This document shows positions 1 to 64,000 of a stretch of 64,000 nucleotides of DNA, piece after piece. Position 1 is the stretch's first letter. Every line of letters starts with the position of its first letter. This DNA is from Eledone cirrhosa (lineage: Eukaryota), in contig OZ024742.1 in assembly GCA_964016885.1 (NCBI GenBank), positions 25,234,001 to 25,298,000 on the forward strand. Reading direction: 5' to 3'. A model generated the notes under the pieces. The model did not search any database and was not told where the DNA came from. It saw only the letters and a list, made by a program, of their open reading frames with translations. Made by a program: the position numbers and the translations under genes.

Positions 1-60
<60 letters not shown>
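1..60. repeat. (TA)n microsatellite, runs off window start
   Basis: Pure TA dinucleotide run directly abutting the LINE 3' tail. Confidence 0.98.
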
Positions 61-63
<3 letters not shown>

Positions 64-1862
64 TCATCATCATCATCATCATCATCAACGTTTAACGTCC
101 GTGTTCCACGCTTGCATGGGTTTGGACGGGGGTAGTCCCACTTGAGGCAAGAGTGATTGTCTTGCTCGCATAGGACTGTCTGGCAGGTTTTCTACAGCTG
201 GATGCCCTTCCTAACACCAACCACATTTACAGTGTGGGTCTGGGAGGTTTTTACCGTGTTGCCTACACGGCCACATTACAGCGTGGACTGTGTGTTTTTT
301 TGTCGTGACACCTACACGATCTCATTTGTTTCGGCCTGGATGGCGCGGCACCAACATAACTTTACATAGAACGGGGTGGGGTGGGGGTGGTGGGACGGGG
401 TGTATTTTGTTAGAGATGCCTACTGGCTGTAGTAGGTTTTACTATGTATTTAGGTAAGGCGGGTCTTCTCTGTTACTGAGTACCGCCAAAGGTCTCAGTC
501 CAGTGACATTGTCTTGGAGAGGTGTAAGTGTGTGAGGTCGGAGTTTATCAGCTCGTCCAAGGTTTTTCTAGGTCTGCCTATTCCGTGGCTACTGTCTATC
601 TTTATTGCCCTGCACTTTGTTATACAGCTATCGACTTTGATGCGCATCACGTGTCCATACCAACGTAGCCTTCTCTCGAGTAAACAACATCTGATCCCTC
701 TTATTTCTAATTTTTTTCTTAGTTCGTTTATGCTTTGCCGTTCACGTATATTACTGTTACACATCCAGCGGAGCATGCAAGCTTCGTTCCTCTCTAGTCT
801 GCGTATATCCTCTGCACACAATGCCCAGGTCTTACTGCCGTGCAACATTGCTGTTTGTATGCAGGCATCGTACAACCTGCCTTTAATTTTTAGGGAGAAC
901 CCTTTAGCAGCTAATAGTGGTATAAGCTCTCTGAACTTTTTCCAACCAGTTCTGACTCTAGCTACTGTACTTTCAGAGCACCCTCCCCCACTGCTGATTT
1001 TATCGCCCAGGTAACGGAAGCTGTCCACTATTTCTATAGAACCCTCTGCGCAATTGAAAGAGCTAGTATTTTGTGGGCACTTGCTGCTACTTATTGCACC
1101 AGAGCACCGGCCACATGTAAAATCTATGTTCTTAGTTAGCTTACCTGTGATCCCACTACATCTTTTATGCACCCATACTTTGCATTTAGGACATAAAATG
1201 GAGTTTCTACCTACGCCTTTCCTACACACTGAGCATGACCATTTCCCAGAAGGGACCGCCGCCTTATTTTCTTTCCTACAAACTAGAACTTTAGTCTTAG
1301 CCAGGTTAATTTTAAGTCCTTTTGATTCTAGGCCGTGCTTCCATGTTTGGAATTTCTTCTCTAGCTCGGCCATTGATTCAGCTATGAGTGTCAGGTCGTC
1401 TGCGTATAGGAGTTCCCATGGGCAGCCGGTCTTGAACTCCTCTGTTATAGCCTGAAGGGTAATAATAAATAGTAGGGGGCTGAGAACAGAGCCCTGATGG
1501 ACGCCAACTTTTACGCTAAACTCTTCACTATATTCGTTGTTATTTCTAACCTTGCTGACTGTTTCTTTATACATGGCTTGTATAGCTCTCACAAGCCATT
1601 CGTCAACACCTAGTTTTCTAAGAGCCCACCAGATAATGGATGCGGGGGACTCTGTCGAAGGCTTTCTCCAAGTCGACAAAAGCTAAGTAGAGGGGTTTAC
1701 CTTTAGCTAGGTACTTCTCCTGTAGTTGTCGTACAATGAAAAGAGCGTCTGTGGTACTTTTGCCTGACACAAACCCGAACAGCATTTCATCTAGGTCAAT
1801 TCTCTCTCTGATCAGCTGCGCTATTACTTTTTCCGTGACCTTCATGACCTGGTCGATTAATT
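61..1862 (-). mobile_element. 5'-truncated RTE-clade non-LTR retrotransposon (LINE) with 3' UTR and (ATG)n tail
   Basis: The minus strand encodes RT motifs FVDLEKAFDRVPR, GVHQGSVLSPLLF, LLYADD and FRYLG, and the RTE C-terminus RRLRWYGHVMR...GRPRKT. A ~360-bp 3' UTR ends in ...GGACGTTAAACG followed by a (ATG)n tail (61-86). Homology stops at ~1862 (KLIDQVMKV), so no endonuclease domain is present. Confidence 0.93.
450..1862 (-). pseudogene. RTE reverse transcriptase ORF remnant with one frameshift and one premature stop
   Basis: ORFs 1618..1923 and 495..1679 join through a frameshift near 1640-1650 (AFDRVPR / IIWWALRKLG). YADD is at 1395-1406. TGA at 495-497 interrupts MSLD*DLWRYSVTEKTRLT and is probably a CGA>TGA change. 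The likely natural stop TAA is at 450-452. Confidence 0.88.
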
Positions 1863-1864
1863 TA

Positions 1865-1896
<32 letters not shown>

Positions 1897-2143
1897 AACG
1901 GAAAAAATGAAACGATATTTCATTTCCCACTCTTAGTACGGCTGTTACTTAAATATAAGTATGTACACGTACATACATATATGTATACCGACGTACAGTA
2001 GTATGTATATATATATATACATACATGCACACATATATATATGCACGTATGGATTCACCGAACATTTATTATAATGCTCGGTGTGTTTGTAAACAAACAT
2101 CCCGTATTAAGCCGTAGTGTCTAGCAACCACCGTTGCTCGTTT

Positions 2144-2230
2144 GTTCAACACTGACAAAGGAACGCTGTACTAGTTTCAAGCTTGTTAGCTATCGTCAGC
2201 AACGTATACCTTCCTGCCAGATTGTTGAAC
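2144..2230 (-). ncRNA. Type I hammerhead ribozyme motif (copy 1, minus strand)
   Basis: Exact reverse complement of 2412-2498. Confidence 0.78.
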
Positions 2231-2411
2231 GTATATACTTACCTTATGCATATTAACGGCTGAGTAGCCCAATATGCATATCGAGTGGGTTAATCGGCCG
2301 GGTGCACCGAAAACGATAAACGGAAAAAATGAAACGATATTTCATTTCCCACTCTTAGTACGGCTGTTACTTAAATATAAGTATGTACACGTTATAAATA
2401 TAAGTATATAC

Positions 2412-2498
2412 GTTCAACAATCTGGCAGGAAGGTATACGTTGCTGACGATAGCTAACAAGCTTGAAACTAGTACAGCGTTCCTTTGTCAGTGTTGAAC
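2412..2498 (+). ncRNA. Type I hammerhead ribozyme motif (copy 2)
   Basis: Stem I ACGUUG (2437-2442) pairs with CAGCGU (2474-2479). Core CUGACGA is at 2443-2449, stem II is AGCU-AACA-AGCU, and GAAA is at 2464-2467. Stem III is the palindrome ACUAGU, with cleavage triplet GUA (cut predicted after 2473). Stem I extends through CUGGCA/UGUCAG and GUUCAACA/UGUUGAAC. Confidence 0.8.
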
Positions 2499-2833
2499 AA
2501 ACGAGCAACGGTGGTTGCTAGACACTACGGCTTAATACGGGATGTTTGTTTACAAACACACCGAGCATTATAATAAATGTTCGGTGAATCCATACGTGCA
2601 TATATATATGTGTGCATGTATGTATATATATATATACATACTACTGTACGTCGGTATACATATATGTATGTACGTGTACATACTTATATTTAAGTAACAG
2701 CCGTACTAAGAGTGGGAAATGAAATATCGTTTCATTTTTTCCGTTTATCGTTTTCGGTGCACCCGGCCGATTAACCCACTCGATATGCATATTGGGCTAC
2801 TCAGCCGTTAATATGCATAAGGTAGGTATATAC

Positions 2834-2920
2834 GTTCAACAATCTGGCAAGAAGGTATACGTTGCTGACGATAGCTAACAAGCTTGAAACTAGTACAGCG
2901 TTCCTTTGTCAGTGTTGAAC
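2834..2920 (+). ncRNA. Type I hammerhead ribozyme motif (copy 3)
   Basis: Same motif 422 bp downstream (core at 2865-2871, predicted cut after 2895). It has one G>A change at 2850 in the extended stem I. Confidence 0.8.
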
Positions 2921-3104
2921 AAACGAGCAACGGTGGTTGCTAGACACTACGGCTTAATACGGAATGTTTGTTTACAAACACACCGAGCATTATAATAAAT
3001 GTTCGGTGAATCCATACGTGCATATATATATGTGTGCATGTATGTATATATATATATACATACTACTGTACGTCGGTATACATATATGTATGTACGTGTA
3101 CATA

Positions 3105-3606
<502 letters not shown>

Positions 3607-3634
3607 TATGTATATATAATATAAGTATGTATAT

Positions 3635-3680
3635 CAGCTGTACTAAGAGTGAGAAATGAAATTTCAATTTTTCCATTTAT
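3635..3680 (+). repeat. Diverged terminal fragment of the 422-bp unit
   Basis: CAGCTGTACTAAGAGTGAGAAATGAAAT...TTTTTCCATTTAT aligns to 2698-2748 with CpG-type changes and is followed by (AT)n. Confidence 0.7.
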
Positions 3681-3894
3681 ATATATATATTTGTATATTT
3701 ATATATATATATATATATAGGGTGGGTTTGTGGAGGCATATGTTCATTAATAGCTTGACTATGAAAGATTTGCTTTATTAAGAGTGGCGCAGATGTAAAA
3801 AGTATGTCTGATAGCTTGGATTCTTAGTCATGAGCTGGTATGTTGTGTGTTTGTGACTTCTTGATAAGGCTGATTTCATTGGATAAGGATAGAG

Positions 3895-4250
3895 ATAACT
3901 TAAGCGAGCATGCTTCGATGGTTGTGCAATGTTAATGTGTTAGAATAAAAAAGCAAGGATGAACTGATAGAGAAACTGCATATAAGAGGAATCAGATATA
4001 GTGTACAGGAGAGAAGACTGCATTGGTATGGACATGTGATGCACATAGATGATGATCACTGGGTGAAGAAGTGCCAAGTAATCCCAGTGGAAAGAAGCCA
4101 CAGTAGAGGAAGACCAAGGATGGAAGTGGTGAGAGCTGATCTCAGATTGATAAAGCTCATAGAAGAGATGACAAAGGAACATGAAAAGTGGAGAGATGTT
4201 GAGAATGACCCATCCAACCCATGCAAGCATTAAAAAACAGAAGTAAAAAA
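3895..4250 (+). mobile_element. Degenerate RTE LINE 3' fragment
   Basis: Translates to ASMLRWLCNV...IRGIRYSVQERRLHWYGHVMH...KKC...RGRPR, homologous to the C-terminus of the first LINE. It ends in CCATCCAACCCATGCAAGCA, which matches the RTE 3' terminus. Confidence 0.85.
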
Positions 4251-4317
4251 CAAAAGTAATTGGTCAGTTCAAAAAGATGTCTCAGTGATTGGCAACTTTT
4301 ATATAACCTGATATGTG

Positions 4318-4472
4318 TCTAGCAAATTGGCAATCATTAGAATGTCAGATAGAATGTTTCGAGTATTTGTTTCTGTTCTCTTCTCTTTGAGTTCAAATCC
4401 CACCAAGGTCAACTTTACTTTTCAGCCATTCGATAACAATAAAAAATACCAGTCAAGTACTGGAGGTCAATT
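4318..4472 (+). mobile_element. Degenerate SINE, second family
   Basis: GAGTTCAAATCC B-box, then GGTCAACTTTACTTTTCA...GATAA...TACCAGTCAAGTACTGG. Same family as 9285-9478. Confidence 0.7.
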
Positions 4473-4943
4473 CTTCCTCTATATTTCTTTTGCACTTACA
4501 TTTTCTCACTTTCTATCTTTCTTTGGAAAAAAATCTGTGGTATTCAGACCTGGAGAAGAGCTAGGTTCCGTCAGCTGTAAAAGTGTCCTAGAAATGCCAT
4601 ATGTCAATACGATGCCCCTGTAGCCTCATCAAAAGTGACAGGACCATACATACATATTGCTAGCAAATGAGGGACAACTGTCTTGCAAAAGACTGGAACA
4701 GCTTACTGTGCTTTCATTAGAGATTTTAGTTAAGTTTATTAATGACTGTTACTAATTGATGGCTTTAATATGTAACGTCTATTTTCTATGCTGACAGAAC
4801 TTGGACATTTGTCAAGAATTAAGTCAGTTCTTATTCAGGGTTACTGTCATTCTAGATGGTCTTGAAAAACTAAGTCTATTTCTTGGACATTTGAAGCTGG
4901 CAGAGCCAATACCACCTTGTGTCTGACAACTGATGCCTTTTAG

Positions 4944-4983
4944 AGAAAGGGAGAGAGAGTGAGAGCGAGAGAGAGAGAGAGAA
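4944..4983. repeat. (GA)n microsatellite
   Basis: Imperfect GA run. Confidence 0.85.
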
Positions 4984-5169
4984 GTTGTGAGTGATGTGAT
5001 TGTTATAGGATTGAACATCCTCGTCCTCCCCCTCCTCCAAAAATGCCACCTTTACAACCATCACCACTACTACGTCCTCCACCATAAATATTATCATCAC
5101 TTTTACTGAAATGCTAATGAATGACTGCCACAACAACAACATCAGCAACAAAAGAAACATATAGAAAAT

Positions 5170-5378
5170 AAGGATTTCTAATTTAGGCACAAGGCCTGCA
5201 ATTTAGTAGTAAATTAATTTATTAATTTGACCCCAGTATTTGACTGGTACTCTATGTTATCACCTTCAAAAAGAGGAAAAGCAAAGTTGACCTCTACAAG
5301 ATTTTAACTCAGAATTTAAAGAAGCAAACAAATATTATGCTAAGCAATTGACTGTTGCTCTACCGACTCTTCCAATCC
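5170..5378 (-). mobile_element. Degenerate SINE, second family, minus strand
   Basis: Reverse complement reads CTGAGTTAAAATC...GAGGTCAACTTTGCTTTTC...GATAA...GTACCAGTCAAATACTGGGGTC...GGCCTTGTGCCTAAATTAGAAA, matching 9285-9478. Confidence 0.75.
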
Positions 5379-5409
5379 AATGCCCTGATAGAGACAATTA
5401 TTTTCTTCT

Positions 5410-5685
5410 TTGGCCACTTACTCCTGAGAGGGTTGTGAAGCAGAGTGCTCAAACACTCTCTCCATCAGCTCCTGTCGAAAGAAACTGTCTCCAAACTGAT
5501 ACGGATGGATCCTCAAGTAAGACCAGGATAGCTCATGGATGTTATCCAACTATCTTACTTGAGGTGTGCTCCTGGGTTTCATGCCGGATAGTTTTGCCAG
5601 TAAAATCTGTCCAGCAATTCTTTCCTGAGCCATTCTAACCAATGCTCATAATATCAGAGCTGTGATCTCTCAATTTGGAGAGAAA
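5410..5685 (-). mobile_element. Degenerate 3' fragment of a different RTE lineage (Expander/Rex3-like C-terminus)
   Basis: Manual translation across frameshifts gives LQIERSQL*YYEH/VRMAQERIAGQILLAKLSGMKPRSTPQVR*LDNIHELSWSYLRI...DRS*WRECL. This resembles the IERSQLRWFGH..RMP.ER...RPRGRPRTRW pattern. Confidence 0.65.
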
Positions 5686-6074
5686 ATTATCACTTATTTA
5701 TATATTTTTTATTTATTTAATTACATTTTCTTTACAGCTGCACTGAGCAATGAATAATTAATAATTAATTCACAAAAAAGTAATATTTAATCGAAACAAA
5801 AAAAATGGAAAGGGAAAGAGGAAAAAGAAAAAAAATGAAGAAAGCAATGAATGAAAGTGAGAAAGGGAGGGAGTGGCTGACTACACCCCAGTCTGTGTGG
5901 TGATTGGGCCATGCCCAACGGACAGAATTTTGAAAGAATTGCCACTGCAACAGCCACCCCACCTCACTAGGCTCCTACCTATCTGCTGTCTATCTGATTT
6001 TTCAGAGAAAATCATCAATATGGGGGACCAAGGACACTTGAACTCTCGATGGTGACAACTCTATAATAATAACA

Positions 6075-6712
6075 GAACAACACCAAGCTTGGTGAGTCAC
6101 AACACCACAACCACTATGGTCACTGTTGCTACTACTACAACCAGCAACATCACCACCATTGTTGAAATTGCTGCTGCAGACCACCAACATCACCGCCAAC
6201 TCTAAAATCACCATGCCCACTGGTACTCTTGCCACCAATACTAACATCAAAACTACCACCACATCTCCTGTTATTGCCAGTGATATGACTGCTACCAGCA
6301 CCACCACCACCACCCATACTGGTGCTGTTGCCACCAACACCACTACCACCAACACTATGCCCACTGCTACTCTTGCCACCAATACTAACATCAAAACTAC
6401 CGCCACATCTCCTGTTATTGCCAGTGGTATGACTGACACCACCACTGGTGCTGTCGCCACCAGCGCCACTACCATAACACCACTACCACCAACACCATGC
6501 CCACTGGTACTGTTGCGATAAACATTATCACCCATACTTCCACCTATACGACCATAAATACTACCACTACCATCACCAACACTACCACAACTATGGCCAC
6601 AGGTACTGTTGCCACTAATACTACCATCAACACTACCACCAACACCACCACTCACATCACCACTACACCCATCATCACCACCAAAACCATCATCACCACC
6701 ACCACCACTGTG
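6075..6712. repeat. Degenerate (ACC/ACT)n low-complexity tract with internal 144-bp-spaced duplication
   Basis: ACC-rich tract. The block ACTCTTGCCACCAATACTAACATCAAAACTACC.CCACATCTCCTGTTATTGCCAGTG occurs at 6225 and 6369. Confidence 0.85.
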
Positions 6713-7044
6713 AAATGAAGAAGAAAGATATTAAAACATATCTTTCTCCTACATTTACAGAGAAACTATGCAAAATAACAATCTCTCTCCATCACTCTCA
6801 CACTCTTATACTCTGTTCCTTACTCTCTCTATTCTCTTTGTCCTTTCTGAAAACCATTCTTCTCTCTTCTTGGATGACTGAACTTTTGCTCTGATCTTTA
6901 GCAAACTGCCAGAAGTTTTCAAACCCAACATCTCATATACGAAACTAAATTTCCTGCTTGGGATATATCTATCCTCTTCAGCTTTGCTCTTATATCTTAT
7001 GGACAGCTGATGCAGCTTCTTTGCAGAGACATGAGCAAAAACAT

Positions 7045-7456
<412 letters not shown>

Positions 7457-7800
7457 GTGGGGGGTGATAGATATTGTGTAGTTTCATTATTATAGGATAT
7501 AATGTTAGAATTGCTGGTTGGAATATATATTTGCTTCAAGTAAACAGTTTTGCTGCTATCAATGGCCACTTAATCTGGATAAAGAAAATTTCCTTGAGCC
7601 AAAAGAAGTGAGGAAGATGTTTCTAGAACCTAGATTATTTATCAATTGTTTCTCTTCGCACTCCAACTTGCTAAACATCTCACCATTATTCAATGTTTCA
7701 TATTTGTAACTTCCGGCATTTTCCCTTCAAATCTTTGTCCAGTCTCTTTTTAACATAGTTCTTTATTTCCGCTTTCTTATGTACCTCCTCCCACACAATT

Positions 7801-7830
7801 GTATATACATACATGCATACATACACACAC

Positions 7831-7879
<49 letters not shown>

Positions 7880-8320
7880 TATAACTATATATATACACAC
7901 ATATAAATGTGTATATATACATATATATATATACACATGTGTATATATATATGTATATGTGTGTGTGTGTATATATATATATATACATATATATATGTAC
8001 ATATATCTATATATATGTATATATATATGTGTGTATATATATATGTATATATATATATATTTATATATATGTGTGTGTATGTGTGTGTATGTGTGTGTAT
8101 GTGTGTGTATGTGTGTGTGCGTGTGTATATGTATAAATATTTTTATATACATATATATATATACACGTGTATATATATGTATATGCATATATAAATATAT
8201 GTGTGAGTGTATGTAGAGATAGCGAGTGAGGAAAAAGGAGAGAGAGAGACAGAGAGAGAGAGAGATAAGTAGATATATTAACTCAAACACACATGTATAC
8301 ACACAAACACACATTTACAT
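7801..8320. repeat. Compound (TA)/(TG)/(CA)/(GA) microsatellite cluster
   Basis: Direct inspection. Confidence 0.95.
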
Positions 8321-8469
8321 AAGCACACTTCTATCTGCATACATACATAACTGTATATAAACTGTGTTAGTCATAATTGAAAGGAAGTTAAATGTTCAAT
8401 ATTTATATATTGATCACAGCTGCTCCAGGTGATGCGAGAAGACACCTCTAAATATTGAAATAAAAATAA

Positions 8470-9162
8470 CAGGAAATACCAAATTCTTGGCAGAAAGTTC
8501 TAGAACAAAACCCTTACATCTAACTTCTTCAATGTCCAGACAGGTGAACCCTTTTTCCTGTTGCTGGGATACCACATTCTGTGACACATTCACCGATTCC
8601 AATCTGGTTCCTTTGGCTGTAAAGATAGGCAATGCTCTTTGTAATGTAGATGTGTAGAAGACCCCAAAATGCCAGGATTTAACCAATCACTTCCTTTCTT
8701 GACTGATTGCCATTGTCCCCCCGTGGCCTCAATCCCAATACTGTTGTTTGACCTCTGCAGAATTGTGAGGAGTGTATCCCAACTGACAAAGGTACTCTAC
8801 AATATTCTACTGCTGGGAATTGATCAGAAAATATCAAATTCTTGGTAAAAAGTTCTAAAACAAAAACCTTACCACTAACTTCTTCAATGTCCAGACAGGC
8901 AAACCCTTTTTCCTGTTTCAGTGGGGTAAATATCTAATCTGGGATATCACATGCTATGAAACATTCTCCGGTTTCAGCCAGGTTACTTTCACTATAAAAC
9001 TTGGCAATGTTGTCTGTAAAGATCTCAAAATGACAGGACTTTACCAATCACTTCCTTTCTCTACTGATTGTCAGTGTGTCCCCAGTGCACTGATTGTTGT
9101 TTTTCCCTTGCAGAATTGGGAAGAGTGAATCCCACCAGATGAAAGTACCTTGCAATGTTTAA
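8470..9162. repeat. Diverged tandem duplication, ~355-bp unit x2
   Basis: AAATTCTTGG at 8481 and 8836. The blocks CTAACTTCTTCAATGTCCAGACAGG, ACCAATCACTTCCTTTCT and TGCAGAATTG occur in the same order in both copies. Confidence 0.85.
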
Positions 9163-9284
9163 ATACACTTCCCTTGTCATCTGAGAGAAGCATAGTTCAA
9201 TTCTCATTTGGCCTTTCTAGACACTTTGTCTCTGTCTACACAGCTTATTCGCCTACTATAGGTATCAACTATTATTATTGTTAA

Positions 9285-9478
9285 GAGCGGTGAATTGGCA
9301 GTATCGGTAGAGAGTCGGACGCCATGCTTTGCAGCAAAGAGTTACGGCCTTTTATGATCTGAGTTCAAATCCAGCTGAGGTTAACTTTGCCTTTCATCCT
9401 TACGGGGTCGATAAAATAATGTACCAGTAATGTACTGGGTAATTGCTGGCCTTGTGCCATAAGTAGAAACAATTATTG
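9285..9478 (+). mobile_element. tRNA-related SINE, second family, best-preserved copy
   Basis: GCGGTGAATTGGCAG..TCGGTAG head, GAGTTCAAATCC B-box, core GCCTTTCATCCTTACGGGGTCGATAAAATAATGTACCAG, and tail GGCCTTGTGCC...AGAAACAATTATT. Confidence 0.8.
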
Positions 9479-9530
9479 TTATCTGCATTGTGGCAACTAT
9501 ATTTTCAAACATATTTAAATTATATGTTAT

Positions 9531-10145
9531 AATCACCATCATCATTTAATGTCCATTTGCCCTGATAAGGAGTGCAGTGCTGGGTATATGGAAATGGTGT
9601 ACAGTGAGGGGGGAGGATAGCTACTAAGGAGTGCTAGTGGAGGAGGGAGAGGGCATAGAGATAGGTCATGTCGCATTTGATGCTGGTTGGTGGGTCTTCA
9701 CTAGGACAACATGTTGCATTTCTTCATGGTCCTTTACTATATCTTGTTGCCTGGTTTAACTTCTTAAGATCGGTCTTCATTACCTTATTCCAAGTCTTCC
9801 TGGTTTTCCTCTTCCACTGGTCCCAACCACTAGCATTCCTCTACAATTCTTTATGCAGCGGCTATCTTCCATAAAAATCATAAGTCCATACTAATGCAGC
9901 GTTCTCTCTTGCACATTACATCCAATTTTTCTTATACCAAGTTTTTCTCTCAGGTAACTTATGCTATCTTGTTAATCCATGTGAGCATTACATATCCATT
10001 GGTGCATACTTGTTTCATTTCTTTCTAACACACATAAGTCTTCTGCAAGTCAAGAGCCATATTTCACTGCCAAGCAGCAGTGTAGTTGTATGCAAGCACC
10101 ATACAGTCTAGACTTCACTCTGAGGGAAAACATTTTGTTGTGAGT
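9531..10145 (-). mobile_element. Degenerate RTE LINE 3' fragment from which the satellite emerges
   Basis: Minus strand reads FSLRVKSRLYGACIQ/LLLGSEIW/EDLCVLERNETSM...LREKLGIRKI.CNVQERTLH*YG...CIKNCR...GRGKP/KTWNKV, colinear with the first LINE's C-terminus. A tail-like CATCATCATTTAATGTCC is at 9537-9554. Confidence 0.85.
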
Positions 10146-13100
10146 TATATATTTTACTAAGATGCAGGCAGCATACAGTCTACACTTCACTCTGAGTGAG
10201 ACACCCCATATTACTTTACTAGAGACATCATACAGACTACACTTCACACTGAGTGAGACACCCCATATTACTTTACTACAGACATCATACAGTCTACCAT
10301 TCACTCTGAGTGAGACACTCCATATTACTTTACTACAGACATAATACAGTCTACCCTACACTCTGAGAGAGACACCCCATATTACTTTACTACAGACATC
10401 ATACAGTCTACACTACACTCTGAGTGAGACACCCCATATTACTTTACTACAGACATCATACAGTCTACACTACACTCTGAGTGAGACACCCCATATTACT
10501 TTACTGCAGACATCATACAGTCTACCCTACACTCTGAGAGAGATACCCCATATTACTTTACTACAGACATCATACAGTCTACCCTACACTCTGAGTGAGA
10601 CACCCCATATTACTTTACTACAGACATCATACAGTCTACCCTACACTCTGAGTGAGACACCCCATATTACTTTACTACAGACATCATACAGGCTACACTA
10701 CACTCTGAGTGAGACACCCCATATTACTTTACTACAGACATCATACAGTCTACCCTACACTCTGAGTGAGACACCCCATATTACTTTACTACAGACATCA
10801 TACAGTCTACCCTACACTCTGAGTGAGACACCGATATTACTTTACTACAGACATCATACAGTCTACACTACAATATGAGTGAGACACCCCATATTACTTT
10901 ACTACAGACACCATACAGTCTACCCTACACTCTGAGGGAGACACCCCATATTACTTTACTACAGACATCATACAGTCTACCCTACACACTGAGTAAGACA
11001 CCCTATATTACTTTACTACAGACATCATACAATCTACCTTACACTCTGAGAGAGACACCCTATATTACTTTACTACAGACATCATACAGTCTACCCTACA
11101 CACTGAGTGAAACACCCCATATTACTTAACTACAGACATCATACAGTCTACCCTACACACTCAGTGAAACTCCTCATATTACTTTATTACAGGCATCATA
11201 CAGTCTACCCTACACTCTGAGTGAGACATCCCATATTACTTTACTACAGACATCATACAGTCTAACCTTCACTCTGAGTGAGACACCCCATATTACTTTA
11301 CTACGGACATCATACATCTACCCTACACTCTGAGTGAGACACCCTATATTACTTTAATACAGACATCATACAACCTACCCTACACTCTGAGAGAGACACC
11401 CCATATTACTTTATTACAGACATCTTCAGTCTACCCTACACTCTGAGTGAGACACCCCATTTTACTTTACTACAGACATCATACAGTATACCCTTCACAC
11501 AGAGTGAGACACCCTATATTACTTTACTACAGACATCATACAGTCTACCCTAAACTCTGAGTGAGACACCCCATATTACTTTACTACAGACATCATACAG
11601 TCTACACTACACACTGAGAGAGACACCCCATATTACTTTACTACAGACATCATACAGTCTACCCTACACTCTGAGTGAGACACCCCATATTACCTTACTA
11701 CAGACATCATACAGTCTACCCTACACTCTGAATGTGACACACCATATCACTTTACTACAGACATCATACAGTCTACCCTACACTCTGAGTGAGACACCCC
11801 ATATTACTTTACTACAGACATCATACTGTCTATCCTACACTCTGAGTGAGATACCCCATATTACCTTACTACAGACATCAGACAGTTCTACCCTACACTC
11901 TGAGTGAGACACCCATATTACTTTACTACAGACATCATACAGTCTACCCTACACTCTGAGAGAGACACCCCATATTACTTTACTACAGACATCATACAGT
12001 CTACCCTACACTCTGAGTGAAACACCCCATATTACTTTACTACAGACATCATACAGTCTACCCTATACACCGAGTGAGACACCCTATATTACTTTACTAC
12101 AGACATTATATACTCTACCCTACACTCTGAGTGAGACACCCTATATTACTTTACTACATACATCATACAGTCTACCCTACACTCTGAGTGAAACACCCCA
12201 TTTTACTTTACTACAGACATCATACAGTCTACCCTATACACCGAGTGAGACACCCTATATTAATTTACTACAGACATTATACAGGCTACCCTACACTCTG
12301 AGTGAGACACCCTATATTACTTTACTACAGACATCATACAGTCTACCACACACTCTGAATGAGACAACCCATATTACATTACTACAGACATCATACACTC
12401 TACCCTACACTCTGAGAGAGACCCCCATATTACCTTACTACAGACATCATACAGTCTACCCTACACTCTGAGTGAGACACCGCATGTTACTTTACTACAG
12501 ACATCATACAGAATATCCTTCACTCTGAGAGAGACACCCCATATTACTTTACTACAGACATCATACAGTCTATCCTATACACTGAGTGAGACACCATATA
12601 TTACTTTACTACAAACATTATATAGTCTACCCTACACTCTGAGTGAGACACCCTATATTACTTTACTACAGACATCATACAGTCTACCCTACTCTATGAG
12701 TGAGACAACCCATATTACTTTACTACAGTCATCATACAGTCTACCCTACACTCTGAGTGAGACAACCCATATTACTTTACTACAGACATCTTACAGTCTA
12801 CCCTACACTCTGAGTGAGACACCGCATATTACTTTACTACAGACATCATACAGTCTACCCTACACTCTGAGTGAGACACCCCATATTACTTTACTACAGA
12901 CATCATACAGAATACCCTACACTCTGAGTGACACACCCCATATTACTTTACTACAGACATCATACAGTCTACCCTACACTCTGAGTGAGACACCCCATAT
13001 TACTTTACTACAGACATCATACTGTCTATCCTACACTCTGAGTGAGATACCCCATATTACCTTACTACAGACATCAGACAGTTCTACCCTACACTCTGAG

Positions 13101-16100
13101 TGAGACACCCATATTACTTTACTACAGACATCATACAGTCTACCCTACACTCTGAGAGAGACACCCCATATTACTTTACTACAGACATCATACAGTCTAC
13201 CCTACACTCTGAGCGAAACACCCCATATTACTTTACTACAGACATCATACAGTCTACCCTATACACCGAGTGAGACACCCTATATTACTTTACTACAGAC
13301 ATTATACACTCTACCCTACACTCTGAGTGAGACACCCTATATTACTTTACTACATACATCATACAGTCTACCCTACACTCTGAGTGAAACACCCCATTTT
13401 ACTTTACTACAGACATCATACAGTCTACCCTATACACCGAGTGAGACACCCTATATTAATTTACTACAGACATTATACAGGCTACCCTACACTCTGAGTG
13501 AGAGACCCTATATTACTTTACTACAGACATCATACAGTCTACCACACACTCTGAATGAGACAACCCATATTACATTACTACAGACATCATACACTCTACC
13601 CTACACTCTGAGAGAGACCCCCCCTATTACCTTACTACAGACATCATACAGTCTACCCTACACTCTGAGTGAGACACCGCATGTTAATTTACTACAGACA
13701 TCATACAGAATATCCTTCACTCTGAGAGAGACACCCCTTATTACTTTACTACAGACATCATACAGTCTATCCTATACACTGAGTGAGACACCATATATTA
13801 CTTTACTACAGACATTATACAGTCTACCCTACACTCTGAGTGAGACACCCTATATTACTTTACTACAGACATCATACAGTCTACCCTACTCTATGAGTGA
13901 GACAACCCATATTACTTTACTACAGTCATCATACAGTCTACCCTACACTCTGAGTCAGACAACCCATATTACTTTACTACAGACATCATACTGTCTACCC
14001 TACACTCTGAGTGAGATACCCCATATTACCTTACTACAGACATCAGACAGTTCTACCCTACACTCTGAGTGAGACACCCATATTACTTTACTACAGACAT
14101 CATACAGTCTACCCTACACTTCGAGTGAGGCACTCCATATTACTTTACTACATACATCATACAGTCTACCCTACACTCTGAGAGAGACACCCCATATTAC
14201 TTTACTACAGACATCAAACAGTCTACCCTACACTCTGAGTGAAAGACCCCATATTACTTTACTACAGACATCATACATTCTACCCTACACTCTGAGTGAA
14301 ACACCCCATATTACTTTACTACAGACATCATACAGTCTATCCTATACACCGAGTGAGACACCCTATATTACTTTACTACAGACATTATACACTCTACCCT
14401 ACACTCTGAGTGAGACACCCTATATTACTTTACTACAAACATCATACAGTCTACCCTACACTCTGAGAGAGGCACTCTATATTACTATACTACAAACATC
14501 ATACAGTCTACCCTAAACTCTGAGTGAAACACCCCATATTACTTTACTACAGACATCATACAGTCTACCCTACACTCTGAGTGAGACACCCCATATTACT
14601 TTACTACAGACATCATACAGAATACCCTACACTCTGAGTGAGACACCCCATATTACTTTACTACAGACATCATACAGAATACCCTACACTCTGAGTGAGA
14701 CACCCCATATTACTTTACTACAGACATCATACAGTCTACCCTACACACTGAGTGAGACCCCCCTTATTACATTACTACAGACATCATACAGTCTAACCTT
14801 CACTCTGAGTGAGACACCCCATATTACTTTACTACGGACATCATACATCTACCCTACACTCTGAGTGAGACACCCTATATTACTTTAATACAGACATCAT
14901 ACAACCTACCCTACACTCTGAGAGAGACACCCCATATTACTTTATTACAGACATCTTCAGTCTACCCTACACTCTGAGTGAGACACCCCATTTTACTTTA
15001 CTACAGACATCATACAGTATACCCTTCACACAGAGTGAGACACCCTATATTACTTTACTACAGACATCATACAGTCTACCCTAAACTCTGAGTGAGACAC
15101 CCCATATTACTTTACTACAGACATCATACAGTCTACACTACACACTGAGAGAGACACCCCATATTACTTTACTACAGACATCATACAGTCTACCCTACAC
15201 TCTGAGTGAGACACCCCATATTACCTTACTACAGACATCATACAGTCTACCCTACACTCTGAATGTGACACACCATATCACTTTACTACAGACATCATAC
15301 AGTCTACCCTACACTCTGAGTGAGACACCCCATATTACTTTACTACAGACATCATACTGTCTATCCTACACTCTGAGTGAGATACCCCATATTACCTTAC
15401 TACAGACATCAGACAGTTCTACCCTACACTCTGAGTGAGACACCCATATTACTTTACTACAGACATCATACAGTCTACCCTACACTCTGAGAGAGACACC
15501 CCATATTACTTTACTACAGACATCATACAGTCTACCCTACACTCTGAGTGAAACACCCCATATTACTTTACTACAGACATCATACAGTCTACCCTATACA
15601 CCGAGTGAGACACCCTATATTACTTTACTACAGACATTATATACTCTACCCTACATTCTGAGTGAGACACCCTATATTACTTTACTACATACATCATACA
15701 GTCTACCCTACACTCTGAGTGAAACACCCCATTTTACTTTACTACAGACATCATACAGTCTACCCTATACACCGAGTGAGACACCCTATATTAATTTACT
15801 ACAGACATTATACAGGCTACCCTACACTCTGAGTGAGACACCCTATATTACTTTACTACAGACATCATACAGTCTACCACACACTCTGAATGAGACAACC
15901 CATATTACATTACTACAGACATCATACACTCTACCCTACACTCTGAGAGAGACCCCCATATTACCTTACTACAGACATCATACAGTCTACCCTACACTCT
16001 GAGTGAGACACCGCATGTTACTTTACTACAGACATCATACAGAATATCCTTCACTCTGAGAGAGACACCCCATATTACTTTACTACAGACATCATACAGT

Positions 16101-19100
16101 CTATCCTATACACTGAGTGAGACACCATATATTACTTTACTACAAACATTATATAGTCTACCCTACACTCTGAGTGAGACCCCCTATATTACTTTACTAC
16201 AGACATCATACAGTCTACCCTACTCTATGAGTGAGACAACCCATATTACTTTACTACAGTCATCATACAGTCTACCCTACACTCTGAGTGAGACAACCCA
16301 TATTACTTTACTACAGACATCTTACAGTCTACCCTACACTCTGAGTGAGACACCGCATATTACTTTACTACAGACATCATACAGTCTACCCTACACTCTG
16401 AGTGAGACACCCCATATTACTTTACTACAGACATCATACAGAATACCCTACACTCTGAGTGACACACCCCATATTACTTTACTACAGACATCATACAGTC
16501 TACCCTACACTCTGAGTGAGACACCCCATATTACTTTACTACAGACATCATACTGTCTATCCTACACTCTGAGTGAGATACCCCATATTACCTTACTACA
16601 GACATCAGACAGTTCTACCCTACACTCTGAGTGAGACACCCATATTACTTTACTACAGACATCATACAGTCTACCCTACACTCTGAGAGAGACACCCCAT
16701 ATTACTTTACTACAGACATCATACAGTCTACCCTACACTCTGAGCGAAACACCCCATATTACTTTACTACAGACATCATACAGTCTACCCTATACACCGA
16801 GTGAGACACCCTATATTACTTTACTACAGACATTATACACTCTACCCTACACTCTGAGTGAGACACCCTATATTACTTTACTACATACATCATACAGTCT
16901 ACCCTACACTCTGAGTGAAACACCCCATTTTACTTTACTACAGACATCATACAGTCTACCCTATACACCGAGTGAGACACCCTATATTAATTTACTACAG
17001 ACATTATACAGGCTACCCTACACTCTGAGTGAGAGACCCTATATTACTTTACTACAGACATCATACAGTCTACCACACACTCTGAATGAGACAACCCATA
17101 TTACATTACTACAGACATCATACACTCTACCCTACACTCTGAGAGAGACCCCCCATATTACCTTACTACAGACATCATACAGTCTACCCTACACTCTGAG
17201 TGAGACACCGCATGTTAATTTACTACAGACATCATACAGAATATCCTTCACTCTGAGAGAGACACCCCTTATTACTTTACTACAGACATCATACAGTCTA
17301 TCCTATACACTGAGTGAGACACCATATATTACTTTACTACAGACATTATACAGTCTACCCTACACTCTGAGTGAGACACCCTATATTACTTTACTACAGA
17401 CATCATACAGTCTACCCTACTCTATGAGTGAGACAACCCATATTACTTTACTACAGTCATCATACAGTCTACCCTACACTCTGAGTCAGACAACCCATAT
17501 TACTTTACTACAGACATCATACTGTCTACCCTACACTCTGAGTGAGATACCCCATATTACCTTACTACAGACATCAGACAGTTCTACCCTACACTCTGAG
17601 TGAGACACCCATATTACTTTACTACAGACATCATACAGTCTACCCTACACTTCGAGTGAGGCACTCCATATTACTTTACTACATACATCATACAGTCTAC
17701 CCTACACTCTGAGAGAGACACCCCATATTACTTTACTACAGACATCAAACAGTCTACCCTACACTCTGAGTGAAAGACCCCATATTACTTTACTACAGAC
17801 ATCATACATTCTACCCTACACTCTGAGTGAAACACCCCATATTACTTTACTACAGACATCATACAGTCTATCCTATACACCGAGTGAGACACCCTATATT
17901 ACTTTACTACAGACATTATACACTCTACCCTACACTCTGAGTGAGACACCCTATATTACTTTACTACAAACATCATACAGTCTACCCTACACTCTGAGAG
18001 AGGCACTCTATATTACTATACTACAAACATCATACAGTCTACCCTAAACTCTGAGTGAAACACCCCATATTACTTTACTACAGACATCATACAGTCTACC
18101 CTACACTCTGAGTGAGACACCCCATATTACTTTACTACAGACATCATACAGAATACCCTACACTCTGAGTGAGACACCCCATATTACTTTACTACAGACA
18201 TCATACAGAATACCCTACACTCTGAGTGAGACACCCCATATTACTTTACTACAGACATCATACAGTCTACCCTACACACTGAGTGAGACCCCCCTTATTA
18301 CATTACTACAGACATCATACAGTCTACCCTACACTCTGAGTGAGACACCCCATATTACTTTACTACAGACATCATACAGTCTACCCTACACTCTGAGTGA
18401 AAGACCCCGTATTACTTTACTACAGACATCATACAGTCTACTCTACACTCTGAGTGAGACACCCCATATTACTTTACTACAGTCATCATACAGTCTACCC
18501 TACACTCTGAGTCAGACAACCCATATTACTTTACTACAGACATCATACAGTCTACCCTACACTCTGAGTGAGACACCCCATATTACTTTACTACAGACAT
18601 CTTACAGTCTACACTACACTGTGAATGAGACACCGCATATTACTTTACTACAGACATCATGCAGTCTACCCTACACTCTGAGTGAGACACCCCATATTAC
18701 TTTACTACAGACATCATACAGAATACCCTACACTCTGAGTGACACACCCCATATTATTTTACTACAGACATCATACACTCTACCCTACACTCTGAGAGAG
18801 ACCCCCATATTACCTTACTACAGACATCATACAGTCTACCCTACACTCTGAGTGAGACACCGCATGTTACTTTACTACAGACATCATACAGAATATCCTT
18901 CACTCTGAGAGAGACACCCCATATTACTTTACTACAGACATCATACAGTCTATCCTATACACTGAGTGAGACACCATATATTACTTTACTACAAACATTA
19001 TATAGTCTACCCTACACTCTGAGTGAGACACCCTATATTACTTTACTACAGACATCATACAGTCTACCCTACTCTATGAGTGAGACAACCCATATTACTT

Positions 19101-22100
19101 TACTACAGTCATCATACATTCTACCCTACACTCTGAGTGAGACAACCCATATTACTTTACTACAGACATCATACAGTCTACCCTACACTCTGAGTGAGAC
19201 ACCCCATATTACTTTACTACAGACATCTTACAGTCTACCCTACACTCTGAGTGAGACACCGCATATTACTTTACTACAGACATCATACAGTCTACCCTAC
19301 ACTCTGAGTGAGACACCCCATATTACTTTACTACAGACATCATACAGAATACCCTACACTCTGAGTGACACACCCCATATTACTTTACTACAGACATCAT
19401 ACAGTCTACCCTACACTCTGAGTGAGACACCCCATATTACTTTACTACAGACATCATACTCTCTATCCTACACTCTGAGTGAGATACCCCATATTACCTT
19501 ACTACAGACATCAGACAGTTCTACCCTACACTCTGAGTGAGACACCCATATTACTTTACTACAGACATCATACAGTCTACCCTACACTCTGAGAGAGACA
19601 CCCCATATTACTTTACTACAGACATCATACAGTCTACCCTACACTCTGAGCGAAACACCCCATATTACTTTACTACAGACATCATACAGTCTACCCTATA
19701 CACCGAGTGAGACACCCTATATTAATTTACTACAGACATTATACAGGCTACCCTACACTCTGAGTGAGAGACCCTATATTACTTTACTACAGACATCATA
19801 CAGTCTACCACACACTCTGAATGAGACAACCCATATTACATTACTACAGACAACATACACTCTACCCTACACTCTGAGAGAGACCCCCCATATTACCTTA
19901 CTACAGACATCATACAGTCTATCCTACACTCTGAGTGAGACACCGCATGTTAATTTACTACAGACATCATACAGAATATCCTTCACTCTGAGAGAGACAC
20001 CCCATATTACTTTACTACAGACATCATACAGTCTATCCTATACACTGAGTGAGACACCATATATTACTTTACTACAGACATTATACAGTCTACCCTACAC
20101 TCTGAGTGAGACACCCTATATTACTTTACTACAGACATCATACAGTCTACCCTACTCTATGAGTGAGACAACCCATATTACTTTACTACAGTCATCATAC
20201 AGTCTACCCTACACTCTGAGTCAGACAACCCATATTACTTTACTACAGACATCATACAGTCTACCCTACACTCTGAGTGAGACACCCCATATTACTTTAC
20301 TACAGACATCTTACAGTCTACACTACACTGTGAGTGAGACACCGCATATTACTTTACTACAGACATCATACAGTCTACCCTACACTCTGAGTGAGACACC
20401 CCATATTACTTTACTACAGAGATCATACAGAATACCCTACACTCTGAGTGACACACCCCATATTACTTTACTACAGACATCATACACTCTACCCTACACT
20501 CTGAGAGAGACACCCCATATTACCTTACTACAGAAGTAATACAGTCTACCCTACACACTGAGTGAGACACCCCTTATTACTTTACTACAGACATCATACT
20601 GTCTACCCTACACTCTGAGTGAGATACCCCATATTACCTTACTACAGACATCAGACAGTTCTACCCTACACTCTGAGTGAGACACCCATATTACTTTACT
20701 ACAGACATCATACAGTCTACCCTACACTTCGAGTGAGGCACTCCATATTACTTTACTACATACATCATACAGTCTACCCTACACTCTGAGAGAGACACCC
20801 CATCTTACTTTACTACAGACATCAAACAGTCTACCCTACACTCTGAGTGAAAGACCCCATATTACTTTACTACAGACATCATACATTCTACCCTACACTC
20901 TGAGTGAGACACCCCATATTACTTTACTACAGACATCATACAGTCTATCCTATACACCGAGTGAGACACCCTATATTACTTTACTACAGACATTATACAC
21001 TCTACCCTACACTCTGAGTGAGACACCCTATATTACTTTACTACAAACATCATACAGTCTACCCTACACTCTGAGAGAGGCACTCTATATTACTATACTA
21101 CAAACATCATACAGTCTACCCTAAACTCTGAGTGAAACACCCCATATTACTTTACTACAGACATCATACAGTCTACCCTACACTCTGAGTGAGACACCCC
21201 ATATTACTTTACTACAGACATCATACAGAATACCCTACACTCTGAGTGAGACACCCCATATTACTTTACTACAGACATCATACAGAATACCCTACACTCT
21301 GAGTGAGACACCCCATATTACTTTACTACAGACATCATACAGTCTACCCTACACACTGAGTGAGACCCCCCTTATTACATTACTACAGACATCATACAGT
21401 CTACCCTACACTCTGAGTGAGACACCCCATATTACTTTACTACAGACATCATACAGTCTACCCTACACTCTGAGTGAAAGACCCCGTATTACTTTACTAC
21501 AGACATCATACAGTCTACTCTACACTCTGAGTGAGACACCCCATATTACCTTACTACAGACATCATACAGTCTACCCTACACTCTGAGTGAGACACCCTA
21601 TATTACTTTACTACAGACATCACACAGTCTACCCTACACTCTGAGTGAGACACCCTATATTTACTTTACTACAGACATCATACAGTCTACCCCTCACTCT
21701 GAGAGAGAGACCTCATATTACTTTACTACAGGCATCATACGGCCTACCCAACACTCTGAGTGAGACACCCCATATTACTTTACTACAGATATCATACAGA
21801 ATACGCTACACTCTGAGAGAGACACCCCATATTACTTTACTACAGACATCATACAGTCTACCCTACACTCTGAAAGAGGCACCTCATATTACTTTACTAC
21901 AGACATCATACAGTCTACCCCTCACTGTGAGAGAGACACCCCATACTACTCTACTACAGACATAATACGGACTACTCTTCACACTGAGTGAGACACCCCA
22001 TATTACTTAACTACAGACATCATACGGTCTACCCTACACACTGAGTGAGACACCTCATATTACTTTAGTACAGACATCATACACTCTAACCTACACTCTG

Positions 22101-25100
22101 AGAGAGACACCCCATATTACCTTACTACAGACATCATACAGTCTACCCTACACTCTGAGAGAGACACCCCATATTGCTTAACTACAGACATCATACAGTC
22201 TACCCTACACACTGAGTGAGACACACCATATCAGTTTACTACAGACATCATACAGAATACCCTTCACTCTGAGAGAGATACCCCATATTACTTTACTACA
22301 GACATCATACAGTCTACCTTTCACTCTGAGTGAGACACCCTATATTACTTTACTACAGACATCATACAGTCTACCCTACACCCTGAGTGAGACACCCTAT
22401 ATTACTATACTACAGACATCATACAGTCTACTCTACACTCTGAGTGAGACACCCCATATTACTTTAAAACATACATCATACAATCTAACCCTCACTCTGA
22501 GAGAGACACCCCATATTACTTTACTACAGACATCATACAGTCTACCCTACATTCTGAGTGAGACCCCCCATATTACTTTACTACAGACATCATACAGTCT
22601 ACCCTACACTCTGAGTGAGACACCCCATATTACTTTAAATCATACATCATACAATCTAACCCTCACTCTGAGAGAGACACCCCATATTACTTTACTACAG
22701 ACACCATACAGTCTACCCTACATTCTGAGTGAGACACCCCACATTACTTTACTACAGACATCATACAGTCTACCCTACACTCTGAGTGAGACACCCCATA
22801 TTACTTTAAATCATACATCATACAATCTACCCCTCACTCTGAGAGAGACACCCCATATTACTTTACTACAGACATCATACAGTCTACCCTACATTCTGAG
22901 TGAGACACCCCACATTACTTTACTACAGACATCATACAGTCTACCCTACACTCTGAGTGAGACACCCCATATTACGTTAAAACATACATCATACAATCTA
23001 CCCCTCACTCTGAGAGAGACACCCCATATTACTTTACTACAGACATCATACAGTCTACCCTACACTCTGAGAGAGACACCCCTTATTACATTACTACAGA
23101 CATCATACAGTCTACCCCTCACTCTGACAGAGACACCCCATATTACTTTACGACAGACATCATACAGTCTACCCTACATTCTGAGAGAGACACCCCATAT
23201 TACTTTACTACAGACATCATACAGACTACCCTTCACACTGAGTGAGACACCCTATATTACTTTAGTACAGACATCATACAGTCTACCCTTCACTCTGACT
23301 GAGACATCCTATATTACTTTACTACAGACATTTTACAGTCTACCCTACACTATGAGTGAGACACCCCCTATTACTTTACTACAGTCATCATACAGTCTAC
23401 CCTACAATCTGAGTGAGATACCCCATATTACTTTACTACAGACATCATACACTCTACCCTACACTCAGAGAGAGACACCCCATATTACCTTACTATGGAC
23501 ATCATACAGTCTACCCTACACTCTGAGAGAGACACCCCATATTACTTTACTAAACATCATACGGACTTCCCTTCACGTTGAGTGAGACACCCCATATTAC
23601 TTAACTACAGACATCATACCATCTAACCTACACACTAAGTGAGACACCTCATATTACTTTACTACAGGCATCATACAGTCTACCCAACACTCTGAGTGAG
23701 ACACCCCATATTACTTTACTACAGATATCATACATAATACCCTACACTCTGAGAGAGACACCCCATATTACTTTACTACAGACATCATACAGTCTACCCT
23801 ACACTCTAGGAAAGGCACCTCATATTACTTTACTACAGACATCATACAGTCTACCCCTCACTCTGAGAGAGACACCCCATATTACTTTACTACAGACATC
23901 ATACGGACTACTCTTCACACTGAGTGAGACACCCCATATTACTTAACTACAGACATCATACAGTCTACCCAACACTCTGAGAGAGGCACCTCATATTACT
24001 TTACTACAGACATCATACAGTCTACCCGTCACTCTGAGAGAGACACCCCATATTACTTTACTACAGACATCATACAGTCTACCCTACACTCAGAGAGAGG
24101 CACCCCATATTACTTTACTACAGACATCATACAGTCTACCCCTCACTCTGAGAGAGACACCCCATATTACCTTACTACAGACATCATACAGTCTACCCTA
24201 CACTCTGAGAGTGACACCCATATTACTTTACTACAGATATCATTCAGACTATACCTCACACTGAGAGAGACACCCTATATTACTTTACTACAGACAACAT
24301 ACAGTCTACCCTACACCCTGAGTGAGACACCCTATATTACTTTACTACAGACATCATACAATCTACGCTTCACTCTCAGAGAGACACCGCATATTACTTT
24401 ACTACAGACGTCATAGAGTCTACACTACACTCTGAGAGAGACACCCCATGTTACTTTACTACAGACATCATACGAACTACTCTTCACACTGAGTGAGACA
24501 CCCCATATTACTTAACTACAGACATCATACAGTCTACCCTACACACTGAGTGAGACACCTCATATTACTTTACTACAGGCATCATATAGTCTACCCAACA
24601 CTCTGAGTGAGACACCCCATATTACTTTACTACAGACATCATTACAGAATACCCTTCACTCTGAGAGAGACACCCCATATTACTTTACTACAGACATCAT
24701 ACAGTCTACCCTACACTCTGAGAGAGGTACCTCATATTACTTTACTACAGACATCATACAGTCTACCCCTCACTCTGAGAGAGACACCCCATATTAATTT
24801 ACTACAGACATCATACAGTCTATCCTTCACTCTGACTGAGACACCCTATATTGCCTTACTACAGACATCATACAGTCTACCCTACACACTGAGTGAGACA
24901 CCCCATATTACTTTAAAACATACATCATACAATCGACTCCTCACTCTGAGAGAGACACCCCATATTACTTTACTACAGACATCATACAGTCTACACTACA
25001 TTCTGAGTGAGACACCCCATATTACATTAAAACATACATCATACAATCTACCCCTCACTCTGAGAGAGACACCCCTTATTACTTTACTACAGACATCATA

Positions 25101-28100
25101 CAGTCTACTCCTCACTCTGAGAGAGACACCCAATATTACTTTACTACAGACATCATACAGACTACCCTTCACACTGAGTGAGACACCCTATATTACTTTA
25201 TTACAGACGTCATACAGTCTACCTTATACACTGAGTGAGACACCCTATATTACTTTACTAAAAGGCATTATACAGTCTACCCTACACTCTGAGTGAGACA
25301 CCCTATATTACTTTACTACAGACATCATACAATCTACCCTTCACTCAGAGAGAGACACCCCATATTACTTTACTACAGACGTCATACAGTCTACACTACA
25401 CTCTGAGAGAAACACCCCATATTACTATACTACAGATATCATAGAGTCTACCCTTCACTCTGACTAAGACACCCTATATTACTTTACTACAAACATCATA
25501 CAGTCTACCCTACACTCTGAGTGAGACACCCCATATTACTTTACTACAGACATCATAAAGTCTACCCTACACTCTGAGTGAAACACCCCATATTACTTTA
25601 CTACAGACATCATACAGTCTACAATATACACTGAGTGAGACACCCTATATTACTTTACTACAGACATTATACAGTCTACCCTACACTCTGAGTGAGACAC
25701 CCTATATTACTTTACTACAGACATCATACAGTCTACCCTACACACTGAGTGAGACACCTCATATTACTTTACTACATACATCATACAATCTTCCCTACAC
25801 TCTGAGAGAGACACCCCTTATTACTATACTACATACATCATACCATCTACCCTACACACTGAGTAAGACACCTAATATTACTTTACTACAGGCATCATAC
25901 AGTCTACCCAACACTCTGAGTGAGACACCCCATATTAATTTACTACAAATATCATACATAATACCCTACACTCTGAGAGAGACACCCCATATTACTTTAC
26001 TACAGACATCATACAGTCTACACTACACTCTAGGAGAGGCACCTCATATTACTTTACTACAGACATCATACAGTCTACCCTTCACTCTGACTAAGACACC
26101 CTATATTACTTTACTACAGACATCATACAGTCTACCCTACACTCTGAGTGAGACACCCCATATTACATTAAAACATACATCATAAAAATCTACCTCTCAC
26201 TCTGAGAGAGACACCCCTTATTACTTTACTACAGACATCATACAGTCTACTCCTCACTCTGAGAGAGACACCCCATATTACTTTACGACAGACATCATAC
26301 AGTCTACCCCTCACTCTGAGTGAAACACCCAATATTACTTTGCTACAGACATCATACAGACTACCCTTCACACTGAGTGAGACACCCCTATATTACTTTA
26401 TTACAGACGTCATACAGTCTACCTTATACACTGAGTGAGACACCCTATATTACTTTACTAAAAGGCATTATACAATCTACCCTACACTCTGAGTGAGACA
26501 CCCTATATTACTTTACTACAGACATCATACAATCTACCCTTCACTCAGAGAGAGACACCCCATATTACTTTACTACAGACGTCATACAGTCTACACTACA
26601 CTCTGAGAGAGACACCCCATATTACTATACTACAGATATCATAGAGTCTACCCTTCACTCTGACTAAGACACCCTATATTACTTTACTACAGACATCATA
26701 CAGTCTACCCTACAATCTGAGTGAGACACCTCATATTACTTTAAAACATACATCATACAATCTACCCCTCACTCTGAGAGAGACGCCCCATATTACTTTA
26801 CTACAGACATCATACAGTCTACCCTACATTCTGAGAGAGACACCCCATATTACTTTACTACAGACATCATACAGACTACCCTTCACACTGAGTGAGACAC
26901 CCTATATTACTTTATTACAGGCATCATACAGTCTAGCCAACACTCTGAGTGAGACACCCCATATTACTTCACTACAGACATCATACAGGATACTCTTCAC
27001 TCTGAGAGAGACACCCCATATTAATTTACTACAGACATTATACAATCTACCCCTCACTCTGAGTGAGACACCCTATATTACTTTACTACAGACATCAAAC
27101 AATCTTCCCTACACTCTGAGAGAGACACCACTTATTACTATACTACAGACATCAAATAGTCTACCCTTCACTCTGACTGAGACACCCCATATTACTTTAC
27201 TACAGTCATCATACAGTCTACCCTACAATCTGAGTGAGACACCCCATATTACGATACTACAGACATCATACACTCTACCCTATACTCAGAGAGAGACACC
27301 CCATATTACCTTACTATTGGCATCATACAGTCTACCCTACACTCTGAGAGAGACACCCCATATTTCTTTACTAAACATCATACGGACTTCCCTTCACATT
27401 GAGTGAGACACCCCATATTACTTAACTACAGACATCATACCATCTAAACCTACACACTGAATGAGACACCTCATATTACTTTGCTACAGGCATCATACAG
27501 TCTACCCAACACTCTGAGTGAGACACCCCATATTAGTTTACTACAGATATCATACATAATACCCTACACTCTGAGAGAGACACCCCATATTACTTTACTA
27601 CATACATCATACAGTCTACCCCTCACTCTGAGTGAGACACCCCATATTACTTTACTACAGACATCATTACAGAATACCCTTCACTCTGAGAGAGACACCC
27701 CATATTACTTTACTACAGACATCATACAGTCTACCCTACACTCTGAGAGAGGCACCTCATATTACTTTACTACAGACATCATACAGTCTACCCCTCACTC
27801 TGAGAGAGACACCCCATATTACTTTACTACAGACATCATACAGTCTACCCTACACTCTGAGAGAGGCAACCCATATTACTTTACTACATACATCATACAG
27901 TCTTCCCCTCACTCTGAGAGAGACACCCCATATTACCTTACTACAGACATCATACAGTCTACCCTACACTCTGAGTGAGATACTCCATATTACTTTACTA
28001 CAGACATCATACAATCTACGCTTCACTCTCAGAGAGACACCCCATATTACTTTACTACAGACGTCATAGAGTCTACACTACACTCTGAGAGAGACACCCC

Positions 28101-31100
28101 ATGTTACTTTACTACAGACATCATACGGACTACTCTTCACACTGAGTGAGACACCCCATATTACTTAACTACAGACATCATACAGTCTACCCTACACACT
28201 GAGTGAGACATCTCATATTACTTTACTACAGGCATCATACAGTCTACCCAACACTCTGAGTGAGACACCCCATATTACTTTACTACAGACATCATTACAG
28301 AATACCCTTCACTCTGGGAGAGACACCCCATATTACTTTACTACAGACATCATACAGTCTACCCTACACTCTGAGAGAGGTACCTCATATTACTTTACTA
28401 CAGACATCATACAATCTACCCCTCACTCTGAGAGAGACACCCCATATAAATTTACTACAGACATCATACAGTCTACCCTTCACTCTGACTGAGACACCCT
28501 ATATTGCCTTACTACAGACATCATACAGTCTACCCTACACACTGAGTGAGACACCCCATATTACTTTAAAACATACATCATACAATCGACTCCTCACTCT
28601 GAGAGAGACACCCCATATTACTTTACTACAGACATCATACAGTCTACACTACATTCTGAGTGAGACACCCCATATTACATTAAAACATACATCATACAAT
28701 CTACCCCTCACTCTGAGAGAGACACCCCTTATTACTTTACTACAGACATCATACAGTCTACTCCTCACTCTGAGAGAGACACCCAATATTACTTTACTAC
28801 AGACATCATACAGACTACCCTTCACACTGAGTGTGACACCCTATATTACTTTATCACAGACGTCATACAGTCTATCTTATACACTGAGTGAGGCACCCTA
28901 TATTACTTTACTAAAAGGCATTATACAGTCTACCCTACACTCTGAGTGAGACACCCTATATTACTTTACTACAGACATCATACAATCTACCCTTCACTCA
29001 GAGAGAGACACCCCATATTACTTTACTACAGACGTCATACAGTCTAAACTACACTCTGAGAGAGACACCCCATATTACTATACTACAGATATCATAGAGT
29101 CTACCCTTCACTCTGACTAAGACACCCTATATTACGTTACTACAGACATCATACAGTCTACCCTACACTCTGAGTGAGACACCTCATATTACTTTAAAAC
29201 ATACATCATACAATCTACCCCTCTCTCTGAGACAGACGCCCCATATTACTTTACTACAGACATCATACAGTCTACCCTACATTCTGAGAGAGACACCCCA
29301 TATTACTTTACTACAGACATCATACAGACTACCCTTCACACTGAGTGAGACACCCTATATTACTTTATTACCGGCATCATACAGTCTAGCCAACACTCTG
29401 AGTGAGACACCCCATATTACTTCACTACAGACATCATACAGAATACCCTTCACTCTGAGAGAGACACCCCATATTAATTTACTACAGACATTATACAATC
29501 TACCCCTCACTCTGAGTGAGACACCCTATATTACATTACTACAGACATCATACAATCGACCCATCCTCTGAGTGAGACACCCCATATTACTTTACTACAG
29601 ACATCATACAGTCTACCCTGCACTCTGAGTTAGAGACCCCATATTACTTTACTACAGACATCATACTGTCTACCCTACACTCTGAGTGAGATACTCCATA
29701 TTACTTTACTACAGACATCATACAGTCTACCCTACACTCTGAGAGAGACACCCCATATTACTTTACTACATACATCATACAGTCTACCCTACACTCTGAG
29801 TGAGACACCCCATATTAATTTACTACAGACATCATAAAGTCTACCCCTCACTCTGAGAGAGAGACCTCATATTACTTAACTACAGACATCATACAGTCTA
29901 CCCCTCACTCTGAGTCAAACACCTCATATTATTTTACTACAGACATCATACAGTCTACCCTACACTCTGAGTGAGACACCCATATTACTTTACTACAGAC
30001 ATCATTACAGAATACCCTTCACTCTGGGAGAGACACCCCATATTACTTTACTACAGACATCATACAGTCTACCCTACACTCTGAGAGAGGTACCTCATAT
30101 TACTTTACTACAGACATCATACAATCTACCCCTCACTCTGAGAGAGACACCCCATATTAATTTACTACAGACATCATACAGTCTACCCTTCACTCTGACT
30201 GAGACACCCTATATTGCCTTACTACAGACATCATACAGTCTACCCTACACACTGAGTGAGACACCCCATATTACTTTAAAACATACATCATACAACCGAC
30301 TCCTCACTCTGAGAGAGACACCCCATATTACTTTACTACAGACATCATACAGTCTACACTACATTCTGAGTGAGACACCCCATATTACATTAAAACATAC
30401 ATCATACAATCTACCCCTCACTCTGAGAGAGACACCCCTTATTACTTTACTACAGACATCATACAGTCTACTCCTCACTCTGAGAGAGACACCCAATATT
30501 ACTTTACTACAGACATCATACAGACTACCCTTCACACTGAGTGAGACACCCTATATTACTTTATTACAGACGTCATACAGTCTATCTTATACACTGAGTG
30601 AGGCACCCTATATTACTTTACTAAAAGGCATTATACAGTCTACCCTACATTCTGAGTGAGACACCCTATATTACTTTACTACAGACATCATACAATCTAC
30701 CCTTCACTCAGAGAGAGACACCCCATATTACTTTACTACAGACGTCATACAGTCTACACTACACTCTGAGAGAGACACCCCATATTACTATACTACAGAT
30801 ATCATAGAGTCTACCCTTCACTCTGACTAAGACACCCTATATTACTTTACTACAGACATCATACAGTCTACCCTACACTCTGAGTGAGACACCTCATATT
30901 ACTTTAAAACATACATCATACAATCTACCCCTCTCTCTGAGACAGACGCCCCATATTACTTTACTACAGACATCATACAGTCTACCCTACATTCTGAGAG
31001 AGACACCCCATATTACTTTACTACAGACATCATACAGACTACCCTTCACACTGAGTGAGACACCCTATATTACTTTATTACCGGCATCATACAGTCTAGC

Positions 31101-34100
31101 CAACACTCTGAGTGAGACACCCCATATTACTTCACTACAGACATCATACAGAATACCCTTCACTCTGAGAGAGACACCCCATATTAATTTACTACAGACA
31201 TTATACAATCTACCCCTCACTCTGAGTGAGACACCCTATATTACATTACTACAGACATCATACAATCGACCCATCCTCTGAGTGAGACACCCCATATTAC
31301 TTTACTACAGACATCATACAGTCTACCCTGCACTCTGAGTTAGAGACCCCATATTACTTTACTACAGACATCATACTGTCTACCCTACACTCTGAGTGAG
31401 ATACTCCATATTACTTTACTACAGACATCATACAGTCTACCCTACACTCTGAGTGAGACACCCCATATTACTTTACTACATACATCATACAGTCTACCCT
31501 ACACTCTGAGTGAGACACCCCATATTAATTTACTACAGACATCATAAAGTCTACCCCTCACTCTGAGAGAGAGACCTCATATTACTTAACTACAGACATC
31601 ATACAGTCTACCCCTCACTCTGAGTCAAACACCTCATATTACTTTACTACAGACATCATACAGTCTACCCTACACTCTGAGTGAGACACCCATATTACTT
31701 TACTACAGACATCATACAGTCTACCCTACACTCTGAGAGAGACACCCCATATTACTTTACTACAGACATCATACAGTCTACCCCTCACTCTGAGAGAGAG
31801 ACCTCATATTACTTTACTACAGACATCATACAGTCTACCCCTCACTCTGAGTGAAACACCTCATATTACTTTACTACAGACATCATACATTGTACACTAC
31901 ACTCTGAGTGAGACACCCCATATTACCTTACTACAGACATCATACAGTCTACCCTACACTCTGAGTGAGACACCCCATATTACTTTACTACAGAACTCAT
32001 ACATTCTACCCTACACTCTGAGTGAGACACACCATATTACTTTACTACAGACATCATACAGTCTACCCTACACTCTGAGTGAAACACCCCATATTACTTT
32101 ACTACTGACATCATAAAGTCTACCCTACACACTGAGTGAAACACCCCATATTACTTTACTACAGACATCATACAGTCTACTCCTCACTCTGAGAGATAGA
32201 CCTCATATTACTTTACTACAGACATCATACAGTCTACTCCTCACTCTGAGTGAAACACCTCATATTACTTTACTACAGACATCATACAGTCTACCCTATA
32301 CACTGAGTGAGACACCCTATATTACTTTACTAAAAGGCATTATACAGTCTACCCTACACTCTGAGTGAGACACCCTATATTACTTTACTACATACATCAT
32401 ACAATCTACCCTTCACTCAGAGAGAGACACCCCATATTACTTTACTACAGACGTCATACAGTCTACACTACACTCTGAGAGAGACACCCCATATTACTAT
32501 ACTACAGATATCATAGAGTCTACCCTTCACTCTGACTAAGACACCCTATATTACTTTACTACAGACATCATACAGTCTACCCTACACTCTGAGTGAGACA
32601 CCTCATATTACTTTAAAACATACATCATACAATCTACCCCTCTCTCTGAGACAGACGCCCCATATTACTTTACTACAGACATCATACAGTCTACCCTACA
32701 TTCTGAGAGAGACACCCCATATTACTTTACTACAGACATCATACAGACTACCCTTCACACTGAGTGAGACACCCTATATTACTTTATTACCGGCATCATA
32801 CAGTCTAGCCAACACTCTGAGTGAGACACCCCATATTACTTCACTACAGACATCATACAGAATACCCTTCACTCTGAGAGAGACACCCCATATTAATTTA
32901 CTACAGACATTATACAATCTACCCCTCACTCTGAGTGAGACACCCTATATTACATTACTACAGACATCATACAATCTACCCATCCTCTGAGTGAGACACC
33001 CCATATTACTTTACTACAGACATCATACAGTCTACCCTGCACTCTGAGTTAGAGACCCCATATTACTTTACTACAGACATCATACTGTCTACCCTACACT
33101 CTGAGTGAGATACTCCATATTACTTTACTACAGACATCATACAGTCTACCCTACACTCTGAGTGAGACACCCCATATTACTTTACTACATACATCATAGA
33201 GTCTACCCTACACTCTGAGTGAGACACCCCATATTAATTTACTACAGACATCATAAAGTCTACCCCTCACTCTGAGAGAGAGACCTCATATTACTTAACT
33301 ACAGACATCATACAGTCTACCCCTCACTCTGAGTCAAACACCTCATATTACTTTACTACAGACATCATACAGTCTACCCTACATTCTGAGTGAGACACCC
33401 ATATTACTTTACTACAGACATCATACAGTCTACCCTACACTCTGAGAGAGACACCCCATATTACTTTACTACAGACATCATACAGTCTACCCCTCACTCT
33501 GAGAGAGAGACCTCATATTACTTTACTACAGACATCATACAGTCTACCCCTCACTCTGAGTGAAACACCTCATATTACTTTACTACAGACATCATACATT
33601 GTACACTACACTCTGAGTGAGACACCCCATATTACCTTACTACAGACATCATACAATCTACCCTACACTCTGAGTGAGACACCCCATATTACTTTACTAC
33701 AGAACTTATACATTCTACCCTACACTCTGAGTGAGACACACCATATTACTTTACTACAGACATCATACAGTCTACCCTACACTCTGAGTGAAACACCCCA
33801 TATTACTTTACTACAGACATCATAAAGTCTACCCTACACACTGAGTGAAACACCCCATATTACTTTACTACAGACATCATACAGTCTACTCCTCACTCTG
33901 AGTGAAACACCTCATATTACTTTACTACAGACATCATACAGTCTACCCTATACACTGAGTGAGACACCCTATATTACTTTACTACAGACAATATACAGTA
34001 TACCCTACACTCTGAGTGAGACACCCCATATTACTTTACTACATACATCATACAGTCTACCCTACACTCTGAGTGAGACACCCCATATTACTTTACTACA

Positions 34101-37100
34101 GACATCATAAAGTCTACCCTACACTCTGAGTGAAACACCCCATATTACTTTACTACAGACATCATACAGTCTACCCTATACACTGAGTGAGACACCCTAT
34201 ATTACTTTACTACAGACATTATACAGTCTACCATACACTCTGAGTGAGACACCCTATATTACTTTACTGCAGACATCATACAGTCTACCCTACACTCTGA
34301 GTGAAACACCCCATATTACTTTACTACAGACATCATAAAGTCTACCCTACACACTGAGTGAAACACCCCATATTACTTTACTACAGACATCATACAGTCT
34401 ACTCCTCACTCTGAGAGATAGACCTCATATTACTTTACTACAGACATCATACAGTCTACTCCTCACTCTGAGTGAAACACCTCATATTACTTTACTACAG
34501 ACATCATACAGTCTACCCTATACACTGAGTGAGACACCCTATATTACTTTACTAAAAGGCATTATACAGTCTACCCTACACTCTGAGTGAGACACCCTAT
34601 ATTACTTTACTACAGACATCATACAATCTACCCTTCACTCAGAGAGAGACACCCCATATTACTTTACTACAGACGTCATACAGTCTACACTACAATTCTG
34701 AGAGAGACACCCCATATTACTATACTACAGATATCATAGAGTCTACCCTTCACTCTGACTAAGACACCCTATATTACTTTACTACAGACATCATACAGTC
34801 TACCCTACATTCTGAGTGAGACACCTCATATTACTTTAAAACATACATCATACAATCTACCCCTCTCTCTGAGACAGACGCCCCATATTACTTTACTACA
34901 GACATCATACAGTCTACCCTACATTCTGAGAGAGACACCCCATATTACTTTACTACAGACATCATACAGACTACCCTTCACACTGAGTGAGACACCCTAT
35001 ATTACTTTATTACCGGCATCATACAGTCTAGCCAACACTCTGAGTGAGACACCCCATATTACTTCACTACAGACATCATACAGAATACCCTTCACTCTGA
35101 GAGAGACACCCCATATTAATTTACTACAGACATTATACAATCTACCCCTCACTCTGAGTGAGACACCCTATATTACATTACTACAGACATCATACAATCG
35201 ACCCATCCTCTGAGTGAGACACCCCATATTACTTTACTACAGACATCATACAGTCTACCCTGCACTCTGAGTTAGAGACCCCATATTACTTTACTACAGA
35301 CATCATACTGTCTACCCTACACTCTGAGTGAGATACTCCATATTACTTTACTACAGACATCATACAGTCTACCCTACACTCTGAGTGAGACACCCCATAT
35401 TACTTTACTACATACATCATACAGTCTACCCTACACTCTGAGTGAGACACCCCATATTAATTTACTACAGACATCATAAAGTCTACCCCTCACTCTGAGA
35501 GAGAGACCTCATATTACTTAACTACAGACATCATACAGTCTACCCCTCACTCTGAGTCAAACACCTCATATTACTTTACTACAGACATCATACAGTCTAC
35601 CCTACACTCTGAGTGAGACACCCATATTACTTTACTACAGACATCATACAGTCTACCCTACACTCTGAGAGAGACACCCCATATTACTTTACTACAGACA
35701 TCATACAGTCTACCCCTCACTCTGAGAGAGAGACCTCATATTACTTTACTACAGACATCATACAGTCTACCCTACACTCTGAGTGAAACACCTCATATTA
35801 CTTTACTACAGACATCATACATTGTACACTACACTCTGAGTGAGACACCCCATATTACCTTACTACAGACATCATACAATCTACCCTACACTCTGAGTGA
35901 GACACCCCATATTACTTTACTACAGAACTTATACATTCTACCCTACACTCTGAGTGAGACACACCATATTACTTTACTACAGACATCATACAGTCTACCC
36001 TACACTCTGAGTGAAACACCCCATATTACTTTACTACAGACATCATAAAGTCTACCCTACACACTGAGTGAAACACCCCATATTACTTTACTACAGACAT
36101 CATACAGTCTACTCCTCACTCTGAGAGATAGACCTCATATTACTTTACTACAGACATCATACAGTCTACTCCTCACTCTGAGTGAAACACCTCATATTAC
36201 TTTACTACAGACATCATACAGTCTACCCTATACACTGAGTGAGACACCCTATATTACTTTACTACAGACAATATACAGTATACCCTACACTCTGAGTGAG
36301 ACACCCCATATTACTTTACTACAGACATCATACAGTCTACCCTACACTCTGAGTGAGACACCCCATATTACTTTACTACAGACATCATAAAGTCTACCCT
36401 ACACTCTGAGTGAAACACCCCATATTACTTTACTACAGACATCATACAGTTTACCCTATACACTGAGTGAGACACCCTATATTACTTTACTACAGACATT
36501 ATACAGTCTACCATACACTCTGAGTGAGACACCCTATATTACTTTACTGCAGACATCATACAGTCTACCCTACACTCTGAGTGAAACACCCCATATTACT
36601 TTACTACAGACATCATAAAGTCTACCCTACACACTGAGTGAAACACCCCATATTACTTTACTACAGACATCATACAGTCTACTCCTCACTCTGAGAGATA
36701 GACCTCATATTACTTTACTACAGACATCATACAGTCTACTCCCCACTCTGAGTGAAACACCTCATATTACTTTACTACAGACATCATACAGTCTACCCTA
36801 TACACTGAGTGAGACACCCTATATTACTTTACTAAAAGGCATTATACAGTCTACCCTACACTCTGAGTGAGACACCCTATATTACTTTACTACAGACATC
36901 ATACAATCTACCCTTCACTCAGAGAGAGACACCCCATATTACTTTACTACAGACGTCATACAGTCTACACTACACTCTGAGAGAGACACCCCATATTACT
37001 ATACTACAGATATCATAGAGTCTACCCTTCACTCTGACTAAGACACCCTATATTACTTTACTACAGACATCATACAGTCTACCCTACACTCTGAGTGAGA

Positions 37101-40100
37101 CACCTCATATTACTTTAAAACATACATCATACAATCTACCCCTCTCTCTGAGACAGACGCCCCATATTACTTTACTACAGACATCATACAGTCTACCCTA
37201 CATTCTGAGAGAGACACCCCATATTACTTTACTACAGACATCATACAGACTACCCTTCACACTGAGTGAGACACCCTATATTACTTTATTACCGGCATCA
37301 TACAGTCTAGCCAACACTCTGAGTGAGACACCCCATATTACTTCACTACAGACATCATACAGAATACCCTTCACTCTGAGAGAGACACCCCATATTAATT
37401 TACTACAGACATTATACAATCTACCCCTCACTCTGAGTGAGACACCCTATATTACATTACTACAGACATCATACAATCTACCCATCCTCTGAGTGAGACA
37501 CCCCATATTACTTTACTACAGACATCATACAGTCTACCCTGCACTCTGAGTTAGAGACCCCATATTACTTTACTACAGACATCATACTGTCTACCCTACA
37601 CTCTGAGTGAGATACTCCATATTACTTTACTACAGACATCATACAGTCTACCCTACACTCTGAGTGAGACACCCCATATTACTTTACTACATACATCATA
37701 CAGTCTACCCTACACTCTGAGTGAGACACCCCATATTAATTTACTACAGACATCATAAAGTCTACCCCTCACTCTGAGAGAGAGACCTCATATTACTTAA
37801 CTACAGACATCATACAGTCTACCCCTCACTCTGAGTGAGATACTCCATATTACTTTACTACATACATCATACAGTCTACCCTATACACTGAGTGAGACAC
37901 CCTATATTACTTTACTACAGGCATTATACAATCTACCCTACACTCTGAGTGAGAGACCCCATATTACTTTACTACAGTCATCATACAGTCTACCCTAAAC
38001 TCGGAGAGAGACACCCCATATTACTTCACTACAGACATCATACAGTCTACCCTACACTCTGAGTGAGACACCCCATATTACATTAAAACATACATCATAC
38101 AATCTACCCCTCACTCTGAGAGAGACACCCCTTATTACTTTACTACAGACATCATACAGTCTACTCCTCACTCTGAGAGAGACACCCCATATTACTTTAC
38201 GACAGACATCATACAGTCTACCCCTCACTCTGAGTGAAACACCCAATATTACTTTGCTACAGACATCATACAGACTACCCTTCACACTGAGTGAGACACC
38301 CCTATAATACTTTATTACAGACGTCATACAGTCTACCTTATACACTGAGTGAGACACCCTATATTACTTTACTAAAAGGCATTATACAGTCTACCCTACA
38401 CTCTGAGTGAGACACCCTATATTACTTTACTACAGACATCATACAATCTACCCTTCACTCAGAGAGAGACACCCTATATTACTTTACTACAGACATCATA
38501 CAGTCTACCCTACACTCTGAGTGAGACACCTCATATTACTTTAAAACATACATCATACAATCTACCCCTCACTCTGAGAGAGACGCCCCATATTACTTTA
38601 CTACAGACATCATACAGTCTACCCTACTTTCTGAGAGAGACACCCCATATTACTTTACTACAGACATCATACAGACTACCCTTCACACTGAGTGAGACAC
38701 CCTATATTACTTTATTACAGGCATCATACAGTCTAGCCAACACTCTGAGTGAGACACCCCATATTACTTCACTACAGACATCATACAGAATACCCTTCAC
38801 TCTGAGAGAGACACCCCATATTAATTTACTACAGACATTATACAATCTACCCCTCACTCTGAGTGAGACACCCTATATTACTTTACTACAGACATCATAC
38901 GATCTTCCCTACACTCTGAGAGAGACACCACTTATTACTATACTACAGACATCAAACAGTCTACCCTTCACTCTGACTGAGACACCCTATATTACTTTAC
39001 TACAGACATTTTACAGTCTACCCTACACTATGAGTGAGACACCCCATATTACTTTACTACAGTCATCATACAGTCTACCCTACAATCTGAGTGAGACACC
39101 CCATATTACTTTACTACAGACATCATACACTCTACCCTACGCTCAGAGAGAGACACCCCATATTACCTTACTATTGGCATCATACAGTCTACCCTACACT
39201 CTGAGAGAGACACCCCATATTACTTTACTAAACATCATACGGACTTCCTTTCACATTGAGTGAGACACCCCATATTACTTAACTACAGACATCATACCAT
39301 CTACCCTACACACTGAATGAGACACCTCATATTACTTTACTACAGGCATCATACAGTCTACCCAACACTCTGAGTGAGACACCCCATATTAGTTTACTAC
39401 AGATATCATATATAATACCCTACACTCTGAGAGAGACACCCCATATTACTTTACTACAGACATCATACAGTCTACCCTACACTCTGAGAGAGGCACCTCA
39501 TATTACTTTACTACAGACATCATACAGTCTACCCCTCACTCTGAGAGAGACACCCCATATTACTTTACCACAGACATCATACGGACTACTCTTCACACTG
39601 AGTGAGACACCCCATATTACTTAACTACAGACATCATACAGTCTACCCTACACACTGAGTGTGACATCTCATATTACTTTACTACAGGCATCATACAGTC
39701 TACCCAACACTCTGAGTGAGACACCCCATATTACTTTACTACAGACATCATACAGTCTACCCCTCACTCTGAGAGAGACACCCCATATTACTTTACTACA
39801 GACATCATACAGTCTACCCCTCACTCTGAGAGAGACACCCCATATTACTTTACTACAGACATCATACAGTCTCCCCTACACTCTGAGAGAGGCACCCCAT
39901 ATTACTTTACTACAGACATCATACAGTCTACCCCTCACTCTGAGAGAGACACCCCATATTACCTTACTACAGACATCATACAGTCTACCCTACACTCTGA
40001 GAGAGACACCCATATTACTTTACTACAGATATCATTCAGACTATACCTCACACTGAGAGAGACACCCTATATTACTTTACTACAGACAACATACAGTCTA

Positions 40101-43100
40101 CCCTACACCCTGAGTGAGACACCCTATATTACTTTACTACAGACATCATACAATCTACGCTTCACTCTGAGAGAGACACCCCATATTACTACAGACGTCA
40201 TAGAGTCTACACTACACTCTGAGAGAGACACCCCATGTTACTTTACTACAGACATCATACGGACTACTCTTCACACTGAGTGAGACACCCCATATTACTT
40301 AACTACAGACATCATACAGTCGACCCTACACACTGAGTGAGACACCTCATATTACTTTACTACAGGCATCATACAGTCTACCCAACACTCTGAGTGAGAC
40401 ACCCCATATTACTTTACAACAGACATCATTACAGAATACCCTTCACTCTGAGAGAGACACCCCATATTACTTTACTACAGACATCATACAGTCTACCCTA
40501 CACTCTGAGAGAGGTACCTCATATTACTTTACTACAGACATCATACAGTCTACCCCTCACTCTGAGAGAGACACCCCATATTACTTTACTACAGACATCA
40601 TACAGTCTACCCTTCACTCTGACTGAGACACCCTATATTGCCTTACTACAGACATCATACAGTCTACCCTACACACTGAGTGAGACACCCTATATTACTT
40701 TAAAATATACAGCATACAATCGACTCCTCACTCTGAGAGACACACCCCATATTACTTTACTACAGACATCATACAGTCTACACTACATTCTGAGTGAGAC
40801 ACCCCATATTACTTTACTAGAGACATCATACAGTCTACCCTACACTCTGAGTGAGACACCCCCATATTACTTTAAAACATACATCATACAATCTACCCCT
40901 CACTCTGAGAGAGACACCCCTTGTTACTTTACTACAGGCATCATACAGTCTACCCTACACTCTGAAAGAGACACCCTATATTACTTTACTACAGACATCA
41001 TACAGTCTACCCTACACTCTGAGTGAGACACCCCATATTACATTAAAACATACATCATACAATCTACCCCTCACTCTGAGAGAGACACCCCTTATTACTT
41101 TACTACAGACATCATACAGTCTACTCCTCACTCTGAGAGAGACACCCCATATTACTTTACTACATACATCATACAGTCTACCCTACACTCTGAGAGAGAC
41201 ACCCCATATTACCTTACTACAGACATTATACAGTCTACCCTACACTCTGAGAGAGACACCCCATATTACTTTACTACAGATATCATTCAGACTATACCTC
41301 ACACTGAGAGAGACACCCCATATTACTGAACTACAGACATCATACAGTCTACCCTACACACTCAGTGAGACACCTCATATTACTTTACTACAGGCATCAT
41401 ACAGTCTACCGAAGACTATGAGTGAGACACACCATATCACTTTACTACAGACATCATACAGAATACCCTTCACTCTGAGAGAGACACCCTATATTACTTT
41501 ACTACAGGCAACATACAGTCTACCCTACACCCTGAGTGAGACACCCTATATTACTTTACTACAGACATCATACAATCTACGCTTCACTCTCAGAGAGACA
41601 CCCCATATTACTTTACTACAGACGTCTTATAGTCTACACTACACTCTGAGAGAGACACCCCCTATTACTATACTACAGACATCATACAGTCTACACTTCA
41701 CTTTGACTGAGACACCCTATATTGCCTTACTACAGACATCATACAGTCTACCCTACACTCTGAGTGAGACACTCCATATTACTTTAAAACATACATCATA
41801 CAATCTACTCCTCACTCTGAGAGAGACACCCCATATTACTTTACTACAGACATCATACAGTCTACACTACATTCTGAGTGAGACACCCTATATTATTTAC
41901 TACAGACATCATACAGTCTACCCTACACTCTGAGAGAGACACCCCTTATTACTTTACTACAGACATCATACAGTCTACCCTACACTCTGAGTGAGACACC
42001 CCATATTACATTAAAACATACATCATACAATCTACCCCTCACTTTGAGAGAGAAACCCCATATTACTTTACTACAGACATCATACAGTCTACCCTACACT
42101 CTGAGAGAGACACCCCTTATTACTTTACTACAGACATCATACAGTCTACTCCTCACTCTGAGAGAGACACCCCATATTACTTTACGACAGACATCATACA
42201 GTCTACCCCTCACTCTGAGTGAAACACCCCATATTACTTTACTACAGACATCATACAGACTACCCTTCACACTGAGTGAGACACCCTATATTACTTTATT
42301 ACAGACGTCATACAGTCTACCTTATACACTGAGTGAGACACCCTATATTACTTTACTAAAAGGCATTATACAGTCTACCCTACACTCTGAGTGAGACACC
42401 CTATATTACTTTACTACAGACATCATACAATCTACCCTTCACTCAGAGAGAGACACCCCATATTACTTTACTACAGACGTCATACAGTCTACACTACACT
42501 CTGAGAGAGACACCGCATATTACTATACTACAGACATCATACAGTCTACCCTTCACTCTGACTAAGACACCCTATATTACTTTACTACATACATCATACA
42601 ATCTACCCCTCACTCTGAGAGAGACGCCCCATATTACTTTACTACAGACATCATACAGTCTACCCTACATTCTGAGAGAGACACCCCATATTACTTTACT
42701 ACAGACATCATACAGACTACCTTTCACACTGAGTGAGACACCCTATATTACTTTATTACAGGCATCATACAGTCTAGCCAACACTCTGAGTGAGACACCC
42801 CATATTACTTCACTACAGACATCATACAGAATACCCTTCACTCTGAGAGAGACACCCCATATTAATTTACTACAGACATTATACAATCTACCCCTCACTC
42901 TGAGTGAGACACCCTATATTACTTTACTACAGCCATCATACAATCTACCCATCCTCTGAGTGTGACACCCCATATTACTTTACTACAGACATCATACAGT
43001 CTACCCTGCACTCTGAGTTAGAGACCCCATATTACTTTACTACAGACATCATACTGTCTACCCTACACTCTGAGTGAGATACTCCATATTACTTTACTAC

Positions 43101-46100
43101 AGACATCATACAGTCTACTCTACACTCTGAGAGAGACACCCCATAGTAGTTTAATACAGACATCATACAGTCTACCCTACACTCGGAGAGAGACACCCCA
43201 TATTACTTTACTACAGACATCATACTGTCTACCCTACACTCTGAGTGAGATACTCCATATTACTTTACTACATACATCATACAGTCTACCCTATACACTG
43301 AGTGAGACACCCTATATTACTTTACTACAGGCATTATACAATCTACCCTACACTCTGAGTGAGACACCCCATATTACTTTACTACAGTCATCATACAGTC
43401 TACCCTAAACTCGGAGAGAGACACCCCATATTACTTCACTACAGACATCATACAATCTACCCCTCACTCTGAGAGAGACACCCTATATTACTTTACTACA
43501 GACATCATACAGTCTACCCTACACTCTGAGAGAGACACCCCATGTTACTTTACTACAGACATCATACAGTCTACCCTTCACTCTGAGAGAGACACCCTAT
43601 ATTACTTTACTACAGACATCATACAGTCTACACTTCACTCTGAGAGAGACACCCCATATTACTTCACTACAGACATCATACAGTCTACCCTTCACTCTGA
43701 CTGAGACACCCTATATTACTTTACTTCAGACATTTTACAGTCTACCCCACACTATGAGTTAGACACCCCATATTACTTTACTACAGTCACCATACAGTCT
43801 ACCCTACAATCTGAGTGAGACACCCCATATTACCTAACTATAGACATCATACAGTCTACCCTACACTCTGAGAGAGACACCCCATATTACTTTACTAAAC
43901 ATCATACGGACTACCCTTCACACTGAGTGAGACACCCCATATTACTTAACTACAGACATCATATCATCTACCCTACACACTGAGTGAGACACCTCATATT
44001 ACTTTACTACAGGCATCATACAGTCTACCCAACACTCTGAGTGAGACACCCCATATTACTTTACTACAGTTATCATACAGAATATCTTACACTCTGAGAG
44101 AGACACCCCATATTACTTTACTACAGACGTCATACGGACTACTCTTCACACTGAGTGAGACACCCCATATTTCTTAACTACAGACATCATACAGTCTACC
44201 TACACACTGAGTGAGACACCTCATATTACTTTACTACAGGCATCATACAGTCTACCCAACACTCTGAGTGAGACACCCCATATTACTTTACTACAGACAT
44301 CATACAGAATACCCTTCACTCTGAGAGAGACACCCCATATTACTTTACTACAGACATCATACAGTCTACCCTACACTCTGAGAGAGGCACCCCATATTAC
44401 TTTACTACAGACATCATACAGTCTACCCCTCTCTCTAAGAGAGACACCCCATATTACATTACTACAGACATCATACAGTCTACCCGACACTCTGAGAGAG
44501 ACACCCCATATTACTTTACTACAGACATCATACAGTCTACCCTACACTCTGAGAGAGACACCCCATATTACTTAATTACAGACATCATACAGTCTAACCT
44601 ACACACTGAGTGAGACACCCCATATTACTTTACTACAGACATCATACAGTCTACCCAACACTCTGAGTGAGACACACCGTATCACTTTACTACAGACATC
44701 ATACAGTCTACCCTTCACTCTGAGAGAGACACCCTATATTACTTTACTACAGATGTCATACAGTCTACACTACACTCTGAGAGAGACACCCCATATTACT
44801 ATACTACATACATCATACTGTCTACCCTTCACTCTGACTGAGACACCCTATCTTACTTTACTACAGACATCATACAGTCTACCCTACACTCTGAGTGAGA
44901 CACCCCATATTACTTTAAAACATACATCATACAATCTACCCCTCACTTTGAGAGAGACACCCCATATTACTTTACTACAGACATCATACAGTCTACCCTA
45001 CATTCTGAGTGAGACACCCCATATTACTTTACTACAGACATCATACAGTCTACCCTACACTCTGAGTGAGACACCCCATATTACTTTAAAACATACATCA
45101 TACAATCTACCCCTCACTCTGAGAGAGACACTCCATATTACTTTACTACAGACACCATACAGTCTACCCTACACTTTGAGATAGACACCCTATATTACTT
45201 TACTACAGACATCATACAGTCTACCCTACACTCTGAGTGAGACACCCCATATTACTTTACTACAGACATCATACAGTCTACCCCTCACTCTGAGAGAGAC
45301 ACCCCATATTATTTTACTACAGACATCATACAGTCTACCCTACACTCTGAGTGAGACAGCCCATATTACTTTAAAACATACATCATACAATCTACCCCTC
45401 ACCCTGAGAGAGACGCCCCATATTACTTTACTACAGACATCATACAGTCTACCCTACATTCTGAGAGAGACACCCCATATTATTTTACTACAGACATCAT
45501 ACAGACTACCCTTCACACTGAGTGAGACACCCTATATTACTTTACTACAGGCATCATACAGTCTACCCAACACTCTGAGTGAGACACCCCATATTACTTC
45601 ACTACAGACATCATACAGAATACCCTTCACACTGAGAGAGACACCCGATATTAATTTACTACAGACATTATACAATCTACCCCTCACTCTGAGTGAGACA
45701 CCCCATATTACTTTACTACAGACATCATACAATCTACCCCTCCTCTGAGTGAGACAACCCATATTACTTTACTACAGACTCCATACAGTCTACCCTACAC
45801 TCTGAGTTAGAGACCCCATATTACTTTACTACAGACATCATACAGTCTACCCTACACTCTGAGAGAGACACCCCATAGTAGTTTAATACTGACATCATAC
45901 AGTCTACCCCACACTCTGAGTGAAACACCCCATATTACTTTACTACATACATCATACAGTCTACCCTATACACTGAGTGAGACACCCTATATTACTTTAC
46001 TACAGACATTATACAATCTACCCTACACTCTGAGTGAGACACCCGATATTACTTTACTACAGTCATCATACAGTCCACCCTAAACTCGGAGAGATACACC

Positions 46101-49100
46101 CCATATTACTTCACTACAGACATCATACAATCTACCCCTCACTCTGAGAGAGACACCCTATATTACTTTACTACAGACATCATACAGTCTACCCTTCACT
46201 CTGAGTGAGACACCCCATATTACTTCACTACAGACACCATACAGTCTACCCTTCACTCTGACTGAGACACCCTATATTACTTTACTACAGACATTTAACA
46301 GTCTACCCTACACTATGAGTGAGACACCCCATATTACTTTACTACAGTCATCATACAATCTACCCTACAATCTGAGTGAGACAGCCCATATTACTTTACT
46401 ACAGACATCATACACTCTACCCTACACTCTGAGAGAGACACCCCATATTACTTTACTAAACATCATACGGACTACCCTTCACACTGAGTGAGACACCCTA
46501 TATTACTTTACTACAGACATCATACAGTCTACCCTTCACTCTGAGTGAGACACCCCATATTACTTCACTACAGACACCATACAGTCTACCCTTCACTCTG
46601 ACTGAGGCACCCTATATTACTTTACTACAGACATTTAACAGTCTACCCTACACTATGAGTGAGACACCCCATATTACTTTACTACAGTCATCATACAATC
46701 TACCCTACAATCTGAGTGAGACAGCCCATATTACTTTACTACAGACATCATACAGTCTACCCTAAACTCGGAGAGAGACACCCCATATTACTTCACTACA
46801 GACATCATACAATCTACCCCTCACTCTGAGAGAGACACCCTATATTACTTTACTACAGACATCATACAGTCTACCCTACACTCTGAGAGAGACACCCCAT
46901 GTTACTTTACTACAGACATCATACAGTCTACCCTTCACTCTGAGAGAGACACCCTATATTACTTTACTACAGACACCATACAGTCTACCCTTGACTCTGA
47001 GAGAGACACCCCATATTACTTCACTACAGACATCATACAGTCTACCCTTCACCCTGACTGAGACACCCTATATTACTTTACTACAGACATCATACAGTCT
47101 ACCCTACACTCTGAGTGAGACACCCCATATTACATTAAAACATACATCATACAATCTACCCCTCACTCTGAGAGAGACACCCCATATTACTTTACTACAG
47201 ACATCATACAGTCTACCCGACACTCTGAGGGAGGCACCACTTATTACTTTACTACAGACATCATACAGTCTACCCCTCACTCTGAGAGAGACACCCCATA
47301 TTACTTTACGACAGACATCATACAGTCTACCCCTGACTCTGAGTGAAACACCGCATATTACTTTACTACAGACATCATACAGACTACCCTTCACACTGAG
47401 TGAGACACCCCATATTAATTTATTACAGACGTCATACAGTCTACCTTATACACTGAGTGAGACACCCTATATTACTTTACTAAAAGGCATTATACAGTCT
47501 ACCCTACACTCTGAGTGAGACACCCTATATTACTTTACTACAGACATCATACAGTCTACCCAACACTCTGAGTGAGACACCCCATATTACTTCACTACAG
47601 ACATCATACAGAATACCCTTCACTCTGATAGAGACACCCCATATTACTTTACTACAGACATCATACAGACTACCCTTCACTCTGAGTGAGACACCCCATA
47701 TTACTTTAAAACATACATCATACAATCTACCCCTCACGCTGAGAGAGACGCCCCATATTACTTTACTACAGACATCATACAGTCTACCCTTCACACTGAG
47801 TGAGACACCCTATATTACTTTACTACAGGCATCATACAGTCTACCCAATACTCTGAGTGAGACACCCCATATTACTTCACTACAGACATCATACAGAATA
47901 CCCTTCACTCTGATAGAGACACCCCATATTAATTTACTACAGACATTATACAATCAACCCCTCACTCTGAGTGAGACACCCTATATTACTTTACTACAGA
48001 CATCATACAATCTACCCCTCCTCTGAGTGAGACACCCCATATTACTTCACTACAGACATCATACAGTCTACCCTGCACTCTGAGTTAGAGACCCCATATT
48101 ACTTTACTACAGACATCATACTGTCTACCCTACACTCTGAGTGAGATATTCCATATTACTTTACTACAGACATCATACAGTCTACCCTACACTCTGAGAG
48201 AGACACCCCATAGTAGTTTAATACAGACATCATACAGTCTACCCCACACTCTGAGTGAAACACCCCATATTACTTTACTACATACATCATACAGTCTACC
48301 CTATACACTGAGTGAGACACCCTATATTACTTTACTACAGATATTATACAATCTACCCTACACTCTGAGTGAGACACCCCATATTACTTTACTACAGTCA
48401 TCATACAGTCCACCCTAAACTCGGAGAGAGACACCCCATATTACTTCACTACAGACATCATACAATCTACCCCTCCTCTGAGTGAGACACCCCATATTAC
48501 TTCACTACAGACATCATACAGTCTACCCTGCACTCTGAGTTAGAGACCCCATATTACTTTACTACAGACATCATACTGTCTACCCTACACTCTGAGTGAG
48601 ATACTCCATATTACTTTACTACAGACATCATACAGACTACCCTTCACACTGAGTGAGACACCCCATATTAATTTATTACAGACGTCATACAGTCTACCTT
48701 ATACACTGAGTGAGACACCCTATATTACTTTACTACAGACATCATACAATCTACCCTTCACTCTGAGAGAGACACCCCATATTACATTACTACAGACGTC
48801 ATACAGTCTACACTACACTCTGAGAGAGACACCTCATATTACTATACTACAGACATCATACAGTGTACCCTTCACTCTGACTAAGACACCCTATATTACT
48901 TTACTACAGACATCATACAGTCTACCCTACACTCTGAGTGAGACACCCCATATTACTTTAAAACATTCATCATACAATCTACCCCTCACGCTGAGAGAGA
49001 CGCCCCATATTACTTTACTACAGACATCATACAGTCTACCCTACATTCTGAGAGAGACACCCCATATTACTTTACTACAGACATCATACAGACTACCCTT

Positions 49101-52100
49101 CACACTGAGTGAGACACCCTATATTACTTTACTACAGGCATCATACAGTCTACCCAACACTCTGAGTGAAACACCCCATATTACTTCACTACAGACATCA
49201 TACAGAATACCCTTCACTCTGATAGAGACACCCCATATTAATTTACTACATACATCATACAATCTACCCCTCCTCTGAGTGAGACACCCCATTTTACTTC
49301 ACTACAGACATCATACAGTCTACCCTGCACTCTGAGTTAGAGACCCCATATTACATTACTACAGACATCATACAGACTACCCTTCACACTGAGTGAGACA
49401 CCCCATATTAATTTATTACAGACGTCATACAGTCTACCTTATACACTGAGTGAGACACCCTATATTACTTTACTAAAAGGCATTATACAGTCTACCCTAC
49501 ACTCTGAGTGAGACACCCTATATTACTTTACTACAGACATCATACAGTCTACCCAACACTCTGAGTGAGACACCCCATATTACTTCACTACAGACATCAT
49601 ACAGAATACCCTTCACTCTGATAGAGACACCCCATATTACTTTACTACAGACATCATACAGACTACCCTTCACTCTGAGTGAGACACCCCATATTACTTT
49701 AAAACATACATCATACAATCTACCCCTCACGCTGAGAGAGACGCCCCATATTACTTTACTACAGACATCATACAGTCTACCCTTCACACTGAGTGAGACA
49801 CCCTATATTACTTTACTACAGGCATCATACAGTCTACCCAATACTCTGAGTGAGACACCCCATATTACTTCACTACAGACATCATACAGAATACCCTTCA
49901 CTCTGATAGAGACACCCCATATTAATTTACTACAGACATTATACAATCAACCCCTCACTCTGAGTGAGACACCCTATATTACTTTACTACAGACATCATA
50001 CAATCTACCCCTCCTCTGAGTGAGACACCCCATATTACTTCACTACAGACATCATACAGTCTACCCTGCACTCTGAGTTAGAGACCCCATATTACTTTAC
50101 TACAGACATCATACTGTCTACCCTACACTCTGAGTGAGATATTCCATATTACTTTACTACAGACATCATACAGTCTACCCTACACTCTGAGAGAGACACC
50201 CCATAGTAGTTTAATACAGACATCATACAGTCTACCCCACACTCTGAGTGAAACACCCCATATTACTTTACTACATACATCATACAGTCTACCCTATACA
50301 CTGAGTGAGACACCCTATATTACTTTACTACAGATATTATACAATCTACCCTACACTCTGAGTGAGACACCCCATATTACTTTACTACAGTCATCATACA
50401 GTCCACCCTAAACTCGGAGAGAGACACCCCATATTACTTCACTACAGACATCATACAATCTACCCCTCCTCTGAGTGAGACACCCCATATTACTTCACTA
50501 CAGACATCATACAGTCTACCCTGCACTCTGAGTTAGAGACCCCATATTACTTTACTACAGACATCATACTGTCTACCCTACACTCTGAGTGAGATACTCC
50601 ATATTACTTTACTACAGACATCATACAGACTACCCTTCACACTGAGTGAGACACCCCATATTAATTTATTACAGACGTCATACAGTCTACCTTATACACT
50701 GAGTGAGACACCCTATATTACTTTACTACAGACATCATACAATCTACCCTTCACTCTGAGAGAGACACCCCATATTACATTACTACAGACGTCATACAGT
50801 CTACACTACACTCTGAGAGAGACACCTCATATTACTATACTACAGACATCATACAGTGTACCCTTCACTCTGACTAAGACACCCTATATTACTTTACTAC
50901 AGACATCATACAGTCTACCCTACACTCTGAGTGAGACACCCCATATTACTTTAAAACATTCATCATACAATCTACCCCTCACGCTGAGAGAGACGCCCCA
51001 TATTACTTTACTACAGACATCATACAGTCTACCCTACATTCTGAGAGAGACACCCCATATTACTTTACTACAGACATCATACAGACTACCCTTCACACTG
51101 AGTGAGACACCTATATTACTTTACTACAGGCATCATACAGTCTACCCAACACTCTGAGTGAAACACCCCATATTACTTCACTACAGACATCATACAGAAT
51201 ACCCTTCACTCTGATAGAGACACCCCATATTAATTTACTACATACATCATACAATCTACCCCTCCTCTGAGTGAGACACCCCATTTTACTTCACTACAGA
51301 CATCATACAGTCTACCCTGCACTCTGAGTTAGAGACCCCATATTACATTACTACAGACATCATACTGTCTACCCTACACTCTGAGTGAGATACTCCATAT
51401 TACTTTACTACATACATCATACAGTCTACCCTATACACTGAGTGAGACACCCTATATTACTTTACTACAGACATTATACAATCTACCCTACACTCTGAGT
51501 GAGACACCCCATATTACTTCACTACAGACATCATACAGTCTACCCTACACTCTGAGTGAGACACACCATATTACATTAAAACATACATCATACAATCTAC
51601 CCCTCACTCTGAGAGAGACACCCCATATTACTTTACTACAGACATCATACAGTCTACCCGACACTCTGAGAGAGGCACCCCTTATTACTTTACTACAGAC
51701 ATTATACAGTCTACCCCTCACTCTGAGAGAGACACCCCATATTACTTTACGACAGACATCATACAGTCTACCCCTCACTCTGAGTGAAACACCCCATATT
51801 ACTTTACTACAGACATCATACAGACTACCCTTCACACTGAGTGAGACACCCCATATTAATTTATTACAGACGTCATACAGTCTACCTTATACACTGAGTG
51901 AGACACCCTATATTACATTACTAAAAGGCATTATACAGTCTACCCTACACTCTGAGTGAGACACCCTATATTACTTTACTACAGACATCATACAATCTAC
52001 CCTTCACTCTGAGAGAGACACCCCATATTACAACACTACAGACGTCATACAATCTACACTACACTCTGAGAGAGACACCCCATATTACTATACTACAGAC

Positions 52101-55100
52101 ATCATACAGGGTACCCTTCACTCTGACTAAGACACCCCATATTACTTTACTACAGACATCATAAAGTCTACCCTACATTCTGAGAGAGACACCCCATATT
52201 ACTTTACTACAGACATCATACAGACTACCCTTCACTCTGAGTGAGACACCCTATATTACATTACTACAGGCATCATACAGTCTACCCAACACTCTGAGTG
52301 AGACACCCCATATTACTTCACTACAGACATCATACAGAATACCCTTCACTCTGAGAGAGACACCCCATATTAATTTACTACAGACATTATACAATCTACC
52401 CCTCACTCTGAGTGAGACACCCCATATTACATTACTACAGACATCATACACTCTACCCTACACTCTGAGAGAGACACCCCATATTACTTTACTACAGACA
52501 TCATACAGTCTACCCTACACTCTGAGAGAGACACCCCATATTACTTTACTACAGACATCATACAGTCTACCCTACACTCTGAGTGAGACACCCCATATTA
52601 CTTTAAAACATGCATCATACAGTCTACCCTTCACTCTGACTGAGACACCCTATATTACTTTACTACAGACATTTAACAGTCTACCCTTCACTCTGACTGA
52701 GACACCCTATATTACTTTACTACAGACATTTAACAGTCTACCCTACACTATGAGTGAGACACCCCATATTACTTTACTACAGTCATCATACAATCTACCC
52801 TACAATCTGAGTGAGACAGCCCATATTACTTTACTACAGACATCATACACTCTACCCTACACTCTGAGAGAGACACCCCATATTACTTTACTAAACATCA
52901 TACGGACTACCCTTCACACTGAGTGAGACACCCTATATTACTTTACTACAGACATCATACAGTCTACCCTTCACTCTGAGTGAGACACCCCATATTACTT
53001 CACTACAGACACCATACAGTCTACCCTTCACTCTGACTGAGACACCCTATATTACTTTACTACAGACATTTAACAGTCTACCCTACACTATGAGTGAGAC
53101 ACCCCATATTACTTTACTACAGTCATCATACAATCTACCCTACAATCTGAGTGAGACAGCCCATATTACTTTACTACAGACATCATACAGTCTACCCAAA
53201 ACTCGGAGAGAGACACCCCATATTACTTCACTACAGACATCATACAATCTACCCCTCACTCTGAGAGAGACACCCTATATTACTTTACTACAGACATCAT
53301 ACAGTCTACCCTACACTCTGAGAGAGACACCCCATGTTACTTTACTACAGACATCATACAGTCTACCCTTCACTCTGAGAGAGACACCCTATATTACTTT
53401 ACTACAGACACCATACAGTCTACCCTTGACTCTGAGAGAGACACCCCATATTACTTCACTACAGACATCATACAGTCTACCCTTCACCCTGACTGAGACA
53501 CCCTATATTACTTTACTACAGACATCATACAGTCTACCCTACACTCTGAGTGAGACACCCCATATTACATTAAAACATACATCATACAATCTACCCCTCA
53601 CTCTGAGAGAGACACCCCATATTACTTTACTACAGACATCATACAGTCTACCCGACACTCTGAGGGAGGCACCCCTTATAACTTTACTACAGACATCATA
53701 CAGTCTACCCCTCACTCTGAGAGAGACACCCCATATTACTTTACGACAGACATCATACAGTCTACCCCTGACTCTGAGTGAAACACCGCATATTACTTTA
53801 CTACAGACATCATACAGACTACCCTTCACACTGAGTGAGACACCCCATATTAATTTATTACAGACGTCATACAGTCTACCTTATACACTGAGTGAGACAC
53901 CCTATATTACTTTACTAAAAGGCATTATACAGTCTACCCTACACTCTGAGTGAGACACCCTATATTACTTTACTACAGACATCATACAGTCTACCCAACA
54001 CTCTGAGTGAGACACCCCATATTACTTCACTACAGACATCATACAGAATACCCTTCACTCTGATAGAGACACCCCATATTACTTTACTACAGACATCATA
54101 CAGACTACCCTTCACTCTGAGTGAGACACCCCATATTACTTTAAAACATACATCATACAATCTACCCCTCACGCTGAGAGAGACGCCCCATATTACTTTA
54201 CTACAGACATCATACAGTCTACCCTTCACACTGAGTGAGACACCCTATATTACTTTACTACAGGCATCATACAGTCTACCCAATACTCTGAGTGAGACAC
54301 CCCATATTACTTCACTACAGACATCATACAGAATACCCTTCACTCTGATAGAGACACCCCATATTAATTTACTACAGACATTATACAATCAACCCCTCAC
54401 TCTGAGTGAGACACCCTATATTACTTTACTACAGACATCATACAATCTACCCCTCCTCTGAGTGAGACACCCCATATTACTTCACTACAGACATCATACA
54501 GTCTACCCTGCACTCTGAGTTAGAGACCCCATATTACTTTACTACAGACATCATACTGTCTACCCTACACTCTGAGTGAGATATTCCATATTACTTTACT
54601 ACAGACATCATACAGTCTACCCTACACTCTGAGAGAGACACCCCATAGTAGTTTAATACAGACATCATACAGTCTACCCCACACTCTGAGTGAAACACCC
54701 CATATTACTTTACTACATACATCATACAGTCTACCCTATACACTGAGTGAGACACCCTATATTACTTTACTACAGATATTATACAATCTACCCTACACTC
54801 TGAGTGAGACACCCCATATTACTTTACTACAGTCATCATACAGTCCACCCTAAACTCGGAGAGAGACACCCCATATTACTTCACTACAGACATCATACAA
54901 TCTACCCCTCCTCTGAGTGAGACACCCCATATTACTTCACTACAGACATCATACAGTCTACCCTGCACTCTGAGTTAGAGACCCCATATTACTTTACTAC
55001 AGACATCATACTGTCTACCCTACACTCTGAGTGAGATACTCCATATTACTTTACTACAGACATCATACAGACTACCCTTCACACTGAGTGAGACACCCCA

Positions 55101-58100
55101 TATTAATTTATTACAGACGTCATACAGTCTACCTTATACACTGAGTGAGACACCCTATATTACTTTACTACAGACATCATACAATCTACCCTTCACTCTG
55201 AGAGAGACACCCCATATTACATTACTACAGACGTCATACAGTCTACACTACACTCTGAGAGAGACACCTCATATTACTATACTACAGACATCATACAGTG
55301 TACCCTTCACTCTGACTAAGACACCCTATATTACTTTACTACAGACATCATACAGTCTACCCTACACTCTGAGTGAGACACCCCATATTACTTTAAAACA
55401 TTCATCATACAATCTACCCCTCACGCTGAGAGAGACGCCCCATATTACTTTACTACAGACATCATACAGTCTACCCTACATTCTGAGAGAGACACCCCAT
55501 ATTACTTTACTACAGACATCATACAGACTACCCTTCACACTGAGTGAGACACCCTATATTACTTTACTACAGGCATCATACAGTCTACCCAACACTCTGA
55601 GTGAAACACCCCATATTACTTCACTACAGACATCATACAGAATACCCTTCACTCTGATAGAGACACCCCATATTAATTTACTACATACATCATACAATCT
55701 ACCCCTCCTCTGAGTGAGACACCCCATTTTACTTCACTACAGACATCATACAGTCTACCCTGCACTCTGAGTTAGAGACCCCATATTACATTACTACAGA
55801 CATCATACTGTCTACCCTACACTCTGAGTGAGATACTCCATATTACTTTACTACATACATCATACAGTCTACCCTATACACTGAGTGAGACACCCTATAT
55901 TACTTTACTACAGACATTATACAATCTACCCTACACTCTGAGTGAGACACCCCATATTACTTCACTACAGACATCATACAGTCTACCCTACACTCTGAGT
56001 GAGACACACCATATTACATTAAAACATACATCATACAATCTACCCCTCACTCTGAGAGAGACACCCCATATTACTTTACTACAGACATCATACAGTCTAC
56101 CCGACACTCTGAGAGAGGCACCCCTTATTACTTTACTACAGACATTATACAGTCTACCCCTCACTCTGAGAGAGACACCCCATATTACTTTACGACAGAC
56201 ATCATACAGTCTACCCCTCACTCTGAGTGAAACACCCCATATTACTTTACTACAGACATCATACAGACTACCCTTCACACTGAGTGAGACACCCCATATT
56301 AATTTATTACAGACGTCATACAGTCTACCTTATACACTGAGTGAGACACCCTATATTACATTACTAAAAGGCATTATACAGTCTACCCTACACTCTGAGT
56401 GAGACACCCTATATTACTTTACTACAGACATCATACAATCTACCCTTCACTCTGAGAGAGACACCCCATATTACAACACTACAGACGTCATACAATCTAC
56501 ACTACACTCTGAGAGAGACACCCCATATTACTATACTACAGACATCATACAGGGTACCCTTCACTCTGACTAAGACACCCCATATTACTTTACTACAGAC
56601 ATCATAAAGTCTACCCTACATTCTGAGAGAGACACCCCATATTACTTTACTACAGACATCATACAGACTACCCTTCACTCTGAGTGAGACACCCTATATT
56701 ACATTACTACAGGCATCATACAGTCTACCCAACACTCTGAGTGAGACACCCCATATTACTTCACTACAGACATCATACAGAATACCCTTCACTCTGAGAG
56801 AGACACCCCATATTAATTTACTACAGACATTATACAATCTACCCCTCACTCTGAGTGAGACACCCCATATTACATTACTACAGACATCATACACTCTACC
56901 CTACACTCTGAGAGAGACACCCCATATTACTTTACTACAGACATCATACAGTCTACCCTACACTCTGAGAGAGACACCCCATATTACTTTACTACAGACA
57001 TCATACAGTCTACCCTACACTCTGAGTGAGACACCCCATATTACTTTAAAACATGCATCATACAGTCTACCCTTCACTCTGACTGAGACACCCTATATTA
57101 CTTTACTACAGACATTTAACAGTCTACCCTTCACTCTGACTGAGACACCCTATATTACTTTACTACAGACATTTAACAGTCTACCCTACACTATGAGTGA
57201 GACACCCCATATTACTTTACTACAGTCATCATACAATCTACCCTACAATCTGAGTGAGACAGCCCATATTACTTTACTACAGACATCATACACTCTACCC
57301 TACACTCTGAGAGAGACACCCCATATTACTTTACTAAACATCATACGGACTACCCTTCACACTGAGTGAGACACCCTATATTACTTTACTACAGACATCA
57401 TACAGTCTACCCTTCACTCTGAGTGAGACACCCCATATTACTTCACTACAGACACCATACAGTCTACCCTTCACTCTGACTGAGACACCCTATATTACTT
57501 TACTACAGACATTTAACAGTCTACCCTACACTATGAGTGAGACACCCCATATTACTTTACTACAGTCATCATACAATCTACCCTACAATCTGAGTGAGAC
57601 AGCCCATATTACTTTACTACAGACATCATACAATCTACCCAAAACTCGGAGAGAGACACCCCATATTACTTCACTACAGACATCATACAATCTACCCCTC
57701 ACTCTGAGAGAGACACCCTATATTACTTTACTACAGACATCATACAGTCTACCCTACACTCTGAGAGAGACACCCCATGTTACTTTACTACAGACATCAT
57801 ACAGTCTACCCTTCACTCTGAGAGAGACACCCTATATTACTTTACTACAGACACCATACAGTCTACCCTTGACTCTGAGAGAGACACCCCATATTACTTC
57901 ACTACAGACATCATACAGTCTACCCTTCACCCTGACTGAGACACCCTATATTACTTTACTACAGACATCATACAGTCTACCCTACACTCTGAGTGAGACA
58001 CCCCATATTACATTAAAACATACATCATACAATCTACCCCTCACTCTGAGAGAGACACCCCATATTACTTTACTACAGACATCATACAGTCTACCCTACA

Positions 58101-61100
58101 CTCTGAGAGAGACACAGCATATTACTTTACTACAGACATCATACAGTCTACCCTACACTCTGAGTGAGACACCCCATATTACTTTAAAACATGCATCATA
58201 CAATCTACCCCTCACTCTGAGAGAGACACCCCATATTACTTTACTACAGACATCAAACATTCTACTCTACACTCTGAGAGAGACATCCCTTATTACTTTA
58301 CTACAGACATCATACAGTCTACCTCTCACTCTGAGAGAGACACCCCATATTACCTTACTACAGACATCATACAGTCTACCCTACACACTGAGTGAGACAC
58401 CCCATATTACTTTACTACAGACATCATACAGTCTACCCTACACTCTGAGAGAGGCACCCCATATTACTTTACTACAGACATCATACAGTCTACCCTACAC
58501 TCTGAGACACCCCATATTACTTTACTACAGACATCATACAGTCTACCCTACACTCTGAGAGAGACACCCTATATTACTTTACTACAGACATCATACAGAC
58601 TATACCTCACATTGACAGAGACACCCCATATTACTTAACTACAGACATCATACAGTCTACCCTACACACTGAGTGAGACACCTCATATTACTTTACTACA
58701 GGCATCATACAGTCTACCCAACACTCTGAGTGAGACACCCTATATTACTTTACTACAGACATCATACAATCTACCCCTCACTCTGAGAGAGACACCCCAT
58801 ATTACTTTACTACAGACATCATACAGTCTACCCTACATTCTGAGAGAGACACCCCATATTACTTTACTACAGACATCATACAGTCTACCCTACACTCTGA
58901 GTGAGACACCCCATATTACTTTAAAACATACATCATACAATCTACCCCTTACTCTGAGAGAGACACCCCATATTACTTTACTACAGACATCATACATTCT
59001 ACCCTACACTCTGAGAGAGACACCCCGTATTACCTTACTACGGACATCATACAGTCTACCCTACACACTGAGTGAGACACCTCATATTACTTTACTACAG
59101 GCATCATACAGAATACCCTTCACTCTGAGAGAGACACCCCATATTACTTTACTACAGACATCATACAGAATACCCTTCACTCCGAGAGAGACACCCCATA
59201 TTACTTTACTACAGACATCATACAGTCTACCCTACACTCTGAGAGAGGCACCCCATATTACTTTACTACAGACATCATACAGTCTACCCCTCACTCTGAG
59301 AGAGACACCCCATATTACTTTACGACAGACATCATACAGTCTACCCCTGACTCTGAGTGAAACACCGCATATTACTTTACTACAGACATCATACAGACTA
59401 CCCTTCACACTGAGTGAGACACCCCATATTAATTTATTACAGACGTCATACAGTCTACCTTATACACTGAGTGAGACACCCTATATTACTTTACTAAAAG
59501 GCATTATACAGTCTACCCTACACTCTGAGTGAGACACCCTATATTACTTTACTACAGACATCATACAGTCTACCCAACACTCTGAGTGAGACACCCCATA
59601 TTACTTCACTACAGACATCATACAGAATACCCTTCACTCTGATAGAGACACCCCATATTACTTTACTACAGACATCATACAGACTACCCTTCACTCTGAG
59701 TGAGACACCCCATATTACTTTAAAACATACATCATACAATCTACCCCTCACGCTGAGAGAGACGCCCCATATTACTTTACTACAGACATCATACAGTCTA
59801 CCCTACATTCTGAGAGAGACACCCCATATTACTTTACTACAGACATCATACAGACTACCCTTCACACTGAGTGAGACACCCTATATTACTTTACTACAGG
59901 CATCATACAGTCTACCCAATACTCTGAGTGAGACACCCCATATTACTTCACTACAGACATCATACAGAATACCCTTCACTCTGATAGAGACACCCCATAT
60001 TAATTTACTACAGACATTATACAATCAACCCCTCACTCTGAGTGAGACACCCTATATTACTTTACTACAGACATCATACAATCTACCCCTCCTCTGAGTG
60101 AGACACCCCATATTACTTCACTACAGACATCATACAGTCTACCCTGCACTCTGAGTTAGAGACCCCATATTACTTTACTACAGACATCATACTGTCTACC
60201 CTACACTCTGAGTGAGATACTCCATATTACTTTACTACAGACATCATACAGTCTACCCTACACTCTGAGAGAGACACCCCATAGTAGTTTAATACAGACA
60301 TCATACAGTCTACCCCACACTCTGAGTGAAACACCCCATATTACTTTACTACATACATCATACAGTCTACCCTATACACTGAGTGAGACACCCTATATTA
60401 CTTTACTACAGATATTATACAATCTACCCTACACTCTGAGTGAGACACCCCATATTACTTTACTACAGTCATCATACAGTCCACCCTAAACTCGGAGAGA
60501 GACACCCCATATTACTTCACTACAGACATCATACAATCTACCCCTCCTCTGAGTGAGACACCCCATATTACTTCACTACAGACATCATACAGTCTACCCT
60601 GCACTCTGAGTTAGAGACCCCATATTACTTTACTACAGACATCATACTGTCTACCCTACACTCTGAGTGAGATACTCCATATTACTTTACTACAGACATC
60701 ATACAGACTACCCTTCACACTGAGTGAGACACCCCATATTAATTTATTACAGACGTCATACAGTCTACCTTATACACTGAGTGAGACACCCTATATTACT
60801 TTACTACAGACATCATACAATCTACCCTTCACTCTGAGAGAGACACCCCATATTACATTACTACAGACGTCATACAGTCTACACTACACTCTGAGAGAGA
60901 CACCTCATATTACTATACTACAGACATCATACAGTGTACCCTTCACTCTGACTAAGACACCCTATATTACTTTACTACAGACATCATACAGTCTACCCCT
61001 CACTCTGAGTGAGACACCCCATATTACTTTAAAACATTCATCATACAATCTACCCCTCACGCTGAGAGAGACGCCCCATATTACTTTACTACAGACATCA

Positions 61101-64000
61101 TACAGTCTACCCTACATTCTGAGAGAGACACCCCATATTACTTTACTACAGACATCATACAGACTACCCTTCACACTGAGTGAGACACCCTATATTACTT
61201 TACTACAGGCATCATACAGTCTACCCAACACTCTGAGTGAAACACCCCATATTACTTCACTACAGACATCATACAGAATACCCTTCACTCTGATAGAGAC
61301 ACCCCATATTAATTTACTACAGACATTATACAATCAACCCCTCACTCTGAGTGAGACACCCTATATTACTTTACTACATACATCATACAATCTACCCCTC
61401 CTCTGAGTGAGACACCCCATTTTACTTCACTACAGACATCATACAGTCTACCCTGCACTCTGAGTTAGAGACCCCATATTACATTACTACAGACATCATA
61501 CAGACTACCCTTCACACTGAGTGAGACACCCCATATTAATTTATTACAGACGTCATACAGTCTACCTTATACACTGAGTGAGACACCCTATATTACTTTA
61601 CTAAAAGGCATTATACAGTCTACCCTACACTCTGAGTGAGACACCCTATATTACTTTACTACAGACATCATACAATCTACCCTTCACTCTGAGAGAGACA
61701 CCCCATATTACACCACTACAGACGTCATACAATCTACACTACACTCTGAGAGAGACACCCCATATTACTATACTACAGACATCATACAGGGTACCCTTCA
61801 CTCTGACTAAGACACCCCATATTACTTTACTACAGACATCATACAGTCTACCCTACATTCTGAGAGAGACACCCCATATTACTTTACTACAGACATCATA
61901 CAGACTACCCTTCACACTGAGTGAGACACCCTATATTACATTACTACAGGCATCATACAGTCTACCCAACACTCTGAGTGAGACACCCCATATTACTTCA
62001 CTACAGACATCATACAGAATACCCTTCACTCTGAGAGAGACATCCCTTATTACTTTACTACAGACATCATACAGTCTACCTCTCACTCTGAGAGAGACAC
62101 CCCATATTACCTTACTACAGACATCATACAGTCTACCCTACACACTGAGTGAGACACCCCATATTACTTTACTACAGACATCATACAGTCTACCCTACAC
62201 TCTGAGAGAGGCACCCCATATTACTTTACTACAGACATCATACAGTCTACCCTACACTCTGAGACACCCCATATTACTTTACTACAGACATCATACAGTC
62301 TACCCTACACTCTGAGAGAGACACCCTATATTACTTTACTACAGACATCATACAGACTATACCTCACATTGACAGAGACACCCCATATTACTTAACTACA
62401 GACATCATACAGTCTACCCTACACACTGAGTGAGACACCTCATATTACTTTACTACAGGCATCATACAGTCTACCCAACACTCTGAGTGAGACACCCTAT
62501 ATTACTTTACTACAGACATCATACAATCTACCCCTCACTCTGAGAGAGACACCCCATATTACTTTACTACAGACATCATACAGTCTACCCTACATTCTGA
62601 GAGAGACACCCCATATTACTTTACTACAGACATCATACAGTCTACCCTACACTCTGAGTGAGACACCCCATATTACTTTAAAACATACATCATACAATCT
62701 ACCCCTTACTCTGAGAGAGACACCCCATATTACTTTACTACAGACATCATACATTCTACCCTACACTCTGAGAGAGACACCCCGTATTACCTTACTACAG
62801 ACATCATACAGTCTACCCTACACACTGAGTGAGACACCTCATATTACTTTACTACAGGCATCATACAGAATACCCTTCACTCTGAGAGAGACACCCCATA
62901 TTACTTTACTACAGACATCATACAGAATACCCTTCACTCCGAGAGAGACACCCCATATTACTTTACTACAGACATCATACAGTCTACCCTACACTCTGAG
63001 AGAGGCACCCCATATTACTTTACTACAGACATCATACAGTCTACCCCTCACTCTGAGAGAGACACCCCATATTACCTTACTACAGACATCATACAGTCTA
63101 CCCTACACACTGAGTGAGACACCTCATATTACTTTACTACAGGCATCATACAGTCTACCCAACACTCTGAGTGAGACACCCCATATTACTTTACTACAGA
63201 CATCATACAGAATACCCTATACTCTGAGAGAGGCACCCCATATTACTTTACTACAGACATCATACAGTCTACCCCTCACTCTGAGAGAGACACCCCATAT
63301 TACTTTACTACAGACATCATACAGTCTACCCTACACTCTGAGAGAGGCACCCCATATTACTTTACTACAGACATCATACAGTCTACCCCTCACTCTGAGA
63401 GAGACACCCCATATTACTTTACTACAGACATCATACAGTATACCCTACACTCTGAGAGAGACACCCCCTATTACTTTACTACAGACATCATACAGTCTAC
63501 CCTACATTCTGAGAGAGACACCCCATATTACTTTACTACAGACATCATACAGTCTACCCTACATTCTGAGAGAGACACCCCATATTACACCACTACAGAC
63601 GTCATACAGTCTACACTACACTCTGAGAGAGACACCCCATATTACTATACTACAGACATCATACAGTGTACCCTTCACTCTGACTAAGACACCCTATATT
63701 ACTTTACTACAGACATCATACAGTCTACCCTTCACTCTAAATGAGACACCCCATATTACTTTAAAACATACATCATACAATCTACCCCTCACCCTGAGAG
63801 AGACGCTCCATATTACTTTACTACAGACATCATACAGTCTACCCTACATTCTGAGAGAGACACCCCATATTACTTTACTACAGACATCATACAGACTACC
63901 CTTCACACTGAGTGAGACACCCTATATTACTTTACTACAGGCATCATACAGTCTACCCAACACTCTGAGTGAGACACCCCATATTACTTCACTACAGACA
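10146..64000. repeat. 57-bp satellite array, ~54 kb, ~940 monomers, runs off window end
   Basis: Consensus ACACCCCATATTACTTTACTACAGACATCATACAGTCTACCCTACACTCTGAGTGAG is repeated head to tail in one orientation. No interrupting insertion was seen, and monomers differ by a few substitutions or 1-6 bp indels. Confidence 0.99.

Follow-up and report, generated by a model that had tools for sequence, protein, structure and literature searches.

The three hammerhead motifs found in the window, a 64,000-nt stretch of Eledone cirrhosa DNA, are parts of one 1.2-kb insertion (1894–3111) set in (TA)n, in which a minus-strand arm is joined head-to-head to a plus-strand arm at their 5′-truncated ends (Table 1). 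Our preferred reading, held with slightly better than even confidence, is that this is a recent insertion of a 422-nt hammerhead family having no ORF, probably written in trans by a Penelope-like reverse transcriptase/endonuclease from both ends of a DNA break, on a template continuous through the ribozyme cut site that was most likely a ligated RNA circle. A minus-strand copy of the hammerhead had been noted in the original prediction and does exist, but its place as the other arm of the same insertion had been missed. The long-end arm differs from the reference unit at 2 of 499 nt and the two arms differ from each other at few bases only, a near identity which indicates that the insertion is young. 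The short filler at the central junction probably arose by end joining. Folding of the complete unit as a circle gave −146.9 kcal/mol (z −7.0, 0 of 60 shuffles), to which self-complementary TA-rich tracts contribute. In line with the non-coding nature ascribed to it, the longest ATG-started frame of the unit is 51 aa. No ORF encoding reverse transcriptase (RT) plus GIY-YIG was found in it, and the unit is therefore not an autonomous Penelope-like element (PLE); the 1894–3111 insertion behaves like a substrate of a PLE.

Table 1. Features of the insertion, its hammerheads and the sister families (window positions unless a locus is named)
Feature	Position	Strand	Remarks
Left (TA)n target remnant	1881–1893	.	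adjoins A-run
Long-end arm, 499 nt	1894–2392	-	unit 199–422 then 1–275; fixed long end into (TA)n
Penelope-type tail, 59 nt (unit 217–275)	1894–1952	-	found at long end only
Long-arm hammerhead copy	2163–2205	-	motif
Hammerhead core of long arm	2169–2199	-	motif; predicted cut between 2169 and 2168
Central head-to-head junction	2393–2403	.	11-nt filler resembling a local copy of 2373–2384
Short-end arm, 708 nt	2404–3111	+	unit 353–422, 1–422, 1–216; ends into (TA)n
Hammerhead 1 with extended bulged stem I	2412–2498	+	stem I to stem I, 2437–2479
Hammerhead core 1	2443–2473	+	motif; predicted cut after 2473
Complete 422-nt unit, cut site to cut site	2474–2895	+	
Internal tail copy between the two putative reverse-transcription starts	2690–2748	+	contains hairpin
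ATGCATAT	2785–2792	+	family majority and sister families read ATGCAAAT
Hammerhead 2	2859–2901	+	motif; fold
Hammerhead core 2	2865–2895	+	motif; predicted cut after 2895
Right (TA)85 target tract	3107–3276	.	
Sister family X	L044 8250–8830		opposed arms seen
Sister family Y	L158 2900–3700		opposed arms seen
Sister family W	L298 1230–1650	-	

Hammerhead motif, copy number and covariation

The plus-strand hammerhead reads ACGTTG (2437–2442), CTGACGA, T, AGCT, AACA, AGCT, T, GAAA, CTAG and TA, with CAGCGT following the predicted cut, and its two copies are spaced 422 nt apart. CUGANGA, GAAA and UH are present in type I order, while the G10.1–C11.1 pair is absent, stem II being closed by U.U. Three type I hammerheads, two on the plus strand with cuts after 2473 and 2895 and one on the minus strand, had been predicted, and the motif was found as described. 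The label "minimal" is not quite apt, since helix I (6 bp plus the extension), helix II (4 bp) and the palindromic helix III together correspond to the canonical metazoan type I form (PMC4209133). It had also been cautioned that a U.U pair may lower activity; the pair is indeed U.U, but the concern is weak because the axolotl HHR_Amex2, which likewise has U.U closure and a 2-bp helix III, cleaves, 22% as a monomer and more as a dimer (PMC7229834).

A bulged extension of stem I is predicted, and the region 2412–2505 folds at −29.6 kcal/mol, a stability that 0 of 200 shuffles reached (z −3.8); when just the 44-nt core is folded, z is −0.3. An Rfam comparison, which the original prediction had recommended as a check, listed no hammerhead family at E ≤ 10 in 1–8000 or 2400–2520, its output for the region being otherwise low-complexity miRNA noise, and the hammerhead call therefore rests on motif and covariation. 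When the lone motif was folded, the core CUG was predicted to mispair with stem III (p 0.7–0.9), and ACUAGU can pair between two copies (predicted −6.8 kcal/mol). These predictions make dimer cleavage plausible for this family, and both fit the dimer cleavage described in PMC4209133.

The exact 31-nt core was present in 2,710 genome copies and its reversed control in none, so that the motif is not a chance occurrence; allowing two degenerate positions raised the count to 23,965 in the 3-Gb genome. The 422-nt family is thus dispersed at high copy number, as retrozymes are. For covariation, 23 related sequences selected by core pattern (17 of this family, 4 of sister family X and 2 of Y) were aligned over 92 columns with no gaps, and the invariance of the core in this alignment is by construction, since the rows were picked by it. 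Two-sided changes were found at 10 of the 16 helix pairs across subfamilies and the two sister families, and 93.8% of the cells were paired, compared with 30–49% when the partners were slid; the covariation looked for across genomic copies was thereby obtained. Helix III is invariant in these rows, and different palindromes (CGCG, CATG) occur in sister families. A majority sequence was also taken from 30 older copies whose anchor lies outside the core. Relative to the young unit it is changed at 3 of 43 hammerhead positions, namely a compensatory stem I swap from U.G to A-U and a loop base, and at 20 of 227 positions outside the hammerhead. Conservation of both core and stems relative to the flanks had been anticipated; the stems do covary, but in these older-subfamily copies the core by itself is not significantly conserved (0 of 11 vs 20 of 227 outside). 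As judged from the alignments, the hammerhead appears to be a selected structure.

Sister family X (L044, L109, L180) is 61% identical to the 422-nt family over the unit, and further sister families of equal layout are Y (L158, L107) and W (L298, L299, L305, L308). Stem II is closed by U.U in the 422-nt family and Y, by G-C in X and by A.A in W. The motif ATGCAAAT is common to the 422-nt family, X and W; it is a candidate either for an octamer-like motif or for the remnant of a Penelope start codon. Newt satellite 2 may carry an snRNA-type promoter. Contigs of four runs of unrecorded kind, compared with 2300–3100, also point to the family, at low depth, in three further organisms.

Fixed ends, inverted arms and targets

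To characterize the ends, we analysed 80 of 420 exact long-end junctions, taken as they follow one another on contig C1. Of these 80 insertions, 40 have an inverted arm measuring 50 nt or more, and 35 of the 40 arms stop at unit 215–219, i.e., 56–60 nt short of the long end (unit 275); two ran off the edge of the retrieved sequence, one of them reaching a short end when extended, and three end elsewhere. The remaining 40 long ends lack an inverted arm; each belongs either to a solitary arm or to a short piece of tail, in most cases within TA-rich sequence. The family therefore combines two fixed 3′ ends that bound a tail, an inverted 5′-truncated arm and a (TA)n target, as expected of mobilization by a PLE. 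The hallmark of a PLE is an inverted 5′-truncated copy together with a tail confined to one end (PMC8557442, PMC3846280), and the Anolis PLE enzyme cleaves AT-rich DNA on both strands and uses two internal RNA start sites, the interval between them being the tail (PMC11167929). The Penelope link that had been suggested is supported by this end geometry together with the (TA)n targets, and we consider it very probable that the 422-nt family is a Penelope-mobilized retrozyme.

PLE inversions have been attributed to self-priming with palindromes at the junctions (PMC3846280). Such palindromes are mostly missing in the 422-nt family, and a fold-back or self-priming origin of the inverted arms was rejected since the 5′ ends of the two arms coincide in 4 of 40 insertions, with 2.9 expected. 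Overlaps of at least 2 nt at 15 of the 40 arm junctions and inserts of at least 5 nt at 10 of them suggest host end joining. The arms carry concordant alleles at site 317 in 21 of 22 cases (11.4 expected), indicating that both derive from one RNA or one source locus; an allele discordance at site 253 was an artefact of anchoring on that base. Locus L040, where a local duplication has apparently placed several almost identical two-armed copies less than 7 kb apart, was excluded as a segmental duplicate from the arm-allele and variant-direction tests and was included in the 47 multi-copy insertions described below.

Template and proposed cycle

At least one cut site is passed by 51 of the 80 long arms and 30 of the 40 short arms, and 11 of the 80 long arms cross at least three. 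Near the cut site one stop was counted vs 3.0 expected (148 approaches, 115 arms), and stops are spread fairly evenly along the arms at about one every 600 nt; an apparent stop cluster at unit 390–411 was gone on an exposure-based test (8 vs 7.3). Since the arms continue past the cut site with no sign of a stall there, an excised linear monomer is not the usual template, and the linear 422-nt monomer put forward in the original prediction as the mobilized form is not supported.

Of the variants scored within the 47 multi-copy insertions, 38 are fixed, being present in every unit that covers the site, 125 are singletons and 15 occur in subsets, the last being confined to 6 internally mixed insertions. 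Some of the fixed variants are private to one insertion (6/6, 9/9 units), and their fixation in every unit of both arms calls for a single-unit stage. In one insertion (L285), 15 units of one arm are identical, as are 4 of the 5 units of the opposite arm. By comparison, the 16-unit arm of L284 falls into blocks of 3, 1 and 12 units, each with its own haplotype, and does not match the opposite arm. One circle could not produce this pattern; either the template changed or the array expanded later at the DNA level, and such expansion could also account for long uniform arms. An array of about 46 units spanning 20 kb (L033–L034, about 90% identical) is probably a satellite-like expansion. The fixed variants include 11 A>G and 5 T>C, an excess that falls short of significance (p 0.10); the corresponding counts are 11 vs 2 among single-coverage variants and 10 vs 12 among singletons, and RNA-editing scars in the family variants are only suggestive. 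Singletons comprise 24 G>A and 11 C>T when three mixed insertions are set aside (p 0.09), and we do not claim an excess there either.

In the cycle we propose, a tandem genomic copy would be transcribed, neighbouring hammerheads would pair via the palindromic stem III and then cut, and a host ligase would close the 422-nt monomer into a circle. A Penelope protein would bind the tail region and cut both strands of (TA)n, cDNA would start from unit 275 at one DNA end and from about 216 at the other, and each enzyme would run back around the template and fall off at random, about once per 600 nt, after which host end joining would fuse the two cDNA 3′ ends head-to-head. Given Penelope mobilization, a ligated circle is the probable template. 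In its favour, circular forms of the coral, mussel and axolotl retrozymes accumulate (PMC7229834); against it, only one of nine Xenopus retrozyme dimers cleaved in vitro (10.64898/2026.07.22.740005). A wider proposal, in which a Penelope enzyme pair primes twice and rolls round a ribozyme-made circle, thereby explaining PLE inversion and tail, and in which there are at least four self-promoted circular parasites (ATGCAAAT), is offered tentatively and falls somewhat short of even confidence.

The same Penelope twin priming could also operate with internal initiation on an uncut transcript of a multi-unit array, the hammerhead being used elsewhere and arrays growing at the DNA level. In vitro, the Anolis PLE initiates internally on unprocessed RNA and inserted it uncut, the hammerhead being dispensable and no reads ending at the cut site (PMC11167929). 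The predicted inactive fold of the monomer, the block haplotypes of L284, the subset variants in 6 of the 47 insertions and the existence of the L033–L034 array all agree with this. However, linear RNA copying keeps or shortens arrays, yet long arms crossing three or more cut sites are present; the private variants fixed in all units of both arms require the single-unit stage, and the hammerhead fold has been kept by covariation across families about 61% identical. We regard an uncut multimer as a serious but less likely template. Use of the excised linear 422-nt monomer, with tandem units produced by template jumps, is highly improbable: the 13 copies beginning exactly at the cut site are matched by 18 starts at a control position (8 resembling a 1-nt insertion; totals not normalized), stops at the cut are not in excess, and each of hundreds of jumps would need to be exact.

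Two further explanations dispense with a separate Penelope-mobilized family. The copies would be truncated terminal repeats of an undiscovered autonomous PLE if the layout of the unit, which is that of a PLE pseudo-LTR with tail, and the ATG 37 nt after the long end (about 41 nt in Hydra family B) were taken at face value; this is very unlikely, as units join 275 to 276 directly, with no ORF and up to 16 per arm, and the PLE protein hits within 400 nt of the unit are separate at the four loci inspected (see below). Least probable of all is a DNA-level satellite or a fold-back/MITE-like element with the hammerhead as a relic, to which the inverted arms and the large older arrays would correspond, but whose origin is at odds with unequal and fixed ends, variably truncated centres, 5′ ends lacking a mirror match and covarying helices.

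For the return of animal retrozymes to DNA, PLEs as mobilizers and circles as templates were proposed, not shown, by Cervera and de la Pena in 2020 (PMC7229834). The 422-nt family makes the footprint of this step measurable: each DNA end has its own start site, two in all, and the cDNA continues across the ribozyme site. The footprint names the RNA, a cis signal (the 59-nt tail), the target and candidate enzymes (the 713-aa Hydra-type and 784-aa Neptune-type ORFs), components that the published in vitro PLE assay could test directly, and its two arms are relevant to the origin of the inverted 5′ copies in Penelope insertions. The roughly 24,000 motifs make the family a major source of young insertions in the genome, and possibly of circular RNA as well. 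If the wider proposal above is true, the genome would record rolling-circle retrotransposition, and a clade of circular RNA parasites would be radiating on Penelope machinery.

Related elements, candidate partners and neighbouring sequences

The 422-nt family consists of ORF-less units within the 150–450 bp range, each with a hammerhead and at least two in tandem, and by this sequence definition belongs with the metazoan non-LTR retrozymes, the class to which it had been assigned. Like those described in PMC7229834, it comprises thousands of copies of a GC-poor, ORF-less tandem unit that measures a few hundred nt and carries a single type I hammerhead, its unit being at the upper end of their size range; its copies show, in addition, two arms, two fixed ends and a tail. 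The words "inverted" and "cephalopod" are absent from the accessible text of that paper, and the accessible text of an octopus repeat annotation (PMC13282606) does not mention ribozymes. Searches of the openly accessible literature revealed neither a cephalopod retrozyme nor a two-armed, tailed footprint reported for any retrozyme. Li, Clavereau and Pollet (2026; 10.64898/2026.07.22.740005) consider retrozymes to be non-autonomous PLE derivatives. A Penelope origin is concluded there as here, based on co-occurrence and pLTR homology in Xenopus, whereas our basis is the insertion footprint; the preprint favours local tandem growth from the pLTR, whereas no homologous pLTR was found here, and its main text does not contain "tail", "initiation" or "mollus-".

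Like endonuclease-bearing PLEs (PMC8557442, PMC3846280), the family exhibits the inverted 5′-truncated copy, the one-end tail and partial tandems, and its (TA)n targets are as in the Hydra and Naiad PLEs; a hammerhead in the repeat is a further common feature (PMC8557442, PMC4209133). It differs from them in having no ORF and many full units in both arms, and its tail is 59 nt vs 30–40 nt in published PLEs and 37 nt in the Neptune-like family of this genome. Non-autonomous multicopy PLE derivatives are mentioned for Chlamys (MRC1) in the PLE literature.

Two young autonomous PLE families with intact ORFs, one Neptune-like and one Hydra-type, were found in the genome, both ending in (TA)n. The former, whose clade we presume from its motifs, has a 784-aa ORF with RVT_1 and GIY-YIG, terminal ends 37 nt apart and copies 97–100% identical in all 150 scored matches. 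Its copy at L101 (3064–6713) has overlapping ORFs, 455 aa (no Pfam match) followed by the 784-aa RT-EN, and no canonical hammerhead was detected by pattern in its 1.1-kb repeat. The Hydra-type family (L289–L292) is very abundant, with an intact 713-aa ORF carrying the DKT, RW and CxCX5C motifs given in PMC8557442 (section 11); many older Hydra-type families were encountered as fragments only. A hammerhead-like motif of the Hydra-type PLE has CAGAAGA in place of CUGANGA, and its stem II closure is also U.U. In a comparison covering a few of the many PLE families, neither of these two showed clear terminal homology to the unit: about 14 nt are alike at the Neptune-like short end, and 22 nt match Hydra B at E 0.12.

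A PLE ORF with RT/GIY-YIG linked to the unit, as envisaged in the original prediction, did not emerge, the PLE protein hits within 400 nt of the unit in the screened loci being separate insertions where inspected (L057, L110, L128, L165). The seeming chimera of unit and Hydra ORF at L057 is a unit arm inserted into that ORF with a 9-bp target duplication, and L308 was discarded as an autonomous ancestor because other listed copies of its Hydra 3′ region continue into their own terminal repeat.

In the window itself, the two-armed insertion sits at the truncated end of a 5′-truncated LINE (60–1860, minus strand) that has an (ATG)n-type tail and an ORF (498–1682) matching RVT_1 and, in a PHD-like manner, PHD; the motifs of this fragment are presumably RTE-type, and its RT ORF was rejected as the partner. 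Directly after (TA)85 there is a tRNA-like SINE head (3277–3420; weak Rfam tRNA hit at 3283–3340), and an isolated 49-nt tail fragment of an older subfamily (3632–3680, 81% identical) runs with its long end into (TA)n. CA-rich, threonine-codon-like repeats with 144-nt duplications were observed at 6100–6710, and the remainder of the window (10165–64000) is taken up by a 57-bp satellite with about 945 copies and a strong strand skew.
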